Part shown: positions 1-64,000 of the stretch, one piece after another | Layout of the letters: every line of letters begins with the position of its first letter | Position numbering within the stretch: position 1 is the stretch's first letter | Assembly (NCBI GenBank): GCA_964634905.1 | Contig: CAZWJO010000001.1 | Coordinates: 4,479 to 68,478, forward strand | Length of the DNA: 64,000 nt | Direction: 5' to 3' | Source: an uncultured Sangeribacter sp. | GTDB taxonomy: Bacteria; Bacteroidota; Bacteroidia; Bacteroidales; Muribaculaceae | Made by a program: the position numbers and the translations under genes | Notes under the pieces: model-generated | What the model was told of the DNA's origin: nothing | The model's input: only the letters and a program-made list of their open reading frames with translations | The model's database searches: none

Positions 1-2067
1 GCAAATGAACATGTCGGCAACTATGCTGGTGTGACAGTCGATGCAAAGTCAGGACACCTTAATTATAAAGGATATCGAATCAACATAGTGGACCTTCCCG
101 GGACTTATTCCCTATCAGCATATAGTCCTGAAGAACAATACGTGGTAAGATACCTTAGGGATGAGACGCCTGACGTGATGATCAATGTTATTGTTGCTTC
201 AAATCTCGAGCGAAACCTTTACATGACTACTGAGCTTATCGACATGAACCGTCCGATGGTAATAGCCCTTAACATGTATGACGAGCTTGAGAAATCCGGA
301 GCAACATTGAAGTATAAGGAACTTGGAGCAATGCTCGGAGTACCTATTATTCCTACAGTTGCGTCAACTGGAAGGGGAGTACACGATCTTCTTGACACAG
401 TCATTGAAGTCTATGAAATGAGTCATCCTGACACTCGGCATATCCATGTCAAGATGAGCTCGGAGATTGAGGCAGGTGTGGATGTCCTTCGAGCCGATTT
501 AAAAGCAGAACCGAATGTGCCTCCTCATTTTGCAACCCGTTATCTCGCTATCAAACTCCTCGAGGGAGATCCGGAAGCAGAACTGTTGATTAGGAACACT
601 CCTGATTACAATCAAATCATTAAAGACCGAGATAGGGTAGCTACCGAAATAAAGGAGAAAATTAATGAAGATGTGCAGACTGCCATAGCTGCTAATAAAT
701 ATGGCTTTATCCAGGGAGCGCTTGCCGAAACTCTCGTGGGTGATTTGGTCCATGAAGAGAAAACTACAAAGATAATAGACGCGGTAGTGACCAATAAGCT
801 TTTCGGTTTCCCTATATTCCTTGCGGCAATGTTCTTCATTTTCTGGTGTACATTCGAACTTGGTTCTTACCCAATGGAGTGGATAGAAGACCTTGTAGGT
901 TGGATTTCCCGACTTTTATCCCAATATATGCCGGATGGTCCGTTGAAAGACCTTATTCTTGATGGAATAATAGGAGGAGTAGGAGGAGTTATAGTATTTC
1001 TTCCAAATATCCTTATCCTATACTTCTTTATATCCTTTATGGAAGATTCAGGCTATATGGCCCGGGTCGCGTTCATAATGGATAAGCTTATGCATAAGAT
1101 GGGACTCCATGGAAAGAGTTTCATTCCATTGGTCACTGGTTTTGGATGTAATGTACCTGCAATTATGTCTACGCGTATCATCGAGAGTAGTTCAAGCAGA
1201 TTGATAACCATATTGATACTTCCTTTCATGTCTTGCTCCGCAAGGCTCCCGATTTATGTGCTACTCGCAGGTGCATTCTTCCCCCATCATGGGGCGATAG
1301 TATTTTTCGGACTCTATTTGTTGGGAATTATTGTGGCTATTCTTACTGCTAAAATGCTAAGGAAGTTCTGGTTTAAGGCTGATGAGACTCCTTTTGTGAT
1401 GGAACTGCCGCCATATCGTGTCCCGACATATAAAGCGGTAGTGCGTAGCATGTGGTCGAAAGCTAAGCAGTATCTTCAGAAGATGGGTGGTTTGATTCTC
1501 GTAGCGTCAATCATCATCTGGGCATTGTCTTATTTCCCAAGATACTCTTTTCAGCAGATTCCTCAATCTTATCTGGAGAATACCTTAGCGGAGATGCCTT
1601 CAGATGAACTTAATGAAAAGTCACCAGAAGAAATAAATGAGCTTGTTTTGCACTCCTATCAGCAGGAACATTCGATACTGGGAAGCATAGGTAAGGTCTG
1701 TGAACCGGTCGTGCGGCCAATGGAACTTGGCTGGCAATCTTGTGTATCTTTGATTGCAGGTATGGCAGCTAAAGAAGTGGTTGTATCTACCATGGGTGTT
1801 CTTTATGTTGGAGATGACGATGCAGATGCTCTTAGCGAGCGACTAAAGACACCATCTCCATTAACAGGAAAAGCACCATTTACCACGGCTTCAGCTATAG
1901 CATTCCTTGTTTTCGTGTTGCTTTATTTCCCATGCGTGGCAACGCTCACAGCGACTATAAGAGAGACAGGCAATTGGAAATATGGAGTGTTCTCTCTCGT
2001 CTATAATACGGCTCTCGCTTGGATATTGGCAGTGGTTGCTTTTAACATAGCAAATCTTTTCTCATAA
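1..2067 (+). CDS. feoB: Ferrous iron transporter FeoB (5' truncated by window edge)
   Basis: Frame open from base 1 (ANEHVGNYAGVTV). G-domain motifs DLPGTYSL and LNMYDE, then membrane Gate domains (GFGCNVPA, PFMSCSARLP, LYFPCVAT). Confidence 0.97.
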   Translation, partial: ANEHVGNYAGVTVDAKSGHLNYKGYRINIVDLPGTYSLSAYSPEEQYVVRYLRDETPDVMINVIVASNLERNLYMTTELIDMNRPMVIALNMYDELEKSGATLKYKELGAMLGVPIIPTVASTGRGVHDLLDTVIEVYEMSHPDTRHIHVKMSSEIEAGVDVLRADLKAEPNVPPHFATRYLAIKLLEGDPEAELLIRNTPDYNQIIKDRDRVATEIKEKINEDVQTAIAANKYGFIQGALAETLVGDLVHEEKTTKIIDAVVTNKLFGFPIFLAAMFFIFWCTFELGSYPMEWIEDLVGWISRLLSQYMPDGPLKDLILDGIIGGVGGVIVFLPNILILYFFISFMEDSGYMARVAFIMDKLMHKMGLHGKSFIPLVTGFGCNVPAIMSTRIIESSSSRLITILILPFMSCSARLPIYVLLAGAFFPHHGAIVFFGLYLLGIIVAILTAKMLRKFWFKADETPFVMELPPYRVPTYKAVVRSMWSKAKQYLQKMGGLILVASIIIWALSYFPRYSFQQIPQSYLENTLAEMPSDELNEKSPEEINELVLHSYQQEHSILGSIGKVCEPVVRPMELGWQSCVSLIAGMAAKEVVVSTMGVLYVGDDDADALSERLKTPSPLTGKAPFTTASAIAFLVFVLLYFPCVATLTATIRETGNWKYGVFSLVYNTALAWILAVVAFNIANLFS

Positions 2068-2115
2068 TCGTTTAAATAATCATACTTAATTTGTGATGTT
2101 TTACGTTATAGATTT

Positions 2116-3495
2116 ATGAAACGTAAAACATCACTTTTTTTCATATCTCTCTATTTAGGTTCTGGCCTCGTTATGTCGCAGTCTCTTTCTTTCAGTGGAA
2201 ATTCATTGAAGGTGCTGGAAGTGACTCCGGAAAAATCCACTGGTCTCGAAAAGATATATGTCCTCTACTCTATAGAGGGCGTCACTGCCTCATATACATC
2301 CTCGTCGGGCAATCGGATCAATTGGCTTCAATACGGAAATCTTGGAGGTGGACATGCTGAAGAAGTGGCATCGAATCAGGATGGCAATACAAGTACTCTC
2401 ACTTCATTGGAAGGAGACAAAGGATACATCGTGGAAGATGGAGACCGAAGATATTGCTTCTGGATCACTGACTATTTACCTCATCGTCTTAAACTGCAAT
2501 CGGCTGCTCCCGCATCTGATCAAGAATGTGGAGTGACCATCATAAGCGTTACGGGTACAGGAGATCCAATAAGATATTTCACCATCAATGGGATGCAAAA
2601 GACTCTTGATCAAGAAATCTCAATTGAATATAACACTCAAGAATGGAAGGATGGCTCAGAACAAGGGAATTTCTATGACAAGGAAGTGGTGAAGAAATAT
2701 GAAAGTCTCCAATCAGAATACCGTCTTTCTCCTCCAAATTACTGCGCATCAACATTCAAAATAACCGGTGATAAGTTTCTTAAGGCATGGAATTGGGAAG
2801 AATCAGTTGAAACAGTGACGGTAAGTCCGACTTCTGTCGATGCCAGGACATTTGCAATTCAACAGAATTCAGGATCTAACGCTGACGATGGATCTGAAAC
2901 AGTCGCAGGAAGCAACCAAATAGGAGCAGGGGATAACGAAGGTCTTGGAGGTTCCGCACCATGCGATATAAGTTTTCAAGCTTACGTCACCGACGGAGTC
3001 ATACACAACGAATGGCAATTGACAAGAGACTCGGAATTTGAAAATATCGATTTTCGATTTACTACACAAGACCTTGACTACACTTTCCTTGAAGAAGGAT
3101 CTCACTATGTTCGCTATATAGGCAGTAATTCAGATGGCAGTTGCGAATACGTCAGTGATATTTATGAAGTGACGATAGGAGAGAGCCAGCTTAAGATTCC
3201 AAATGCTTTCTCACCCAATGGAGACGGTGTCAACGACGAATGGAAAGTAGCATATCGTTCGCTTCAGTCTTTCCAATGCTCAATTTTTGACCGTCAAGGT
3301 CATCAAGTTTGTCATCTGACATCCCCGGAACAAGGTTGGGACGGGAAAGTTCGAGGCAAGACGGTTGATTCCGGAGTTTTCTTCTATGTAATAGAGGCTA
3401 CAGGCACTGACGGTAAGAAATATAAGAAAAGCGGAGACATAAATATCGTGAAATTTGTAGGTAGGACTGCCACTTCTACCACTCCTGAGCAATAA
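2116..3495 (+). CDS. Secreted protein with gliding-motility-associated C-terminal (T9SS type B sorting) domain
   Basis: Signal peptide; PKD-like segment; C-terminal IPNAFSPNGDGVNDEW...GWDG...GVFFYVI signature. Confidence 0.88.
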   Translation: MKRKTSLFFISLYLGSGLVMSQSLSFSGNSLKVLEVTPEKSTGLEKIYVLYSIEGVTASYTSSSGNRINWLQYGNLGGGHAEEVASNQDGNTSTLTSLEGDKGYIVEDGDRRYCFWITDYLPHRLKLQSAAPASDQECGVTIISVTGTGDPIRYFTINGMQKTLDQEISIEYNTQEWKDGSEQGNFYDKEVVKKYESLQSEYRLSPPNYCASTFKITGDKFLKAWNWEESVETVTVSPTSVDARTFAIQQNSGSNADDGSETVAGSNQIGAGDNEGLGGSAPCDISFQAYVTDGVIHNEWQLTRDSEFENIDFRFTTQDLDYTFLEEGSHYVRYIGSNSDGSCEYVSDIYEVTIGESQLKIPNAFSPNGDGVNDEWKVAYRSLQSFQCSIFDRQGHQVCHLTSPEQGWDGKVRGKTVDSGVFFYVIEATGTDGKKYKKSGDINIVKFVGRTATSTTPEQ

Positions 3496-3510
3496 TGGCA
3501 CGATATTTGT
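3496..3510 (+). promoter_or_regulatory. Putative sigma-54 (-24/-12) promoter upstream of uvrA
   Basis: TGGCAC-GATAT-TTGT resembles the TGGCAC-N5-TTGC consensus. Confidence 0.45.
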
Positions 3511-3524
3511 TATAAGTTAAAGTT

Positions 3525-3548
3525 GACGCACGAGTCGTGTGTCCCTAC
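3525..3548 (-). repeat. GTAG-type REP-like palindrome, copy 1
   Basis: Reverse complement is GTAGGGACACACGACTCGTGCGTC; related copies at 18117-18141 and 45338-45364. Confidence 0.6.
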
Positions 3549-3566
3549 AAGTTTCTACTAAATACT

Positions 3567-6392
3567 ATGAATGAAAATCTTAAGGCAGCGGACCGCATCG
3601 AAGTCTCCGGTGCGAGAGTCCACAACCTGAAAAATATAGATGTTACAATACCACACAACTCTCTCAGTGTCATCACTGGGTTGAGCGGTTGTGGGAAATC
3701 TTCGCTTGCTTTCGACACAATATTTGCCGAAGGCCAGCGTCGTTATATAGAGACCTTTTCTGCTTACGCCCGAAATCTTCTCGGAAGTCTGGAGCGTCCT
3801 GACGTAGATAAAATCACTGGTCTAAACCCCGTTATAAGTATAGAACAGAAGACTACAAACAACAATCCGAGGTCTACAATAGGAACGACTACTGAAATTT
3901 ATGACTTTTTCCGTCTTCTATTTGCACGCCTTGGCGAACCACGAAGCTATATTAGTGGTAAACCAATGGTGAAATATACCAAAGAGAAGATTGTGGATAT
4001 GGTCAGCAAGACATTTGCTGACCGCAAGATTTATGTGCTTGCCCCTCTTGTTAGAAATCGTAAAGGTCATTATAAGGAGTTGTTTGAAAATCTACGCAAG
4101 AAAGGTTATCTTAATGTTCGCGTCGATGGAGAACTCCGTGAACTCGCATTCGGGATGAAGACAGACCGTTACAAAAATCATGATATTGAGCTTGTAATAG
4201 ATCGCCTAAAAGTAAGAGAAAATGAACAAGACCGGCTGAAAAAGGCTGTGGAAGAAGCTTTGAAACAGGGTGACAAGCAGATGATGGTTATTGATATGGA
4301 GTCAGGTCAACTTCATCATTTCTCTTTATTACTGATGGATTCTGAAAATGGTCTCTCTTATCCTGAGCCTGCCCCTCATAATTTCTCTTTCAACTCCCCT
4401 CAGGGCGCGTGCCGCCGTTGCAAAGGTTTGGGAGAAGTCAATATTGTTGATGTTGACAAGATTATCCCTGATAGGAATAAATCCATATATGAAGGTGGCA
4501 TAGTACCTCTTGGAAAATACAAGAGTAGTCTTGTATTTATGCAGATTGAAGCTATTTGCAAGATTTATGGAGCAACTCTGAAAACGCCAATTAAAAATCT
4601 TGCGGAGGAAGCCCTTGATGAGATTCTGAATGGAACTGATTCACGTCTTGTCATTGAAAATGCTTCAATACAAACTTATTCTTACACTTCCAATTATGAG
4701 GGGCTTGTAAAGTATATTGAGGCCCAACAATCCGACGATTTTGGAAGTGAGGCAAAAAAATGGAGTGAACAGTTTTACACTCGTGCAGTTTGTCCGGAAT
4801 GTGGTGGGCAACGGCTGAATAAGATATCTCTTCATTATTTCATAGACGATAAGAATATTGCAGACGTGGCAAGCATGGATATCAAGGAACTCTATGAGTG
4901 GACACAAGGACTTGAAGATCGTGTAGATAGTCAGCGGCGTCTCGTTGCTGTAGAAATCTTGAAAGAAATCCGTTCTCGATTAAAATTCCTTCTCGATGTA
5001 GGTCTTGATTATCTTTCTCTCAATCGTCCAAGTTCTTCACTTTCGGGAGGAGAGAGCCAACGTATACGTCTGGCTACTCAGATTGGCAGTCAGCTTGTCA
5101 ACGTTCTGTATATTCTTGACGAACCATCAATCGGACTTCATCAGCGTGATAATGAAAGATTGATCAATAGCCTAAAGCAACTTCGCGACAATGGGAATTC
5201 AATCATTGTTGTAGAGCATGACAAGGATATAATGAATGAAGCCGACTATATTGTTGATATAGGTCCGGGAGCAGGACGTAAGGGCGGTAATGTTGTGTTT
5301 CAGGGCACTCCTTCAGAGATGAAGAAGACTCATACTCTTACTGCATCTTATCTTAATGGAGAGAAATCAATCGAAATTCCATCTGAAAGAAGGAAAGGAA
5401 ATGGAAAGAATTTGACTATCAAAGGTGCTTCTGGCCATAACCTGAAAGATGTTGATGTAGCCTTCCCTCTTGGAAAGTTCATCTGTGTGACAGGTGTTTC
5501 CGGTTCGGGTAAATCAAGTCTTGTCAATGGAACTCTCCAGCCAATATTGAGCCAGAAGTTTTATAGATCGAATACTGCTCCTCTTCCATACAATGATGTT
5601 GAAGGAATAGAAAATGTCGATAAGGTGGTGACGGTCGATCAATCACCTCTCGGACGTTCTCCAAGGTCGAATCCTGCAACATATACCGGTGTCTTCACAG
5701 ATATCCGTAAACTCTTTATGGAGCTGCCGGAATCCAAGATTCGAGGATATAAGCCGGGACGTTTCTCATTCAATGTGAGTGGTGGACGTTGTGAGACTTG
5801 CAAAGGAAACGGTTATCGTACGATTGAAATGAACTTCCTTCCAGATGTGCTTGTGCCATGTGAGGAATGTCATGGCAAAAGATACAATCGAGAGACTCTT
5901 GAAGTGAGATATAAAGGTAAATCTATTGCTGATGTTTTGGAAATGACAGTCAATCAGGCAGTGGAGTTCTTTGAGAATGTGCCTTCAATATTGAAGAAGA
6001 TTAAAGTGCTTCAAGAGATAGGTCTTGGTTATATTAAGTTAGGTCAGCCGTCAAGTACGCTTAGTGGTGGCGAAAACCAACGTGTGAAACTTGCTACTGA
6101 ATTAGCTAAGAAGGATACCGGACGAACTCTTTTTATTCTGGATGAACCGACGACAGGACTTCACTTCCAAGATATTAAGGTGCTTCTCGGAGTCATCAAC
6201 AAGCTCGTTGACAAAGGTAACACGATGGTTGTGATAGAACACAATCTCGACGTAATAAAATCAGCCGACTGGCTCATTGAAATGGGACCGGAAGGAGGCA
6301 AGGAAGGAGGTCAATTGGTAGCCTGTGGCACTCCCGAAGAGATGTCGCTCCTCGACACCCCCACTTCCCGTTTCCTCCGTGAAGAATTATAA
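3567..6392 (+). CDS. uvrA: Excinuclease ABC subunit A
   Basis: Two ABC cassettes (GLSGCGKSS, LSGGESQR; GVSGSGKSS, LSGGENQR) and CxxC zinc fingers. ATG at 3567 preferred over GTG at 3537. Confidence 0.98.
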   Translation: MNENLKAADRIEVSGARVHNLKNIDVTIPHNSLSVITGLSGCGKSSLAFDTIFAEGQRRYIETFSAYARNLLGSLERPDVDKITGLNPVISIEQKTTNNNPRSTIGTTTEIYDFFRLLFARLGEPRSYISGKPMVKYTKEKIVDMVSKTFADRKIYVLAPLVRNRKGHYKELFENLRKKGYLNVRVDGELRELAFGMKTDRYKNHDIELVIDRLKVRENEQDRLKKAVEEALKQGDKQMMVIDMESGQLHHFSLLLMDSENGLSYPEPAPHNFSFNSPQGACRRCKGLGEVNIVDVDKIIPDRNKSIYEGGIVPLGKYKSSLVFMQIEAICKIYGATLKTPIKNLAEEALDEILNGTDSRLVIENASIQTYSYTSNYEGLVKYIEAQQSDDFGSEAKKWSEQFYTRAVCPECGGQRLNKISLHYFIDDKNIADVASMDIKELYEWTQGLEDRVDSQRRLVAVEILKEIRSRLKFLLDVGLDYLSLNRPSSSLSGGESQRIRLATQIGSQLVNVLYILDEPSIGLHQRDNERLINSLKQLRDNGNSIIVVEHDKDIMNEADYIVDIGPGAGRKGGNVVFQGTPSEMKKTHTLTASYLNGEKSIEIPSERRKGNGKNLTIKGASGHNLKDVDVAFPLGKFICVTGVSGSGKSSLVNGTLQPILSQKFYRSNTAPLPYNDVEGIENVDKVVTVDQSPLGRSPRSNPATYTGVFTDIRKLFMELPESKIRGYKPGRFSFNVSGGRCETCKGNGYRTIEMNFLPDVLVPCEECHGKRYNRETLEVRYKGKSIADVLEMTVNQAVEFFENVPSILKKIKVLQEIGLGYIKLGQPSSTLSGGENQRVKLATELAKKDTGRTLFILDEPTTGLHFQDIKVLLGVINKLVDKGNTMVVIEHNLDVIKSADWLIEMGPEGGKEGGQLVACGTPEEMSLLDTPTSRFLREEL

Positions 6393-6412
6393 TGTATGAA
6401 ACTATATAATAA

Positions 6413-6440
6413 AAGGTCGGGGATGCAATTCTCCGACCTT
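6413..6440. terminator. Hairpin between convergent genes, probable bidirectional terminator
   Basis: AAGGTCGGGGA-TGCAAT-TCTCCGACCTT stem-loop preceded by an A-run. Confidence 0.75.
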
Positions 6441-6462
6441 GTTATTCGTTAGCTATGGGATT

Positions 6463-7026
6463 TCAATTATTTTCGGCTCTCGCGTAGCTGGATTCTCCGG
6501 CTGCTTCAAGGAAGTTGCAGACTGCGTAGACAATAAGGGCGATACCTGTCACGAGTACTATTGCATTCATCATTTTTACCGGACCGAGAACGAAGATCAC
6601 TACTCCTGTGGCCACAAGCAGGATAGGAAGGATGTAGAATGCAAATGGGAATCTGGCATTTCTAAATCCGAATCCAAGCATACTGATGTGGTAGAGTCCT
6701 GCGAGAAGGATTATTGCAGCAAATACATAGACGAGCAATGAGCTGAAACTTGCCGGTCTCAATAGCATCCAAAGACCAAGTGCACCGGTTGCTACTGCGG
6801 TCAGCGTAGATATGATTGAAATGGATGTTGCGGATTTCTTTTCTCCGTTCACTTCGAGAGTAGCTTTACTTCTGAACACAACAATCAAATCAATAAGAGC
6901 CGACAAAAGGAAAGCTCCTCCTACTACCATCACTACAATATTGATGGCGGTAGCCTGCATAAACAGCAGGGCTATGCCCAAAATCAGGGTCACAATACCT
7001 GTATAAGTCAAATTCTTGCTTTTCAT
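6463..7026 (-). CDS. DUF308/HdeD-like membrane protein
   Basis: Six hydrophobic helices in repeated GIxxLILGIxLL-type units. Confidence 0.7.
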   Translation of the reverse strand: MKSKNLTYTGIVTLILGIALLFMQATAINIVVMVVGGAFLLSALIDLIVVFRSKATLEVNGEKKSATSISIISTLTAVATGALGLWMLLRPASFSSLLVYVFAAIILLAGLYHISMLGFGFRNARFPFAFYILPILLVATGVVIFVLGPVKMMNAIVLVTGIALIVYAVCNFLEAAGESSYARAENN

Positions 7027-7136
7027 AATATTAATTTTATAGATTTATTATGATATTATAACAATCCAATCCTTTATATGGTGCGAATAGTATCTTTTTT
7101 TATTGCAAGAAAGTTGTGTAATTCAAGATTTTTTCC

Positions 7137-7144
7137 TAATTTTG
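7137..7144 (+). promoter_or_regulatory. Bacteroidetes sigma-A -7 element
   Basis: TAATTTTG matches TAnnTTTG, about 25 bp upstream of the S1/P1 nuclease ATG. Confidence 0.6.
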
Positions 7145-7168
7145 TGCATAAAATTCAGAGAAATTTAT

Positions 7169-7960
7169 ATGAACGCTAAGTCTATACTCTCATTCGGAAT
7201 AATGATTTCAATGTCTGCCACAGCATTCGCTTGGGGCCAGAAAGGGCATGATGTCACTGCTTTCATTGCGGAAAAACACCTTACTCCTGCTGCAAAAGCT
7301 GCATGCGACTCCATCTTAGGAGGCAAGTCTATCGTCTATTGGGCTAACTGGGCAGACAATGCCTGCCATACTCCTCAGTATGAATATACTAAGACTTGGC
7401 ATTATCGCAATATCGATGCAGGGCATGACTACGACACATTCCCACGAAATGAAAGTGGAGATGTCACAACAGCTATCAAGGCTCAGTATGCAATACTTGA
7501 AGATCCAAATTGTACATTGGAGGAAAAACAGCTCGCATTGAAGCTTCTTGTGCATTTCTTGGGAGATATACATCAACCGATGCACATGGGTCATCTGTCC
7601 GACCGTGGCGGAAACAGTGTCAAGGTGAAATATTTCAACAGTGACAGAAATCTGCATGGTATTTGGGACAGTAGCGTAGTGGAGTCTGCTCACAATTGGA
7701 CTTATACTGAATGGCAAGACCAAATCGACCGCGCATCAAAAGATGAAGAGGCTCTCATCATTTCATCCACTGATCCCGACGATTGGGGAAAGGAAACTTT
7801 TGCATACGCGACTGAAATATACGAGAAAACTCCCGAGGGCACAAACATTAGCTATGACTATATTGCTGAATGGACTCCTGTCATTGAGCAGCAACTCCTG
7901 AAAGGCGGACTTCGACTTGCACATCTTCTAAATACTCTTTTTGACCCTCATTATAAGTGA
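7169..7960 (+). CDS. S1/P1 family nuclease (secreted)
   Basis: Signal peptide ending AFA, then WGQKGH; Zn-binding motifs WAD, HFLGDIHQPMH, NLHGIWD. ATG at 7169. Confidence 0.95.
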   Translation: MNAKSILSFGIMISMSATAFAWGQKGHDVTAFIAEKHLTPAAKAACDSILGGKSIVYWANWADNACHTPQYEYTKTWHYRNIDAGHDYDTFPRNESGDVTTAIKAQYAILEDPNCTLEEKQLALKLLVHFLGDIHQPMHMGHLSDRGGNSVKVKYFNSDRNLHGIWDSSVVESAHNWTYTEWQDQIDRASKDEEALIISSTDPDDWGKETFAYATEIYEKTPEGTNISYDYIAEWTPVIEQQLLKGGLRLAHLLNTLFDPHYK

Positions 7961-8418
7961 CAGAGCAACCACCATTGAACCTTCCATCAATAGAGCTGCG
8001 ACTACGGATGGTTGGAAAAATATTGAAAGTTTTTGATCCATTACGTGGTAAATATGTGGCTCTGACCCCCGAGGAATACGTGAGACAACATTTTACAGCC
8101 TGGATGACCGAAAGCCTCGGTTATCCGGCTTCTCTTATGAAAAATGAAGTGTCTCTTTCTCTCAATAATACGAGACGACGCTGCGACACTGTTGTTTTCC
8201 GAAGTGATGGTACTCCTGCAGTGATTGTTGAATACAAAGCCCCGACCGTAGCTATCACTCAAAATGTTTTCGATCAAATTGTGCGGTATAATATGGTGCT
8301 TCGCTCGAAGTATCTAATAGTCAGTAACGGTCTGATTCACTATTGCTGCAAGATGGATTATGATGTTGAATCGTATGCATTTTTGCCTCGGATACCAATA
8401 TGGTCGACTGAATTATAA
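7957..8418 (+). CDS. Stand-alone type I restriction HsdR N-terminal-like domain protein
   Basis: TPEEYVRQ, RCD, IVEYKAP, QIVRYN and SNG motifs. GTGA overlap with the upstream gene. Confidence 0.85.
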   Translation: MTEQPPLNLPSIELRLRMVGKILKVFDPLRGKYVALTPEEYVRQHFTAWMTESLGYPASLMKNEVSLSLNNTRRRCDTVVFRSDGTPAVIVEYKAPTVAITQNVFDQIVRYNMVLRSKYLIVSNGLIHYCCKMDYDVESYAFLPRIPIWSTEL

Positions 8419-8456
8419 TAATTTTCTAAGAAAAGAATCTTTATCGAAGTATCAGA

Positions 8457-10835
8457 ATGTCTGAACTCAATTATAATTATCTTGATCTTCTCAATGAGCA
8501 ACAGCGTGAAGCTGTAGTTTACAAGGATGGTCCGGCTCTTGTGATAGCAGGAGCGGGATCAGGCAAAACGCGTGTTTTAACTTATAAGATTGTTGATCTC
8601 CTCAGGGCAGGCTATGAGCCATGGCGCATACTTGCATTGACTTTTACTAATAAGGCTGCCAGGGAAATGAAAGACCGAATAAGAGATGTCGTAGGAGAAA
8701 GAATCGCTTCAAAGCTCAAGATGGGTACTTTCCACTCAATCTTTCTCCGCATTCTAAGGCAACATGCAGAAGAAATAGGATTTAAGCCATCGTTTACTAT
8801 TTATGACACATCAGACTCACGTTCACTCCTTAAAAGTATCATTAAGGATATGGGGCTCGATGAGAAGATGTATAAACCCGCTACGATTCATTCAGTAATC
8901 TCCAACGCTAAAAATGCATTGATCGACCCTGACCAATATCAGCAAGATCCGGATAATTTCAATGCAGACAAAAAGGCTAAACGCCCGATGACTGGAAAAA
9001 TCTACAAGGCATATTGCGAGCGCTGCAAGCGGGCAGATGCTATGGATTTCGATGATATTCTTGTCTACATGAATATATTGCTTCGGGATTTTCCAGATAT
9101 CAAAAGGCATTATCAGGAGTTTTTCCGATATATACTCGTAGATGAGTATCAAGATACAAACTTTGCCCAACACCTTATTATATCACAGTTGGCAGCCCTT
9201 CATAAACACCTTTGTGTAGTAGGAGATGATGCTCAGAGTATTTATTCCTTCCGCGGCGCAAACATCGGCAATATCCTTAATATGGAGAGGAGATATCCAA
9301 ATTTGAAGATATTCAAACTGGAAAGAAACTACCGGTCTACTCAAAATATCATCAATGCAGCGGGTAGTCTCATCGACAAGAATACACGCCAGATGAAGAA
9401 AAGTGTCTATAGTGAGAATGACGAGGGAGATAGAGTCAAGATTCTCTCAACTTACTCCGATATTGAAGAAGCTTATCTTGTCGCTAACATGATAGCAAAA
9501 TCTCGGCTTAGTCAGCATGATTCTTACGAAGACTATGCTGTGCTTTATCGCACTAATGCTCAGAGTCGTGCTTTGGAAGAGTCTTTGAGAAAGCGTAACA
9601 TAGCATATCGCATCTTTGGAGGACTTTCGTTCTATCAGCGTAAGGAAATCAAGGATGCCGTTTGTTATTTTCGTCTTGCAATCAATCCTGATGATGATGA
9701 GGCATTAAGACGCATCATCAATTATCCTGCAAGAGGAATAGGAGATACAACAATGAAGAAACTTTCAGATGCCGCTTCTGTTGCTAACATAAGTATATGG
9801 CAAGTGCTTCAAGACCCTATAAGCAAAGGAGTAGCAGTTAATGCAGGTACACTCAAAAAGCTTGCAGCTTTTCGAGATATGGTGCAGGAATTTATTGACG
9901 ACAATTCTAAGGGTTCAGATGCATACTCACTCGGACAGCTGATTTTCAACCGAAGTGGTATATTGACTGTTTTGAACCATGACAATACTCCTGAATCGAT
10001 AAGTAAACAAGAAAACCTTAAAGAGCTTCTTGCCGGTCTCAAAGATTTTGTTGATAGCCGCCAAGAAGAGGGAAATGAGCGAAATACCATGCGGGAATTC
10101 CTTTCAGAAGTAATGTTGGCTACCGACCAGGATTCTTCTGATGAGACATCGGATGAAAAAGTTACACTAATGACTTGCCATGCGGCAAAGGGTCTTGAGT
10201 TCAAACATATTTATGTAGTCGGAGTGGAAGAGGAACTCCTTCCATCGGCAATGTCAATGAATTCCATTGACGAAGTGGAGGAAGAAAGACGTCTGCTTTA
10301 TGTCGCAATGACAAGAGCTAAGGAGACCTGTGCTTTGACGTATGCCAAGACCCGTTTCCGCAATGGTCAGACTGTACAGACTCGACCCTCACGTTTCTTA
10401 TCGGAAATAGGAAAGAAATTCGTTCAAGTTGAGACTTCTTCCGATTTTTCAGATAGTTCGTCGACAATAACTTTCGTCAATCCGATGGATAGCTATAATT
10501 CCTTGCGTACATCCGGAAAGAAGTCATTTGCGTCGACCTACGACTCGTCTCGCAAATCGGGAACATCTTACGTAAGAAAGACTTCGGGATTTTCAGCATC
10601 TACAGAAAATAGTTCTCCGGAGTTATATTCTTCAACTCACAGAGGAAGGACTCCTGGAACTCACAGTCCGGAGGAAGTGCCTGTGGGCACAACAATTATC
10701 CATCCAAAACTTGGAGAAGGGGTTGTCACCAAGCTTGATTTTGTCATGGGAGAAGGAGTCATCACGGTAAAATTCTCACAGGCGGGAGATAAAAAACTAT
10801 ATCTTAGGTTTGCCCAGTTTAACATTCCTTCTTAG
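8457..10835 (+). CDS. uvrD: UvrD/PcrA SF1A DNA helicase
   Basis: AGAGSGKT, TFTNKAA, VDEYQD, VGDDAQSIY, HAAKGLEF, EERRLLYVAMTRA; C-terminal Tudor-like domain. Confidence 0.95.
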   Translation: MSELNYNYLDLLNEQQREAVVYKDGPALVIAGAGSGKTRVLTYKIVDLLRAGYEPWRILALTFTNKAAREMKDRIRDVVGERIASKLKMGTFHSIFLRILRQHAEEIGFKPSFTIYDTSDSRSLLKSIIKDMGLDEKMYKPATIHSVISNAKNALIDPDQYQQDPDNFNADKKAKRPMTGKIYKAYCERCKRADAMDFDDILVYMNILLRDFPDIKRHYQEFFRYILVDEYQDTNFAQHLIISQLAALHKHLCVVGDDAQSIYSFRGANIGNILNMERRYPNLKIFKLERNYRSTQNIINAAGSLIDKNTRQMKKSVYSENDEGDRVKILSTYSDIEEAYLVANMIAKSRLSQHDSYEDYAVLYRTNAQSRALEESLRKRNIAYRIFGGLSFYQRKEIKDAVCYFRLAINPDDDEALRRIINYPARGIGDTTMKKLSDAASVANISIWQVLQDPISKGVAVNAGTLKKLAAFRDMVQEFIDDNSKGSDAYSLGQLIFNRSGILTVLNHDNTPESISKQENLKELLAGLKDFVDSRQEEGNERNTMREFLSEVMLATDQDSSDETSDEKVTLMTCHAAKGLEFKHIYVVGVEEELLPSAMSMNSIDEVEEERRLLYVAMTRAKETCALTYAKTRFRNGQTVQTRPSRFLSEIGKKFVQVETSSDFSDSSSTITFVNPMDSYNSLRTSGKKSFASTYDSSRKSGTSYVRKTSGFSASTENSSPELYSSTHRGRTPGTHSPEEVPVGTTIIHPKLGEGVVTKLDFVMGEGVITVKFSQAGDKKLYLRFAQFNIPS

Positions 10836-11884
10836 GAAACTGTGAAAATCTTGAACATAAGCTCTTGCTGAAGATCGTATTCATTTTGCAGAGAACCTAT
10901 ACCCTTACTCTTGCAGTCAAATTCTCGCAAAGCGGATATGGCTGCAAGCGATTGTCGGGGAGTATACATTCTGAGTCCGTCTTTAATTTCTTTCAGGGCA
11001 TAAAGAGTCTTCAACTGCAATGCTTCCATTAATCCTCTCTCGGTCTTGTCGACGGTATAGTGAGCCACCACCAATTGACTGAAGAATTTCTGCAAGATAG
11101 AAGTCGTCATGACTGTGGGATTATTCTTTGGATTCTTTCTAAAGTATTCGAGAATACGCATTGTCTTCGGATAATCCTTTGTAGATAAAGCCTTGGTCAA
11201 CTCGAAATTATTGAACTCTTTAGAGATTCCAATATTTTCTTCGACCATTTCAGCCGTGATACGTTGAGCACCAGGCCCGGCGCTTACAATTAGTTTGTCA
11301 ATTTCTCCGAATAATTTCTGAAGCGAATTGCCAACATATTCAATCAGTATCTGCACTGCCTGTTCTTCTATCCCGATCTTCTTCATTCTGCAATATTCTT
11401 TTATAGGCCCGGAAAGCTGATAATCGCGGATTTTAGGACTTTTGAAAACTACCACTTTGTCTCCAGCTTTTGAAGCCGCTTTCATAAGTGCTGAAGTTGC
11501 CGACAGATTGTCGCCTTTAAAAGCAACTACAAACACCCCATGCCTGTTTGGCTGAGACATGTAAGGGGCGAGCTTGTCAAGCTGAGTCTTTGATCCGGCA
11601 CATGTCTGAGCCTCTTTCAAAATGACAAGCTGACGGTCGCCCATGACAGGATACTGCCTCGCACTTGCAACGACTACATCAAGGTCAGAGTCTGCTCCAT
11701 AGAATACGAGTTGGTCAAAAGCTTGATTCTCTTCTTTGACCACATTTCGCTCCAAAGCATCAACAATAAGGTCAATATAATATGGTTCTTCCCCCATCAG
11801 GAGATAAACCGATGCGAAATCTTTCTTCTTTATTCTGTCAAGAATATCACGATAGGAGAGGTCTTTATTTGCTTTCGGTGGCAT
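10832..11884 (-). CDS. holA: DNA polymerase III delta subunit
   Basis: VYLLMGEEPYYID, ARQYPVMGDRQLVILKEAQ, GISKEFNNFEL. Confidence 0.93.
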   Translation of the reverse strand: MPPKANKDLSYRDILDRIKKKDFASVYLLMGEEPYYIDLIVDALERNVVKEENQAFDQLVFYGADSDLDVVVASARQYPVMGDRQLVILKEAQTCAGSKTQLDKLAPYMSQPNRHGVFVVAFKGDNLSATSALMKAASKAGDKVVVFKSPKIRDYQLSGPIKEYCRMKKIGIEEQAVQILIEYVGNSLQKLFGEIDKLIVSAGPGAQRITAEMVEENIGISKEFNNFELTKALSTKDYPKTMRILEYFRKNPKNNPTVMTTSILQKFFSQLVVAHYTVDKTERGLMEALQLKTLYALKEIKDGLRMYTPRQSLAAISALREFDCKSKGIGSLQNEYDLQQELMFKIFTVS

Positions 11885-12776
11885 TTTCTAAATTTTTGGA
11901 AGGTAATTCTGGAGGCGACGTTCTTTTTCCTTTAAGCACACCCTTGGTATAAAGGAGGTAAATAATTGCAGCCGTTAAAATTAAGCTAATTATGGCTAAT
12001 GTTGGAAATCCAATTTCTGACACCCCATACATATCAAAGTCTTCAGAAAGATATCCTTTGTTGATGCACCATGTCGAAATAATCACCAGACTATTATTAA
12101 GAGCGTGTGCAAAAGAATTAACCCAAATATTTCCACTCCACCAATATAAATAGCCAAAAAAAGCTCCAAGCAGAAGACGAGGGATAAATCCGAAGAATTG
12201 AAAATGTAAAGCGCTAAAGACTACAGCAGCTGTCCATATAGATGCGTGAGGATTCACCTTACACCATATCAGCATCTTTTGGAAAGCTCCTCTAAAGAAG
12301 AATTCTTCTCCGATACCTGTCAGCACCCCAATGAGAAGGATGTTTACAATTGTAGGCATTAGCGATGTGGAGCTTAGGAGTCCTTGCGTCAGCATCTCTG
12401 CTTGGTCTTCCATATCGCGACACCACTTTTCAAAACCCGAAAACATATCGGGAAGGCTGATCTCTTGATTCCAGTAGACAATCTGATTCAGAGCTGGCAT
12501 TCCGACAAAATATATCAATAGCGTTATTCCAATCATCTGTATCGATGGGACTTTTTCAGCGTCGATAGATTTCAACGGATTAGTCTTGAAACACATTTTC
12601 CAGGTCAGCAAAGCAGGAACAATGAATGCCAAGATGTTTTGCCCCGCAATTATGCTCCATTGCAAGGCATTCCCTTTCAAAGGAAGCACTCCAATGAGAG
12701 TGGTAAAAAATAGGCCGCATATCATCAGACCCATTAATACCAAAATGAATTGGCATATATCGATGAATTTTTTCAT
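11865..12776 (-). CDS. CPBP (CAAX/Abi) family intramembrane metalloprotease
   Basis: EEFFFRG, FSALH and HALNN motifs in a multi-TM protein. ATG at 12776 abuts the lptB stop. Confidence 0.92.
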   Translation of the reverse strand: MKKFIDICQFILVLMGLMICGLFFTTLIGVLPLKGNALQWSIIAGQNILAFIVPALLTWKMCFKTNPLKSIDAEKVPSIQMIGITLLIYFVGMPALNQIVYWNQEISLPDMFSGFEKWCRDMEDQAEMLTQGLLSSTSLMPTIVNILLIGVLTGIGEEFFFRGAFQKMLIWCKVNPHASIWTAAVVFSALHFQFFGFIPRLLLGAFFGYLYWWSGNIWVNSFAHALNNSLVIISTWCINKGYLSEDFDMYGVSEIGFPTLAIISLILTAAIIYLLYTKGVLKGKRTSPPELPSKNLENATESK

Positions 12777-12777
12777 A

Positions 12778-13794
12778 TCAGTCGAATTTCTTGCGCCGGA
12801 AAATGAAGTTGCGTCCAAGATATTTCTCGCGTACTATAGGATTCTCTGCAAGTTCCTCACTTGTGCCGCGGAAAAGTATACGTCCCTCAAAGAGCAGGTA
12901 GGCTCTGTCGGTGATGCTTAGTGTCTCAGGAGCATTATGGTCGGTGATAAGGATTCCAATATTTTTCTCTTTTAGTTTGTAGACTACGCTCTGAATATCT
13001 TCCACTGCAATAGGGTCTACGCCTGCGAAAGGCTCATCTAACATGATGAATTTAGGATTGATAGCCAGACATCTTGCTATCTCGGTACGTCTACGTTCAC
13101 CACCTGAGAGTTGGTCGCCAAGATTCTTACGCACTTTATGGAGATTGAATTCTTCAATCAGTTCCTCAAGTTTCTCTTTCTGTTGCTCCTTAGTCATTTT
13201 TGTCATTTCAAGGACTGCACGAATATTATTTTCTACAGTAAGTTTCCGGAATACAGAAGCTTCCTGAGCAAGATATCCGATTCCAAGTTGAGCACGCTTA
13301 TAGACAGGAAATCCTGTGATATCCTGATCGTTGAGGGAAATCTTTCCGGAATTGGCGGTTATTAGTCCCGTAGTCATATAGAAAGTAGTGGTCTTTCCTG
13401 CTCCGTTTGGACCGAGAAGACCAACTATCTCTCCCTGCTTAACATAGATTGAGACCTTGTTGGCCACCGTACGCTTACCATATTTCTTGACAAGATCCTT
13501 TGTCCGAAGAATACCCTTTTCGGGTTCAGCTTCGATAATCTCCTCTTCAAGTCCTCCTTCAGGAGTATCAAGAAAGATTTTCTCTTCATTCTCCTTAATC
13601 ATTGTGTCGGGCATGACTCCTGTCTCAATCATGTCTTCGGCAATTGCTTCGTCTGAGACGTCCAATGTCTTATAGATATCTTCCTCGACTCCTTCTGTAG
13701 ACTCGCCGTCGGAGATTGGAATGTCGGTTTCTGATTGAGAAGTTACCGTAGGCTCATTGGCCTTTTTCTTGGGGAATAATGGGAAAATCTTCAT
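12778..13794 (-). CDS. lptB: LPS export ABC ATPase LptB with long acidic N-terminal extension
   Basis: [44 protein letters not shown]. Start forms an ATGA overlap with the udk stop. Confidence 0.93.
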
Positions 13795-14417
13795 TTGTGG
13801 TTCTTAAATGATGGAAGAAGTGAACGAATATAGTCAGTCAGCAACTTGATGGCAACTTCATTATTGCCACCCTGGGGAATAATAAGGTCGGCATATCTTT
13901 TTGATGGTTCGATGTGAAGCTCATGCATAGGCTTTAGAGTTTCCTGATAGCGGTCGATTACCATTTTTGGCGTACGGCCACGCTCAATGCAATCCCGATG
14001 AATCACCCGTATCAGGCGTTCATCGGCATCTGCATCCACAAACACTCTGACATCCATCCTATCGCGCAATTCCTTTTCGCAAAGCACGAGTATTCCTTCT
14101 ACCACTACCACTTCGCGAGGCTCAATGCGGACAGTTTCCTTAAGGCGTGAACAGGTAAGGAAGTCGTAGGTAGGCCGGTCGATTGCTTTCCCGGCTTTCA
14201 GCTCATCGAGCTGTTTGGTCAGAAGATGCCAATCAATTGCTTTCGGCTCATCATAGTTCATCTTAAGGCGAGTTTCAAGAGGAATATGATGATTGTCGTT
14301 ATAGTAGCAATCCTGTGGAAGGACTGCCACCTCGTCTTTTGGAAGCGCCTCTATAATCTTTCTGACCACTGTAGATTTTCCTGAACCAGTTCCGCCAGCT
14401 ATGCCAATTACTAACAT
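13791..14417 (-). CDS. udk: Uridine kinase
   Basis: [32 protein letters not shown]. Confidence 0.95.
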
Positions 14418-14509
14418 AATCTTTAAGTTTTAAAAAAGGCCTCAACCCAACATTGGCAAGAATCGAACAATTTTTGGTGGATATAGCCTTAAATTTACAA
14501 TTTTTATGA

Positions 14510-14579
14510 CAAAATTAATAAAAACGATTGTTGTATACAAATAGATATGGCTTAACATTGAAAATTTTTATTAATTTTG
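14510..14579. promoter_or_regulatory. Divergent -7 promoter elements for udk and mlaE
   Basis: CAAAATTA at 14510-14517 (TAATTTTG on the - strand) and TAATTTTG at 14572-14579 on the + strand. Confidence 0.6.
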
Positions 14580-14628
14580 CAGTTGGATTTGGTTTTTTAG
14601 GGAAAAAGATTGAAAAAAAGTGTAAATT

Positions 14629-15375
14629 GTGATAACGAAATCAATAAAGACGTTCGGACGCTACTGTCTGTTCTTGACTCAGGTCTTCCGTAGACCTGAC
14701 AAATGGAAGGTGTTTTTCAAGCAGCTTGTGACTGAGATTTCTCAGTTGGGAGTTGACTCGATACCGCTGGTGGTAATTATATCTGTTTTCATTGGAGCTG
14801 TGATCGCGATCCAAATGACAATAAATATTGTATCGCCCCTTATTCCAAGCTATTCTACTGGACTTGCCACCAGGGAAATTTTGATTCTTGAGTTTTCATC
14901 TACCATGATGTGTCTTATTCTTGCAGGAAAGGTCGGGTCGAACATAGCCTCAGAAATAGGGACAATGCGAGTTACAGAGCAGATTGATGCAATGGACATT
15001 ATGGGTATCAACTCAGCTAATTTCATTGTGCTTCCAAAAGTGATTGGCTTTGTGCTGTTCGTCCCTGTGCTTTGTGTGCTTTCGATGTTCGTTGGTCTTT
15101 GGGGAGGTTGGCTTGTTGCTGAGTTCACAGATATGCTTACTGTTGAAAACTACGTATTCGGTATCCAATCGTTCTTCAACGAATGGTATGTCTGGTATGG
15201 TATAATAAAGACTGTTGTCTTTGCATATATCATAGCTACAGTGGCTTCATTCTATGGGTATTATGTCAAGGGGGGGGCCCTGGAAGTTGGCAAAGCAAGC
15301 ACCAACGCCGTGGTATCGAGTTCAATCCTTATTCTCCTTGCAGATGTAATCCTCACAAAACTCCTGTTGCAATGA
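14629..15375 (+). CDS. mlaE: MlaE-family ABC permease
   Basis: AGKVGSNIASEIGTMRVTEQIDA and GGALEVGKAST motifs. Confidence 0.9.
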   Translation: MITKSIKTFGRYCLFLTQVFRRPDKWKVFFKQLVTEISQLGVDSIPLVVIISVFIGAVIAIQMTINIVSPLIPSYSTGLATREILILEFSSTMMCLILAGKVGSNIASEIGTMRVTEQIDAMDIMGINSANFIVLPKVIGFVLFVPVLCVLSMFVGLWGGWLVAEFTDMLTVENYVFGIQSFFNEWYVWYGIIKTVVFAYIIATVASFYGYYVKGGALEVGKASTNAVVSSSILILLADVILTKLLLQ

Positions 15376-16142
15376 TCGAAGTTAAGAATATCAGTAAATG
15401 GTTTGATGGAGTGCAAGTGCTCCATGGCATTACGGCCACTTTTGAGACTGGAAAGACGAATTTAATCATAGGTCAGTCCGGTTCAGGAAAGACTGTGCTT
15501 TTGAAATGTCTTGTTGGTCTTCTCCGTCCTGAAGAAGGCGAGATATTTTATGACGGACGCTGTCTCAACACAATGAATACGGAGCAACGAAAGGAACTAC
15601 GAATGGACATCGGTATGCTATTTCAAGGTTCTGCACTTTTTGATAATGAGACAGTGCTTGGCAACGTGATGTTTCCGCTAAAGATGTTCTCACCTTTGAG
15701 CTATTCTGAACAGCTTGACAGAGCGCATTTCTGTATCGAACGTGTAGGACTGAAAAATGCCGACAATAAATACCCCTCAGAGATTTCCGGAGGTATGCAA
15801 AAGCGAGTGGCAATTGCAAGGGCGATTGCACTCAATCCCAAATATCTTTTCTGTGATGAGCCTAATTCCGGTCTTGATCCACGCACTTCTCTTATGATCG
15901 ACGACTTGCTTAGCGACATCACTCATGAATATCAGATGACGACAGTCATAAATACCCACGATATGAACTCCGTGCTTGGAATCGGACAGCACATTATATT
16001 CATCAACAAAGGATACTGTGACTGGACTGGCAATGACAAGAATATCTACAGGAGTAAAAATCAAGATCTCAATGACTTAGTTTTCGCTTCCACTCTCTTC
16101 AAAGAAGTGAAGGGATACATGGAAAAGAAAGCGTTGGAATAG
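15372..16142 (+). CDS. mlaF: MlaF-family ABC ATPase
   Basis: GQSGSGKT, FQGSALFD, ISGGMQKR, DEPNSGLDP. Real start is the ATG at 15372 overlapping the mlaE stop. Confidence 0.88.
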   Translation: MIEVKNISKWFDGVQVLHGITATFETGKTNLIIGQSGSGKTVLLKCLVGLLRPEEGEIFYDGRCLNTMNTEQRKELRMDIGMLFQGSALFDNETVLGNVMFPLKMFSPLSYSEQLDRAHFCIERVGLKNADNKYPSEISGGMQKRVAIARAIALNPKYLFCDEPNSGLDPRTSLMIDDLLSDITHEYQMTTVINTHDMNSVLGIGQHIIFINKGYCDWTGNDKNIYRSKNQDLNDLVFASTLFKEVKGYMEKKALE

Positions 16143-16190
16143 TCATTTCTGCAGCGAGAGGAAATCATCATTATAATCAAATTCAATAGT

Positions 16191-18092
16191 ATGGAAGAAA
16201 AGGGTAAAAAGGCAGGTGGCAAAGAGAAGGATTATTCCAATGAAATTGAGAGAAGGGCTAAAGAAGTGTTTGATGCCATGCGCCCACGTGTGTCTGATGA
16301 AGACTATAATAGGCTTGTGGATTCCTTTGAAGTTGCCAGAGAAGCCCATTCTAAGCAAAAGAGAAAGACAGGCGAACCATATATCTTCCATCCTATAGCT
16401 GTGGCTAATATCGCAGCCCAAGAGCTAAATCTTGATGTCGATATAGTCATTGCGGCATTCCTCCATGATGTGGTCGAGGATACAGATTGGACAGTCGACC
16501 AAATACAGAAGCGCTTCGGCAATGATGTGGCGTTTCTTGTCAGAGTTGTCACTAAACAAAAGAAAGAAAAATATGAAATGTCGAAGCAACTCGACAATTT
16601 CAAGCAGATGCTCACTGCTGTTCAATATGATATTCGGGCTCTTCTCGTAAAACTTGCGGATCGCCTCCACAATATGAGGACTTTGTCATCGATGAAGCCT
16701 GATAAGCAAATGAAGATTGCTGGCGAGACTGATTATTTTTATGCCCCGCTTGCTACGCGCCTTGGGTTATACAATGTAAAGACAGAGCTTGAGAATCTTT
16801 CCCTTCGTTTCCGTTGTCCGCATGAGTACGCAGAATTAAGCGCAAGGATAGAAGCAGACAAAACATCAAATCAAGCGCGTCTCAAAATATTTACCGACGA
16901 GATATCAAATATCTTAAAAAGAGGAGGTATCAAAGCAAGGGTATTCGTTGATTATCGACAGCCTTATTCACTATGGCGAAAGATGAATAAGTATGGAGAT
17001 GATTTCGATCACTTGAAATATCGTCATTTCGTGGAGATCATTTATAAGAATGAAGAAGGACAGTCTGAGAAAGACACTGCTTTGAGAATATATTCTCTTC
17101 TTACCGACAGATTTAAGGAAAAACCTGGAGGAATATCTAATTATATCGACAGTCCTAAAGAAAATGGATACCAAAGTTTCCATGTAAAGCTTCTTGCTGA
17201 TTTCGGACGTTGGCAAGAAGTGCATATTAGTAGCGAACGCATGGTGACTAACTCTCAATATGGTTTTCTAAGCGACAGTTCTGAAGGAAATATCAGACGC
17301 TGGATTAATAAATTCCGTTCTAATCTGCGTGAAATATCTAAAAATGCCCATGAGGGAGGGAGTACATTTATTGAGAACGTAGTTTCATCTTTCTATAATG
17401 ATGATATCATGACCTTTACTCCTCAAGGAAAACCAATCGTGCTCCCTCAAAAGTCTACTGTCCTTGATTTTGCTTATGAAATACACTCAAAGCTTGGAGA
17501 AAAAGCAAAATTTGCACGGATCAACGGGCGCCTTGCTTCTATCAAGACCCTACTTCATCGAGGGGATATAGTGGAAGTTTTCACTGATGCAGAATGTCAT
17601 CCATCTAAGGATTGGCTTGACGCAACTGTGACATATAAGGCGCGTAAGGCAATAAGATCATATTTATCTAAACTTCCAAAACCTAAATATGACAGATGTC
17701 CGATATGTATGCCCATGCCGGGAGAAGAAGTTATAGGCTTCCATAATACAGGTGAACGAATTATGGTTCATAAGCGTGATTGTCCGGAAGTAATAAAGAT
17801 GTCTTCCCAGCTTGGCGACAATATTGTAAGTGTTAATTTTGAAGCGAATGATACTCTTTATCCGGTTGAGATTGAAGTGATATGCGTAGATCGTCCGCAC
17901 ATGGTCATCGACCTGGTGGATTGCATATCCAATAGCCTCAATTTATCTATCGGAAGCATCAATACTAAGACAGAAGATGCAATAGCAACAATTCTAATCA
18001 CTTTCTCAGTGCATAGCTATGATGAACTTCGAATGGTAATGGAGCAGATCTCTAATTTGCCTGATATTGACTCAGTGCGAGAAATAATTTGA
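16191..18092 (+). CDS. Long RelA/SpoT homolog: intact HD hydrolase, degenerate synthetase, TGS, ZFD, ACT
   Basis: HPIAVA, LHDVVED, KLADRLHNMRTL; GYQSFH; TGS motif LDFAYEIHS; Cys/His zinc-finger-like segment; C-terminal ACT. Confidence 0.9.
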   Translation: MEEKGKKAGGKEKDYSNEIERRAKEVFDAMRPRVSDEDYNRLVDSFEVAREAHSKQKRKTGEPYIFHPIAVANIAAQELNLDVDIVIAAFLHDVVEDTDWTVDQIQKRFGNDVAFLVRVVTKQKKEKYEMSKQLDNFKQMLTAVQYDIRALLVKLADRLHNMRTLSSMKPDKQMKIAGETDYFYAPLATRLGLYNVKTELENLSLRFRCPHEYAELSARIEADKTSNQARLKIFTDEISNILKRGGIKARVFVDYRQPYSLWRKMNKYGDDFDHLKYRHFVEIIYKNEEGQSEKDTALRIYSLLTDRFKEKPGGISNYIDSPKENGYQSFHVKLLADFGRWQEVHISSERMVTNSQYGFLSDSSEGNIRRWINKFRSNLREISKNAHEGGSTFIENVVSSFYNDDIMTFTPQGKPIVLPQKSTVLDFAYEIHSKLGEKAKFARINGRLASIKTLLHRGDIVEVFTDAECHPSKDWLDATVTYKARKAIRSYLSKLPKPKYDRCPICMPMPGEEVIGFHNTGERIMVHKRDCPEVIKMSSQLGDNIVSVNFEANDTLYPVEIEVICVDRPHMVIDLVDCISNSLNLSIGSINTKTEDAIATILITFSVHSYDELRMVMEQISNLPDIDSVREII

Positions 18093-18113
18093 TTACAGCA
18101 TATAGAAACTCAA

Positions 18114-18173
18114 AGCGGATGCGAGAGCTGTGCGTCCCTACAAAACGGTGGCATACGAGTTGTGTCATCCGCT
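18114..18173. repeat. REP-like palindrome copy 2 inside a larger inverted repeat
   Basis: 18117-18141 reverse complement is GTAGGGACGCACAGCTCTCGCATCC; AGCGGATG (18114-18121) pairs with CATCCGCT (18166-18173). Confidence 0.55.
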
Positions 18174-18244
18174 GAATAGTCACTCGGAGATCCTTTTCAA
18201 AGTGAAAAAGTGTAAAAAAAGTTGCAAGTTTGGTGATTTTTTTG

Positions 18245-18252
18245 TAATTTTG
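18245..18252 (+). promoter_or_regulatory. -7 promoter element of the rpsF operon
   Basis: TAATTTTG upstream of rpsF. Confidence 0.65.
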
Positions 18253-18328
18253 TGCCGTTTTTGAACCGAAAATAGTTATAAATCGGCATTAACATAGTGA
18301 TAAATAAACAATTAATTAATTAAAACGT

Positions 18329-18712
18329 ATGAATCGTTACGAAACCGTTTTCATTTTAACTCCCGTTTTGTCTGACGAACAGATGAAGGAAGCGGTAGAA
18401 AAATTCAAAGGCGTATTGACAGCTAATGGAGCTACAATCGTCAATGAAGAGGAATGGGGTCTCCGCAAGCTCGCTTATCCCATCCAGAAGAAATCAACTG
18501 GCTTCTATTGCCTTCTCGAATTCGAGGGTGCTCCGACACTCGTAAAACAGCTTGAAATCGCTTATCGCCGCGATGAGAAAGTGCTCCGTTTCCTCACTTT
18601 CCGTCTCGACAAATATGCAGCTGAATACGCAGAGAAGCGTCGCAATCTGAGAGCAAACAAAGCAAGTGAAACCGCTGAAGCTCCGGCTGAGGCAGAAAAC
18701 AAGGAGGCTTAA
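18329..18712 (+). CDS. rpsF: 30S ribosomal protein S6
   Basis: [22 protein letters not shown]. Confidence 0.98.
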
Positions 18713-18714
18713 TC

Positions 18715-18981
18715 ATGGCAGCAAACAGCGAAATCCGTTATCTTACTCCTCTTACAGTTGACACTCGTAAGAAAAAATACTGTCGTTTCAAACGCAGCGG
18801 TATAAAATATATCGACTATAAGGATCCAGAATTCCTTAAGAAATTCCTCAATGAACAAGGCAAGATCCTTCCTCGCCGTATCACAGGCACATCTTTGAAG
18901 TTCCAGCGCAGAGTGGCACAAGCTGTAAAGCGCGCTCGTCACCTCGCACTTCTTCCTTACGTAACTGACTTAATGAAATAA
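18715..18981 (+). CDS. rpsR: 30S ribosomal protein S18
   Basis: [28 protein letters not shown]. Confidence 0.98.
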
Positions 18982-19005
18982 TAACCGTTTTAACGAAAAC
19001 TATAT

Positions 19006-19464
19006 ATGAAACTTATTCTTAAAGAAAACGTAGTCGAACTCGGCTACAAGGATGATGTAGTGGAAGTGAAAGATGGTTATGGACGTAACTATCTGATTCC
19101 TCAGGGAAAGGCAGTCATCGCATCTGACGCTAATCTCAAAGAACTTCAGGAAAACCTCCGTCAGCGTGCTCATAAGATCGCAGCAATCCTCGAAGAGGCG
19201 CAGAGCCAGGCAGATGCCATCAAGGACGTTAAGCTTGAAATCAAAGCAAAGACTGGTGCCAACGGCGTGATTTATGGCAGTGTAGGTGCAGCTCACATTG
19301 CAGATGCATTTGCTAAACTTGGACATAATATCGACCGCAAACTCATCTCTCTTAAGAATCCTATTAAGGTAGTGGGTGATTATGTTTGCACCGTCAAATT
19401 CCACCGTGATGTTAACGCTGAAGTTCCAGTAATTGTCATCGCAGAGGAAGAAGAAGAGAAATAA
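19006..19464 (+). CDS. rplI: 50S ribosomal protein L9
   Basis: VKDGYGRNYLIPQGKA. Confidence 0.98.
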   Translation: MKLILKENVVELGYKDDVVEVKDGYGRNYLIPQGKAVIASDANLKELQENLRQRAHKIAAILEEAQSQADAIKDVKLEIKAKTGANGVIYGSVGAAHIADAFAKLGHNIDRKLISLKNPIKVVGDYVCTVKFHRDVNAEVPVIVIAEEEEEK

Positions 19465-19482
19465 TAATTCTTATGTTTACAT

Positions 19483-19520
19483 AAAGTTCCACGCATCCAC
19501 ATTGCGTGGAACTTTTTTTT
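19483..19520 (+). terminator. Rho-independent terminator after rplI
   Basis: AAAGTTCCACGCA / TGCGTGGAACTTT stem followed by a T-tract. Confidence 0.9.
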
Positions 19521-19627
19521 GCATATACGATTTTTTTTTGCTATCTTTGTCTTTTAAAATTTAGACACTTCAAAAAAAAATGTTGTGTTAAAATAATTTA
19601 TTGAAAAATAACAAAATAGCCCTATAT

Positions 19628-20752
19628 ATGAAATTTAACGTTCACGGAAAGACACTGCAACAGCAACTTTCAGCTGTCAGCAAGGTGGTAAATGCAAAAA
19701 ATGCACTTTCTATCCTTGATAATTTTCTTCTTGAAGTAAAGGAAGACTCACTCTTCATCACAGGTTCGGACCAAGAGACGGTGATGACTGCTCGTCTTGA
19801 TATCACCAATCAGGGACTCGACGGCAAGATTGCCATCAATGCCAAAAGATTGATGGAAGTGGTGAAAGAAGTTGCTAATTTCCCTCTTACTTTTGAAATA
19901 GAAGAAAGCAATGGCTCTGTTGACCTCATTTTCCCTGGAGGACATTTCTCTTTTATGGGTGTGGATGCGGCTGAATATCCTCAAAGTTTTGAAACGGATG
20001 ATCTTTCAATGGAGATTATCATTCCAGCAGAGGTGATCCAAAGAGGACTCGACTTCACTCTCTTTGCTATCAGCACTGAGACTATACGCCCGATGATGAC
20101 AGGAGTATATTGGGATTTCCATGACGATGACATTACTTTTGTAGGCTCTGACACACATAAACTCGTACGCTATATCAACACCGCATTCCATCCCAATAGA
20201 GAGACCTCTTTTATACTTCCGGGTAAACCTGCGGGAATTCTTCGCTCTTTGATCGGAAAAGAGACAGAAACTATCAAAATAAAGAAAGATGAAAAGAGTG
20301 CTATTTTCACTTTCGGTGATTTCCGTCTCGGGTGCCGCTTTGTCAAGGGGAATTATCCCAATTATAATCGTGTGATTCCAAAGGATAACCCTTATGAACT
20401 GACAGTAGACCGCTCTGTGCTTCTCTCTGCGATGAGGCGTGTTTCGCTTTTTGCGAGCAAAGCCTCAAGTCTGGTAAAAATGAGTATGGATGAAAATTAC
20501 GTTGTTCTCCAGTCGCAAGATTTGGACTATTCTACTAAGGCTGATGAACGAATTGCATGTTCCTATGAAGGTAGTCCTCTTTCTATAGGATTCAATAGTG
20601 TCTATATGCTTGAGGTGCTTAACAATCTACCAGGAGACTCCATCATAGTCAAACTTTCTGATCCAGGGCGTCCCGGACTTTTCATGCCTTTCGAGCAGAA
20701 GGAAAATGAAAACGTCGTGATGCTTCAGATGCCTATGCAAGTGATAGAATAA
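19628..20752 (+). CDS. dnaN: DNA polymerase III beta clamp
   Basis: RPMMTGV, GNYPNYNRVIP, IGFN, LQMPM. ATG at 19628; TATCTTTG -7 element at 19542-19549. Confidence 0.96.
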   Translation: MKFNVHGKTLQQQLSAVSKVVNAKNALSILDNFLLEVKEDSLFITGSDQETVMTARLDITNQGLDGKIAINAKRLMEVVKEVANFPLTFEIEESNGSVDLIFPGGHFSFMGVDAAEYPQSFETDDLSMEIIIPAEVIQRGLDFTLFAISTETIRPMMTGVYWDFHDDDITFVGSDTHKLVRYINTAFHPNRETSFILPGKPAGILRSLIGKETETIKIKKDEKSAIFTFGDFRLGCRFVKGNYPNYNRVIPKDNPYELTVDRSVLLSAMRRVSLFASKASSLVKMSMDENYVVLQSQDLDYSTKADERIACSYEGSPLSIGFNSVYMLEVLNNLPGDSIIVKLSDPGRPGLFMPFEQKENENVVMLQMPMQVIE

Positions 20753-20780
20753 ACGTTTAAAAGCACAAAACTGATTAATC

Positions 20781-21548
20781 ATGCAATTAAATCTTATACG
20801 ACCCATTATCTTCTTTGATTTGGAGACCACAGGCACAAGCGTTACGGCTGATAGAATCGTAGAAATTTCTATTATCAAGGTTTTCCCAGATGGTCATACT
20901 GAAGAGAAGACAAGGCGTATCAATCCTGAATGTCACATACCGGAAGAAAGCACCGCAATCCATCATATATCTGATGAAGACGTTAAGAATGCCCCGACAT
21001 TCCGACAGATAGCTAAATCTCTTCACGAACTTTTTTCAGACAGCGATATTGCTGGTTTCAACTCCAACAAATTCGATGTGCCTCTTTTGATTGAGGAATT
21101 TGGACGAGCTGGGTTGCAGTTTGACGTCGCTGGTAGGAATTTCGTGGATGTGCAAGGTATTTTCCATAAGATGGAACAACGAACCCTCGTAGCGGCTTAT
21201 CGCTTTTATTGCGGTAAGGAACTGACCGACGCTCACTCAGCCAACGCCGACACCCGCGCAACATACGAAGTCCTTTTAAGCCAGCTTGACCGCTATCCTG
21301 AACTCAAAAATGACGTCAAAGCTTTGGCTGAATTTTCAAGTGGGGGAAGAAATGTAGATCTTGCTGGACGTATGATCTATGATGACAACCATGAACCGAT
21401 CTTTAATTTTGGCAAGAACAAAGGGAGAAAAGTTAAAGATGTTGTTCGCCACGAACCGGGATTCATCCAATGGATTATGCAGGGTGACTTCCCAAAAGAG
21501 ACTAAGGATCAATTGCGCAGGCTACAGTACGAATACCTCAAAAAATAA
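20781..21548 (+). CDS. DEDDh 3'-5' exonuclease (DNA pol III epsilon-like)
   Basis: FFDLETTG, GFNSNKFD, AHSANAD. Confidence 0.9.
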   Translation: MQLNLIRPIIFFDLETTGTSVTADRIVEISIIKVFPDGHTEEKTRRINPECHIPEESTAIHHISDEDVKNAPTFRQIAKSLHELFSDSDIAGFNSNKFDVPLLIEEFGRAGLQFDVAGRNFVDVQGIFHKMEQRTLVAAYRFYCGKELTDAHSANADTRATYEVLLSQLDRYPELKNDVKALAEFSSGGRNVDLAGRMIYDDNHEPIFNFGKNKGRKVKDVVRHEPGFIQWIMQGDFPKETKDQLRRLQYEYLKK

Positions 21549-21554
21549 GACTCT

Positions 21555-22760
21555 ATGCAGACCTTGAAGGGGAAACATATTGTGCTTGGAATTTCCGGAG
21601 GGATTGCAGCTTACAAAAGTGCTTATCTTCTGCGACTTTTCATAAAGGCGGGTGCCGAAGTGCAGGTCGTCATAACTCCTAATGGTAAGGAATTCATAAC
21701 TCCTGCTACTCTTGCTGCTTTGAGCGGAAAACCGGTAGTGTCAGAGTTTTTCGCTGCTAACACGGGTGAATGGCATTCCCATGTAGATTTGGGACTATGG
21801 TCCGATCTTATGGTGATTGCGCCAGCCACTGCTTCCACAATAGGTAAAATGGCAAATGGTATTGCCGACAATATGCTCATCACTACCTATCTTTCGGCAA
21901 AAAGCCATGTAATGGTGGCTCCTGCAATGGATTTAGATATGTGGGCGCATCCATCCACACAAAGAAATGTTGCTACTCTCGAAAAGGATGGTGTGGAGAT
22001 AATTCAGCCTGCAGATGGTGAACTTGCAAGTCACTTAATCGGAAAGGGACGAATGGAAGAGCCCGAAGGCATTTTGAAAAGAGTGGAGCTTTTTTTTGCA
22101 CATAAGGAGAGTTTACGAGGGAAAAAAATTTTAGTGACCGCTGGTCCGACTTATGAAAATATTGATCCTGTCAGATTCATAGGCAACTATTCAAGTGGTA
22201 AAATGGGATTTGCCATAGCTGAAGAGGCTGCTTCAAGAGGAGCCGATGTCATATTGGTAACAGGTCCTGTCGCCTTGGAAACGAAAAATAATAGCATCAA
22301 AAGAATTGACGTAATAAGTGCGCGTCAGATGCTTGAGGAAGCTGAGAACGCATTTGAAAGTTGCGATGCGGCAATTCTTTCAGCGGCAGTGGCCGACTAT
22401 GCTCCTGAAGAATGTCACGAAACTAAAATAAAGCGAGAAAAGACGGATGGCATAGCTCTTAAACTTGTCAAAAATCCTGATATAGCTGCCCATCTTGGAG
22501 CTATTAAGGGAAATCGGATTCTGGTAGGCTTTGCTCTTGAGACCGATCATGAGCATGAGAATGCCATAGAGAAGATGAGAAAAAAGTCATTAGATATGAT
22601 TGTGCTCAACTCTCTCAGAAATCCTCTTGCCGGCTTTAATAAAGACACAAATCAAATCTGTATCCTAAAGAATGATGGCTCTGAAACCGCATATCCTGCA
22701 AAGAGCAAGAAAGACGTGGCCAAAGATATTTTGGACGCATTGGAAGAATTTCAAAACTGA
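21555..22760 (+). CDS. coaBC: Bifunctional phosphopantothenoylcysteine decarboxylase/ligase
   Basis: GGIAAYK, APAMD, TAGPTYENIDPVRFIGNYSSGKMG, GFALET. Confidence 0.97.
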   Translation: MQTLKGKHIVLGISGGIAAYKSAYLLRLFIKAGAEVQVVITPNGKEFITPATLAALSGKPVVSEFFAANTGEWHSHVDLGLWSDLMVIAPATASTIGKMANGIADNMLITTYLSAKSHVMVAPAMDLDMWAHPSTQRNVATLEKDGVEIIQPADGELASHLIGKGRMEEPEGILKRVELFFAHKESLRGKKILVTAGPTYENIDPVRFIGNYSSGKMGFAIAEEAASRGADVILVTGPVALETKNNSIKRIDVISARQMLEEAENAFESCDAAILSAAVADYAPEECHETKIKREKTDGIALKLVKNPDIAAHLGAIKGNRILVGFALETDHEHENAIEKMRKKSLDMIVLNSLRNPLAGFNKDTNQICILKNDGSETAYPAKSKKDVAKDILDALEEFQN

Positions 22761-22781
22761 TAATTTGAAAGAAGGAAAGAG

Positions 22782-23702
22782 ATGAAGGTTAATAAATTAT
22801 TGAAACATACTCTGTCATTAATTGCACTGATACTGTCATCAGGGGCATTTGCCCAAGAAATTAATTGCACAGTTGAGGTCAACGCCCAAAAAATTGAGGG
22901 TGGATCTAAATCTGTGTTCCAAACTCTTCAGGAAGCGATGACAGAATATATGAATGAGACCAGATTCTCAAATGCGACTTTCTCAAACAACGAGAAAATT
23001 GATTGTCGGCTTTTTCTCACTGTCAGTGAATACACTGATGACCGAATCACCGGCGATCTTCAAGTGCAGCTTTCTCGACCTGTGTATAATTCCACCTACA
23101 CCACGACTCTTTTCAATTTCAAAGACAACAGAATTAGCTTTGAATACAGAGAAGGAGAACCGCTGATATTCAACAACACGACCATCGATAATAATCTTAC
23201 GGCGATACTCAATTATTACGCTTATCTTTTCTTAGCTCTTGATTTTGACAGTTTCTCTCCTTTGGGAGGCGAACCTTATTATGAAAGGGCTGCTTCTGTG
23301 GTCCAGGCTGCCCAAAGTCTTGGAGAGATAGGTTGGAAGGCTTTTGAAGATCCTAAAAATAGAAGTGGAGTGCTGACTTCGTTTACTTCTCCTTCTACTT
23401 CCTCCTACCGACAGATGCTTTACGACTATCACCGAAAAGGTCTTGATGAGATGGTCACGTCGCCTGATAAAGGACGCGCTTCTATCACATCTTCTCTCAA
23501 TGCATTGGAGAATGTCTACAAAGCCGACCCGATGTCGGCTGCCCTTTCTATTTTCAGAGACTCAAAACTTGATGAACTTGTCAATGTTTACTCAAAAGCA
23601 CCTCAGACAGAACGGGATCTTGTCTATAAATTGCTTCAGCCGATATATCCCGCAGAAAATGAACGGTTGACAAAAATAAAGAAGGGAGATGAGAATAATT
23701 AA
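22782..23702 (+). CDS. DUF4835 family protein (PorD-like)
   Basis: Signal peptide, then QEINCTVEVN; RPVYNS, YHRKGLD. Lies between coaBC and recN, as I recall for Bacteroidetes. Confidence 0.8.
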   Translation: MKVNKLLKHTLSLIALILSSGAFAQEINCTVEVNAQKIEGGSKSVFQTLQEAMTEYMNETRFSNATFSNNEKIDCRLFLTVSEYTDDRITGDLQVQLSRPVYNSTYTTTLFNFKDNRISFEYREGEPLIFNNTTIDNNLTAILNYYAYLFLALDFDSFSPLGGEPYYERAASVVQAAQSLGEIGWKAFEDPKNRSGVLTSFTSPSTSSYRQMLYDYHRKGLDEMVTSPDKGRASITSSLNALENVYKADPMSAALSIFRDSKLDELVNVYSKAPQTERDLVYKLLQPIYPAENERLTKIKKGDENN

Positions 23703-23720
23703 ATAAGGAGGGAATAGAAG

Positions 23721-25394
23721 ATGATCAGACAACTCTCAATTTACAACTATGCATTGATTGATAGTGTGGAGCTATCTCTTAATGAAGGATTGACAATCTT
23801 GACAGGCGAGACCGGAGCGGGCAAATCTGTCATGATGGGTGCAATTTCTCTTCTCATGGGAGAGAGGGCTGATAGCAAAGTTCTTGCTAATCGTGAAGGT
23901 AAAGCTGTAATAGAAGGTGTTTTTGACTCTGTCTCTCCCAATCTTAAGGATATATTTGATGCCAATGATCTTGACTGGAATGATGGACAGATCATAGTAC
24001 GAAGGGAAATCTCAGCTAATGGACGAAGCCGTGCGTTCATAAATGATACCCCCGTCACTCTTCCTTTGCTGACTGAAGTTGCAGGGGGATTGGTAGACAT
24101 ACACTCTCAACATTCAAACCGATTATTGTCGAAACCGGAATATCAACTTAGTATCATTGATTCTATTGCTGACAATGGCGATCTACTCGCTGATTATAAA
24201 AAAGATTTCAATAAATTCGTAGGGTTGAGGAATAAAATAAAAAAACTTCGTGAGGCAATCGAACGCAATCGGGAAAACAGAGAATTGCGTGCATTTCAAC
24301 TTGAACAGCTTATCAAAATTAATCCAAAAAGGGGAGAATTGGAAGAAGTAGAAAAAGAATACGACATTCTCTCCGATGCGGACGACCTTCGAAGCCGAAT
24401 CAATCAAGCCGCGTTGCTGATTTCATTGGCCGATAACTCTGCTTTATCAATAATTGGCGATGCCGGTGCTTGCATCGATGGCATTGATTTTTCTCTTTTC
24501 AATGGAATTGGAGGTGAAGATCAAATAGGAATTATTGAACGCCTCAGAAATGTCTACATAGAACTTAAGGACATCGGAGACTCCCTCTCAAAAATTGCAT
24601 CAGAAATAGAGTCAGATCCAATAAAACTTGCAAAGGCCGACGAGCGTCTCAAAGAACTTTATGAGGCCGTGAAAAGATTTAAATTTGCTGATTACGATAA
24701 GCTCGTAGATCTTTACGACTCCCTGAAAAAGGAAAAAGACGTGGGATCTGACAATTTAGAAGAACTCAATTTATTGGAGTCAGAGGCAAGATTTTTAAGT
24801 GAAGTACTAAAAAAGAAAGCAGAAGAGATAAGTATCTCAAGAAGGAACGCAGCTAACAAATTTGAAGAGATTCTTACCAATGATGCTCGACCTCTTGGGT
24901 TAAAAAATCTACGATTCTCGGTAAGCTTTTCGGTAGGCAAACTCACACCAGAAGGAAAAGATACAGTTGAATTCCTGTGTGCATTCAACAAGAACCAGCC
25001 ACTTATGCCTCTATCCCAAACTGCATCCGGGGGAGAAATGGCACGTCTGACTCTTTGCATAAAAGCAATCACAGCAAACAAACTTAAGCTTCCAACGGTC
25101 ATATTCGACGAGATTGATACGGGAGTCTCAGGTGATATTGCTGACCGTATGGGATCCATGATGGCTGAGATAGCTTTGGGTATGCAAGTATTCGCTATAA
25201 CCCATCTGCCTCAGGTAGCTGTAAAGGGAAAATCACATTTGCTTGTCTACAAACATGATGAAGGTGAGCGCACAGTCAGCAATGTTAAGGTTCTGGATAA
25301 AGATGGAAGAGTAAAAGAAATCGCCAGAATGCTATCAGGTAAAGAAATCAATGAAGCTGCCCTAAAGAATGCTAAAGCATTATTGAAAGGATAA
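23721..25394 (+). CDS. recN: DNA repair protein RecN
   Basis: TGETGAGKS, ASGGE, IFDEIDTGVSG, ITHLPQVA. Confidence 0.97.
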   Translation: MIRQLSIYNYALIDSVELSLNEGLTILTGETGAGKSVMMGAISLLMGERADSKVLANREGKAVIEGVFDSVSPNLKDIFDANDLDWNDGQIIVRREISANGRSRAFINDTPVTLPLLTEVAGGLVDIHSQHSNRLLSKPEYQLSIIDSIADNGDLLADYKKDFNKFVGLRNKIKKLREAIERNRENRELRAFQLEQLIKINPKRGELEEVEKEYDILSDADDLRSRINQAALLISLADNSALSIIGDAGACIDGIDFSLFNGIGGEDQIGIIERLRNVYIELKDIGDSLSKIASEIESDPIKLAKADERLKELYEAVKRFKFADYDKLVDLYDSLKKEKDVGSDNLEELNLLESEARFLSEVLKKKAEEISISRRNAANKFEEILTNDARPLGLKNLRFSVSFSVGKLTPEGKDTVEFLCAFNKNQPLMPLSQTASGGEMARLTLCIKAITANKLKLPTVIFDEIDTGVSGDIADRMGSMMAEIALGMQVFAITHLPQVAVKGKSHLLVYKHDEGERTVSNVKVLDKDGRVKEIARMLSGKEINEAALKNAKALLKG

Positions 25395-25474
25395 ACTTCG
25401 ATATAAAATCCAAAAAACAATTAATTAAATTGTTAAATTCTATTATAATACTTTTTGATTGAATTTCATCGAAA

Positions 25475-25502
25475 TATAATTATGCATTATGAAATTTGCA
25501 TT
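25475..25502. repeat. 7-bp tandem repeat (ATGCATT-like)
   Basis: TATAATT ATGCATT ATGAAAT TTGCATT. The 17-mer TAATTATGCATTATGAA recurs exactly at 33593-33609. Confidence 0.6.
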
Positions 25503-25514
25503 AAAACTTAAGAT

Positions 25515-26267
25515 ATGGAAAAGAGCGACTATATTTTTGGACTTCGGGCTATAATAGAAGCTATTGAGGCGGGGAAAGATATAGATAAAATTCTTATTAA
25601 GACGGATTTAAACGGTGATTTATCAAGAGAACTCCTTGGAAAAGCAAAGGCATACGGCATTTTAGTGAAGCGAGTTCCTCAAGAGAAACTCAATAGGATC
25701 ACTATGAAAAATCATCAAGGTGCTATTGCTGTTCTTGCCGCTGTGCCTTACCATAAACTCGACAACATTATCCCTTTGCTTTATGAAGAAGGTAAGAATC
25801 CTTTGATGGTGGTGCTTGACGGAGTGACCGACATTAGGAACTTTGGTGCCATTGCAAGGACTGCATGCTGCGCAGGGGCAAATGCCATAGTGATTCCATC
25901 CCATAATTCTGTCTCAATCACTGCAGATGCTATAAAGACTTCTGCAGGTGCTCTTTTCCATATTCCGGTATGCAGGGAAAAAAGTACTCTCGATGCAGTA
26001 AAGAAGTTAAAAGAATATGGTTATAAAATAGTTGCATCTACTGAAAAAGGGGCTCGTAATTATACAGAGACTGACTTTTGTGTGCCTGTGGCAATCGTCA
26101 TGGGGGCAGAAGAGACTGGAATTTCTGACGATGTGTTGAGAGCGGCCGATGACTTAGCTGCTATTCCAATACTTGGCAAGATTAGCTCTCTCAATGTGTC
26201 GGTAGCTGCAGGAATCATGATCTATGAAGCGATAAGGCAAAGAAATATGAGAAAAAGTTTGGAATAA
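25515..26267 (+). CDS. rlmB: 23S rRNA Gm2251 methyltransferase
   Basis: NHQG, LDGVTDIRNFGAIARTA, MGAEETG, SSLNVSVAAG. Confidence 0.93.
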   Translation: MEKSDYIFGLRAIIEAIEAGKDIDKILIKTDLNGDLSRELLGKAKAYGILVKRVPQEKLNRITMKNHQGAIAVLAAVPYHKLDNIIPLLYEEGKNPLMVVLDGVTDIRNFGAIARTACCAGANAIVIPSHNSVSITADAIKTSAGALFHIPVCREKSTLDAVKKLKEYGYKIVASTEKGARNYTETDFCVPVAIVMGAEETGISDDVLRAADDLAAIPILGKISSLNVSVAAGIMIYEAIRQRNMRKSLE

Positions 26268-26353
26268 TCAAAGTAAAATATTAACTTTGCAACTAATTTG
26301 ATACTTACTCCAGCTCGAGTGTTGGTGTATATGACGTTATAAATCAATTATGT

Positions 26354-27757
26354 ATGATCAATAGAGTTCTCATAAGGATTAAAGTGGTGCAACTGCTTTA
26401 TTCATATTTTCTTGTGCAAAACAACTTTTCAGTGCAGTCTTCGCCATCTGCTCCAACTAAAGAAAAGCGTTTTGCCTACACACTCTATCTCGACTACCTC
26501 TACTTAATGGTATCTATCGCAGAGTCTATAAATCAGCGAAGTAAATATTCGCCTCTTTATGAGACAAGATTTATCCAACGCTTATTGACCGATAATATTC
26601 TGAAGTCGGTCGGAAATAAATATGCTAATGGATTTTTTCCTTTTGAAAATACAATAGAAGACCTCTGTGAACGAATAAAAAATTCTGCCATATATAAGAA
26701 TTTTGTAAAAGATCCAAAAGCAGACTCAAAGATATGGCACGATTTATTCCGCCATTTTATATCTGTTGATCCTCAGATCAGTAAGATAGTGGAAGGATAC
26801 GAAAACTACTCCCTAAGAGGAGTAGACAGAGCCAAAGAAATGGTTGTGCAGACTTTTACTGAATTTGCTTCAAGCCAAGACAATATAATTGATGGTTTGG
26901 CCGATCTAAAAGCAAGTTTAGAAAAAGCAAGAGAACTCTATTTTCGACTACTGATTCTTCCAATAGACATCACTTATCAGAGGGAAGTAGATCTTGACGA
27001 ACGTCGCCATCGCTATTTAAAGAACAATGACGACTTGTATCCTAATCCCAAGTTTATTGACAATGAGCTTGTGAAACTACTTAGTAATGATGATGAGATT
27101 AAGGAGTATGCTGAAAAGCATAAGATTTCATGGATAGAACAAGATCGAGATTTAATCAAGCATTTAGTTAAGCAGATTACCGAGTCTGATCTTTATAAGG
27201 AATATATGGATAATTCTGTCAGTGACCTCCATGAAGACTGTGAGTTCTGGAAAAAGGCATTGCGAAATATTATCCTTAATGACTCAAAATTTTTAGAAAG
27301 GCTTGAGACAATGTCAGTATTTTGGAACGACGACCTTGATATAATGGGAGAGTTCGCCCTGAAGACTTTCCGGAGATTTGAGGAAAAAGCATCTTCTCCC
27401 GATAGTAAGATTCAAGACCCCGTCTTACCAATGTACAAAGACAGCGAGGACGCTAAATTCGGGAAAGAACTTTTTGAAGCAACTGTAAAAAAACATGCTA
27501 TCTATCGTGGTTACATAGATGAAGCGTTGAACCGTCAACATTGGGATTCTGAACGACTTGCATATATGGACGTCGTAATCATGGAGACGGCTCTTGCAGA
27601 AATCTTTAATTTCCCGAAGATTCCTCTTCAGGCCTCTTTGAATGAATACATAGAGATTGCTAAGAGCTATTCATCTGCAAAGAGCGGATCTTTTATCAAT
27701 GGTCTGCTTGCATCAGTAATAAGCAACTTAAAGGAAAGTGGAAAACTAAGAAAATAA
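26354..27757 (+). CDS. nusB: NusB-like transcription antitermination protein, extended by an internal duplication
   Basis: MINRVLIRIKVVQLLY N-terminus; WDSERLAYMD, LNEYIEIAKSYS and FINGLL C-terminus. Upstream of yajC; TAACTTTG -7 element at 26282-26289. Confidence 0.88.
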   Translation: MINRVLIRIKVVQLLYSYFLVQNNFSVQSSPSAPTKEKRFAYTLYLDYLYLMVSIAESINQRSKYSPLYETRFIQRLLTDNILKSVGNKYANGFFPFENTIEDLCERIKNSAIYKNFVKDPKADSKIWHDLFRHFISVDPQISKIVEGYENYSLRGVDRAKEMVVQTFTEFASSQDNIIDGLADLKASLEKARELYFRLLILPIDITYQREVDLDERRHRYLKNNDDLYPNPKFIDNELVKLLSNDDEIKEYAEKHKISWIEQDRDLIKHLVKQITESDLYKEYMDNSVSDLHEDCEFWKKALRNIILNDSKFLERLETMSVFWNDDLDIMGEFALKTFRRFEEKASSPDSKIQDPVLPMYKDSEDAKFGKELFEATVKKHAIYRGYIDEALNRQHWDSERLAYMDVVIMETALAEIFNFPKIPLQASLNEYIEIAKSYSSAKSGSFINGLLASVISNLKESGKLRK

Positions 27758-27776
27758 ATAATAAAAACAAACAGAA

Positions 27777-28088
27777 ATGAATTCAATTCTTCTTCAGCAA
27801 GCTGGTGGTGGCGGAGGCCTAAGCGGAATGCTCATGATTGTGGCAATGATTGTCATTTTCTATTTCTTCATGATCCGCCCCCAGCAGAAAAAACAAAAAG
27901 AAATCAAGAAAGCGCGTGAAGCTATGAAGACCGGCGACCGTATTGTGACAGCAGGTGGCATTCATGGAAAGCTTAAAGAAATCTCCGACACGACTGTCAT
28001 GATTGAAGTAGCTCCTGGCGTTCAGATGAAAGTTGACAAAGGTTCCGTATATCCTGCTGGTGTTGAAAATCCCAATGCTCAACAGTAA
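27777..28088 (+). CDS. yajC: Preprotein translocase subunit YajC
   Basis: FYFFMIRPQQKKQK, GDRIVTAGGIHG. Confidence 0.97.
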   Translation: MNSILLQQAGGGGGLSGMLMIVAMIVIFYFFMIRPQQKKQKEIKKAREAMKTGDRIVTAGGIHGKLKEISDTTVMIEVAPGVQMKVDKGSVYPAGVENPNAQQ

Positions 28089-28115
28089 GAACTGATTGTT
28101 TCCGCGAAAAGCAGT

Positions 28116-29093
28116 ATGCAAAAGAATTTTCTAAACTCAATAGGAAGATGGAGTAAACAACTCCGGAAGTCTTCAAGATTCCGGAGTATGCTGACTTTTG
28201 CGGTTTTTGTTGGGATTGCAGCTTTATTTTGGTTAATATTGACTCTTAACGATTCAGTCCAAGATGGCTGTATCGTGAATGTGAAAATTATCAACCAACC
28301 TGATTCAATCACATTCATATCAAATGTCCCAAAGACAATTCATGTCGAAGTTAAGGATAAGGGATCAAGTTTGATGCGGACGATGTGGATGAAAACACCT
28401 ACACTTTCTCTCAATTTTAGGGAACTTGCTGAAAATGGGCAGATGTTATGCTCTCGTTCTGATATAATGGCGGCATTAAAGGAAACTTTCGGAAGTAGTG
28501 CTACAATCCTGTCAAGCAGTTTAGACTCATTGCGTCTGATATATACCGATCGGCCGGGAAAGTCTATTCCTGTGATTGCCGAAGTTAATGCAAGTGCAAA
28601 GGCAGGGTATATTGTCTGTGGGATGCCCGTATCCGATCCACCACGCGTGACAGCTTACGGTCCCAGAGAAATCTTAGATACTCTTCATCGTGTGAAGACA
28701 AAATCGTATGTGGAGCAAGATCTTTCAGAGACAAAAAGTTTTATCTCAGAACTCAAGACTATTCCCGGAATAAGGCTTATTCCAGCCACAGTCAATGTCA
28801 AAGTCAATGTCGAACCTCTCGTGGCTAAGGAAGTCATGGTGACAGTAATGGCAGAGAACGTACCGCAAGATGAAAATTTGCTTCTATTTCCATCGAATGT
28901 GAGGGTAAGCTATTATGTACCCATGAGTGAATTTTCTGACGACAAAAAAGCCGTTAGGGTTGTCGTGGATTACAATGATCTCATGGGGCATAGAGGGGAA
29001 CGCCTTCCTCTTCGAATAGAGCATGTCAGTGGGATCACTGCTGTTAATCCTCGTCTTCATTCAGACTCTGTGGAATACACTCTTGTCAGATAA
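28116..29093 (+). CDS. YbbR/CdaR-like protein
   Basis: One N-terminal TM helix then repeated beta-rich YbbR-like units (PPRVTAYGP, PATVNVKVNVE). Confidence 0.75.
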   Translation: MQKNFLNSIGRWSKQLRKSSRFRSMLTFAVFVGIAALFWLILTLNDSVQDGCIVNVKIINQPDSITFISNVPKTIHVEVKDKGSSLMRTMWMKTPTLSLNFRELAENGQMLCSRSDIMAALKETFGSSATILSSSLDSLRLIYTDRPGKSIPVIAEVNASAKAGYIVCGMPVSDPPRVTAYGPREILDTLHRVKTKSYVEQDLSETKSFISELKTIPGIRLIPATVNVKVNVEPLVAKEVMVTVMAENVPQDENLLLFPSNVRVSYYVPMSEFSDDKKAVRVVVDYNDLMGHRGERLPLRIEHVSGITAVNPRLHSDSVEYTLVR

Positions 29094-29143
29094 CCGGACA
29101 CAACAAAATACTTTAACGTTTCAATAGTAATTAATATAGAATT

Positions 29144-29575
29144 ATGCTTAAAGAAATACTTTCCATCACAGGTAAGCCCGGACTTTTCAAAATCATCACT
29201 CCGGGAAAAAGGACTCTTCTTGTAGAAGACATGGTAAGCAAAAAGAGATTTCCGCTCGGTGCTCGCGATAGAGTGGTTTGTCTCGGCGACATCGCAATGT
29301 ATACTGTTGGGGAAGACCTTCCTCTTGACAAGATTCTTGACAGAGTCTATGCTATAGAAGAAGGTAAAAGAATCGATGTAAAGGCGATGGACAACGATAT
29401 GCTACGAGAGGAATTTGCTAAAGCTGTAGAAGATTTTGACCGTGATAGAGTATATCCGTCCGATATCAAAAAACTCTTTAACTGGTATAATCTTCTAATT
29501 TCTGAAGGCTTCACAAAATTTACTGAAGATGAGATGGAAGATTCTGAGGAAACTTCAACAGAAACTGTTGAATAA
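29144..29575 (+). CDS. Conserved Bacteroidetes protein (DUF5606-like)
   Basis: ILSITGKPGLFK, DIAMYT, DRVYPSDIKKLFNWYNLL. Confidence 0.75.
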   Translation: MLKEILSITGKPGLFKIITPGKRTLLVEDMVSKKRFPLGARDRVVCLGDIAMYTVGEDLPLDKILDRVYAIEEGKRIDVKAMDNDMLREEFAKAVEDFDRDRVYPSDIKKLFNWYNLLISEGFTKFTEDEMEDSEETSTETVE

Positions 29576-29605
29576 TATAATATTAACTTATAAATCAATT
29601 TAATC

Positions 29606-31210
29606 ATGAAGAAAGTATTACTTTATGCCGGTTTTTCGGCTGTTAGCCTTTGTGCTTTTGCAGCGGCACCGGAACCTGCTTCTATGGCAGATACCAGAGT
29701 TCTATCCATCTCTTCCAACGGCAAATATGCAGTATCAATGGGAGCGTATGGAGGTATGGCAATCATAAATCTTACCGATCTTGCAAACATAAATCCAACT
29801 GAGTATATTTATGAAGATTATACTCCTGGACATGGTAAATGTATCAGTGACACAGGTATAGCTGTGGGCGTATCTGAACAAGGATTGCCAGAATATTGGA
29901 AAGAAGGCGAATGGCATACACTTCCGATGCCTGAGGACGTTGTCAGTTCAAATCTTGCCACTGCTATAACCCCCGACGGAAGCCGTATTTGTGGCCTTCT
30001 GGGAATATCTCCCATGGTTTATGATGAAGATGCGCTCATGAAGGTGCCATGTGTTTGGGAAGCTGATGGAGATGGATATTCTGTGCCTATTCTCCTTCCT
30101 CATCCGGATTTTGACTTCTCTGACCGTGTACCTCAATATATCACTGCAAATGATATTTCCGCTGATGGTAAGGTAATAGTAGGTCAAGTTATCGATGCTG
30201 TCGGCATGATCAACTATCCGATCATATATAAAGAAAATGAAAATGGAGAGTGGAATTACGAGCTCCCTTATCTATCCCTAATCAATCCCGACGGAATCGA
30301 TATCCCGAAATTCCCGGGAGAGGGTCCAATGATGCCTACTCAGGAAAATTATATGACTCCTGACGAGATGCAAGCATACAATGAAGCCTATCAGGCTTAC
30401 ATCAATTCCAATTATCAGCTTCCTTATCCGAAATATGAGGATTACATGTCTGAAAAAGAGCTCGAAGAATACCAAGCTGCTTATGACAAATTTGTAAAAG
30501 AAAATGATGTGTGGGATGCTGCTTATAATAATTGGGCAGTAGCATATCAAGAAATTGCTAATAATTCTCCTGCTTTCGTCTTCAATTCTATTCTTATTTC
30601 CCCGGATGGTAAGTCTTTCGGTTGCACCAATGAAGTAGTTGATTTGGATACTCCGAGTCCTTCAGGGTGGGGATTTGCTGTTCAACATCATGTTTGGATA
30701 TTTGATGTAGATTCTTATGGAATAAAAAAATACGAAGGTGAAGACCTCAATCTCACATGGTTATGTGATGAGGGTGTGACTCTTGCAGCTACTTCTGTCA
30801 ACACAGTAAGCAACTCTTTCGTTCTCAAAAATGGAGAAGTCACAGACATGCTTACATGGATGCAATCCCAAAATCCGGAATATGCTTCTTGGATGGAGGA
30901 GAATATGACTTATCCTTACGAAATTTATAACTGGGATACAGGTGAAGTTGAGTATAAAGAAGAGCTCATGACAGGCCGTGCGGTGGCTACCCCAGATCTT
31001 TCTCGTCTGGTGCTTTCTGTAGAAAATATTTGGGACTTCATGGATAATGGGGAGACCTACATATTCGATATGAATGTGGGAAGCAGTGTAGATGCAATCA
31101 ATCCGGCTATTGAAAAGAAGACTATATACGATCTTTCCGGTCGGAAGTTAAACAATGTTGCCGCTCCTGGTATCTACATCATCAATGGAGAAAAGAAAGT
31201 AATCCGCTAA
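29606..31210 (+). CDS. Secreted beta-propeller-like protein with short T9SS-type C-terminal tail
   Basis: Signal peptide; repeated ISxDG/ITPDG blades; ends IYDLSGRKL...PGIYIINGEKKVIR. Confidence 0.7.
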   Translation: MKKVLLYAGFSAVSLCAFAAAPEPASMADTRVLSISSNGKYAVSMGAYGGMAIINLTDLANINPTEYIYEDYTPGHGKCISDTGIAVGVSEQGLPEYWKEGEWHTLPMPEDVVSSNLATAITPDGSRICGLLGISPMVYDEDALMKVPCVWEADGDGYSVPILLPHPDFDFSDRVPQYITANDISADGKVIVGQVIDAVGMINYPIIYKENENGEWNYELPYLSLINPDGIDIPKFPGEGPMMPTQENYMTPDEMQAYNEAYQAYINSNYQLPYPKYEDYMSEKELEEYQAAYDKFVKENDVWDAAYNNWAVAYQEIANNSPAFVFNSILISPDGKSFGCTNEVVDLDTPSPSGWGFAVQHHVWIFDVDSYGIKKYEGEDLNLTWLCDEGVTLAATSVNTVSNSFVLKNGEVTDMLTWMQSQNPEYASWMEENMTYPYEIYNWDTGEVEYKEELMTGRAVATPDLSRLVLSVENIWDFMDNGETYIFDMNVGSSVDAINPAIEKKTIYDLSGRKLNNVAAPGIYIINGEKKVIR

Positions 31211-31258
31211 TATGCTAATAATGCTATAATCATTAACGCAATTATGCTATAACACTTC

Positions 31259-31289
31259 AGGCGATCCGCAACTTCGGATCGCCTTTTTT
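31259..31289 (+). terminator. Rho-independent terminator
   Basis: AGGCGATCCG-CAACTT-CGGATCGCCT followed by a T-tract. Confidence 0.9.
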
Positions 31290-31383
31290 AATTCAATTAA
31301 GCATTACCTATTAAGCATCACGAATGGTGAATTATAAATTATGTTAATCCCAAATCTATAATTTTTCTCGTTTGTTTTATTTT

Positions 31384-31398
31384 TGGCACGGTAATTGA
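31384..31398 (+). promoter_or_regulatory. Putative sigma-54 promoter of htpG
   Basis: TGGCAC-GGTAA-TTGA resembles TGGCAC-N5-TTGC. Confidence 0.5.
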
Positions 31399-31452
31399 TA
31401 CTTACCGAATGGAAAATAAAAAACTAAAATAAAACGAAAATAAGATATAGAA

Positions 31453-33486
31453 ATGGCTAACGGAAAAATTGGGGTAACGACTGAAAATATATTCCCCGTA
31501 ATCAAAAAGTTTCTTTACAGTGATCATGAGATTTTCCTTCGTGAACTTGTGAGCAATGCTGTAGATGCTACTCAAAAGTTACGTACTCTTGCTGCCTTCG
31601 GTGACTTCAAGGGTGAACTTGGCACTCTCGACGTTCATGTCGACATCGACAAAGAAAAAGGTACTCTTACTGTGACAGACCGTGGTATAGGTATGGACAG
31701 CGAGGATGTCGATAAATATATCAATCAGATTGCATTCTCTGGGGCTGAAGAATTCCTTCAAAAATATAAGGATACTGCCAACAATATTATTGGGCACTTC
31801 GGTCTTGGTTTCTACAGTGCATTCATGGTATCAAAGAAAGTTGAGATTCGCTCTCTCTCTTATAAAGAAGGTTCGAAACCTGTGCTTTGGACATGCGACG
31901 GAAGCCCTGAATACACGATGGAAGAGTGTGACAAAACTGACAGAGGCACATCTATCACCCTTTATCTTGATGATGATAGCAAGGAGTTTCTTGAGCAAGC
32001 AAGAATCGATACTCTTTTGAAGAAATATTGCCGTTTCCTTCCTGTTCCTGTTATCTCAGGGAAAATGCAAGAATGGAAAGATGGAAAGATGGTGGATACA
32101 GATGAAGATAATGTTGTCAATGCAACCGAACCTCTTTGGACCAAGAAACCATCCGACCTCACTGACGATGACTATTTGAAGTTCTACCACGAACTTATGC
32201 CGGGTCAGGATGATCCTATGTTCTGGATCCATCTTAATGTAGATTATCCTTTCACACTCACTGGTATTCTTTACTTCCCTAAAATCAAGAATGAATTTGA
32301 TGTTAGAAAAGACAGAATACAGCTCTACTGCAACCAAGTCTATGTCACAGATCAGGTTGAAGGAGTAGTACCGGAATTTATGACTTTGATGCAAGGTGTC
32401 ATTGACTCCCCTGACATTCCTCTTAATGTAAGCCGTAGTTATCTTCAAGCTGACACAGCCGTCAAGAAGATTTCTGGCTATATCTCCAAGAAGGTTGCTG
32501 AGAAACTTGACTCTATGTTCAAGACCGATCGCAAAGCTTTCGAGGAAAAATGGGACGACATTAAAGTGTTCATTGAATACGGTATGCTAACCGACGAGAA
32601 ATTCTTTGAATCAGCTAAGAAATTCTATCTTCTCAAAGATGTCAATGGTAAATACTTCACTCTCGATGAGTATCACACTCTCGTAGAGGGAGAGCAGAAA
32701 GATAAAGATGGTCGTTTAGTATATCTCTATGCTACAGATAAGACGGCTCAATTCAGTTTCATTCAGGCAGCCGAAGATAAAGGATATAGTGTCCTTCTCC
32801 TTGACGGGCAACTTGAGCCGCACATGGTAGGTCTTCTCGAACAGAAACTCGATGGGGTAAGTTTTGTTCGTGTTGACAGTGACACTCCTGAAAAACTCAT
32901 CCGAAAGTCTGATGATAAGGGTTCCGGTCTCACTTCCGATCAAACTGAAGTAATGACTATTCTCTTTAAATCTCAGATTCCTGATGTAGAGAAAGCACAG
33001 TTCATGGTAGGTTTTGAATCTATATCATCGGATGCTTCCCCTGCAACAGTAACTCAAAATGAGTTTATGCGCCGTATGAAAGATATGGCGGCCATGCAAC
33101 CGGGAATGAGCTTCTATGGAGATATGCCTGCAAGCTATTTATTCACTGTAAACACAGACCAGCCTGCTGTGAAGACAATCATAGAAGATACTGAGAAGGC
33201 GATTGGAGCAAAGACTTCCGATATTTTGAAGCAGATTTCATCTCTTAACGATGAGATAGCAAAGGCTTCAAAAGACGCACAGGATAAGAAGGAAAGTGTT
33301 CCGGAAATGAAAGAACAGAACGATAAGATTGCATCTCTTCGTTCCGACCTCGACAAAGAAGTAAGCGATTATGCAGCTACTCTTCCAAAAGTAAAGCAAA
33401 TAATTGATCTCGCACTTCTTCAGAGTGATCTCCTCAAAGGAGCAGCCCTCTCAGAATTCATCAAGAGAACTGCAAAACTCCTCTAA
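31453..33486 (+). CDS. htpG: Chaperone HtpG (Hsp90)
   Basis: FLRELVSNAVDA, DRGIGM, IGHFGLGFYSAF, IPLNVSRS. Confidence 0.98.
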   Translation: MANGKIGVTTENIFPVIKKFLYSDHEIFLRELVSNAVDATQKLRTLAAFGDFKGELGTLDVHVDIDKEKGTLTVTDRGIGMDSEDVDKYINQIAFSGAEEFLQKYKDTANNIIGHFGLGFYSAFMVSKKVEIRSLSYKEGSKPVLWTCDGSPEYTMEECDKTDRGTSITLYLDDDSKEFLEQARIDTLLKKYCRFLPVPVISGKMQEWKDGKMVDTDEDNVVNATEPLWTKKPSDLTDDDYLKFYHELMPGQDDPMFWIHLNVDYPFTLTGILYFPKIKNEFDVRKDRIQLYCNQVYVTDQVEGVVPEFMTLMQGVIDSPDIPLNVSRSYLQADTAVKKISGYISKKVAEKLDSMFKTDRKAFEEKWDDIKVFIEYGMLTDEKFFESAKKFYLLKDVNGKYFTLDEYHTLVEGEQKDKDGRLVYLYATDKTAQFSFIQAAEDKGYSVLLLDGQLEPHMVGLLEQKLDGVSFVRVDSDTPEKLIRKSDDKGSGLTSDQTEVMTILFKSQIPDVEKAQFMVGFESISSDASPATVTQNEFMRRMKDMAAMQPGMSFYGDMPASYLFTVNTDQPAVKTIIEDTEKAIGAKTSDILKQISSLNDEIAKASKDAQDKKESVPEMKEQNDKIASLRSDLDKEVSDYAATLPKVKQIIDLALLQSDLLKGAALSEFIKRTAKLL

Positions 33487-33505
33487 GATTAGAGATTAAG
33501 AATAG

Positions 33506-33547
33506 AAAAAGGACTGAATCTAAAAATTGGATTCTGTCCTTTTTTTT
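33506..33547. terminator. Bidirectional terminator between htpG and radA
   Basis: AAAAAGGACTGAATCT...GGATTCTGTCCTTTTTTTT, with A- and T-tracts on either side. Confidence 0.85.
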
Positions 33548-33590
33548 ATATTAGTTAGCATGCTCAGCATACTTTAATAAGCCTCGCGAT

Positions 33591-33625
33591 GCTAATTATG
33601 CATTATGAATTATGCATTAGCAATT
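33591..33625. repeat. 7-bp tandem repeat (ATGCATT/ATGAATT)
   Basis: GCTAATT ATGCATT ATGAATT ATGCATT AGCAATT. Confidence 0.7.
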
Positions 33626-35003
33626 AAGCTTCTCCCCTAAAAATCTTCTCAAACACATCAGTCACTTTGTTCACTTCCACTATCTTTATGTTGAATTTAT
33701 CATGTATGCCCTTAAGATTCCCCGAAGGAATAAAGATAGTCTCAAACCCCAATTTAGCAGCCTCAGACACTCGCTGGTCGATTCTTGTCACAGTCCTTAT
33801 TTCCCCGGAAAGACCCACTTCCCCTGCAAATGCAGCATGACGAGGCACCGCCACATCAAAATTTGAAGACATTACAGCGGCAACCACCGCAAGATCAAGA
33901 GCAGGGTCAGTCACCTTCAACCCACCGGCAATATTTAGAAACACGTCTTTCTGTCCAAGCTTAAATCTGGCTCGTTTTTCCAAAACAGCAAGCAACATAT
34001 TCAAACGCCGTTGGTCGAATCCTGTCACACTCCTCTGTGGAGTACCGTAAGCTGCTGAAGAAACCAATGCCTGTACTTCCACAAGGAAGGGTCGTGCACC
34101 ATCAATTGTCACACCGATTGCCATTCCGCTCATTTCATCCTGCCGATTATCACTCAGAAGCATCTCAGATGGATTCTTTACCTCCCGGAGCCCCTTAGCC
34201 ACCATCTCATAGATTCCAATCTCATTGGTGGATCCAAATCGATTCTTTATTGCTCGAAGTATGCGGTAGAGATATTGCCTGTCTCCTTCAAATTGAATTA
34301 CAGTATCTACTATATGCTCCAAAACCTTCGGACCTGCAATCGCTCCATCCTTATTGATATGACCCACAAGAATCACAGGAACTCCTGATTCTTTGGCATA
34401 TCTAAGAAGGGCAGCTGCACATTCTCGGACCTGACTCACACTTCCGGCAGCTGACTCAATGTCTGCAGAAGCAATTGTCTGTATTGAATCTACCACAACA
34501 AGTTGGGGTTTCACATTCTCAATCTGTGTAAATATTTTATCAAGTTGTGTCTCCGTAAGAATAAATGTATTATCGGAGACTTTCCCAAGTCGATCTGCTC
34601 TCAATTTCAGCTGAGAAGCAGATTCCTCACCGCTGACATAAAGAATCCTTCGGTTGCGTATGGAAAGGATATTTTGTAATAGGAGAGTGGACTTACCGAT
34701 ACCAGGTTCTCCTCCAAGTAATGTAAGACTCCCTGCCACCAAACCACCTCCAAGCACTCGATTGAGTTCTTCCGAAGGCATGTGAATCCGAGGCTCATCG
34801 AGAGGTTGTATTTCCGAAAGTTTGATAGGTCGGGCACCCTCGGTTGAGAGCAACCCTTTATTTTTTGAAGATTGTTTTGTAGATACTTTCTCCTCAACGA
34901 AAGTATTCCATTCTCCACATGACGGACACCTCCCCATCCATTTTGGAGATTCATATCCGCATGAATTGCAAAAATAAACCGATTTTATAGTACTCTTTGC
35001 CAT
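33624..35003 (-). CDS. radA: DNA repair protein RadA/Sms
   Basis: CxxC-CxxC zinc finger, GEPGIGKST, KNRFG. ATG at 35003. Confidence 0.97.
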   Translation of the reverse strand: MAKSTIKSVYFCNSCGYESPKWMGRCPSCGEWNTFVEEKVSTKQSSKNKGLLSTEGARPIKLSEIQPLDEPRIHMPSEELNRVLGGGLVAGSLTLLGGEPGIGKSTLLLQNILSIRNRRILYVSGEESASQLKLRADRLGKVSDNTFILTETQLDKIFTQIENVKPQLVVVDSIQTIASADIESAAGSVSQVRECAAALLRYAKESGVPVILVGHINKDGAIAGPKVLEHIVDTVIQFEGDRQYLYRILRAIKNRFGSTNEIGIYEMVAKGLREVKNPSEMLLSDNRQDEMSGMAIGVTIDGARPFLVEVQALVSSAAYGTPQRSVTGFDQRRLNMLLAVLEKRARFKLGQKDVFLNIAGGLKVTDPALDLAVVAAVMSSNFDVAVPRHAAFAGEVGLSGEIRTVTRIDQRVSEAAKLGFETIFIPSGNLKGIHDKFNIKIVEVNKVTDVFEKIFRGEA

Positions 35004-35125
35004 AAAAATATCAATAATCATCAGAATCCATCATATTGTCTTAGTCTGAAAAAGGTTGACTCATTAAAAATTTTGCAGTATCAAAAGACGATAAACTTGA
35101 ATACACAAAAATAACGAAAATACAA

Positions 35126-35881
35126 TCAAATACTCCTACGCATGAATTCCGAGACGGTAATGGCAGTAGCGGCTGCTACATTTAGAGACTCAGCATGAGG
35201 TCCGGAAGCAAAACTCGGGATTAGCAGTGGAAGATTTATCTTTTGGCGTAATTCTTCACTCAATCCATTGCCCTCATTGCCCATGACCACAAAAGCTGGC
35301 AAGGAAAGGTGGGTGGTGTATATGTCACTGCCGTCAAGAACCGTTCCGCAGACCGGAATGTCTGGATTAGAATTGATTATCTTCGGTAGATTAGATTGTA
35401 TGATTCGAACCATTCCTATTGCTCCCATCGAAGACTGAACAGCCTTAGGATTGAAAGGATCCGCACACCCGCTACCAAGTACCACTCTTGCAACCCCGAA
35501 CCATGATGCAATTCGAAGAATCGTGCCAAGGTTTCCCGGATCTTGGACAGCATCAAGCATTAGTGTTAATCCTTCTTTGTAGTTTTCCTCATCTTTATCT
35601 TTGCCTTTTGGCATACGATATATGGATATGATGTCTGGAAGTGACTGGAATTGCGACAACTCTCGCATTTCTGATTCTGATACGGTAAAAAGAGGATATT
35701 TTTCGTATCTTCCAACATCAGAAGCTGCCGATTCAAGCACTATGATAGTCTCCGGGGTAAAAAATTGAAGAGTATCTGTTACGCATTTCTCACCCTCTGC
35801 AATAAACAGACCAAGTTTCTCACGCTGTTTGCGTAAATTTAGGCGCGAATATAGATTCAATTTAGTTTTCGATAGTTTCAT
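35126..35881 (-). CDS. TrmH/SPOUT family RNA methyltransferase
   Basis: DPGNLGTILR, MGNEGNG, ESLNVAAA. Confidence 0.92.
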   Translation of the reverse strand: MKLSKTKLNLYSRLNLRKQREKLGLFIAEGEKCVTDTLQFFTPETIIVLESAASDVGRYEKYPLFTVSESEMRELSQFQSLPDIISIYRMPKGKDKDEENYKEGLTLMLDAVQDPGNLGTILRIASWFGVARVVLGSGCADPFNPKAVQSSMGAIGMVRIIQSNLPKIINSNPDIPVCGTVLDGSDIYTTHLSLPAFVVMGNEGNGLSEELRQKINLPLLIPSFASGPHAESLNVAAATAITVSEFMRRSI

Positions 35882-35885
35882 GCCG

Positions 35886-35945
35886 CAAATTTAAAAAAAA
35901 ATCATGGTTTAAGTGGGGAAAAAAAAGAAAATTTTTGTAATTTTG
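35886..35945. promoter_or_regulatory. Divergent -7 promoter elements for the TrmH gene and nfo
   Basis: CAAATTTA at 35886-35893 (TAAATTTG on -) and TAATTTTG at 35938-35945 (+). Confidence 0.6.
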
Positions 35946-35968
35946 TAGAAACAAAAGAGAATAACAAT

Positions 35969-36811
35969 ATGAAATATATAGGTGCACATGTAAGTACAGA
36001 GGGTGGAGTGGCTAATGCTCCCCTTGAAGCCGTTGCCATTGGAGCAAAAAGTTTTGCCATTTTTACAGGGAGCAGCAACCGCTGGACATCAAAAGCCATC
36101 GCAGAGGAAGAGGCTGAAGCTTTCAAAGAAAATTGCCGTCGCGGAGGTTTTACAGCTGCTCAAATATTACCTCACGACAATTTCCTCATAAATTTAGGCA
36201 GTCCTGATGCTCAAAAACTTCATCTAAGCCGAAAATCATTCTTGGAAGAGATGCAAAGATGCGAGCAATTAGGTCTTACTATGCTTAATTTTCATCCTGG
36301 AAGCCATGTGAATGAAATAGAAGAGGAGAAATGCCTCGACCTTATTGCTGAGTCAATAAATAAGACTCTGGAAAAGACCAATGGCGTAACTGCAGTGCTT
36401 GAGTCGACAGCTGGACAAGGAAGCAATCTGGGGCATCGCTTCGAGCATCTTGCACATATCATCAGCAAAGTAGAAGACAAGACCAGAGTAGGAGTGTGTA
36501 TCGACACTTGCCATACATATTCCGCCGGTTATGACCTTGCTGACGAGGAAGGTTATAAGAAGACATGGGAAGAATTCGATGATATTATCGGAAGAGATTA
36601 CCTGAGAGCATTACATCTGAATGATGACATGAGAAAACTTGGTTCGAGAATCGACCGTCATGCAGAAATAGGTAAGGGTACTCTGGGAATGGCATTTTTC
36701 AAAAGGCTCGTCAACGATCCGCGATTCGACAATATGCCTATTATTCTTGAGACCCCTAATCCTGCCATCTGGCCAGAAGAAATTAAGCTCCTTTACAAAA
36801 TGATTAACTAA
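35969..36811 (+). CDS. nfo: Endonuclease IV
   Basis: IGAHVS, NFHPG, ESTAGQG, CIDTCH, HLND, DRH, ILETP. Confidence 0.97.
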   Translation: MKYIGAHVSTEGGVANAPLEAVAIGAKSFAIFTGSSNRWTSKAIAEEEAEAFKENCRRGGFTAAQILPHDNFLINLGSPDAQKLHLSRKSFLEEMQRCEQLGLTMLNFHPGSHVNEIEEEKCLDLIAESINKTLEKTNGVTAVLESTAGQGSNLGHRFEHLAHIISKVEDKTRVGVCIDTCHTYSAGYDLADEEGYKKTWEEFDDIIGRDYLRALHLNDDMRKLGSRIDRHAEIGKGTLGMAFFKRLVNDPRFDNMPIILETPNPAIWPEEIKLLYKMIN

Positions 36812-36840
36812 ACAATTCAACGATTAAACAATTCAACAAC
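36809..36840. repeat. 8-bp tandem repeat
   Basis: TAAACAAT TCAACGAT TAAACAAT TCAACAAC, starting at the nfo stop codon. Confidence 0.65.
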
Positions 36841-36906
36841 TGAACTTTTAAACAAAAAAATAGTTAATCAATTAGATGTTCACCTTATAAATCTAAATAC
36901 GAAACT

Positions 36907-38232
36907 ATGACAAATCAAAAACGTGACCTCGGTTTCATGCAATTATGGAACCTGAGTTTCGGATTCTTCGGAGTCCAGATTGCTTACGCTTTGCAAAGTG
37001 CAAACATTTCGCGTATCTTTGCCACTCTTGGTGCTGATCCACACTCGCTCAGTTATTTTTGGATTCTCCCTCCTCTTATGGGTATTGTAGTTCAACCTAT
37101 TATTGGCGTTGCCTCCGACCGCACTTGGTGCCGCCTCGGAAGAAGATTGCCTTATTTGCTATTGGGAGCTCTTATAGCTGTAATAGTAATGTGTTTGCTT
37201 CCAAATGCAGGAAGTTTTGGTCTCGCTGTGAGCGGTGCAATGGTTTTTGGTTTTGTAGCTTTGATGTTTCTCGACACATCCATCAACATGGCAATGCAGC
37301 CATTTAAGATGCTTGTCGGTGACATGGTCAACGAGAAACAAAAAGGATTAGCATACTCAATTCAAAGCTTCCTTTGCAATGCAGGATCTCTGGTAGGATA
37401 TCTGGCTCCTATTGTATTGACAGCAATAGGCATAAGCAACATTGCACCACAAGGAGTGGTTCCTGATTCTGTGACCTACTCCTTCTATATAGGTGCGGCA
37501 GTTTTAATTCTTTGCGTGATATATAGTTTTGTCACTATCAAAGAAATGCCACCAGCCGAATATGCTCGATTCCATGGTATTGATGCTTGCAAAGTAGAGA
37601 AACATGAGAAATTTAATCTTGTGAAAATGCTTAAAGAAGCTCCAATGACTTTTTGGAGTGTCGGACTCGTTCAGTTCTTCTGCTGGTCAGCTTTCCTCTT
37701 TATGTGGACTTATACTAATGGAGCTATAGCAGGCAGCGTATGGGGAACTCAGGACGTAGCATCTGCCGGATATCAGGAAGCAGGTAACTGGGTCGGTACC
37801 CTCTTCGCAGTTCAAGCTATTGGTTCTGTACTTTGGGCTGTCGTCATACCACGCTTCAAAAGCTTAAAGACAGTCTATATTGTAAGTTTGCTTCTTGGTG
37901 CACTTGGTTTTGTATCGACTCTTTTCTTTGCAGATAAGTATTTGCTTTTTATTAGCTACTTCCTGATTGGATGTGCTTGGGCGGCTATGCTTGCTCTTCC
38001 ATTTACAATTCTTACAAACTCTTTAAAGGGAGACAACATGGGTGCTTATCTTGGACTTTTCAACGGCACTATTTGTCTGCCACAGATTGTAGCAGCCGCT
38101 CTCGGTGGAGTGCTTCTCTCCGCGCTTGGTGGAAATCAGAGTTATATGCTTGTTGCTGCAGGCGTACTTCTTGTCTGTGGAGCTATTGTAGTTGGTTTTA
38201 TTAAGTTGACTTCCGCTGAAAAAGAGTCATAA
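36907..38232 (+). CDS. MFS transporter, SLC45/maltose-sucrose-like
   Basis: LWNLSFGFFGVQIAYALQ, QPIIGVASDRTW, 12 TM helices. Confidence 0.88.
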   Translation: MTNQKRDLGFMQLWNLSFGFFGVQIAYALQSANISRIFATLGADPHSLSYFWILPPLMGIVVQPIIGVASDRTWCRLGRRLPYLLLGALIAVIVMCLLPNAGSFGLAVSGAMVFGFVALMFLDTSINMAMQPFKMLVGDMVNEKQKGLAYSIQSFLCNAGSLVGYLAPIVLTAIGISNIAPQGVVPDSVTYSFYIGAAVLILCVIYSFVTIKEMPPAEYARFHGIDACKVEKHEKFNLVKMLKEAPMTFWSVGLVQFFCWSAFLFMWTYTNGAIAGSVWGTQDVASAGYQEAGNWVGTLFAVQAIGSVLWAVVIPRFKSLKTVYIVSLLLGALGFVSTLFFADKYLLFISYFLIGCAWAAMLALPFTILTNSLKGDNMGAYLGLFNGTICLPQIVAAALGGVLLSALGGNQSYMLVAAGVLLVCGAIVVGFIKLTSAEKES

Positions 38233-38903
38233 TGTCAAAGATAATAAATTATAAAGGTGTCGAGATTCATCGAGCCGAGAAGACAGTGCTTAAAGATGTC
38301 ACCTTCTCCATCGGAGAAGGTGAATTCTGCTATCTTGTGGGTAGAGTTGGAAGTGGGAAAAGTTCCCTTCTAAAATCAATGTATGCTGAAGTGCCTATAT
38401 ATTTGGGTGACATTGCTGATGTTATGGAGTTTGATTTGCTTAATATAAAAAAGAAGCAAATTCCATATCTTCGAAGGAACATTGGTATAGTCTTTCAAGA
38501 TTTCCAATTGCTTCAAGATCGTTCGGTCTATGACAATCTATCCTTCGTATTAAAAGCAACAGGATGGCATAATAAGACAGACATGGATCAGAGAATAGAG
38601 GATGTCCTGATAGATGTAGGAATGAACAACAAAAGCTATAAGATGCCCCATGAACTCTCGGGAGGTGAACAACAACGAATTGTGATTGCAAGAGCTCTTC
38701 TAAACAATCCCAAATTGATTCTCGCTGATGAACCGACTGGCAATCTTGATCCTCAGACTGGTATCACAATCGTAAGTCTTCTCCATCAACTCGCAGACAA
38801 TGGACATTCTATATTGATGGCAACCCACAACCTTCAATTGTGTGATGATTTTCCAGCAAGAGTGCTTAGATGCCGGGATAAGGAACTTATTGATGAAATA
38901 TGA
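38232..38903 (+). CDS. FtsE-like ABC ATPase
   Basis: [45 protein letters not shown]. No adjacent ftsX. Confidence 0.8.
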
Positions 38904-38925
38904 TAATAATTGTCATAAATCCCTC

Positions 38926-38963
38926 AAAATATGTCGTGAAGGCCTTCACGACATATTTTTTTT
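38926..38963 (+). terminator. Terminator formed by a perfect 34-bp palindrome
   Basis: AAAATATGTCGTGAAGG|CCTTCACGACATATTTT (38926-38959) followed by a T-tract. Confidence 0.8.
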
Positions 38964-39141
38964 ATCATTTGTATACATTTTTAGTAGGATAATTAAGTTT
39001 TTTATGGGGTTTAGATTTCTATATTCAAAAAAAAATGATTAAATTTGCACAAAAATTGGGAGAGATAGCTAAAAATGGGCTTTTCCACTTCCAAATATCA
39101 TGAAATGATCGTTCATTAGCATTATAATAAGCTATTTAATT

Positions 39142-40992
39142 ATGGCAGAAAAGAAAGAAAAACTGTTTGACATGTTTCCGCCGGTTTCCACAGAAGAATG
39201 GATGGCGAAGATCAATGTCGATCTAAAGGGCGCCGATTTCAATAAGAAACTTGTGTGGCGCACCAACGAAGGCTTCAATGTCATGCCTTTCTATCGTAAG
39301 GAAGATATAGTAGGTCTTCCTTCTGTAGGATCAATGCCGGGCCAATTCCCATACGTAAGAGGAACAAAGGCTAACAATGACTGGCTGATCCGTCAGCAAA
39401 TCCTTGGATCCACTGCTGAAGAAATCAATGCAAATGCTAAGCATGCCATCGACAAAGGAGTGGAATCTCTTGGCATCAGCATGAAAGGCCTTGAGGTTTC
39501 TGACCTTGCTGCAGTTCTCGAAGGTATCGATTTGAACAAGGTAGAAGTTAACGTTATCTGCTGTCCACGCAAGGCAGAAGAGATGGCAAAAGCACTTGTT
39601 GAGATTGTAGAAAAGGCTGGTGCAAAAGACACTTTCAAGGGAAGCATTGGCTTCAATCCTTTCAAACGTCTTCTCAAGCATGGACTCGAATTTCCGAAAG
39701 ATCTCAAGGAAACAGCTCTTGCAGTGTACGAAGCTGTAAAACCTGTTGAAGGACTTCGTTGCTTTGCTGTAGACAGCTTCCTTCTTAATAATGCTGGTGC
39801 ATACATCACTCAAGAACTTGGCTACGCATTGGCATGGGGTGCTGAATGGATGACTCTCATGACAGAGGCTGGTTTGACTCCATGTGAAGTCAACAAGCGC
39901 ATCAAATTTAATATGGGAATCAGCTCAAACTATTTTATGGAGCTTGCTAAGTTCCGCGCCGCCCGTATGCTTTGGGCTGAAATCGTAAAGGCGTATGGAG
40001 CTGATGAAGAATGCTGCAAGATGGCTGTTCACGCTGTGACAAGCGAATTCAATATGACAATTTACGATGCTCACGTAAATCTCCTTCGCTCAATGACAGA
40101 GACTATGAGCGCTGCGCTTGCCGGTGTTGACTCTATTGAAACTCTTCCATTCGACCTCGTATACACTACACCCGACGAATTCAGTGAGAGAATTGCTCGC
40201 AACCAACAGCACCTCCTTCGTGATGAGTCACACCTTGACAAGGTTGTTGACCCTGCTGGAGGAAGTTATTATATTGAGACCCTCACTTCTTCCATTGCCA
40301 ACCAGGCATGGAAAGTCTTCAATGAAGTGGAAGACAATGGCGGCTTCTATGAAATGCTCAAGAAGGGTGAAATCCAGGCTAAGGTCAATGAAAGCGGAGT
40401 TAAGCGTCATCTTGACGTAGCTCGCAGAAAAGAGATACTTCTCGGTACAAACCAATATCCTAATGTCAACGAAATGGCTCTCGACAAGATTAAGAAAGAT
40501 GGTGCGGTTTGTGGTTGTGGATGTGGTGAAGTTGTTGATGGTGCTGTTGAATACTTGAACTTTGACCGCGCAGCAAGCCAGTTTGAACAGCTTCGTCTCG
40601 ATACCGAGCGTGCTTCCAACCGTCCAAAAGTATTCATGCTGACAATAGGCAATCTCGCTATGCGCCTTGCTCGTGCTCAGTTCTCTGGCAACTTCTTCGG
40701 TTGCGCTGGATATGAAATCATCGACAACAACGGTTTTGCTACCGTTAAGGAAGGTGTTGATGCTGCTATCGAAAAGGGAGCCGACGTAGTTGTGCTCTGT
40801 TCAAGCGATGACGAATATGCACAATATGCACCTGAAGCATTCAAAGAACTTAATGGCCGTGCAATGTTCGTTGTAGCAGGTGCACCTGCTTGCATGGAAG
40901 AGCTAAAGGCTCAAGGAATCGAAAACTTTATCCACGTACGCGTCAATGTGCTTGACACACTCGTGGACTTCAATGCGAAACTCCTCAAATAA
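39142..40992 (+). CDS. mutA: Methylmalonyl-CoA mutase small subunit
   Basis: PGQFPYVRG, DPAGGSYYIE, VLCSSDDEY; lacks the DxHxxG B12 motif. -7 element TAAATTTG at 39040-39047. Confidence 0.95.
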   Translation: MAEKKEKLFDMFPPVSTEEWMAKINVDLKGADFNKKLVWRTNEGFNVMPFYRKEDIVGLPSVGSMPGQFPYVRGTKANNDWLIRQQILGSTAEEINANAKHAIDKGVESLGISMKGLEVSDLAAVLEGIDLNKVEVNVICCPRKAEEMAKALVEIVEKAGAKDTFKGSIGFNPFKRLLKHGLEFPKDLKETALAVYEAVKPVEGLRCFAVDSFLLNNAGAYITQELGYALAWGAEWMTLMTEAGLTPCEVNKRIKFNMGISSNYFMELAKFRAARMLWAEIVKAYGADEECCKMAVHAVTSEFNMTIYDAHVNLLRSMTETMSAALAGVDSIETLPFDLVYTTPDEFSERIARNQQHLLRDESHLDKVVDPAGGSYYIETLTSSIANQAWKVFNEVEDNGGFYEMLKKGEIQAKVNESGVKRHLDVARRKEILLGTNQYPNVNEMALDKIKKDGAVCGCGCGEVVDGAVEYLNFDRAASQFEQLRLDTERASNRPKVFMLTIGNLAMRLARAQFSGNFFGCAGYEIIDNNGFATVKEGVDAAIEKGADVVVLCSSDDEYAQYAPEAFKELNGRAMFVVAGAPACMEELKAQGIENFIHVRVNVLDTLVDFNAKLLK

Positions 40993-41001
40993 TCTGCCGA
41001 C

Positions 41002-43146
41002 ATGAGACCGAATTTTAAAGAAATAGATATTACTAAAGTTGTGACTCCCGCAACTGCCGCTCCGGTGGAGAAAGGGGAGGAATGGCTTACCGCTGAACTT
41101 ATTCCTGTAAAGCCCATCTATACAAAAGAGGATCTTGAGGGTCTGGAGCACCTTGACTATGTGGCAGGTCTTCCTCCATTCCTAAGAGGCCCATACAGCG
41201 GAATGTATCCGATGCGTCCTTGGACCATCCGTCAGTATGCAGGTTTCTCTACTGCCGCTGAATCAAATGCATTCTATCGTCGTAACCTTGCATCAGGTCA
41301 GAAAGGTCTTTCTGTAGCATTCGACCTTCCTACTCATCGAGGTTATGATGCAGACCACGAACGTGTTGTAGGCGACGTTGGAAAAGCAGGTGTATCTATC
41401 TGCTCCATCGAAGACATGAAGGTTCTCTTCGATGGTATTCCATTGGGCAAGATGTCTGTATCAATGACCATGAACGGAGCAGTGCTTCCAGTACTTGCAT
41501 TCTACATCAACGCTGGTCTTGAGCAAGGTGTTAAGCTTGAAGAAATGGCAGGTACAATCCAGAACGATATCCTTAAGGAGTTCATGGTGCGTAATACGTA
41601 TATCTACCCACCGGCATTCTCAATGAAGATTATCGCTGACATCTTTGAATATACTTCAAAGAATATGCCTAAGTTCAACTCAATCTCTATCTCCGGTTAT
41701 CACATGCAGGAGGCTGGTGCAACTGCCGACATTGAACTTGCATATACACTCGCCGACGGTCTTGAATATCTACGCGCTGGTGTAAACGCTGGCATGGATA
41801 TCGACTCATTCGCTCCTCGCTTGAGCTTCTTCTGGGGTATTTCTATGAACTACTTCATGGAAATCGCTAAGATGCGTGCCGCCCGCATGCTTTGGGCTCG
41901 TATCGTGAAGCAATTCAATCCGAAGAATCCTAAGTCTTTGGCTCTGCGTACTCACTCTCAGACATCAGGATGGTCTCTCACCGAGCAAGATCCATTCAAC
42001 AACGTAGGCCGTACTTGCGTTGAGGCTATGGGAGCTGTTCTCGGTCATACACAGTCACTGCATACAAATGCACTTGACGAAGCTATCGCTCTTCCTACTG
42101 ATTTCTCTGCTCGTATTGCACGTAACACTCAAATCTATATTCAGGAAGAGACGTATGTTACGAAGCAAGTAGACCCATGGGGTGGCAGCTACTATGTAGA
42201 GGCTCTTACTAATGAGATAGCAGAAAAGGCTTGGGCTCACATCGAAGAAATTGAGAAACTTGGAGGCATGGCGAAGGCAATCGAGACAGGCCTGCCAAAG
42301 ATGAAGATAGAAGAGGCGGCAGCACGCACACAGGCTCGTATCGACTCTGGCAAACAGGCTATCATCGGTATCAACAAGTATCGTCTTGACCACGAAGATC
42401 CTATCGACATCCTTGAGATCGACAACACAGAGGTTCGTAACGAACAGTGTGGCCGTCTTGAAGAACTTCGCAAGAACCGTGATGAAGCTGCTGTTCAGAA
42501 AGCACTTGCTGACATCACTGAGGCTGTGAAGGATCCAAGCAAGGGTAATCTTCTTGATTTGGCAGTCAAGGCTGCAGGTCTCCGTGCTTCACTCGGTGAA
42601 ATCTCTGACGCATGCGAAGCTGTAGTAGGACGTTATAAAGCAATAATCAAAACAATTTCAGGCGTGTATTCAAGCGAAGAAAAGGGTGATCCTGAATTTG
42701 AGGAAGCCCGCAAAGCTGTGGCTGATTTCGCAAAACGCGAAGGTCGCCAGCCTCGTATCATGATCGCAAAGATGGGTCAGGACGGTCACGACCGTGGTGC
42801 TAAGGTTGTAGCTACAGGCTATGCAGACTGCGGTTTCGACGTCGATATGGGTCCACTCTTCCAAACTCCGGCAGAGGCTGCTCGTCAGGCTGTGGAAAAT
42901 GACGTCCATATTCTTGGTGTCAGCTCTCTTGCAGCTGGTCATAAGACATTAGTTCCTCAAGTGATCGAAGAGCTTAAGAAACTCGGACGTGAGGATATCC
43001 TCGTGACAGCGGGTGGTGTGATCCCGGCTCAAGACTACGATTTCTTGTACAATGCCGGTGTGGCCGCTATCTTCGGTCCTGGTACTCGTATCCCGAAGAG
43101 CGCTATTGAAATGATTCGACTCCTCAACGAGCAGACAGCTGAATAA
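41002..43146 (+). CDS. mutB: Methylmalonyl-CoA mutase large (B12-binding) subunit
   Basis: [29 protein letters not shown]. Confidence 0.97.
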
Positions 43147-43168
43147 AATTTCATAAAATATCTTAAAG

Positions 43169-43205
43169 AAGGGACAGACTTGCCATCATGGTGTCTGCCC
43201 CTTTT
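43169..43205 (+). terminator. Terminator after mutB
   Basis: AAGGGACAGAC...GTCTGCCCCTT stem followed by T residues. Confidence 0.7.
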
Positions 43206-43265
43206 ATACTTATTGTTAATTTATTTGTTATATGTAATGAAGATATCATGTTCTTCATACAAATT

Positions 43266-44525
43266 ATGACAAAAGTAGCTTTTAAAATAAAAAATAAATT
43301 CTATTTGGGCACTTTGGCGTGCCTATTTGGTAGCTTTATAGCTAAGGGAGATTTGCTGAGTGATGGCCGAACTGCCTTCATGAACTATGACTTCGAACGT
43401 GCCTCAGAACTCTACGAGAAATATGAAAAGACTCTAAAGAAGAATACTAATCCAGAAAATGAAGAACTCCTTGAGCAATATATGCGTCAACTTGAAATCG
43501 CAGAAAATTCCTTGGATAATGTTCAGAAAATTGAGATTATTGATAGAATTGATGTTCCTGTTTCAGAGTACTTTAAATATATAAAGTTACCTTCTTCGGC
43601 CGGAAAAATTATGAATTCTGGTTCAGAAATGCTAAAAAACAGGAGGAATATGTCGGATTTTGCTTATTCTTCGGAAGCTGGAGATATAATGATGTGGTCA
43701 GAAAATAGTGATGAGCATCAAGAAGTTATCATGGAAAGTGATCGACTTATGGACGGAACTTGGGATAATCCAGTAAATGTAGGTTCTGTTTTAAATGAAG
43801 GGGGAAATGTAAGAAATCCATTCCTCCTTACAGATGGTCTGACTCTATATTTTTCTGGCGATGGTGAAGGGAGTATGGGAGGATACGACCTTTTCGTAGC
43901 TTCAAAAGACCCCGTCAGTGGTCAGTTTCGTCAACCGACTCCTCTCGGTTACCCCTTCAATTCTCCTTATAATGAGTACATGATGGCTATTGATGAAGAC
44001 AACGGAATAGGATGGTGGGTTACTGACAGAAACCGCCTCGATGGTCAAGTATCCATCTATATCTTCAAGACAAATGATGTGCGTAAGAATTATGTTGCTG
44101 ATGAAGAAGAAGATATAGTGTCTTTGGCAAGGATCGACGATATAACCGTAACTCAAAATCCTAATACTGATTATGCATGCATTCTCAAGGATATTGACAC
44201 TCGATTTCGTCAAAACAAAGATTCAGGCGGCAATGAATTCATTTTTCCGATGCCGGGGGGCAGAGTGGCTACTAAACTTTCTGACTTTTCTTCATCTGCT
44301 GCAAAAAGAAGCATGCAACAGTATCTGCAAGCTTTAAATGAACATAACGCACTTGAACAAAATCTTTCAGATCTTAGAAAAAGATACCACCAAACTGATA
44401 GAAAAATGAGTTCTTCAATAGCTTTGAAAAATCAGATTCTCGATCTTGAAAAGCAAAGAGACTGGCAATCGGAACGTCTAAAAAAGATGCGCAATACTGT
44501 AATATCAGCTGAAACAAAAGAATAA
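43266..44525 (+). CDS. Exported protein with PD40/WD40-like repeats and coiled coil
   Basis: Signal peptide, TPR-like helix, DGLTLYFS, SMGGYDLF, LGYPFNSPYNEY. Start probably at 43266, since 43188 lies inside the terminator. Confidence 0.7.
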   Translation: MTKVAFKIKNKFYLGTLACLFGSFIAKGDLLSDGRTAFMNYDFERASELYEKYEKTLKKNTNPENEELLEQYMRQLEIAENSLDNVQKIEIIDRIDVPVSEYFKYIKLPSSAGKIMNSGSEMLKNRRNMSDFAYSSEAGDIMMWSENSDEHQEVIMESDRLMDGTWDNPVNVGSVLNEGGNVRNPFLLTDGLTLYFSGDGEGSMGGYDLFVASKDPVSGQFRQPTPLGYPFNSPYNEYMMAIDEDNGIGWWVTDRNRLDGQVSIYIFKTNDVRKNYVADEEEDIVSLARIDDITVTQNPNTDYACILKDIDTRFRQNKDSGGNEFIFPMPGGRVATKLSDFSSSAAKRSMQQYLQALNEHNALEQNLSDLRKRYHQTDRKMSSSIALKNQILDLEKQRDWQSERLKKMRNTVISAETKE

Positions 44526-44535
44526 ACATACCAAT

Positions 44536-45336
44536 ATGGAAAATTATCATAGCCATACTGAGTTTTGTGATGGTAGAGCAAGTATGGCAGAGATTGCCAT
44601 GGCTGCTTTTGATGCTGGGTTCAAAGTGTGGGGGATTTCTCCTCATAGTCCTATATGTTGCCCATCGGGAGCCAACATGAAAATGGATGATGTCGAAATA
44701 TTCATTTCGGAAACGGATAAGCTCAAAAAAGAATTTCAAGGAAAAATGAGAGTGATGACAGGGATGGAAATAGATTATGTTTCTGACTCTTTTGGTCCTC
44801 ATTCTGAATATTTTCGTTCGCTCCCTCTTGATTATAGAATCGGATCAGTACATTTTGTGCCTAACCGAGAAGGAAAACCAGTAGATATAGATGGTCCAGC
44901 AGAAAGATTTTTGAAATATCTTGAATCTGAATACGACGGTGACCTTCGCTATATTGTCGAGACATATTTTGCTATGGAACTCGAAATGCTTGAATATGGT
45001 GGATTTGAAATAATAGGACATCTTGACAAAATAGGAGATAATGGTAGTCATGCATGGCTGGAATTGGAAGATCAGCCGTGGTATGCTGAACTGGTGGAAA
45101 AGATTATAGCCAAGGCAGTAGAGAAGGATGTCATAATAGAGATAAATACAAAGAAATTCGACACCGGTAGCCGCTTTTTCCCGGCTGAGAGATGGTGGTC
45201 TCTTTTGAATAAATATGGCGCTAAGCTTGTTTTGAGCACTGATGCACATTATCCTGACAAAGTTGCCGCAGGATATCAAGCAGCATTAGAAAGACTTAAA
45301 GATTTAGACATGGATAATCAGATTGTTAGTATCTAA
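44536..45336 (+). CDS. PHP-family histidinol-phosphatase-like protein
   Basis: NYHSHTEFCDG, GMEID, GSVH, GHLD, EINT, STDAH. Confidence 0.85.
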   Translation: MENYHSHTEFCDGRASMAEIAMAAFDAGFKVWGISPHSPICCPSGANMKMDDVEIFISETDKLKKEFQGKMRVMTGMEIDYVSDSFGPHSEYFRSLPLDYRIGSVHFVPNREGKPVDIDGPAERFLKYLESEYDGDLRYIVETYFAMELEMLEYGGFEIIGHLDKIGDNGSHAWLELEDQPWYAELVEKIIAKAVEKDVIIEINTKKFDTGSRFFPAERWWSLLNKYGAKLVLSTDAHYPDKVAAGYQAALERLKDLDMDNQIVSI

Positions 45337-45337
45337 A

Positions 45338-45364
45338 AAGGGACGCACGAACCGTGCGTCCCTT
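45338..45364. repeat. REP-like palindrome copy 3, probably also acting as a terminator between convergent genes
   Basis: Perfect 12-bp stem AAGGGACGCACG-AAC-CGTGCGTCCCTT. Confidence 0.7.
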
Positions 45365-45450
45365 AAAGATTCATTGTTCTTTTGTAACCTGCTTAACATC
45401 AAAAACTTTTGTAACCTTCAACTTGAGCTTACGGAAGTTGAATTTAAGCA

Positions 45451-46818
45451 TTATTCATTTGAGTCCGATTCATGAGTTTGAGGTGTCTTAGGAAGTGTCA
45501 AATTTAGGAAAAGCCATCCAAGGAAACCTGCAAGGAAAGATCCGATTAAGATACCGAGTTTTGCATTATTGAGAATTTGTGATAGATAGACATCTTCACC
45601 GAATGTAAGATTGGCAATGAAGAGAGATACTGTAAAACCAATGCCACCAAGTACCGAGACTGCAGCTATCTGCGACCAAGTGCTTCCTTCAGGCATAGGA
45701 GCGAGTTTAGCTTTGATACACATCCAGCTGAAAGAGAAAATTCCAATAAACTTGCCAAGAACCAGACCGGCGATGATTGCAATTGACACGCCTGAGAAAA
45801 TGTCTGCCACATTCACGTATCCCAGCCAAATACCAGCATTAGCAAAAGCAAACAATGGAACCACGATAAAATTTACTATCGGATGAAGAGAATCTTCCAA
45901 GTCCTGAAGTGGAGAAATCACTTTATCAGATGCTGATTCTATTTCTTTTAGCCAGTTAGTCTGTTCCTTTGTAAGAATTCCTCTGTTTTCTAATTTATCC
46001 TCATCCTCTTGGGAGAAATTACTTATGGTTTTCCGAATAGTCTTTATATACTTTTTGGGTGCATATACCGGTTTGGCTGGAACACAGAAAGCTACTAAAA
46101 CCCCTGCTATTGTAGGATGCACACCTGATTGAAGGAACAAGAACCATACGAAAATACCGATAGTGACATAAAAAGTCTTATAGTGCACACCATATATTCC
46201 TCCTATTATAAGTACTGCTAATAATCCCGCTGCCCAAAGGAGAGAAACATAATCTATATGCCCTGAATAAAAAATTGCGATTACTAAAATGCCACCTATG
46301 TCGTCAACTACCGCAAGAGTCGTAAGGAATATTTTCAGTCCTATTGGAACTCGCTTTCCAAGCATCGCAAGCACACCGAGTGAGAATGCTATGTCGGTAG
46401 CCATTGGTATGGCTGCACCTTGGCTATAATCAGTGCCATGGCCTAAAAGGAAGAAAATACCAACTGGGACAATCATGCCTCCAATAGCAGCTACTATGGG
46501 TAGCAAGGCCTGACGGAAAGATGACAGTTCTCCTTGAAGCACCTCCCGTTTAATCTCCAATCCAACTGAAAAGAAGAAGACAGCCATAAGTCCATCATTG
46601 ATGAAATCCATGATCGACATAGGGTGTCCGTGATGACTGAAAAGATTAAATGAACCAACTCGTAACGCTATTGTATGGGTCCAAAGTCCATTATAAAAGT
46701 CATGTAGAAATGGAAGATTGACCACCAACAATGCCAAGGCTGTAGCTGCCATCAACACTGTGCCACCATTGGTATGATTTTTAATGGTCTTCCTTGCGAT
46801 AAAGAATACGTTTGCCAT
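45451..46818 (-). CDS. nhaA: Na+/H+ antiporter NhaA
   Basis: INDGLMAVFF, GLEIKRE, PMATDIAF, LAVVDD, GIGFTVSLFI. Confidence 0.96.
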   Translation of the reverse strand: MANVFFIARKTIKNHTNGGTVLMAATALALLVVNLPFLHDFYNGLWTHTIALRVGSFNLFSHHGHPMSIMDFINDGLMAVFFFSVGLEIKREVLQGELSSFRQALLPIVAAIGGMIVPVGIFFLLGHGTDYSQGAAIPMATDIAFSLGVLAMLGKRVPIGLKIFLTTLAVVDDIGGILVIAIFYSGHIDYVSLLWAAGLLAVLIIGGIYGVHYKTFYVTIGIFVWFLFLQSGVHPTIAGVLVAFCVPAKPVYAPKKYIKTIRKTISNFSQEDEDKLENRGILTKEQTNWLKEIESASDKVISPLQDLEDSLHPIVNFIVVPLFAFANAGIWLGYVNVADIFSGVSIAIIAGLVLGKFIGIFSFSWMCIKAKLAPMPEGSTWSQIAAVSVLGGIGFTVSLFIANLTFGEDVYLSQILNNAKLGILIGSFLAGFLGWLFLNLTLPKTPQTHESDSNE

Positions 46819-47068
46819 AAGATAAATGTTAAAAGATTTAAAATATTAACAATCATCAATGGAAAATGGTTGATTTTAACATTTAAACTTAGTTTTCCTA
46901 TAGATTTATAATGATTTTTCAATATTTTTTATTAATTTTGCACTTAAATCCGAAATGTGTGCATTAAGTCCATGGGTCTTGATGCAAATGATTGCGGAAT
47001 AAAAAAGGATGGCAAAGGATATTTTTTAACTGATAAATTATTATTTACAAACATAATATTATTAAATT

Positions 47069-47938
47069 ATGAGTTTAAATATCATTGTGCTTGCAAAGCA
47101 GGTACCTGATACGAGAAACGTCGGAAAAGATGCAATGAAGGAGGATGGAACAGTCAACCGTGCCGCACTCCCTGCCATCTTTAATCCCGAAGATCTCAAT
47201 GCTCTTGAGCAGGCTCTTCGCCTCAAGGACATGTATCCCGGCACGAAAGTTACTATTCTAACTATGGGGCCGGCCCGTGCTGCTGAAATTATCCGTGAAG
47301 GTCTGTATCGGGGTGCCGATGATGGAGTAGTGCTCTCCGACCGCGCATTTGCTGGCTCAGATACACTTGCGACTTCCTACGCTCTTAGCGCAGCAATTAA
47401 AAAACTTGGTAGTTATGACCTAATTATCGGTGGTCGTCAGGCAATTGACGGTGATACAGCTCAGGTTGGACCGCAAGTTGCTGAAAAACTTGGTCTTCCT
47501 ACAGTGACATACGCTGAAGAAATCGTAGATGCTGATAATGGAAAAGTGACTGTAAAACGACGTATAGAGTCCGGAGTAGAAACTGTTAAGGCTCCACTTC
47601 CTCTCGTTGTGACAGTCAATGGTAGCGCCGCTCCTTGCCGCCCAAGAAATGCAAAACATCTTCAGAAATATAAATATGCTGCTGTCCCTTCAGAAGTGGC
47701 TAATGATGAAAAGAAGAAAGAACTCATCGAAAAGCGCCCATATCTTAGCATAGGAGAGTGGAATGCTGCCTATGTTGATGCAGATTTAGCACAATGTGGT
47801 CTTGCGGGGAGTCCTACAAAGGTGAAGAGTATTGAAAATGTTGTCTTCACAGCTAAGGAGGCCCGCAAGATAGAAAATACTGATGAAGCAATAGAAGATC
47901 TCATCAAAGAATTATTCGCAAACCATACAATCGGCTAA
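47069..47938 (+). CDS. etfB: Electron transfer flavoprotein beta subunit
   Basis: KQVPD, NPED, FAGSDTLATS, DGDTAQVGP. -7 element TAATTTTG at 46933-46940. Confidence 0.95.
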   Translation: MSLNIIVLAKQVPDTRNVGKDAMKEDGTVNRAALPAIFNPEDLNALEQALRLKDMYPGTKVTILTMGPARAAEIIREGLYRGADDGVVLSDRAFAGSDTLATSYALSAAIKKLGSYDLIIGGRQAIDGDTAQVGPQVAEKLGLPTVTYAEEIVDADNGKVTVKRRIESGVETVKAPLPLVVTVNGSAAPCRPRNAKHLQKYKYAAVPSEVANDEKKKELIEKRPYLSIGEWNAAYVDADLAQCGLAGSPTKVKSIENVVFTAKEARKIENTDEAIEDLIKELFANHTIG

Positions 47939-47951
47939 TATAATATAGATT

Positions 47952-48980
47952 ATGGCAGACAAGAACAATCTTATCGTATATCTTGAATACGAAGACGGCA
48001 AAGTCGCTGATGTGAGCCTCGAGCTCCTCACAAAAGGTCGCCAGTTGGCCGATAAATTGGGTATTAAGCTTGAAGCTATCGTTGCTGGTGACAATCTTAA
48101 GGATATTGAAAAGCAAGTGATGCCATACGGCGTAGACACTCTATATAAAGTGCAAGACAAACGTCTCTATCCATATACTTCACTTCCCCATAGCTCTATT
48201 CTTATCAACCTTTTCAAGGAAATAGAACCTCGAATTGCCTTCATGGGTGCAACTTCAATTGGCCGCGATCTTGGTCCACGTGTATCAAGTGCTCTTCATA
48301 GTGGTCTGACTGCTGACTGCACATCACTTGAAATCGGTGATTACACTGATACAAAGACAGGAAAAGAATATAAAGATCTTCTTTATCAGATTCGTCCTGC
48401 ATTCGGTGGTAATATTGTAGCTACAATTGTCAATCCTGAGTGTCGCCCTCAGATGGCTACCGTACGTGAAGGCGTGATGAAGAAAGAAATCTACAATTCC
48501 AATTATACAGGAAAAGTAGTTGACCTCGATGTAAATAAATATACCGACAACACAGACTTCGTTGTTGACATTATCGACCGTCATGTAGAGAAGTCAAAAG
48601 TCAATCTCAAAGGTAGTCCTATAATCGTAGCCGGTGGCTATGGAGTGGGATCAAAAGAAAATTTTGATATTCTTCAGCAACTTGCCGACGTGCTCGGTGC
48701 AGAAGTCGGTGCAAGTCGCGCTGCCGTTGACGCAGGTTGGGTTGACCATGATCGTCAAATCGGTCAGACCGGTGTCACTGTTCGTCCGAAACTATATATC
48801 GCTTGCGGTATTTCCGGTCAGATCCAGCACATTGCTGGTATGCAGGATTCAAGCCTCATCATATCCATTAACTCTGATCCTGACGCACCGATCAACACTA
48901 TTGCCGACATCGTAATTACCGGAAAGATGGAAGACGTAGTGCCTAAACTAATCAAGTATTATAAAAAGAATTCGAAATAA
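47952..48980 (+). CDS. etfA: Electron transfer flavoprotein alpha subunit
   Basis: RPAFGGN, QIGQTG, GISGQIQH. Confidence 0.95.
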   Translation: MADKNNLIVYLEYEDGKVADVSLELLTKGRQLADKLGIKLEAIVAGDNLKDIEKQVMPYGVDTLYKVQDKRLYPYTSLPHSSILINLFKEIEPRIAFMGATSIGRDLGPRVSSALHSGLTADCTSLEIGDYTDTKTGKEYKDLLYQIRPAFGGNIVATIVNPECRPQMATVREGVMKKEIYNSNYTGKVVDLDVNKYTDNTDFVVDIIDRHVEKSKVNLKGSPIIVAGGYGVGSKENFDILQQLADVLGAEVGASRAAVDAGWVDHDRQIGQTGVTVRPKLYIACGISGQIQHIAGMQDSSLIISINSDPDAPINTIADIVITGKMEDVVPKLIKYYKKNSK

Positions 48981-48983
48981 GCC

Positions 48984-50684
48984 ATGGCTAATTTTTATAC
49001 CGACAATCCGAATCTCAAATCCCATCTTCAGCATCCATTGATGAAGAAGATCGTGGAACTCAAGGAAAGAAACTTCGCTGATGCGGACAAATATGACTAT
49101 GCGCCTCTTGACTTTGAGGATGCCATGGATTCATACGACAAGGTGCTCGAAGTGGTAGGAGAGATCTGTGGTGACGTTATCGCAGAGAATGCTGAGGAGG
49201 TTGACCATACTGGTCCTCGTGTAGAAAATAACCGTGTCATCTATGCAGATGGCACAAAGAAGAATCTTGAAGCATGTCGTAAGGCTGGCTTAATGGGTAT
49301 GTCAATGCCACGTCGTCTTGGTGGACTCAACTTCCCGATCACTCCCTATATCATGGCGGCTGATATCGTAAGCCGTGCTGATGCAGGATTCGAAAACCTA
49401 TGGGGCCTTCAGGACTGCGCAGAAACTATATATGAGTTTGCAGATGACGACCAGAAAGAACGCTACATCAAGCGTGTCTGTGAAGGAGAGACAATGAGTA
49501 TGGACCTTACCGAACCGGATGCAGGTTCCGACCTTCAAAGTGTTATGCTCAAAGCTACACAGAAAGAAGATGGTAGCTGGGTTCTTAATGGCGTAAAGCG
49601 TTTCATTACCAATGGTGACTCCGATATCCACCTTGTTTTGGCTCGTTCTGAAGAAGGAACTAAGGATGGGCGTGGTCTTTCAATGTTCATCTACGATAAG
49701 CGCAACGGTGGAGTTAATGTTCGTCGTATTGAAAATAAGATGGGTATCAAGGGTAGTCCGACTTGTGAACTTGTTTATAAGGATGCCCCGGCAGAACTAT
49801 GCGGAAGTCGCAAGCTGGGTCTAATCAAATATGTGATGGCTCTTATGAATGGCGCCCGTCTTGGTATTGCAGCTCAGAGTGTAGGAATTTCAGAAGCTGC
49901 TTATCGTGAAGCTCTTGACTATGCAAAAGACCGCAAACAGTTTGGCAAAGCAATCATTGAATTCCCAGCTGTAGCAGAGATCCTCAGCGTGATGAAAGCA
50001 AAACTGGATGCAAGCCGTGCACTTCTTTATGCTTGCGCTCGTTTCGTTGACATCTACAAGATCTATGATGACATTGCTAAAGAACGTCCTTTGACTAAGG
50101 AAGAGAAACTTGAAGCAAAAGCTTACAGTAAACTCGCTGATGCTTTCACTCCTCTTGCAAAGGGTATGGGTTCTGAATTCTGCAACCAGAATACATACGA
50201 CTGTATTCAGATTCACGGTGGCAGCGGTTTCATGAAAGACTATCGTTGCGAACGTCTTTACCGCGATGCTCGTATCACAAGTATCTATGAGGGAACGACT
50301 CAGCTTCAGGTGGTTGCAGCAATCCGCCACGTCACTACCGGCACTTATCTCAACTTCATCAAGGAAGCTCTCAATGCTGAAGTATCAGAAAAGCATGCTG
50401 GAGTAAAGAAACTTCTTGACGAAATGGCTGAGCAGTACGAAGCTGCAGTAGCAAGTGTTCTTGCTGTGAAAGAGCAACCTTATACCGACTTTATGGCCCG
50501 TCGTCTTGTCGAAATGGCAGGACACACTGTGATGGGTTGTCTTCTTCTTGAAGAAGCTGAAAGAGATGATGTTTTCGACAAGTCGCTTGAAGTATATGTG
50601 AAGTATGGACAGGCAGAATGCACTAAGCATGCCGACTTCATTTCTAACTTTAAGCCGGAGGAAATGAGTGCTTATACTTATTAA
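48984..50684 (+). CDS. Acyl-CoA dehydrogenase
   Basis: LTEPDAGSD, KRFITNG, KMGIKGSPT, RKQFG, QIHGG, IYEGT. Confidence 0.95.
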   Translation: MANFYTDNPNLKSHLQHPLMKKIVELKERNFADADKYDYAPLDFEDAMDSYDKVLEVVGEICGDVIAENAEEVDHTGPRVENNRVIYADGTKKNLEACRKAGLMGMSMPRRLGGLNFPITPYIMAADIVSRADAGFENLWGLQDCAETIYEFADDDQKERYIKRVCEGETMSMDLTEPDAGSDLQSVMLKATQKEDGSWVLNGVKRFITNGDSDIHLVLARSEEGTKDGRGLSMFIYDKRNGGVNVRRIENKMGIKGSPTCELVYKDAPAELCGSRKLGLIKYVMALMNGARLGIAAQSVGISEAAYREALDYAKDRKQFGKAIIEFPAVAEILSVMKAKLDASRALLYACARFVDIYKIYDDIAKERPLTKEEKLEAKAYSKLADAFTPLAKGMGSEFCNQNTYDCIQIHGGSGFMKDYRCERLYRDARITSIYEGTTQLQVVAAIRHVTTGTYLNFIKEALNAEVSEKHAGVKKLLDEMAEQYEAAVASVLAVKEQPYTDFMARRLVEMAGHTVMGCLLLEEAERDDVFDKSLEVYVKYGQAECTKHADFISNFKPEEMSAYTY

Positions 50685-50706
50685 AAAATTAATATTTTAG
50701 CTATTT

Positions 50707-50744
50707 AAGCGGCAGCGATCTTTATGGTCGTTGCCACTTTTTTT
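50707..50744 (+). terminator. Terminator after the acyl-CoA dehydrogenase
   Basis: GGCAGCGATC...GGTCGTTGCC stem followed by a T-tract. Confidence 0.8.
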
Positions 50745-50764
50745 CTCCTTCAAAATAAATATTT

Positions 50765-50946
50765 AGTAAGCATTAAAAAATAACTTGGTAAAAAAAGAGA
50801 TTTCATTTTTCGGGAAAGTACGACACCTCCGGGGGCGATGGAAGAGGGATATTACTTTCCCGAGCGTCAGCTCGGGGTTAACAAGATAATCAGCCCTCCG
50901 GGCTGAGAGCCAGCAAAACTTTACCAACTTATTTTTTACGGTTACT
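50765..50946. mobile_element. MITE-like or REP-like structured element with terminal inverted repeats
   Basis: TAAAAAATAACTTGGTAAA (50774-50792) matches the reverse complement of 50920-50938 at 18/19 positions. GC-rich interior with several hairpins and no ORF. Confidence 0.55.
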
Positions 50947-50963
50947 TAAAAAAAATCAAAAAT

Positions 50964-51008
50964 TATAGTACTATGTATTGCATAGTACTATATTTTTTAT
51001 TAACTTTG
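50964..51008 (+). promoter_or_regulatory. Probable PadR operator next to the padR promoter
   Basis: Perfect inverted repeat TATAGTACTATG-N5-CATAGTACTATA (50964-50992), just upstream of the TAACTTTG -7 element (51001-51008). Confidence 0.75.
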
Positions 51009-51046
51009 CAGCGTGAAAGGGAAAATACCTGAAATTCTAAAATGTA

Positions 51047-51376
51047 ATGAACATAGACAATGCAAAATCTCAGATGAGGAAAGGAATGTTGGAGTATTGT
51101 GTGATGCTTCTCCTGCGCAAAGAGGCATGTTATACAAGCGATATCATCTCCCGACTTAAAGAGGCTCAGTTGATAGTTGTGGAGGGGACGCTCTACCCAC
51201 TCTTGACTCGCCTTAAGAAAGAGGGCCTCCTTAGTTACGAATGGCGAGAATCAAACCAAGGTCCACCTCGAAAGTATTATCTTCTAACAAGTGAAGGTGA
51301 GGAATTCCTCAGACAACTCGATGAAGTATGGAACGACCTTGCTAATTCAATCAACATCATTAAATCATTTAATTAA
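51047..51376 (+). CDS. PadR family transcriptional regulator
   Basis: QMRKGMLE, EGTLYPLLTRL, GPPRKYY. Confidence 0.95.
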   Translation: MNIDNAKSQMRKGMLEYCVMLLLRKEACYTSDIISRLKEAQLIVVEGTLYPLLTRLKKEGLLSYEWRESNQGPPRKYYLLTSEGEEFLRQLDEVWNDLANSINIIKSFN

Positions 51377-51387
51377 CCCCCTCAGTT

Positions 51388-53049
51388 ATGAAAAGAAACA
51401 TTACAGTCAATATATTTGGATCTCTTTATCCGATGGATGAGGATGCTTACGCCATGCTCAATAGTTACATTTCTAACATGCGTGAATATTTCTCTCGCCA
51501 ACCGGATGGGAAGGAAATTTCCGATGATATCGAAGGGAGAGTGGCAGAACTAATGTCTGAACTTCGGCAGAATGGAACTGAAGCTATAAGCATAGAACAT
51601 ATACAAGAAATTATCGAGAGAGTAGGCAAACCCGAACAATTCTTAGAGGAGGAAACAGAGTCGATAAGAACTGATATACCACCTTTACCCCCTTCTATAG
51701 TTAAGAAAAAGTTATTCAGAGATCCGGAGCATAAGATGATGGGGGGAGTCTTCGCGGGTCTCGGATGTTATCTTGGAGTGAATCCACTCTGGCTTCGACT
51801 GGGATACATACTGATAATATTTTGGTTTTTGATGCTAATGCCCAAGACTTTGCCCTTAATACTTCTATTGATATGCGCATATTTTGTTTGTTGGGCTTCC
51901 ATTCCAATCGCAGCTAATCCTGCTGATAGACTCCAAATGAGAGGCGAGCCGGTCAATCTTTCCAACATGTGCGATGAGTTTCTTACATCAACAAATGAAC
52001 TCTTCTCTCAGCAATCTTCCTTTGATAAAGATGGAAAATTTGCAGCTGGGCTAATATACATTATGAAATGGCTGTGCTATGCATTTGGAATTCTTTTAGT
52101 AATCTCATGTATTGGTGTATTTATTACAATTGTTTTAAGCGTAGTAGGAGCATTTTCATATCCATGGAGTGCCGCACGTAACTTTTTAGGTGAAGATTTT
52201 CCGATATTGGTTGTGCTTGACAGTAGTCCTAACTGGTTGATTTGGACTGCTATTATCAGTCTTTTGAGTTTTATTGGATTAACTCTTTATCTTACAGTTC
52301 ATTTTATCTTCAAAATACTCGGTCGTGTGCGCCCTTTGAGCACCTCTCTTAGAGTAACATGTATGATTTTCTGGATGCTATCAATAGTTGTCTGCACAGC
52401 ATCCTCCACAAAGATTGGAGGAAATGCCGCACATTATTATTACTATATGTCGCATAAGAAGGATACTAAACAGAATAATGAGACAAAGAAAGATAAGGAA
52501 AAGAAGCAATTGATTGAAGCTGGATGGGAAATAATCAAAGACAATAACATTAGGAATTATATTAACAAAGGAGAGCATTATTCAGGTGATAGAAATCTTA
52601 CGTATCTCGACGCAGGTATGCTACATGACGGTCTCAATATGGAATACGAGGTTGAGAAGACCCAGAAGGTTATTCCAGGGACCTATCGACTTGAAGCGAA
52701 AGGAAGAGCCAATGGTATTGGAGCTGAGATTTATGTTGTTGCTGGAGACAGAAAAAGATTATTTCAACCAATTCCAGTATGTGGCAACAAAGGGGGTGGT
52801 ATATGGAAAAATGCTGCAATTGCCTTAGATGCAGACACAGCAAAAATCTTGCCCAATCGCCATTATCTGAATAAGTTGACAAAAGTAAACAATTTACAAG
52901 GTTATGGCTGGACTGACATCGTCATCGATAATATTGTTGTAGGACAAGACAGTATCATAAAATTTGGATTGACTAACGTATCTCCAACACATACATGGGA
53001 TGGAACCTGGCTATCTGCCACTTCTTTTGAGTTGATAAAAAAGGATTAG
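51388..53049 (+). CDS. PspC domain membrane protein with C-terminal extracytoplasmic domain
   Basis: N-terminal DIEGRVAEL...IERVGKPE segment; PspC motif KLFRDPEHKMMGGVFAGLG; several TM helices; beta-rich C-terminus. Confidence 0.88.
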   Translation: MKRNITVNIFGSLYPMDEDAYAMLNSYISNMREYFSRQPDGKEISDDIEGRVAELMSELRQNGTEAISIEHIQEIIERVGKPEQFLEEETESIRTDIPPLPPSIVKKKLFRDPEHKMMGGVFAGLGCYLGVNPLWLRLGYILIIFWFLMLMPKTLPLILLLICAYFVCWASIPIAANPADRLQMRGEPVNLSNMCDEFLTSTNELFSQQSSFDKDGKFAAGLIYIMKWLCYAFGILLVISCIGVFITIVLSVVGAFSYPWSAARNFLGEDFPILVVLDSSPNWLIWTAIISLLSFIGLTLYLTVHFIFKILGRVRPLSTSLRVTCMIFWMLSIVVCTASSTKIGGNAAHYYYYMSHKKDTKQNNETKKDKEKKQLIEAGWEIIKDNNIRNYINKGEHYSGDRNLTYLDAGMLHDGLNMEYEVEKTQKVIPGTYRLEAKGRANGIGAEIYVVAGDRKRLFQPIPVCGNKGGGIWKNAAIALDADTAKILPNRHYLNKLTKVNNLQGYGWTDIVIDNIVVGQDSIIKFGLTNVSPTHTWDGTWLSATSFELIKKD

Positions 53050-53080
53050 TATCCATTCTAAAAGACAGGGGCCTTAAATC

Positions 53081-53120
53081 AAAATCAGGAATCACAAACA
53101 TTGTGACTCCTGATTTTTTT
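53081..53120 (+). terminator. Terminator after the pspC-like gene
   Basis: AAAATCAGGAATCACAA...TTGTGACTCCTGATTTT followed by a T-tract. Confidence 0.85.
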
Positions 53121-53256
53121 ATCTGACAATTGGAAAATTTTTATATGTTATAGGGCATAAAGCTTGTTAATATCAGAAATATTTTGTATTTTTGCAACAT
53201 AGAAAGCAAACTTTTGAGGTTTGCAGACTCGTTAACCTATCAAAATGACCTAATAC

Positions 53257-54888
53257 ATGAAAATTAAGAAACTTCTATTGGGTGATGAAGCTTTCGCATT
53301 GGGCGCTATCAATGCAGGAATGAGCGGTGCGTACGGGTATCCCGGTACTCCATCCACAGAGATAATGGAGTTCATTCAGGCAAATCCTATTGCTAAAGAA
53401 AGAAACCTTCATTCACATTGGTCAAGCAATGAAAAGACCGCATACGAAGAGGCTTTAGGCATGTCTTATGCCGGAAAACGCTCTATTGTCACTATGAAAC
53501 ATGTCGGTCTTAATGCCTCTGCCGATGCCTTTGTAAATTCTGGAATGACCGGTGCTAACGGTGGTATGCTCGTAGCTGTTGCTGATGATCCTTCAATGCA
53601 CTCCTCTCAGAATGAACAAGATTCACGTTTCTATGGTGAATTTGCTTTCATTCCGGTTCTCGAACCTTCAAATCAGCAGGAAGCTTACGACATGGCAGAA
53701 TATGGATTCAAACTCTCCGAGAAATTTGATATCCCTGTCATAATAAGATTCGTCACCAGACTCAGCCATTCGAGAGCTACAGTCGAAGTAGATACTGAAG
53801 CTATGGCTGAAAATGAAATCCATTTTCCTAAAGATGGAAAGAGATGGGTGCTTATGCCAGGCAACTCAAGAGTGAGATATAAGGAACTTATTAAGATATA
53901 TGACAAATTGGAGATGAACTCAGTGACCTCTCCATTCAATATTTATACTCCTGGTAACGATCATTCTCTTGGTATTATAGTTAGTGGAATAGCAGCTAAC
54001 TATCTTAACGAACTATTCCCCAATGGATGCCCTTTCCCGACACTGAAAATATCGCAATATCCTCTTCCTATCGAAATGCTTCGAGGACTTGCGAATGAAA
54101 GTAAAGCAATCCTTGTGATAGAAGAGGGTCAACCGTATATAGAGAAAGCTATGCGCGGGATCTTAGTGTCCCCAAAGAAAATATACGGTAAACTTGACGA
54201 CTCATTAATCCGCACTGGGGAATTGAATCCTGATAGGATAAGAGAATGTCTATTAAAGATACATCCTGAGTTCGATTCAATTAAGATCGGGGAGATTAGA
54301 GAAGCTTCAGACATTACTGTTGCACGTCCACCATCTCTTTGTAAAGGATGCGGCCACAGAGACGTTTATCAAGCTCTCAATGATGTCCTTGCAGAATATG
54401 AAGATGCACGTGTATTTGGTGACATCGGTTGCTATACTTTGGGATATTTGGCCCCTTTCAAAGCCCTTCATACTGTACTCGACATGGGTGCATCCATCAC
54501 AATGGCAAAAGGTGCTTCGGAAGCTGGAGTGCATCCTGCTGTGGCAGTTATAGGAGACTCAACGTTCACTCATTCAGGTTTGGCCGGACTTCTTGATGCG
54601 GTAAATGAAGACAGCAATATTCTTGTGATCATTTCTGATAATCTCACGACAGGCATGACAGGTGGACAGGATTCTCAGGGCACCGGGAAAATCGAAGATA
54701 TCTGCCTTGGACTTGGAGTAAATCCCGAACATCTGCATACCATTGATTCGCTTCCGAAGAATCATGACCAGATGGTTGAGCTTTTTAAGAAAGCAATCGA
54801 CCACAAAGGACTCTCAGTTGTGGTCTCAAGAAGAGAATGTATCCAGACTGCTCGTCGCCATGGTGCTCATAGAGGACCTAAGACTTAA
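53257..54888 (+). CDS. iorA: Indolepyruvate:ferredoxin oxidoreductase alpha subunit
   Basis: GYPGTPSTE, NEKTA, MKHVGLN, SSQNEQD, RPPSLCKGCGHR, DIGCY, TPP motif GDSTFTHSG. -7 element TATTTTTG at 53187-53194. Confidence 0.95.
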   Translation: MKIKKLLLGDEAFALGAINAGMSGAYGYPGTPSTEIMEFIQANPIAKERNLHSHWSSNEKTAYEEALGMSYAGKRSIVTMKHVGLNASADAFVNSGMTGANGGMLVAVADDPSMHSSQNEQDSRFYGEFAFIPVLEPSNQQEAYDMAEYGFKLSEKFDIPVIIRFVTRLSHSRATVEVDTEAMAENEIHFPKDGKRWVLMPGNSRVRYKELIKIYDKLEMNSVTSPFNIYTPGNDHSLGIIVSGIAANYLNELFPNGCPFPTLKISQYPLPIEMLRGLANESKAILVIEEGQPYIEKAMRGILVSPKKIYGKLDDSLIRTGELNPDRIRECLLKIHPEFDSIKIGEIREASDITVARPPSLCKGCGHRDVYQALNDVLAEYEDARVFGDIGCYTLGYLAPFKALHTVLDMGASITMAKGASEAGVHPAVAVIGDSTFTHSGLAGLLDAVNEDSNILVIISDNLTTGMTGGQDSQGTGKIEDICLGLGVNPEHLHTIDSLPKNHDQMVELFKKAIDHKGLSVVVSRRECIQTARRHGAHRGPKT

Positions 54889-54924
54889 TCGTTTAAGTGT
54901 TTAATTGTTTAATCGTTTATCGTT
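54886..54924. repeat. 8-bp tandem repeat
   Basis: TAATCGTT TAAGTGTT TAATTGTT TAATCGTT, starting at the iorA stop. Reverse complement of the 36809 repeat family. Confidence 0.65.
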
Positions 54925-54949
54925 AATCTAACTCTTAAAATAATAGACC

Positions 54950-55537
54950 GTGAAAACAGATATAGTACTTGCAGGAGTTGGAGGCCAGGGAATCCTAAGT
55001 GTAGCCACTATTCTTGGTGTAGCAGCTCTTAAAGAAGGTCTGAATATCAAGCAGGCAGAAGTGCATGGAATGAGCCAACGAGGAGGAGATGTTCAGTCAA
55101 CGTTGAGGATATCTTCATCATCCATACATTCCGACCTTATTCCTAATGGAAAAGCCGATCTGATAGTAAGCCTCGAACCAATGGAGGCTTTGAGATACCT
55201 TCCGTTGCTTTCTCCCGAAGGGTGGATTGTCACTTCATCAGCTCCATTTATAAACATTCCAAATTATCCGGAGATGAAAGAGATTGAAAAAGAACTTTCT
55301 AAAGTCGGAAATGTGATTTCATTCGATATGGAGGAGATGGCAAAGGAAGTGGCGTCTCCACGTTCAAGCAATATGGTTCTTCTCGGAGCGGCTTCTCATT
55401 TCATTGAAATCACTTCAAATGAAATTGAAGATGCCATAAGAAAGGTCTTCTCTTCAAAAGGAGAAGCAATAGTTGAGGCAAACTTAAAGGCTTTCCGTGC
55501 CGGACGAAAAAGAGCAGACTCATTTATAGCAAAGTAA
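54950..55537 (+). CDS. iorB: Indolepyruvate:ferredoxin oxidoreductase beta subunit
   Basis: GVGGQG, EVHGMSQRGG, EPMEALR, NMVLLGA. Confidence 0.95.
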   Translation: MKTDIVLAGVGGQGILSVATILGVAALKEGLNIKQAEVHGMSQRGGDVQSTLRISSSSIHSDLIPNGKADLIVSLEPMEALRYLPLLSPEGWIVTSSAPFINIPNYPEMKEIEKELSKVGNVISFDMEEMAKEVASPRSSNMVLLGAASHFIEITSNEIEDAIRKVFSSKGEAIVEANLKAFRAGRKRADSFIAK

Positions 55538-55553
55538 TTTAAAACGAATTTTT

Positions 55554-56858
55554 ATGTTTCCATTATCTCAAGACATATTATCACGAAAAGCTTCTGAATT
55601 AGGAATCATAGATATGGCAACAGCTACCATCAGGCAGATAGTGGCCCTTTCAGTTGCTCTGGAATCGGAAGCTAATGAAAAATTCGTACATCTTGAACTC
55701 GGCAATCCCGGGCTTCCAGCTTCTGAATTTGGCATTGAAGCCGAGATAACAGCCCTTAGAAATGGAGTGGCCAATAAATACCCAGCTATCAATGGAATTC
55801 CGGAATTGAAAAAAGCTGGCTCAAGATTCGTAAAAGCTTTTTTGAATATTGATATTCCAGAGAAAGCCATCGTGCCTACAGTCGGATCTATGCAAGCAAG
55901 TTTTACCCTTCAGCTTCTACTTTGCCAAAGACTACCAGGACGCGACACGATCCTATTCTTCAATCCTGGATTTCCAGCTCAAAGACATCAAGCAAAGGTG
56001 CTTGGTCTCGGAATAGAGCAATTTGACATATATGAGTATAGGGGAAAAGCACTGGAAGAAAAACTTGAGCAAATTCTCTCGAAAGGTAATATCACAGCAA
56101 TGATCTATTCTAATCCTAACAATCCATCTTGGATAAATCTGACCGAAGAGGAATTGGAGATTGTAGGAAGAATGGCTACGAAGTATGACGTCATTGTGAT
56201 TGAGGATCTTGCATATATGGGAATGGACTTCCGAACTGATTTCAGCCATCCATTTGAGCCTCCGTATATTCCCACTATAGGCAAATACACCGACAATTTC
56301 ATAATGCTCATTTCCGGATCTAAGATATTCAGTTATGCCGGCCAGCGCATTGCTATAGTGGCAATGAGCCAATATGTATATGAACGCCAGTATGAATTCT
56401 TTACAAAATTCTATGAGATGCCTGCATTTGGAGAAGCATATATTTTTGGAGTGCTATATACGGCAAGCTCAGGCACAACACATTCTGCACAATTTGCTCT
56501 CGCGGCAATGATGAATGCTGCTTGTGAAGGCAAATTGGATTTTGTAAAGGAATCTTCCGAATATGGTAGAAGAGCTGAAAAGATGAAGAAATGCTTTAAT
56601 GACAATGGATTCCATATTGTCTATGACAAAGATGGAGACAGACCAATATCCGACGGATTTTTCTTCACTGCAGGTTATGCAGACATGGATGGAAAAACAT
56701 TGCAGCAGGAACTTCTTCGTCATGGCATTTCCGCTATAACACTTTCTTCAACCGGATCGGAACAGGAAGGGGTAAGAATATGTGTGTCCACTCTTTCAGA
56801 AGATAAGGATTTTGAAATTTTAGACAAAAGATTAAAGGCTTTTAATAATGAACATTAA
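55554..56858 (+). CDS. PLP-dependent aminotransferase class I/II
   Basis: NPNNP, DLAY, SGSKIFSYAGQR (PLP lysine). Confidence 0.92.
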   Translation: MFPLSQDILSRKASELGIIDMATATIRQIVALSVALESEANEKFVHLELGNPGLPASEFGIEAEITALRNGVANKYPAINGIPELKKAGSRFVKAFLNIDIPEKAIVPTVGSMQASFTLQLLLCQRLPGRDTILFFNPGFPAQRHQAKVLGLGIEQFDIYEYRGKALEEKLEQILSKGNITAMIYSNPNNPSWINLTEEELEIVGRMATKYDVIVIEDLAYMGMDFRTDFSHPFEPPYIPTIGKYTDNFIMLISGSKIFSYAGQRIAIVAMSQYVYERQYEFFTKFYEMPAFGEAYIFGVLYTASSGTTHSAQFALAAMMNAACEGKLDFVKESSEYGRRAEKMKKCFNDNGFHIVYDKDGDRPISDGFFFTAGYADMDGKTLQQELLRHGISAITLSSTGSEQEGVRICVSTLSEDKDFEILDKRLKAFNNEH

Positions 56859-58152
56859 CCCTCGATATATGACTGCAGAGGAAGCAGTCAGACTGATTGA
56901 AAACGGCGACCATGTCTTCATTCAAGGTAGCACTTCCACTCCGGAAGTGCTTTGCCGTGCTTTAGCAGATAGAGGAAATGAGCTCCGCAATGTCACTCTT
57001 TATTCAGCATTTGCCGTCTGCAAAGGGGAAGCTCCATATTGCAAGAAAGAGTATCTTGAGGCTTTCAATGTAGAAAGTTTCTTCGTCTCAAATGGTGTAA
57101 GACGCTGGATTCAAGAAGGCTTTGGAAGTACTATTCCACGTTTTCTTGGCGAAGTACCTGCATTGATGCGGGATGGTACGTGCCGTGTAGATGTAGCATT
57201 GCTCAACTGCTCTATGCCAAATGAGGAGGGACTGGTAAGTTTTGGCGTTTCCGCTGATCTTGCCACAGCGGCAGTAGAATGTGCAGACAGAGTAATAGCT
57301 CAAATCAATCCTCAGATGCCGTTCAGTTATGGGGATCCCATAATACATATTGACAATCTGTCGGCTGCTGTTATAACAGACGATCCGTTGGTAGAAGTCC
57401 CCACTGCTATTCCTTCTCTAGATGAAATAAAAATTGGTAATTACATAGCAGAACGTATTCCGGATGGTGCCACCCTTCAAATAGGAGTAGGAGGTATTCC
57501 TAACGCAGTAATAAGAGCTTTACATAGTCATCAGCATCTCGGACTCCACACTGAGGCAATGACCGACGGAGTGCTTCCTCTGCTTGAAAAGGGTATAATT
57601 GACAATAGCCTTAAGAAAGTCATGCCTGGCAAATCTGTTGCATCCCTTGCTCTTGGTTCGAGAAAGCTATATGACTACATGGACGGTAATAAAGACATCA
57701 TATTCAAAGATGTCGCCTGGACCAACAATCCATATATAATAGCCCAGAATCCACGTGTGGTAAGCATTAATTCGTGTCTGGAGATCGACCTAACAGGACA
57801 GATCTGTGCAGACTCCATCGGCACAAAGATTTTTTCCGGCATTGGTGGCCAGCATGACTTTGTCTATGGATCTCAATTATCAGAAGGCGGAATGTCTTTC
57901 CTTGCGATGCTCTCGAAGACTAATAAGGGTATGAATAAGATCAAGCCGGTTTTGACTGAAGGTGCCGGAGTGGTCACTACTCGATTCCAGACCAATTATG
58001 TAGTGACGGAATACGGTGCCGTTGACCTTCGAGGAAAAGATCTCGCTCAGCGGGCCAAACTTCTTATCTCCATTGCGGCTCCTGAATTCAGGGAAGACTT
58101 GGAAAAAGCTGCTGAACATAGATTCGGACATTCTTTTATTAGACTGAAGTAA
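56848..58152 (+). CDS. Acetyl-CoA hydrolase/CoA-transferase family protein
   Basis: LQIGVGGIP, HTE (catalytic Glu), SGIGGQHDF, VVTEYG. Overlaps the upstream stop by 11 nt. Confidence 0.93.
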   Translation: MNINPRYMTAEEAVRLIENGDHVFIQGSTSTPEVLCRALADRGNELRNVTLYSAFAVCKGEAPYCKKEYLEAFNVESFFVSNGVRRWIQEGFGSTIPRFLGEVPALMRDGTCRVDVALLNCSMPNEEGLVSFGVSADLATAAVECADRVIAQINPQMPFSYGDPIIHIDNLSAAVITDDPLVEVPTAIPSLDEIKIGNYIAERIPDGATLQIGVGGIPNAVIRALHSHQHLGLHTEAMTDGVLPLLEKGIIDNSLKKVMPGKSVASLALGSRKLYDYMDGNKDIIFKDVAWTNNPYIIAQNPRVVSINSCLEIDLTGQICADSIGTKIFSGIGGQHDFVYGSQLSEGGMSFLAMLSKTNKGMNKIKPVLTEGAGVVTTRFQTNYVVTEYGAVDLRGKDLAQRAKLLISIAAPEFREDLEKAAEHRFGHSFIRLK

Positions 58153-58207
58153 ACAATATATGCCCTTCCTCTCTCGTTATTTATTAATACTATAAAACTA
58201 TATTCCT

Positions 58208-61200
58208 ATGTCTACATTTAAAATAGCCCAACCAGATTTTTGGTTAGAAATCAGGAAAGAGTACATTATTGAAAATTTTGAAAAACTATTGTATTATATC
58301 AGAAGATATCAATATAACGGTGAGAAAAATTCAGGAAATGGAGAATTTCTCAACACTTGCCGTTATCTTGTTGACCTTGCTGATGAACTTGCTGAGTTTT
58401 CTTTATCCAGGACATTTATTTCTACTCCCGAATTCAAACTCTCTGGGTCTGATATGAATGTTTCTGATGTTTTGGCTTATCGAATTATTGTTGCAGCTAT
58501 TATAGCTTCTCAAAAGATAGGAGAAGACCAGCATTTGCTTATCCGTCGTCTGCTAAATTTGCTTGTTGTGGCACAAAAGATGCCTCATACCGACATTGCA
58601 GACGATTTGATTTATGTAACAACTAATTGTATACGTAAATCTCCAATCATAAACCTGGGTCTGACATGGAATGACATTGAAAATCCGGAGACGTTCACCC
58701 CCATAAGGGTCCTGCATAATCTGAGCCGTACTAAATTCGATGTCAATGGCGGTAAAGAGGCTCTTTATGAGGGTAAAGGCACGGTAGTTTTTACTGAGGA
58801 TGAAGTTTTGGCAGCCCCTGTGAATAAAACTGACTTTCTAAAAGGAAATCTTTCAGAATACATATCTCTTGGCAAAGGCATAAAAGTGCTTCTTCCTAAA
58901 AGTGATCACATGAAAAGTCCTGATTCAGTAGATGATGTTGCTGAGGGGATGACATTTATGACAAGGGCACAAGGAGGAGTCAAGACCAGTACAGCTGATC
59001 CTAAAAGGAAGTATGCAGCGGGCTCTATCATACCAGTGAAAATTCGATCGAGCTATGGCGTAAAAGTTGAGGCTGAAACAATCAACAAGGAATATGAGAA
59101 GATTTCAGGAAAAATCAACATAAACCTACTGGAATCTTTAAGATATGCCGATATTTTTCAGGTATTGACCTTTTTTAGCCCTGGTAGACGTCTTTATGTT
59201 GAGTATACTCCAGATAATAAAGAATTCTGTTTTGAATTGAAGGGGGGGTTCAACCAATTCTATCTTGAATACGCCAATCAAATGAGGGGAGAATCTTTAC
59301 CAGGAGTATATATTGGTGACTATTCGGCAGGCACTCAATGGCTTACGGAGGATGGTTTTGTGGTAAATGTGATGGGTAAAATCACTAAAGAAGAGATGCT
59401 TGAGGCAATGGAACAAAGGATTCCTCTAACAATAAGGATTAACTCTTCTAAAGTTATTCCAGGAACTGTTCTGATCAATGGATCTATTATAGATGACATC
59501 GAACTTTATGGGTTGCCAGATCCTATCGTTGATTTGGAATCTTATCAACATGAATGTTTCATTTATATTTTCAGCCAATTCATTAAATATTGCGATGAAA
59601 GCATCCCTCTGACTTCTACTGACTCGCGTATCAATGAAATTGACAGTAGCGGAGTGATGGAGATAAGCAATATCTTAATGAGTCATCAGCGGCTGCTTTC
59701 TGACACGATGCCTCGACTGCTCTGTCTGCAAACAGCTCTCATGCTTTCGATTACAGCAGGCGACTATACTATTAGCGCATATATACGTCATGAACTTGAA
59801 TATCAAATTGCTATAGCAAGATTTGCTGCCGGAGCCTCTCCTATGTCGATTTCTCTGACTCATGGCCCTAATCTCGATGGGATTCTTGAAGTTGAGAAAC
59901 ACGAGCGAATCATCTCAATGCTTCGCAACTACAAGGAGCCAGAAATCGACCATTCCACTGAAAGGATAACTAACGACGAGAATATTGAAGACACTGTTGA
60001 CGGTCTGATAGATGCATCAAATCGACTGATTGGAAAGATTGACGATAGGGAAATATCACGTATCAAACTTGAATTGGCACGAACTCTCGATGTCGATGAT
60101 CAATATAGAAGTCCGGATTTAACAACTTATTACGGTGTTGAAAGCGACACTTTAGAGTTCAAGATGTCGGCTGTATGCCCTCCTAAAAATAAATTGAAAG
60201 GGTCGGCTGAATATGAACCTGATACTCAAAAATGGGCAATTCTAAAGACTATATGCGGCTTTCTGAATTCAACTACAGGTGGAGAATTGCTCATAGGAGT
60301 AAGAGATAATGGCATTGCTTTTGGAATCTCTCACGATTACGATCTCCTATATGAAGATAGAAGAATTCCTGAACCCAACTCTGACCGATATAGGACTTAT
60401 CTGAAGAATATAATCGACAATTCTTTCATTGCTTATAAATCTCGAGCCCAAAAGAAAAGCGTGACAACTGCCAACATCACGTATAATATCGAGATGAACA
60501 ATGAAGGGCTTGAAATTTTACGCATCCATGTCGACAGCTATCGCGGTGATATGGTCCATTTCCATCCGGATTGCCGTCGGCCCGAAGAAATACATGAATC
60601 TTATATCCGGACAAGTGGGGCTACCGTGCCGATGAGCCATGAGGTGCGTGATCAGACCCTGTTGAAGAAGTATCATCTTGCAGGGGATAAGGAAGGCGTC
60701 GGAATGGCTGCCATTTACGAGGCTCGAAACTCTAAGAAACGCGTTCTTCTAAAAGAATATACGTCAAGGAGCGGAGTGAAAGACCGTGAGATAGAAGTGT
60801 TTCAAGTGTTTCCAGAGTCTAAATGTATCTTAGCTTACGACGTGGCAGCCCGTGATGTCCGTCTATTCAAAACTTTGAGATGGAAGGATGCGAAAATACT
60901 TGACAAAAACTGCACTCAGAGCAGTAGTTCGAAGAGAGATCTCCGTCCTGATATTTTTGGATTCGTGTTTGATCCATCCAAACCCATATATAATGTCGAG
61001 GTACGCCTGACCCACTACGGTGCATTGCTTCTTCAGGAAGAATATCCAGGTGCTGAATCAGTTTTGACTTTGACTGGACACAAGGAATATCCATGGCTCC
61101 TGACTCTAAGCTTAAATACTTTAGAGGGTATTGGAAGGTTTGTTAGGGGTCTGCCTTCGGAATGTTTGGTCGATAAAGGCACAGATCTTGGATCTATGAT

Positions 61201-61210
61201 ATTTATTTAA
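58208..61210 (+). CDS. Multidomain protein: unknown N-terminus (possible S1/OB folds), Schlafen/AlbA_2 domain, WYL and WCX domains
   Basis: AlbA_2 motifs ESDTLEFK, ICGFLNSTTGGELLIGVRDNG, YIRTSG. WYL-like AIYEARNSKKRVLLKEY...REIEVF...ILAYD...VRLFK. WCX-like DIFG...LLQEEYP...GIGRFVRGL. Confidence 0.8.
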   Translation: MSTFKIAQPDFWLEIRKEYIIENFEKLLYYIRRYQYNGEKNSGNGEFLNTCRYLVDLADELAEFSLSRTFISTPEFKLSGSDMNVSDVLAYRIIVAAIIASQKIGEDQHLLIRRLLNLLVVAQKMPHTDIADDLIYVTTNCIRKSPIINLGLTWNDIENPETFTPIRVLHNLSRTKFDVNGGKEALYEGKGTVVFTEDEVLAAPVNKTDFLKGNLSEYISLGKGIKVLLPKSDHMKSPDSVDDVAEGMTFMTRAQGGVKTSTADPKRKYAAGSIIPVKIRSSYGVKVEAETINKEYEKISGKININLLESLRYADIFQVLTFFSPGRRLYVEYTPDNKEFCFELKGGFNQFYLEYANQMRGESLPGVYIGDYSAGTQWLTEDGFVVNVMGKITKEEMLEAMEQRIPLTIRINSSKVIPGTVLINGSIIDDIELYGLPDPIVDLESYQHECFIYIFSQFIKYCDESIPLTSTDSRINEIDSSGVMEISNILMSHQRLLSDTMPRLLCLQTALMLSITAGDYTISAYIRHELEYQIAIARFAAGASPMSISLTHGPNLDGILEVEKHERIISMLRNYKEPEIDHSTERITNDENIEDTVDGLIDASNRLIGKIDDREISRIKLELARTLDVDDQYRSPDLTTYYGVESDTLEFKMSAVCPPKNKLKGSAEYEPDTQKWAILKTICGFLNSTTGGELLIGVRDNGIAFGISHDYDLLYEDRRIPEPNSDRYRTYLKNIIDNSFIAYKSRAQKKSVTTANITYNIEMNNEGLEILRIHVDSYRGDMVHFHPDCRRPEEIHESYIRTSGATVPMSHEVRDQTLLKKYHLAGDKEGVGMAAIYEARNSKKRVLLKEYTSRSGVKDREIEVFQVFPESKCILAYDVAARDVRLFKTLRWKDAKILDKNCTQSSSSKRDLRPDIFGFVFDPSKPIYNVEVRLTHYGALLLQEEYPGAESVLTLTGHKEYPWLLTLSLNTLEGIGRFVRGLPSECLVDKGTDLGSMIFI

Positions 61211-61218
61211 TATTTAAG

Positions 61219-62184
61219 ATGGAAACAGATAAGATCAAAAAAGATATGATGGAGTTGTGGAAAGAGACCTTCCATGACTCCTTTCATTATATAAGACTCG
61301 TTTTTGACACTTATTTCACCCCGGATAATGCTTTTACTGTCTACGACGGAGAAAAACTTATAGCCGCTTTATTAGGAGTGGAATATGAATTCTATGTCCT
61401 CAATGAGAATAATCAGACTATTAGTTTGAAGGGATTATATTTATGTGGCCTTGCAACTCATCCGGAATATAGGAAAAGGGGAATAATGGCTAAGCTGATG
61501 AACGAAGCTGAAATTTCTGCCAAGTCAAGAGGATTCTCAATATCATTTCTCATTCCTGCTGATTCTCATCTTAGGGAGTATTATTGCAAAAAAGGATATG
61601 AGACTACTTCATTCAGGCTAATCAAACAGATCTCCAGGACTTGCTTTGACAACAAGAGTAAAATGAATATTTATACATTTCGGTACTTCTTCGATGAAGG
61701 AAATTATGATTTTTTGAACGAACTGGCACAATGGTGCAGAGAGAGAGAAAAGCCAAATTTAACGTATGTGTCACTCAAGCATTCGAGGAAGGATTTCGTC
61801 ACGATTATGTTAGAAAATGAGAATTCATTTTTTTTGACCGAGCCATCATTCGATCCAAAATATCCGATTCTCGCAAAAGTGAGGGCAGTGGTGTTTCCGG
61901 CAGAGGTAGATGAAAAGAATCATCGATGGAGAATAGTGGGAATCTTCCTTAGAGATGTTGAAGAGTTTTTTAGTGAAAAGGAGGAAGATTTTAGGTTTTC
62001 CTCAGAGATCTTTTCAGCTATTCAGAGCCTCCATTCAGAATGTAAACTTGAACTTTGTCTATCATATATAGGAACCCTAAGAGGTGAAGTTGAGCCCTAC
62101 GCAATGGTCAAGTTTTTAGATAGAGATGAAATAAGTGATAATTTTGAGAATCTTCCTTTCAATATTTCTTTAATGTTGGATTGA
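61219..62184 (+). CDS. GNAT family acetyltransferase
   Basis: LWKETFHD, YLCGLATHPEYRKRGIM, LIPA, YYCKKGY. Confidence 0.88.
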   Translation: METDKIKKDMMELWKETFHDSFHYIRLVFDTYFTPDNAFTVYDGEKLIAALLGVEYEFYVLNENNQTISLKGLYLCGLATHPEYRKRGIMAKLMNEAEISAKSRGFSISFLIPADSHLREYYCKKGYETTSFRLIKQISRTCFDNKSKMNIYTFRYFFDEGNYDFLNELAQWCREREKPNLTYVSLKHSRKDFVTIMLENENSFFLTEPSFDPKYPILAKVRAVVFPAEVDEKNHRWRIVGIFLRDVEEFFSEKEEDFRFSSEIFSAIQSLHSECKLELCLSYIGTLRGEVEPYAMVKFLDRDEISDNFENLPFNISLMLD

Positions 62185-62231
62185 ATTCCTGAAAGAATGA
62201 ATTCTCAAAGCCTTATTCAAATCACAAATTA

Positions 62232-62278
62232 CCCCAAAATGCTTGCATTCAAGCATTTTGGGGCAATTATTTTTTTTT
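62232..62278 (+). terminator. Terminator after the GNAT gene
   Basis: Perfect 14-bp stem CCCCAAAATGCTTG-CATT-CAAGCATTTTGGGG followed by a T-tract. Confidence 0.8.
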
Positions 62279-62434
62279 ATTTTCAAGAGCAATGAGAGAA
62301 TTTGATTAATGAGCCATTCGCACATCATTAAATTGGTCAAATTTTCAGTTTTATCAATGATCGGAGAAAAATAGGGGAGGGGAGGACTGGTCAAAAAGAG
62401 AACTTCATTTATAGTTCAATATACGCAAATTAAA

Positions 62435-62930
62435 AATTTGCAATTTTAATTTTAAAATGCACATTTGCAATTCCAAATACCAAATAAAAGTGACTTGATT
62501 TCAAATTACGAATTTCAAATAGCAAATACTTATATGTCGATTAAGAAAAGGTCTAAATTGCAAATTTACTTTTCAAAACGTTTGCAAATACATTATAAAA
62601 CGAATTAACATTTATTAATATTTATTTTAATTACTCTTTAATCAATAAATTAGCTATAATACTTAATTAACATTTTTAAATTCCTGTATTTTCTTTGCTG
62701 TATTTTATATCTCCTTTTATGACTTTAATAAACTCGCTAAAAGTGGCTTTGATTATCATCTAAATATAGCTAACCTCTATAATTAATTTTAAAAATCAAA
62801 TTTGCAAAACTTAATAGATGGTTCTGTAAGTTGCAATTTGCAATTTTAAAATTTAAATTCAAAAACTCATTTCTAAAATTTGAAATTTGCATTTTTTTTT
62901 GTAACTTTGCAACTCTAAAAATAAATGCAA
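62435..62930. repeat. Two clusters of 7-bp-periodic TTGCAAT-like repeats in AT-rich DNA
   Basis: Eight exact TTGCAA palindromes (62438, 62465, 62558, 62582, 62802, 62831, 62838, 62907). AATTTGCAATTTTAA occurs at both 62435 and 62835. Confidence 0.75.
62902..62909 (+). promoter_or_regulatory. -7 promoter element of the HTH gene
   Basis: TAACTTTG about 30 bp upstream of the ATG at 62942, overlapping a TTGCAA unit. Confidence 0.65.
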
Positions 62931-62941
62931 ATATTGAGATC

Positions 62942-63463
62942 ATGGAGGAAAATTTCGCCACTCGTCTAAAACTCTTTATGGACAGTATTAACGTACAGTC
63001 CTCTCAGTTCGCAGATATGTGCGAAATTCCTCGTCCTTCTTTCTCTCAGCTTCTTTCCGGACGCAACCAAAAGGTAAGTGATACACTTATCAAAAAGATC
63101 CATACTGCTTATCCTGATCTCTCTGTCATGTGGTTGATGTTCGGCGAAGGTCCAATGCTGTCGGTGCCAGATAAAAATAGAAACTCAGGATCTAATCAAA
63201 ATCAAAATCCTCCTGATGATTCTTCAAATTCTAAAGATTTGCTTGGTAATACCCGGGAAAATTCTGAATATTACGCTCAGAATGTCTTAAATCAGCCTCA
63301 AAATCTAACTAATGGTAATATATATCAGCAACTTGAAGAAAACAAGAAAATCCTGGAACTACAGCTTCAAATAGACAAAATGAAAAAAAATCCCCGAAGA
63401 GTGGCTCAGATCACTGTTTACTACGATGATTCTACCTTCGAAACCTTTGTCCCGGCTAAATAG
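62942..63463 (+). CDS. XRE/Cro-C1 helix-turn-helix protein with low-complexity linker and C-terminal beta-hairpin motif
   Basis: RLKLFM...SSQFADMCEIPRPSFSQLLSGRN...WLMFGEGPM; N/Q/S-rich linker; ends RRVAQITVYYDDSTFETFVP. ATG at 62942 (TTG at 62831 lies in the repeat array). Confidence 0.85.
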   Translation: MEENFATRLKLFMDSINVQSSQFADMCEIPRPSFSQLLSGRNQKVSDTLIKKIHTAYPDLSVMWLMFGEGPMLSVPDKNRNSGSNQNQNPPDDSSNSKDLLGNTRENSEYYAQNVLNQPQNLTNGNIYQQLEENKKILELQLQIDKMKKNPRRVAQITVYYDDSTFETFVPAK

Positions 63464-63829
63464 ACCGCTTTCTATTTGGGATGATACCTTCTAATAAGTT
63501 TTTTTGGGCATTTCTCATGAAACGACTACGGGAAATCTTTAAACTTAGAAGACTCTCCATTGCACTGTAAAAAACCTTCTAATATTTTAGAATCTTTGAT
63601 CCTTTGTAAAGACCTTTTTTATATATTAGATTCTCATCGCCTTAACTACCATTTATACTTATATTATATAATGTGAGTATCAATGACTTGGGTCCTCCCC
63701 AAAAAGTTAAGCATTTCCTTTATAAAAAAGAAAAAACAGGGTAAAAATCTAATAATTTTAATAATTTATTATATTTATAAATTTATTCAAATAATTTGTA
63801 TAAGAACTTCTGTGATATCTTACGTATAA

Positions 63830-63857
63830 AATTCATATAATCCGTATTATGTTAAGT
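63830..63857 (+). other. dif: dif site (XerC/XerD recombination site)
   Basis: AATTCATATAA-TCCGTA-TTATGTTAAGT: 11-6-11 architecture. XerD arm matches E. coli TTATGTTAAAT at 10/11; XerC arm ends ATAA. Intergenic and AT-rich. Confidence 0.8.
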
Positions 63858-63927
63858 AGAGTGTTATGAGTTATTTGTGATAATATTTGTTCTTAAGAAA
63901 AAATGTCTCGAGGAATGTTATTATAAT

Positions 63928-64000
63928 ATGGAAGTGACAGAAAATATGATGGAGTTTGTGCGAAAGCACGCTAACGACGATGTAAATGCCTTGCGTCTTA
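63928..64000 (+). CDS. Start of a probable SAM-dependent methyltransferase / THUMP-like protein (3' truncated)
   Basis: MEVTENMMEFVRKHANDDVNALRL resembles the FIxxHxxDDVxxLxL N-terminus of that Bacteroidetes family. Only 24 codons are visible. Confidence 0.45.
   Translation, partial: MEVTENMMEFVRKHANDDVNALRL

Follow-up and report, generated by a model that had tools for sequence, protein, structure and literature searches.

Results

Domain organization of the gene

The window, a stretch of 64,000 nucleotides of Sangeribacter DNA, carries on its forward strand a single open reading frame (58208..61210) that, by the ORF list and its translation, encodes a protein of 1000 amino acids (P0001). 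In this protein a Schlafen-type nuclease, whose active site is intact, is joined to an S1 module and to a WYL-WCX module; a DNA-binding head is missing. The features of the gene are as follows.

58208..61210, + strand: whole gene, helical/S1 module - Schlafen nuclease - WYL - WCX (ORF list, translation, homologs)
58208..58642, + strand: N-terminal helical region, aa 1-145 (AF2 helices 17-142; part of the helical scaffold)
58646..58975, + strand: beta-rich domain, aa 147-256 (model strands 184-230)
59003..59257, + strand: predicted S1/OB-fold domain 1, aa 266-350, containing KYAAGSIIPVKI (VIA-align, Foldseek)
59261..59512, + strand: predicted S1/OB-fold domain 2, aa 352-435, containing MRGESLPGVY (VIA-align)
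59534..60085, + strand: second helical block, aa 443-626 (AF2 model)
60140..60634, + strand: Schlafen/AlbA_2 nuclease domain (Pfam aa 645-809; VIA-align; structural domain ~637-823)
60140..60163, + strand: catalytic motif Ex4ExK, E645-S-D-T-L-E650-F-K652 (family conservation)
60680..60943, + strand: linker helices and WYL Sm-like beta-barrel, aa 825-912 (PADLOC, profile, structure)
60950..61207, + strand: WCX domain, predicted dimer interface, aa 915-1000 (profile, structure, homology)

Full-length homologs are 66-92% identical to the query in Muribaculaceae MAGs and about 30% identical elsewhere. Their records are labelled 'Muribaculaceae' or 'Muribaculum sp.', and the name given to them by NCBI is 'putative DNA binding domain-containing protein'. 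Pfam searches with the whole protein and with four segments of it, at E values of up to 1-10, detected no HTH family anywhere in the 1000 residues; the same searches missed the WYL, WCX and S1 domains, and an NCBIfam search of the protein gave no match. The WYL/WCX and S1 domains were recovered solely through PADLOC, profile and structure searches. A preliminary description of this DNA, made from the sequence, had proposed the same order of domains and the lack of an N-terminal HTH; its nucleotide coordinates for each domain are right to within a few codons, and Pfam bears out the missing HTH.

The Schlafen domain retains an invariant catalytic motif

The central part of the protein matches Pfam SLFN_AlbA_2 (PF04326) over aa 645-809 (E 9e-10; score 39.6 bits, gathering cut-off 25.3). 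Ex4(E/D)xK is given as the catalytic motif of SLFN11 and of the pSlfns in bioRxiv 10.1101/2025.07.24.666596, and its residues E645, E650 and K652 are invariant in all 106 family representatives, whose identity to the query ranges from 22 to 72%. A second motif, GVR-D700-NG, is also present in the domain; D700 and D726 are each kept in 105/106 representatives and R801 in 106/106. The invariance of the catalytic residues across such divergent proteins argues that selection acts on catalysis, and these data together uphold the earlier assignment of a Schlafen domain with catalytic acidic residues from aa ~645.

The AF2 model of this region was compared with solved structures by VIA-align. The best agreement is with DIP2311 (3LMM; Z 11.9, rmsd 3.0 over 135 aa) and the SAMD9 tRNase (Z 11.2-11.8; 9O0D, Z 11.2), followed by residues 197-340 of the SLFN11 C-lobe (Z 9.4-9.5, 21-24% identity; 7FEX, Z 9.5, rmsd 2.9 over 119 aa) and SLFN13 (5YD0; Z 8.9). 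The predicted domain thus has the catalytic-lobe fold of the solved Schlafen tRNases.

The C-terminal module derives from WYL regulators

The PADLOC WYL model matches aa 832-910 (E 2.5e-6), and comparison of the family profile with the PDB matched BrxR (7QFZ) at E 1.9e-5 and aligned PafC over positions 820-993. Pfam's own WYL model is silent on the query and matches several of the 30%-identical homologs. The WCX region is 29% identical (E 7e-18) to a 299-aa Bacteroidota protein with the Pfam architecture HTH_11+WYL+WCX. The AF2 model of aa 630-1000 (pLDDT 92.4) matched WYL regulators in Foldseek at E 2e-8; residues 825-1000 align to PafBC, CapW, DriD and BrxR with Z 12.1-12.5, and Hfq/Sm barrels align to the WYL barrel (model residues 201-272) with Z 7-8. 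WYL signature residues are well kept in the long forms of the family (Y851 in 67/68, R860 in 58/68, E863 in 64/68 and R891 in 66/68), and S853 is likewise conserved. The WYL and WCX domains recognized in the preliminary description are therefore confirmed by PADLOC, by the profile comparison and by the model, and the C-terminus does model as WYL/WCX by AF2, Foldseek and structural alignment. The module derives from the HTH-WYL-WCX regulator lineage, the Schlafen domain replacing the HTH; since the protein has no winged HTH, it possesses the sensor module yet lies outside the WYL regulator family.

Homodimer prediction for aa 630-1000 gave an ipSAE of 0.43 against 0.01 for the best control, a value that may reflect likeness to solved WYL-regulator dimers; the corresponding mark is reached by 20/30 solved homodimers and 1/23 solved monomers. 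The runs share at least 33% of contacts, with a partner pLDDT of at least 81, and place the predicted interface at 852-856 and 888-891 of the WYL domain and at 936-944 and 976-983 of the WCX domain. This interface resembles those of solved WYL-regulator dimers.

The N-terminal module contains predicted tandem S1 domains

The AF2 model of aa 1-640 (pLDDT 92.1) consists of helices at both ends with beta-rich domains between them, and the second helical block, in which loop 580-589 is disordered, packs against the N-terminal helices (pTM 0.85). Several residues of these helical regions are strongly conserved: W12 and F539 are invariant in the family, and Y19, N23, Y30, L572, Y575, L600, N605, I619 and K620 are almost so. 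Likeness of the helical scaffold to ALIX/Bro1, to Rap/NprR/PlcR TPR proteins and to others was set aside, the Z values of 5.8-7.2 being below noise for helical folds; for aa 1-145, helical-repeat proteins matched only weakly (Z 6-7), which carries no meaning.

The modelled aa 266-435 form tandem S1-type OB barrels, each of five strands, within this scaffold. Domain 1 aligns to the S1 domain of aIF2-alpha (Z 6.3 over 265-350) and domain 2 to the S1 domain of E. coli RNase R (5XGU; Z 7.4, rmsd 1.9 over 62 aa, 352-428) and to the TRAM domain of MiaB (Z 7.3), while the tandem (258-435) aligns to ribosomal protein bS1 (8WI9_b, Z 8.8, rmsd 4.5 over 144 aa, 258-426; 28JW_a, Z 8.3, rmsd 4.1 over 155 aa); these VIA-align scores lie near the tool's noise ceiling of 7-8, yet the alignments agree with one another and extend over entire domains. 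Foldseek matched the same region to bS1 at E 2e-4 to 5.5e-4, and Pfam S1 (PF00575) gave no sequence match within aa 250-440 even at E 10. Matches to HIN-200 (E 4e-3 to 5e-2) mirror only the tandem OB folds. In the model, the beta-rich domain at aa 147-256 may be a third OB/S1-like unit; multi-S1 proteins of the Protein Atlas align over query residues 51/65-437 with a low TM of 0.22-0.30. The two S1/OB segments and the helical block anticipated in the preliminary description are thus supported by comparison of the model with bS1 and RNase R. A Protein Atlas feature search with aa 1-640 returned solely members of the protein's own family (scores 0.77-0.79) and showed no other effector fusions of this module.

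The family is rare and only partly equipped with WYL-WCX

Clustered at 50% identity, the family falls into about 150 groups, all of them from gut Bacteroidales. Among Muribaculaceae species genomes, 13/151 have any match and about 7/151 a full-length match; the N-terminal profile matched 3/400 Bacteroidales genomes, and a search of 400 Bacteroidota genomes gave no full-length match. The gene was therefore not found in about 95% of the sampled Muribaculaceae species and 99% of the sampled Bacteroidales, and members of the family inside one genus are only 30% identical. The gene is accessory, rare and patchy, a distribution that the preliminary description had envisaged, and it is neither universal nor syntenic across the family.

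The WYL-WCX module is absent from 38/106 representatives. On a FastTree phylogeny, with local support only and a midpoint root, forms with and without it are intermixed, which corresponds to at least 10 gains or losses, the direction of which is not distinguished. The N-terminal S1/helical module, on the other hand, is the invariant partner of the nuclease across the family, and is its primary partner.

Genomic context

The gene starts 55 nt 3' of a metabolic operon (ior-aminotransferase-CoA-transferase), and no terminator is predicted between the two. This operon is kept in five congeners that lack the gene, and a homolog of 70% identity occupies a different locus. Within its own clade the gene is syntenic and 91.5% identical, against 85-97.6% for the metabolic neighbours. 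The gene evolves slowly, near the rate of these neighbours, unlike many fast-evolving defence genes.

Two genes 3' of it were considered as components of a system. A GNAT gene (61219-62184), a candidate partner or antitoxin, is absent beside the 70% homolog, and the GNAT-HTH pair also occurs in congeners without the Schlafen gene; the HTH gene (62942-63463), a candidate regulator, is present in 5/5 congeners. Both are core neighbours. No conserved partner gene was found across about 15 independent contexts, which fits a single-gene system.

About a third of the independent contexts are defence islands; most contexts, including that in this window, are housekeeping. Homolog P0093 lies among type I R-M, Abi_C, McrBC, reverse transcriptase and HisKin-conflict/iREC genes, P0090 near an S1-SACS giant protein, a helicase-PIN protein and a second AlbA_2 protein, and P0078 near a helicase, a kinase, an AAA protein and NADAR/ADP-ribosylglycohydrolase. 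Type IIG and type I R-M genes appear among neighbours pooled from six further loci. Neighbours pooled from six other loci are for the most part housekeeping genes, such as those for ClpB, Hsp70, enolase and DNA polymerase III alpha. The defence-island context proposed at the outset thus holds for some homologs and fails for most.

Discussion

Relation to known Schlafen and WYL proteins

The closest published relatives are the prokaryotic Schlafen defence nucleases (pSlfn1-55, RorSlfn5, DUF262-Slfn) described by Perez Taboada et al. (Nat Microbiol 2026; PMC13056530). These single-gene systems, like the present protein, join one AlbA_2/Schlafen domain bearing Ex4(E/D)xK to a presumed sensor, and in that survey 69.6% lie within 10 kb of a defence gene, whereas the contexts of this family are mixed. 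In the pSlfns the Schlafen domain is N-terminal; here it is central, and its partners are a helical/S1 module of 640 aa and WYL-WCX. The S1 and WYL-WCX partners are not named in the main text or in parts of the tables of PMC13056530, and a listing elsewhere in that work is possible. The AlbA_2-HATPase_c_4-wHTH proteins (pSlfn1/2, COG2865 type) share the nuclease domain and differ in their accessory modules, their GHKL ATPase-like and HTH domains not being common to this protein. Two such genes are present in this genome, and one lies beside homolog P0090.

As a mechanistic template we propose Cash, a type III CRISPR-associated protein in which a Schlafen tRNase is opened by a fused dimeric ligand sensor (PMC13462974). 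The sensor of Cash is the Rossmann-like Csx15, which binds cA4 and drives filaments (PMC13462974), whereas that of this protein is an Sm-like WYL barrel, which would be expected to bind single-stranded nucleic acid, and the gene has no CRISPR linkage. With PafBC, DriD, CapW and BrxR (6SJ9, 8TP8, 9C5G, 7QFZ) the protein shares the WYL barrel and WCX domain and the conserved Y/S/R/E/R signature positions, and by prediction it may dimerise through WYL/WCX, but it carries a Schlafen nuclease in place of the winged HTH, so that its output would be enzymatic rather than transcriptional. Human SLFN11 has the same catalytic fold and motif and offers a conceptual parallel in which ssDNA sensing is coupled to tRNA cleavage; it has, however, two Schlafen lobes per chain and senses ssDNA with a helicase domain, whereas the present protein has a single lobe in each chain and a WYL domain as sensor, and any likeness in logic would be convergent. 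The preliminary description had regarded the architecture as uncharacterized: this variant would be new; the principle of a Schlafen effector with a fused sensor has already been published.

A proposed gated Schlafen RNase

We propose that the product of the gene is a prokaryotic Schlafen (pSlfn) nuclease that acts on its own and is gated by its fused nucleic-acid-binding modules, a reading to which we assign a probability of roughly 0.55. Its likeliest function is that of an RNase of phage defence or stress that needs no partner. By analogy, a role in defence or translation shutdown is plausible, because work of 2025-2026 identified bacterial Schlafen fusions as phage-activated tRNases (PMC13056530; PMC13462974) and some homologs lie in defence islands. 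Three precedents bear on such a mechanism: pSlfn fusions protect against phage through tRNA cleavage (PMC13056530), ligand binding at the dimeric sensor of Cash (Csx15-Schlafen) opens the nuclease (PMC13462974), and the human SLFN11 tRNase is activated by ssDNA binding (as cited in PMC13056530). The WYL domains of DriD and CapW, by their PDB titles, have been solved with bound ssDNA.

In the proposed mechanism, the protein would dimerise through WYL-WCX, as WYL regulators do, and the WYL barrels would bind single-stranded nucleic acid, either phage replication intermediates or damage-derived ssDNA or ssRNA. Binding would re-orient both Schlafen domains and open an RNA-binding channel, with the S1 domains gripping the RNA substrate or serving as a second sensor. 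The activated enzyme would cut tRNA, and possibly rRNA, whereupon translation would stop and infection would abort or growth would arrest. That the WYL domain itself gates the enzyme in cis, ssDNA or ssRNA on the WYL-WCX dimer switching on the Schlafen tRNase with the aid of S1/OB, is possible but doubtful. The preliminary description had also suggested such a switch. However, with a third of the family devoid of WYL-WCX, the module is better seen as an added regulatory or dimerisation layer than as the sole switch, and WYL gating cannot be the general mechanism of the family.

Alternative explanations

Housekeeping RNases typically carry S1 domains as well, which counts against a gated defence enzyme, and in RNase E, RNase R and PNPase these domains bind cellular RNA. 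The protein could accordingly be a lineage-specific nuclease of RNA processing or decay, in which S1 binds cellular RNA and Schlafen cuts it constitutively or under regulation. The tandem S1 domains like those of bS1 and RNase R, the metabolic/core neighbourhood, the synteny and slow evolution within the clade and the mostly housekeeping neighbours pooled from six other loci are all consistent with this role. We nevertheless consider it quite unlikely, as the gene was not found in most sampled genomes, its locus varies among relatives, members within one genus are so divergent, and a constitutive enzyme would not be expected to bear a WYL module that senses a ligand; were it true, the interest of the gene would be only local. 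A nuclease acting on DNA or another substrate, or a protein that is mainly a nucleic-acid-binding scaffold or regulator, is very unlikely. DNA is also bound by the AlbA_2 domains of SLFN5 and SAMD9, according to PDB titles (7KSP, 'hSAMD9_DBD with DNA', and 7CUX), and the NCBI name of the homologs points the same way, but the Ex4ExK residues, on which SLFN11, RorSlfn5 and Cash depend to cleave tRNA, are invariant, catalytic C-lobes of tRNases are among the best structural matches, and S1 domains favour single-stranded RNA.

The protein might instead respond to DNA damage or replication stress rather than to phage, WYL sensing damage-derived ssDNA and the Schlafen RNase slowing translation during repair; it would then be the functional counterpart, in bacteria, of human SLFN11. 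In structure the C-terminal module is closest to PafBC and DriD, which are ssDNA-sensing damage regulators; one homolog is immediately followed by a Y-family polymerase gene (IMS/IMS_C), another adjoins DNA_alkylation and RmuC genes, and many loci are outside defence islands. A distribution that is patchy even inside a genus is unusual for a general stress response, however, and WYL-less forms could not use an ssDNA trigger, so that we judge this explanation unlikely. Phage replication also yields ssDNA, so the two readings overlap and sequence alone cannot separate them.

Significance

To our knowledge, only a few types of sensor have been studied in bacterial Schlafen proteins (Ig-like domain, Csx15, Argonaute), and WYL domains are known almost solely as ligand sensors of transcription factors. 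The WYL-WCX-Schlafen fusion offers a clean test of whether a WYL domain can relay ligand binding to an enzyme and of what it senses, for which the WYL-less sister proteins are natural controls. In-cis gating by WYL, if true, would be the first WYL-to-nuclease allostery in one polypeptide and a convergently built bacterial counterpart of SLFN11. The gated Schlafen RNase proposed here would allow the route from ssDNA to tRNase in the human protein to be modelled in a bacterium, and would give the Muribaculaceae, which are dominant yet poorly studied gut bacteria, a further family of defence or stress genes.

Domain composition

A single uninterrupted ORF (58208..61210, +) codes for a protein of 1000 amino acids, in which a helical/S1 module is followed by a Schlafen nuclease domain with an intact site, a WYL domain and a WCX domain. 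The features assigned along the protein are these:

aa 17-142 and 443-626: helical scaffold, likewise without a convincing match (aa 1-640 model)
aa 147-256: beta-rich piece, no convincing match
aa 258-435: tandem S1/OB domains (VIA-align on the aa 1-640 model)
aa 637-823: AlbA_2 structural domain (VIA-align)
aa 645-809: SLFN_AlbA_2 (Pfam, over the curated cut-off, E 9e-10)
aa 825-1000: WYL plus WCX (VIA-align)
aa 832-910: WYL (PADLOC WYL model, E 2.5e-6)

The Schlafen/AlbA_2 domain named in the preliminary description is borne out by this Pfam match and by fold matches to Schlafen tRNases. VIA-align cleanly set apart the Schlafen and WYL-WCX modules, pairing residues 637-823 with DIP2311 in its AlbA_2 domain (Z 11.9), with the tRNase of SAMD9 (Z 11.2-11.8) and with SLFN11/SLFN13/SLFN14 in their catalytic C-lobe (Z 8.9-9.5, rmsd 2.5-3.0, 20-24% identity), and residues 825-1000 with the WYL+WCX of PafBC, CapW, DriD and BrxR (Z 12.1-12.5). 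Pfam detected neither WYL nor WCX in the query itself. Both domains, as originally claimed, are nevertheless recovered by independent routes: in addition to the PADLOC match, a 68-sequence family profile matched BrxR (7QFZ; E 1.9e-5) and PafB/PafC, the latter over profile positions 820-993; Pfam WYL is present on several 30%-identical full-length homologs; and Foldseek with the AlphaFold2 model of aa 630-1000 (pLDDT 92.4) returned PafBC (E 2e-8) and DriD, BrxR and CapW (E 1e-7 to 1e-5).

The S1/OB folds that had been guessed in the N-terminus also proved well founded. In the aa 1-640 model (pLDDT 92.1, pTM 0.85), residues 258-435 match ribosomal protein bS1 over its tandem S1 domains (Z 8.8 and 8.3), the second of the two units also matches the RNase R S1 domain (Z 7.4, rmsd 1.9), and look-alikes of this part in the ESM Atlas are proteins with S1 repeats. 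No HTH was found in the query, in agreement with the initial reading. The protein possesses the sensor half of WYL regulators and lacks their defining HTH, which sets it apart from the WYL transcription factors. Its sequence and modeled fold carry the testable features of a prokaryotic Schlafen nuclease, with RNase activity itself only predicted.

A family with two length classes

The family is real and well defined. An exhaustive HMMER search recovered 148 clusters (50% identity) at E values under 1e-30, almost all of them as end-to-end alignments; those members that carry a name come from Muribaculaceae or Muribaculum MAGs, where they are annotated as 'ATP-binding protein' or 'putative DNA binding domain-containing protein'. 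In an alignment of 106 sequences, 22-72% identical to the query, E645, E650, K652, N687 and R801 are invariant and D700 and D726 are each conserved in 105, and the catalytic residues first described as intact are retained almost throughout. SLFN11 and bacterial Schlafens share Ex4(E/D)xK as their catalytic motif (bioRxiv 10.1101/2025.07.24.666596), and its invariance here argues that catalysis is under selection in this family.

Family members occur in a long form with WYL-WCX (938-1033 aa, 68 representatives) and a short form that stops just past the Schlafen domain (800-839 aa, 38 representatives); P0103, of 814 aa, is one of the short ones. On a FastTree tree of the region common to both, which is midpoint-rooted with local support only and gives no direction of gain or loss, the two forms are interspersed, with at least 10 changes forced by well-supported branches; the deepest clades contain long forms only. 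The gene downstream of one short form is convergent, and WYL-WCX has therefore not simply been split off. Because short forms are mixed among long forms, the N-terminal module and Schlafen domain are the constant core and WYL-WCX an optional addition.

The WYL-WCX module is closely akin to ordinary Bacteroidota regulators of about 300 aa, which the family profile matches at E down to 5e-48 and in which Pfam identifies HTH_11+WYL+WCX; with one such regulator the query tail shares 29% identity (E 7e-18). The simplest history would be capture of the sensor half of an HTH_11-WYL-WCX regulator. Regulators of this type from G393, G381, G509, G261 and other Bacteroidota genomes (loci L040-L055) match the WYL-WCX part of the profile at E 1e-29 to 5e-48, and the one at L043 comes immediately after a histidine kinase gene.

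Distribution and neighboring genes

The query gene is rare and patchy. Among 151 Muribaculaceae species genomes, 13 contain a match of whatever length and about 7 have one over the full length; an N-terminal profile matched 3 of 400 genomes drawn from across the families of Bacteroidales, and the full profile found no full-length match in 400 Bacteroidota genomes. Of the five other species in the window's genus, a single one has a match, at 30% identity, and five congeners keep the upstream iorA-iorB-aminotransferase-CoA-transferase operon with no Schlafen relative after it. The patchiness that the preliminary description proposed to look for was thus found, and the gene is not a universal, syntenic one: a 70% homolog lies at a different locus. 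In the query's own clade the gene is stable: 92% and 67% homologs occupy the same location, and conservation of the former is about that of its metabolic neighbors (85-97.6% identity).

Two genes follow the Schlafen gene:

61219-62184: GNAT (Acetyltransf_9) gene, beginning 8 nt past the Schlafen stop codon
62942-63463: small HTH gene, with 47-60% identical counterparts in 5 of 5 congeners

Both were considered as partners and ruled out, the pair being conserved in congeners without the Schlafen gene and GNAT being absent beside the 70% homolog; they are neighbors and not components of a Schlafen system. Relative to GCA_001701075, GNAT is 55.6% identical, the Schlafen gene 91.5% and flanking genes 71-97.6%, and in congeners GNAT-domain ORFs of 426-708 aa adjoin the same HTH gene; the GNAT gene is unusually fast-diverging or replaced. 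Just 3' of it (62232-62263) lies a strong terminator-like hairpin with a 14-bp stem, 7 G-C pairs and a following T-run. Since no similar hairpin occurs among the CoA-transferase, Schlafen and GNAT genes, these may be co-transcribed. An intergenic block of 27-31% GC (62400-62940) with many TTGCAA(A/T)TT-like repeats lies upstream of the HTH gene.

Elsewhere in the window, a PadR-PspC gene pair (51047-53049) separates the acyl-CoA dehydrogenase gene from iorA. The pair is missing from the otherwise collinear contig of the 92% relative (L011), where iorA directly follows the dehydrogenase gene (4690 to 4965), so that close relatives differ here by the insertion or deletion of two genes. The source genome (G000) has two more AlbA_2/Schlafen genes (C80:969-1358 and C86:2874-3263; open frames of 565 and 538 aa), whose size suggests the common AlbA_2-HATPase_c_4-HTH type.

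Genomic context and alternative roles

Over about 15 independent family loci there was no recurring neighbor gene. Defense-island context, which the preliminary description proposed to survey, holds for three homologs whose neighborhoods are clearly rich in defense or conflict genes: P0093 (type I R-M, Abi_C, McrBC, reverse transcriptase, HisKin-conflict/iREC), P0090 (S1-SACS giant protein, helicase-PIN, another AlbA_2 protein) and P0078 (helicase, kinase, AAA, NADAR/ADP-ribosylglycohydrolase). It fails at most others, including the window, where neighborhoods are housekeeping; type IIG and type I R-M genes occur among pooled neighbors of six more loci. Such mixed contexts resemble those of the Schlafens in a published survey, in which 69.6% of bacterial Schlafens lie within 10 kb of a defense gene (PMC13056530).

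The strongest evidence against a defense role, the reading favored here, is the housekeeping, syntenic and slow-evolving setting in this window. A lineage-specific housekeeping RNase would suit that setting, and with the sparse distribution we consider it improbable. An effector of DNA damage or stress, which would be compatible with a defense role, is unlikely though somewhat less so; a Y-family polymerase gene directly follows one homolog. A DNA-directed or non-catalytic role, set against the invariant catalytic residues, seems very improbable.

Upstream of P0090 (L032, 1-9496), co-directional genes encode a 1851-aa S1+SACS protein, a helicase-PIN_4 fusion, a 427-aa protein, an AlbA_2-HATPase_c_4-HTH protein and DUF7255; this cluster looks like a conflict island with a second S1-bearing giant protein. 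Near P0078 (L065, 13189-22467), an opposite-strand cluster encodes a protein kinase, an AAA ATPase, a UPF0227-like protein and a pair of NADAR proteins, of which one carries a fused ADP-ribosylglycohydrolase, and may be an ADP-ribosylation-based conflict system.

A proposed model for regulation

The WYL fusion is unmentioned in the text of two Schlafen papers (PMC13056530, PMC13462974) and of a BREX survey, and is absent from the covered portions of the pSlfn architecture table, so that a prior listing is possible. The Schlafen and WYL combination is already in databases, uncharacterised there, because an ESM Atlas cluster is annotated SLFN_AlbA_2 at 100% and WYL at 72%.

Homodimer prediction for the Schlafen-WYL-WCX part gave an ipSAE of 0.43, versus 0.01 for the best control, a pass that may reflect likeness to solved dimers; among solved proteins, 20 of 30 homodimers and 1 of 23 monomers attained that mark. 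At least 33% of contacts agree between runs (pLDDT at least 81), and the predicted contacts involve WYL (852-856, 888-891) and WCX (936-944, 976-983). WYL regulators have been solved as such dimers, and tRNA clamping by mammalian Schlafens requires two lobes, or a dimer. DriD and CapW WYL domains have structures with bound ssDNA (PDB titles). In Cash, a bacterial Csx15-Schlafen, ligand at a dimeric sensor opens the protein (PMC13462974), and SLFN11 tRNase is activated by ssDNA binding, as cited in PMC13056530.

On these grounds we propose that single-stranded nucleic acid would bind the WYL barrels of the dimer and re-set it, rendering the Schlafen sites able to engage RNA; the S1 domains might hold substrate or a second cue, and cleavage of tRNA or rRNA would cause translational arrest. 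The earlier proposal that the WYL sensor switches the RNase in cis does not stand for a sole switch, 38 of 106 representatives being without WYL-WCX. With so many relatives lacking it, WYL-WCX must modulate a switch seated mainly in the N-terminal module rather than be that switch. Allostery from WYL to nuclease, if true, would raise the interest of this family.

Follow-up and report, generated by a model that had tools for sequence, protein, structure and literature searches.

Organization of the Locus

The stretch of 64,000 nucleotides analyzed here (the window) carries a gene encoding a helix-turn-helix (HTH) protein, P0001, which is followed by the chromosomal dif site (Table 1). The first-pass annotation described a lone HTH gene flanked by two AT-rich blocks, and the measured spacers agree with it: 757 bp upstream (62185-62941; 75% AT) and 464 bp downstream (63464-63927; 74% AT), compared with 59% AT in the window outside both spacers. 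The neighboring genes within about 10 kb encode a GNAT acetyltransferase, a Schlafen/AlbA_2 protein, a SAM methyltransferase, an ECF sigma factor, a TonB receptor, a HemN-like protein, and AlaRS. No phage genes were present among the neighbors scanned within this distance, as had been noted before, and no recombinase genes either. The Rfam scan of positions 62100-64000 gave sub-threshold matches only, all on the terminator hairpin of the upstream GNAT gene. The G-rich block of the leader had no Rfam match, and a pattern search for it retrieved the nearest relatives only. The direct repeat ATTCTCAnnGCCTTA is found in just two copies in the 3.28-Mb assembly, and the positions of both are kept in close relatives. 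In a generic search for direct repeats flanking the module, the reversed control was equally good, and the specific ATTCTCAnnGCCTTA motif alone stands out.

The position of dif downstream of the HTH gene, proposed earlier, was verified: the distance from the stop codon to the start of the site is 366 nt, and 20 of its 28 bases agree with the E. coli dif consensus. It is the only strongly conserved block in the downstream spacer. The dif core pattern had exactly one match in 75 of the 151 Muribaculaceae genomes examined and two matches in a single genome, and the reversed-pattern control gave one match in the 151 genomes. Across the family and the order, dif is unique per genome.

Table 1. Features of the HTH gene-dif locus, with positions in the window.
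Feature	Position	Strand	Description
Direct repeat ATTCTCAnnGCCTTA, left copy	62201..62215	+	upstream edge of the module
Intrinsic-terminator hairpin of the upstream GNAT gene	62232..62263	+	14-bp stem, 7 GC pairs, then T run
G-rich block (TGGTCA...AATAGGGGAGGGGAG..CTGGTCAAAAAG) in the AT-rich leader	62334..62410	+	kept in 7 close relatives
Distal operator cluster (putative)	62437..62588	.	TTTGCA half-sites at 62437, 62464, 62559 (reverse), and 62581/62583 (palindrome TTTGCAAA)
TTAACATTTATTAA element between the two clusters	62605..62618	.	most columns invariant in the close-relative alignment
Proximal operator cluster (putative)	62785..62935	.	sites at 62801/62803, tandem TTGCAAT at 62831-62846, 62886, 62906, and 62926 (reverse)
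Probable promoter	62879..62909	+	-33 TTTG (62879-62882), 19-nt spacer, -7 TAACTTTG (62902-62909); read from the sequence
HTH gene P0001	62942..63463	+	ATG at 62942, stop ends at 63463; 173 aa
Direct repeat, right copy (ATTCTCATCGCCTTA)	63630..63644	+	
Chromosomal dif AATTCATATAATCCGTATTATGTTAAGT	63830..63857	+	28 bp; XerC arm, 6-bp spacer, XerD arm TTATGTTAAGT

Fold and Family of the HTH Protein

The AF2 model of P0001 consists of an HTH bundle (residues 5-67), a disordered linker (74-124), a helix (126-149), and a beta hairpin (157-169), which is conserved as ITVYYDDSTFETF. The bundle comprises five helices (5-16, 20-26, 31-39, 47-56, and 62-67) with the HTH in helices 2-3, characteristic of the Cro/C1 (XRE) fold. 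The top Foldseek matches were 434 Cro, the 434 repressor, P22 c2, P2 C, and SinR, all with a probability of 1.0 and with TM-scores up to 0.87 relative to the target, yet with E-values of only ~1e-2. The best fold match was 434 Cro (2cro; TM-score 0.85 relative to the target), and 2xcj and 3jxb were retrieved as well. No significant family was assigned by Pfam and NCBIfam; the only Pfam sequence match was HTH_26 (E=0.17; 12.6 bits, below the cut-off of 22), and the PDB sequence search gave nothing except the P2 C repressor (E=0.65). The homologs P0115, P0117, and P0119 carry PF01381, and the nearest Atlas clusters carry HTH_3, HTH_26, or Phage_CI_repr.

An S24 peptidase domain was absent from P0001 according to Pfam, the C-terminus being composed of one helix and the hairpin (~48 aa). 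The earlier reading of the protein as a Cro/C1 HTH with a linker, a helix, and a terminal hairpin and with no S24 domain is therefore confirmed by the AF2 model, Foldseek, and Pfam. Unlike CI-type repressors, P0001 has no S24/CI C-terminal domain; in its place are a disordered linker of 50 aa, a single helix, and a family-specific hairpin. The C-terminal module was found in no other protein architecture and constitutes a new family signature outside Pfam coverage.

Leader Arrays, Probable Promoter, and Recognition Helix

The leader contains 11 copies of TTTGCA/TGCAAA, compared with 0.47 on average and at most 4 in 2000 shuffles, and, because this half-site resembles the general -7/-33 elements of Bacteroidetes, part of the array could be promoter-like rather than operators. 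The equally AT-rich downstream spacer has no copy. The extended motif TTTGCAA occurs nine times in 500 bp of the leader, the highest number in the genome, followed by a cluster with four. These sites are kept in seven close relatives, in which the remaining spacer has diverged. The best conserved part of the leader is the proximal cluster; the distal cluster is conserved in relatives and has a counterpart at -300 to -580 in other families of the order. Motifs of this kind in AT-rich leaders are also found at family- and order-level loci. Thus, the TTGCAAT-like arrays reported by the first-pass annotation exist, as 11 half-sites in the densest cluster of the genome, but their description as heptads does not hold: the sole 7-bp tandem detected by Tandem Repeats Finder is that at 62831-62846 (2.3 copies), and heptad phasing was rejected since the distances separating the sites do not come in multiples of 7. 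Another row of this program (62604-62626) covers the TTAACATTTATTAA element.

The probable promoter fits the Bacteroidetes consensus (TTTG / TAnnTTTG). Its -7 box is bracketed by the inverted pair ATTTGCAT / ATGCAAAT, and two motif copies overlap or fall within this promoter of the HTH gene, which the first reading had missed; the -7 box is thus overlapped by the putative operator. A TTACATTTGCA box is located about 30 nt 5' of the ATG in nearly all orthologous loci.

The type of half-site follows the recognition helix, with TTTGCA accompanying Gln36 and TTTACA accompanying His36 (TTTGCA density of 11.9 per kb with Gln36 vs 1.4 per kb with His36); the co-variation that had been suggested as a check is therefore present, with phylogeny as a confounder, since Muribaculaceae account for most of the Gln type. 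The leaders of other families contain TTACA-NN-TGTAA palindromes. In five complete genomes, the palindrome TTACAWWTGTAA, counted as exact matches only, was present one to four times in the gene's own leader (two to four times in four of them). Elsewhere in these genomes, 1-11 copies were found vs 2-15 for the reversed control, scattered and not ter-enriched.

Distribution and Linkage to dif

The HTH protein was detected, mostly in single copy, in 137 of 151 Muribaculaceae genomes and in 266 of 301 Bacteroidales genomes. Its gene is held near dif and the terminus across the order, much closer than control genes. Among the 42 Muribaculaceae genomes with both on one contig, the distance between the gene and dif was less than 3 kb in 27, which cover 12 genera with otherwise scrambled neighbors, and in 11 of the 13 closest relatives dif lies 77-431 bp downstream. 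Many lineages have an adjacent dif, located on either side of the HTH gene and with the gene in either orientation. Adjacency is not obligatory, since the gap amounts to 13-113 kb in fourteen Muribaculaceae genomes; at about 50 of the 80 related loci, dif was absent from the surrounding 10 kb. For nine complete genomes representing nine families, the median distance was 21 kb (3.6-54 kb, with one at 234 kb), and some of this positional conservation may be historical, as ter-symmetric inversions preserve the distance to ter. The corresponding control values were medians of 113 kb for dnaA and 705 kb for tpiA and a range of 0.95-2 Mb for lepA. The proposal that orthologs (HTH plus the I.V.Y.D.TF C-terminus) would lie close to dif is thus supported both within Muribaculaceae and across the order.

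The gene dnaA also tends toward the terminus side. In a clade with a gap of 4.4-5.2 kb, a prophage between the HTH gene and dif was considered and rejected, the gap being filled by a T9SS-signal protein and a UvrA paralog.

The plus-to-minus GC-skew switch coincides with dif in genomes G137, G424, G416, and G388. In G424 and G416, where the gene and dif are 50-54 kb apart, the cumulative GC-skew maximum is at dif and not at the HTH gene. The MAG contigs G112 and G008 likewise switch locally from plus to minus at dif, with noise elsewhere that probably originates from assembly or rearrangement; complete genomes were relied on instead. In most of the order, the HTH gene is the first gene of an HTH-pyrK-pyrD cluster, an association that was overlooked in the first-pass annotation.

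Proposed Function

With moderate confidence, we regard the HTH protein as a lineage-specific autoregulated repressor of the Cro/CI type that would loop two operator clusters, and the location of its gene near the terminus as being under selection. We infer that the N-terminal HTH most likely recognizes the TTTGCA half-sites, or the TTACA-NN-TGTAA palindromes in other families. Of the two site clusters, one overlaps the -33/-7 promoter, with the second located 300-500 bp upstream; the flexible linker, the C-terminal helix, and the hairpin may allow the subunits to oligomerize across such variably spaced sites. The predicted looping of the leader would repress the gene itself, plus pyrK-pyrD where these are downstream. 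The 434 Cro/repressor, P22 c2, and P2 C proteins of phages likewise have the five-helix HTH fold, short AT-rich ACA..TGT half-sites in 12-14 bp palindromes, and several operators in two groups overlapping their own promoter, the operators being putative in the present locus. Unlike these, the HTH gene belongs to the chromosomal core of a bacterial order, with a location linked to dif. As candidate reasons for this location, we consider gene dosage or replication timing at ter, which may matter for the control circuit, and a local cis role at ter to be the most likely. Even if the protein is just an autorepressor, the locus would clearly exemplify selection on where a regulator gene sits in the chromosome.

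It is possible, if rather unlikely, that the protein is a Bacteroidales-specific terminus factor acting in cis on dif from its own arrays, where it would mark or slow forks, hold ter for the divisome via the hairpin, or gate Xer recombination or dif-integrating elements. If true, such a factor would correspond in function to Tus/RTP, MatP, or XafT while using an unrelated, Cro-like scaffold. In the literature on replication termination, dimer resolution, or ter segregation, no description was found for Bacteroidales, and a 2011 paper describes dimer resolution as unstudied in the phylum at that time (PMC3091885). The HTH protein, with its putative function, provides a first testable candidate for a terminus-associated factor in Bacteroidales: a concrete, conserved, single-copy, lineage-specific, and predicted DNA-binding protein encoded near dif despite scrambled gene order. 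Bacteroidales are a dominant group of gut bacteria.

The protein could instead be an ordinary operon regulator of pyrK-pyrD (dihydroorotate dehydrogenase), its terminus position being inherited history without function. Such a regulator would agree with the placement of the HTH gene directly 5' of pyrK-pyrD or pyrD, nearly always on the same strand, a placement shared by at least 40 genomes from many families, six of the nine complete genomes included, but it is unlikely in view of the genomes in which the genes are separated. More than 1 Mb separates the HTH gene from pyrD in G216, G334, and G416, where the HTH gene is still 12-54 kb from dif and pyrD is not near it; in G000, pyrD is on a different contig and the HTH gene is still beside dif. 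Moreover, the relocated, fused pyrK-pyrD of the present genome has no half-sites in the 500 bp upstream, and the HTH protein has no ligand-binding domain.

A role in dif recombination, either as an XafT-like Xer accessory or activator or as a host immunity repressor against dif-integrating elements (IMEX, Bacteroidales microviruses), is decidedly improbable. No operator motif was found within 160 bp of dif in 21 loci, nor was there half-site enrichment, unlike known Xer accessory sequences, and the Xer accessory role put forward by the first-pass annotation is left unsupported. This role would be in line with the many lineages in which the HTH gene is immediately beside dif, with the ATTCTCAnnGCCTTA repeat flanking the module, and with a dif segment of ~50 bp that is inverted between two collinear congeners, which indicates local recombination activity. 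Streptococcal xerS is kept adjacent to its dif (difSL), likewise a conserved gene held next to dif across a clade; xerS is the recombinase itself, whereas the HTH protein has no catalytic domain. Precedents also favor a dif-recombination factor, namely XafT, a small phage-encoded factor activating XerD (PMC9226527), and the Bacteroidales microviruses, which integrate at dif-like sites (PMC3091885). Nevertheless, no homolog was detected in IMG/VR (pattern scan) or in 50,697 GenBank phages (tblastn), and a phage origin of the HTH gene was rejected for this reason. The 80 viral contigs with a dif-like site, among the matches listed and not Bacteroidales-targeted, had no operator arrays. Each locus has a single dif-like site and so is not an element bounded by dif-like sites, as an IMEX or prophage would be.

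The layout of the HTH locus matches the only two known terminator systems, Tus-Ter of Enterobacterales and RTP-Ter of Bacillus subtilis, which likewise have the gene of a DNA-binding protein in the terminus region with sites, putative in the present locus, in its own promoter. The Tus and RTP genes are autoregulated by these ter sites, and their homologs have a narrow taxonomic distribution (PMC10331603). By analogy, the protein on the inverted leader clusters would form a fork barrier keeping fork fusion near dif, in addition to autoregulation. The terminus-proximal position across the order, the inverted units in both leader clusters, the confinement of the exact palindrome sites to the gene's own leader, and the similarly narrow taxonomic range are consistent with such a barrier. 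We consider it quite unlikely, given that the skew maximum in G424 and G416, used as a proxy for the polar fork arrest expected of a terminator, is at dif, 50-54 kb from the HTH gene, and not at the sites. Furthermore, the arrays are on one side of dif only with no sign of polarity, and the fold is unrelated, Tus and RTP being absent from both the PDB profile search and the Foldseek list of P0001.

Very unlikely is the terminus organizer or anchor of the MatP/ZapT kind, which, loaded at one site only, would polymerize on the arrays and link the dif region to the divisome: the terminus linkage, the flexible linker with an oligomerization-type helix, and the strictly conserved, family-confined hairpin as a possible protein-interaction motif speak for it, but this claim of the earlier reading found no support, as no matS-like site set extends across ter (in five complete genomes, exact palindromes beyond the own leader are scattered and at control frequency), the locus is 10-50 kb from dif in many genomes, and the fold is Cro-like and not that of MatP (four-helix bundle, ribbon-helix-helix, and coiled coil). 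MatP-matS and ZapT likewise involve a small ter-associated DNA-binding protein with a C-terminal oligomerization or interaction region. MatP binds 23 matS sites over an 800-kb domain (PMC3330122), whereas the putative sites of the HTH protein are confined to one leader.

Gene Context and Protein Architecture

The HTH gene, which encodes the Cro/C1-type protein P0001, is flanked by spacers of 757 bp (75% AT; the leader) and 464 bp (74% AT), compared with 59% AT in the remaining window. The source assembly (Muribaculaceae) comprises 209 contigs and is 77% complete, with the window located at C1:4479-68478. The second gene upstream of the HTH gene (58208-61210) encodes a protein of 1000 aa whose residues 645-809 form a Schlafen/AlbA_2 domain; it is possibly a defence gene.

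Features of the HTH gene locus (window positions)
Feature	Position	Remarks
GNAT acetyltransferase gene	61219-62184	precedes the HTH gene
Terminator hairpin	62232-62263	of the GNAT acetyltransferase gene
Distal half-site group	62437-62588	leader
Proximal half-site group	62785-62935	leader
Probable promoter, -33 element	62879-62882	TTTG; in the proximal group
Probable promoter, -7 element	62902-62909	TAACTTTG; in the proximal group
HTH gene	62942-63463	ATG to stop; P0001, 173 aa
dif	63830-63857	28-mer, 11-6-11 layout
SAM methyltransferase gene	63928 (start)	next after the HTH gene

P0001 had no significant match in Pfam and NCBIfam, the sole match being HTH_26 (E = 0.17). Alignment with 24 relatives revealed 73 highly conserved N-terminal residues, a variable, low-complexity linker, and a conserved C-terminus (NPRRVxQITVYYDDSTFETFxP). 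The AF2 model comprises a five-helix bundle (residues 5-67), a disordered region (74-124), a long helix (126-149), and a beta hairpin (157-169). Its top Foldseek match was 434 Cro, at a target-normalised TM-score of 0.85 and an rmsd of 1.6 Å; other top matches included 434 repressor, P2 C, P22 c2, and SinR. The domain architecture assigned by the first-pass annotation, without an S24 domain, was thus correct. A profile of the last 55 residues, searched against 1.84 billion representative proteins, matched 206 clusters; in all but one, the module was situated at the extreme C-terminus of 140-320-aa proteins or in shorter fragments, the exception being one long coiled-coil protein that matched the helix part only. 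Therefore, the C-terminal module is private to the P0001 family. The HTH gene does not appear to be phage-borne, with no relative found in IMG/VR or GenBank phages.

Half-Sites and Probable Promoter in the Leader

The leader contains 11 TTTGCA/TGCAAA matches at 9 places (shuffles: mean 0.47, maximum 4), and none occur in the HTH coding region or in the equally AT-rich downstream spacer. It is the densest TTTGCAA cluster of the assembly, with 9 matches per 500 bp versus 4 in the runner-up. Both groups of these half-sites, the predicted operators, hold longer inverted units, TTTTAAAA-N5-6-ATTTGCAA (inverted repeats I5 and I6). The -33 and -7 elements of the probable promoter agree with the Bacteroidetes consensus, and the -7 box is flanked on both sides by the inverted pair ATTTGCAT / ATGCAAAT (I18). 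The half-sites and the entire proximal 150 bp are kept in seven close relatives (57-75% protein identity); the other spacer sequence has diverged. The heptad periodicity initially attributed to the arrays is not real: there is a single 7-bp tandem of 2.3 copies, and the remaining spacings are irregular.

Orthologous Muribaculaceae leaders are 62-76% AT and contain TTTGCAA or TTTACAA sites, as well as a conserved TTACATTTGCA box ~30 nt ahead of the start codon. Outside Muribaculaceae, Bacteroidales families have the palindrome TTACA-NN-TGTAA as the leader motif; the proximal site again covers the -7 box, and the distal group falls between -300 and -580. Leaders of proteins with Gln36 in the recognition helix carry 11.9 TTTGCA-type and 6.8 TTTACA-type half-sites per kb, and those of His36 proteins carry 1.4 and 8.1 per kb, respectively. 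The co-variation of half-site and recognition helix that the first-pass annotation had called for was found, but since phylogeny confounds it, it may be counted as supportive, short of proof.

The 15-mer ATTCTCAnnGCCTTA has just two copies in the 3.28-Mb assembly (window 62201-62215 and 63630-63644). They are directly repeated at a distance of 1429 bp, with the leader and the HTH gene between them. Close relatives retain both copies, and a string resembling ATTCTCAnnGCCTTA within the HTH coding region encodes the conserved NLxGL segment. The repeat may represent a former attachment-site pair or serve as a binding site. The AT-rich leader also includes a conserved G-rich block (62334-62410; AATAGGGGAGGGGAG..CTGGTCAAAAAG, with TGGTCAAATTTTC before it), which had no match in Rfam. 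A similar string, CTCCCCTCC, occurs in the opposite orientation ~120 nt 5' of the ATG in another genus (loci L007, L018, and L021). The complete genome G312 has another pair of exact TTACATATGTAA palindromes at a distance of 4-5 kb from the HTH gene (G312:C1:1639138-1643570, L336), on either side of a transposase-like ORF, a KilA-N-like ORF, and an 836-aa ORF.

The dif Site

The XerD arm of the dif site differs by one base from the E. coli arm, and dif is the only strongly conserved block in the downstream spacer. The core pattern YATAATNNNNWTTATGTTRAA was present in exactly one copy in 75 of 151 Muribaculaceae genomes and in two copies in one genome, versus one match of its reversed control in the same 151; at the order level (Bacteroidales), the dif pattern matched in 169 of 301 genomes. 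In the analysis of Kono et al., all 19 Bacteroidetes genomes had a predicted dif, 14 of these sites being obtained with a proteobacterial profile (PMC3025954). The site lies at a plus-to-minus GC-skew switch in genome G137, and in the complete genomes G424 and G416 the cumulative GC-skew maximum falls in or beside the dif bin. G388 likewise has dif at the switch: sampling skew along the entire genome put the terminus near 0-0.4 Mb, a stretch that includes dif (16.7 kb), and the origin near 2.3 Mb. On contig C1 of the source genome, skew is positive up to dif and negative from a few kb past it, where just 10 kb of contig is left. Between two species of one genus (G044:C6 ~68300 and G014:C1 ~69900; L072 and L073), a ~50-bp dif segment is inverted, with 86% identity in the inverted orientation and collinear genes on either side.

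Position of the HTH Gene Relative to dif

Of 151 Muribaculaceae genomes, 137 had the HTH gene, mostly in a single copy; for the high-quality genomes, the figure was 114 of 119. The gene and dif shared a contig in 42 genomes. Of these, 27 (11 genera and the source genome's own genus) had a gap of 0.06-2.7 kb, one had a gap of 5.8 kb, and the other 14 had gaps of 13-113 kb. In a sample of 80 loci with 10-kb flanks, 11 of the 13 closest relatives had dif 77-431 bp downstream of the gene, and in 17 further loci the downstream distance was 4.4-5.2 kb; ~50 loci had no dif inside the flanks, and a control pattern gave zero matches in 1.29 Mb. The neighbours in 21 loci centred on the gene and dif were almost wholly different between genera, with only the HTH gene, pyrK, and pyrD recurring. 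The dif site may be 5' (0.75-1.2 kb) or 3' (60-430 bp) of the gene, with either arm and in either orientation.

Matches to the HTH profile, usually single and full-length, were obtained in 266 of 301 Bacteroidales genomes representing more than 130 GTDB families. Distances were obtained for nine complete single-contig genomes of nine families.

Distance between the HTH gene and dif in complete Bacteroidales genomes
Genome	Gene-dif distance (kb)	Genome size (Mb)
G388	3.6	4.8
G312	8.7	4.5
G216	11.8	3.9
G401	18	5.4
G423	21	3.4
G382	22	4.1
G424	50	5.1
G416	54	4.9
G247	234	4.6

In the same nine genomes, the control genes tpiA, lepA, and dnaA were 19 kb to 1.3 Mb (median 705 kb), 0.95-2 Mb, and 16 kb to 1.7 Mb (median 113 kb) from dif, respectively; lepA adjoins dif in one Muribaculaceae genus. 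Therefore, the linkage of the HTH gene to the terminus is real and unusually tight. The genomes compared are non-independent samples. The proximity to dif expected across Bacteroidota was thereby confirmed in Muribaculaceae and Bacteroidales. The dnaA result shows that some other genes likewise tend to hold a terminus-side position. In a phylum-wide sample, 27 of 251 genomes had a member of the family, all of them from Bacteroidales or a small number of sister families and none from the two largest families sampled.

Possible Roles of P0001

P0001 is rather probably an autoregulated repressor with some position-dependent role, and the terminus position of its gene looks selected. The observed features fit a Cro/CI-like autorepressor with two operator clusters, in which the flexible linker and a small oligomerisation module would accommodate irregularly spaced sites and permit looping.

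A regulator of pyrKD with a merely historical terminus position is an unlikely alternative. The HTH gene lies directly 5' of pyrK-pyrD or pyrD in at least 40 genomes of many families, nearly always on the same strand, and in six of the nine complete genomes, which suggests co-transcription or a shared ancestral cluster near dif. However, where the two linkages conflict (G216, G334, and G416), the gene remains 12-54 kb from dif, with pyrD 1.4-1.5 Mb away. In the source genome, where the HTH gene lies beside dif, a fusion of pyrK and pyrD forms a single ORF of 569 aa on another contig (C92:7684-9393), with zero half-sites in the 500 bp upstream; this ORF directly follows an apparent end of carB. 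We therefore think that P0001 is not simply a pyr regulator.

A replication fork barrier is slightly less credible. The Tus and RTP systems are the known ones of most similar layout, their genes lying at the terminus and being autoregulated via a ter site in their own promoter (PMC10331603); the likeness is one of layout, not of membership. Forks meeting at the arrays are, however, not indicated, as the skew switch in G424 and G416 is at dif, 50-54 kb from the gene. Equally doubtful is a Xer- or IMEX-related factor: the Xer accessory role proposed at first was not borne out in its classical layout. Across 21 loci, sequence up to 160 bp from dif showed no enrichment of half-sites, and the arrays lay 0.7-1.4 kb from dif. 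Least probable is the MatP-like terminus anchor envisaged by the first-pass annotation, since, unlike in MatP-matS, exact TTACAWWTGTAA sites in five complete genomes clustered in the leader of the gene itself, where G388 had one and the other four genomes had 2-4 each, and elsewhere were scattered round the chromosome at about the reversed-control frequency.

Position of dnaA and Skew Structure of G247

In six of the nine complete genomes, the distance between dnaA and dif was 16-270 kb, and in G388 (C1:1-20000, L333) GC skew places dnaA terminus-side, ~2.3 Mb from the skew-inferred origin. Therefore, dnaA is often not near the origin in Bacteroidales. Genome G247 (C1:1250001-1650000, L358-L377) is ambiguous in this respect, with two plus-to-minus skew switches. 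The first is local and falls at dif (1.336 Mb); the second, near 1.53 Mb and ~35 kb away from the HTH gene, is the global cumulative maximum. The 140-kb positive-skew segment between the two switches points to a recent event separating dif from the HTH gene, either an inversion of 140 kb or a large insertion.
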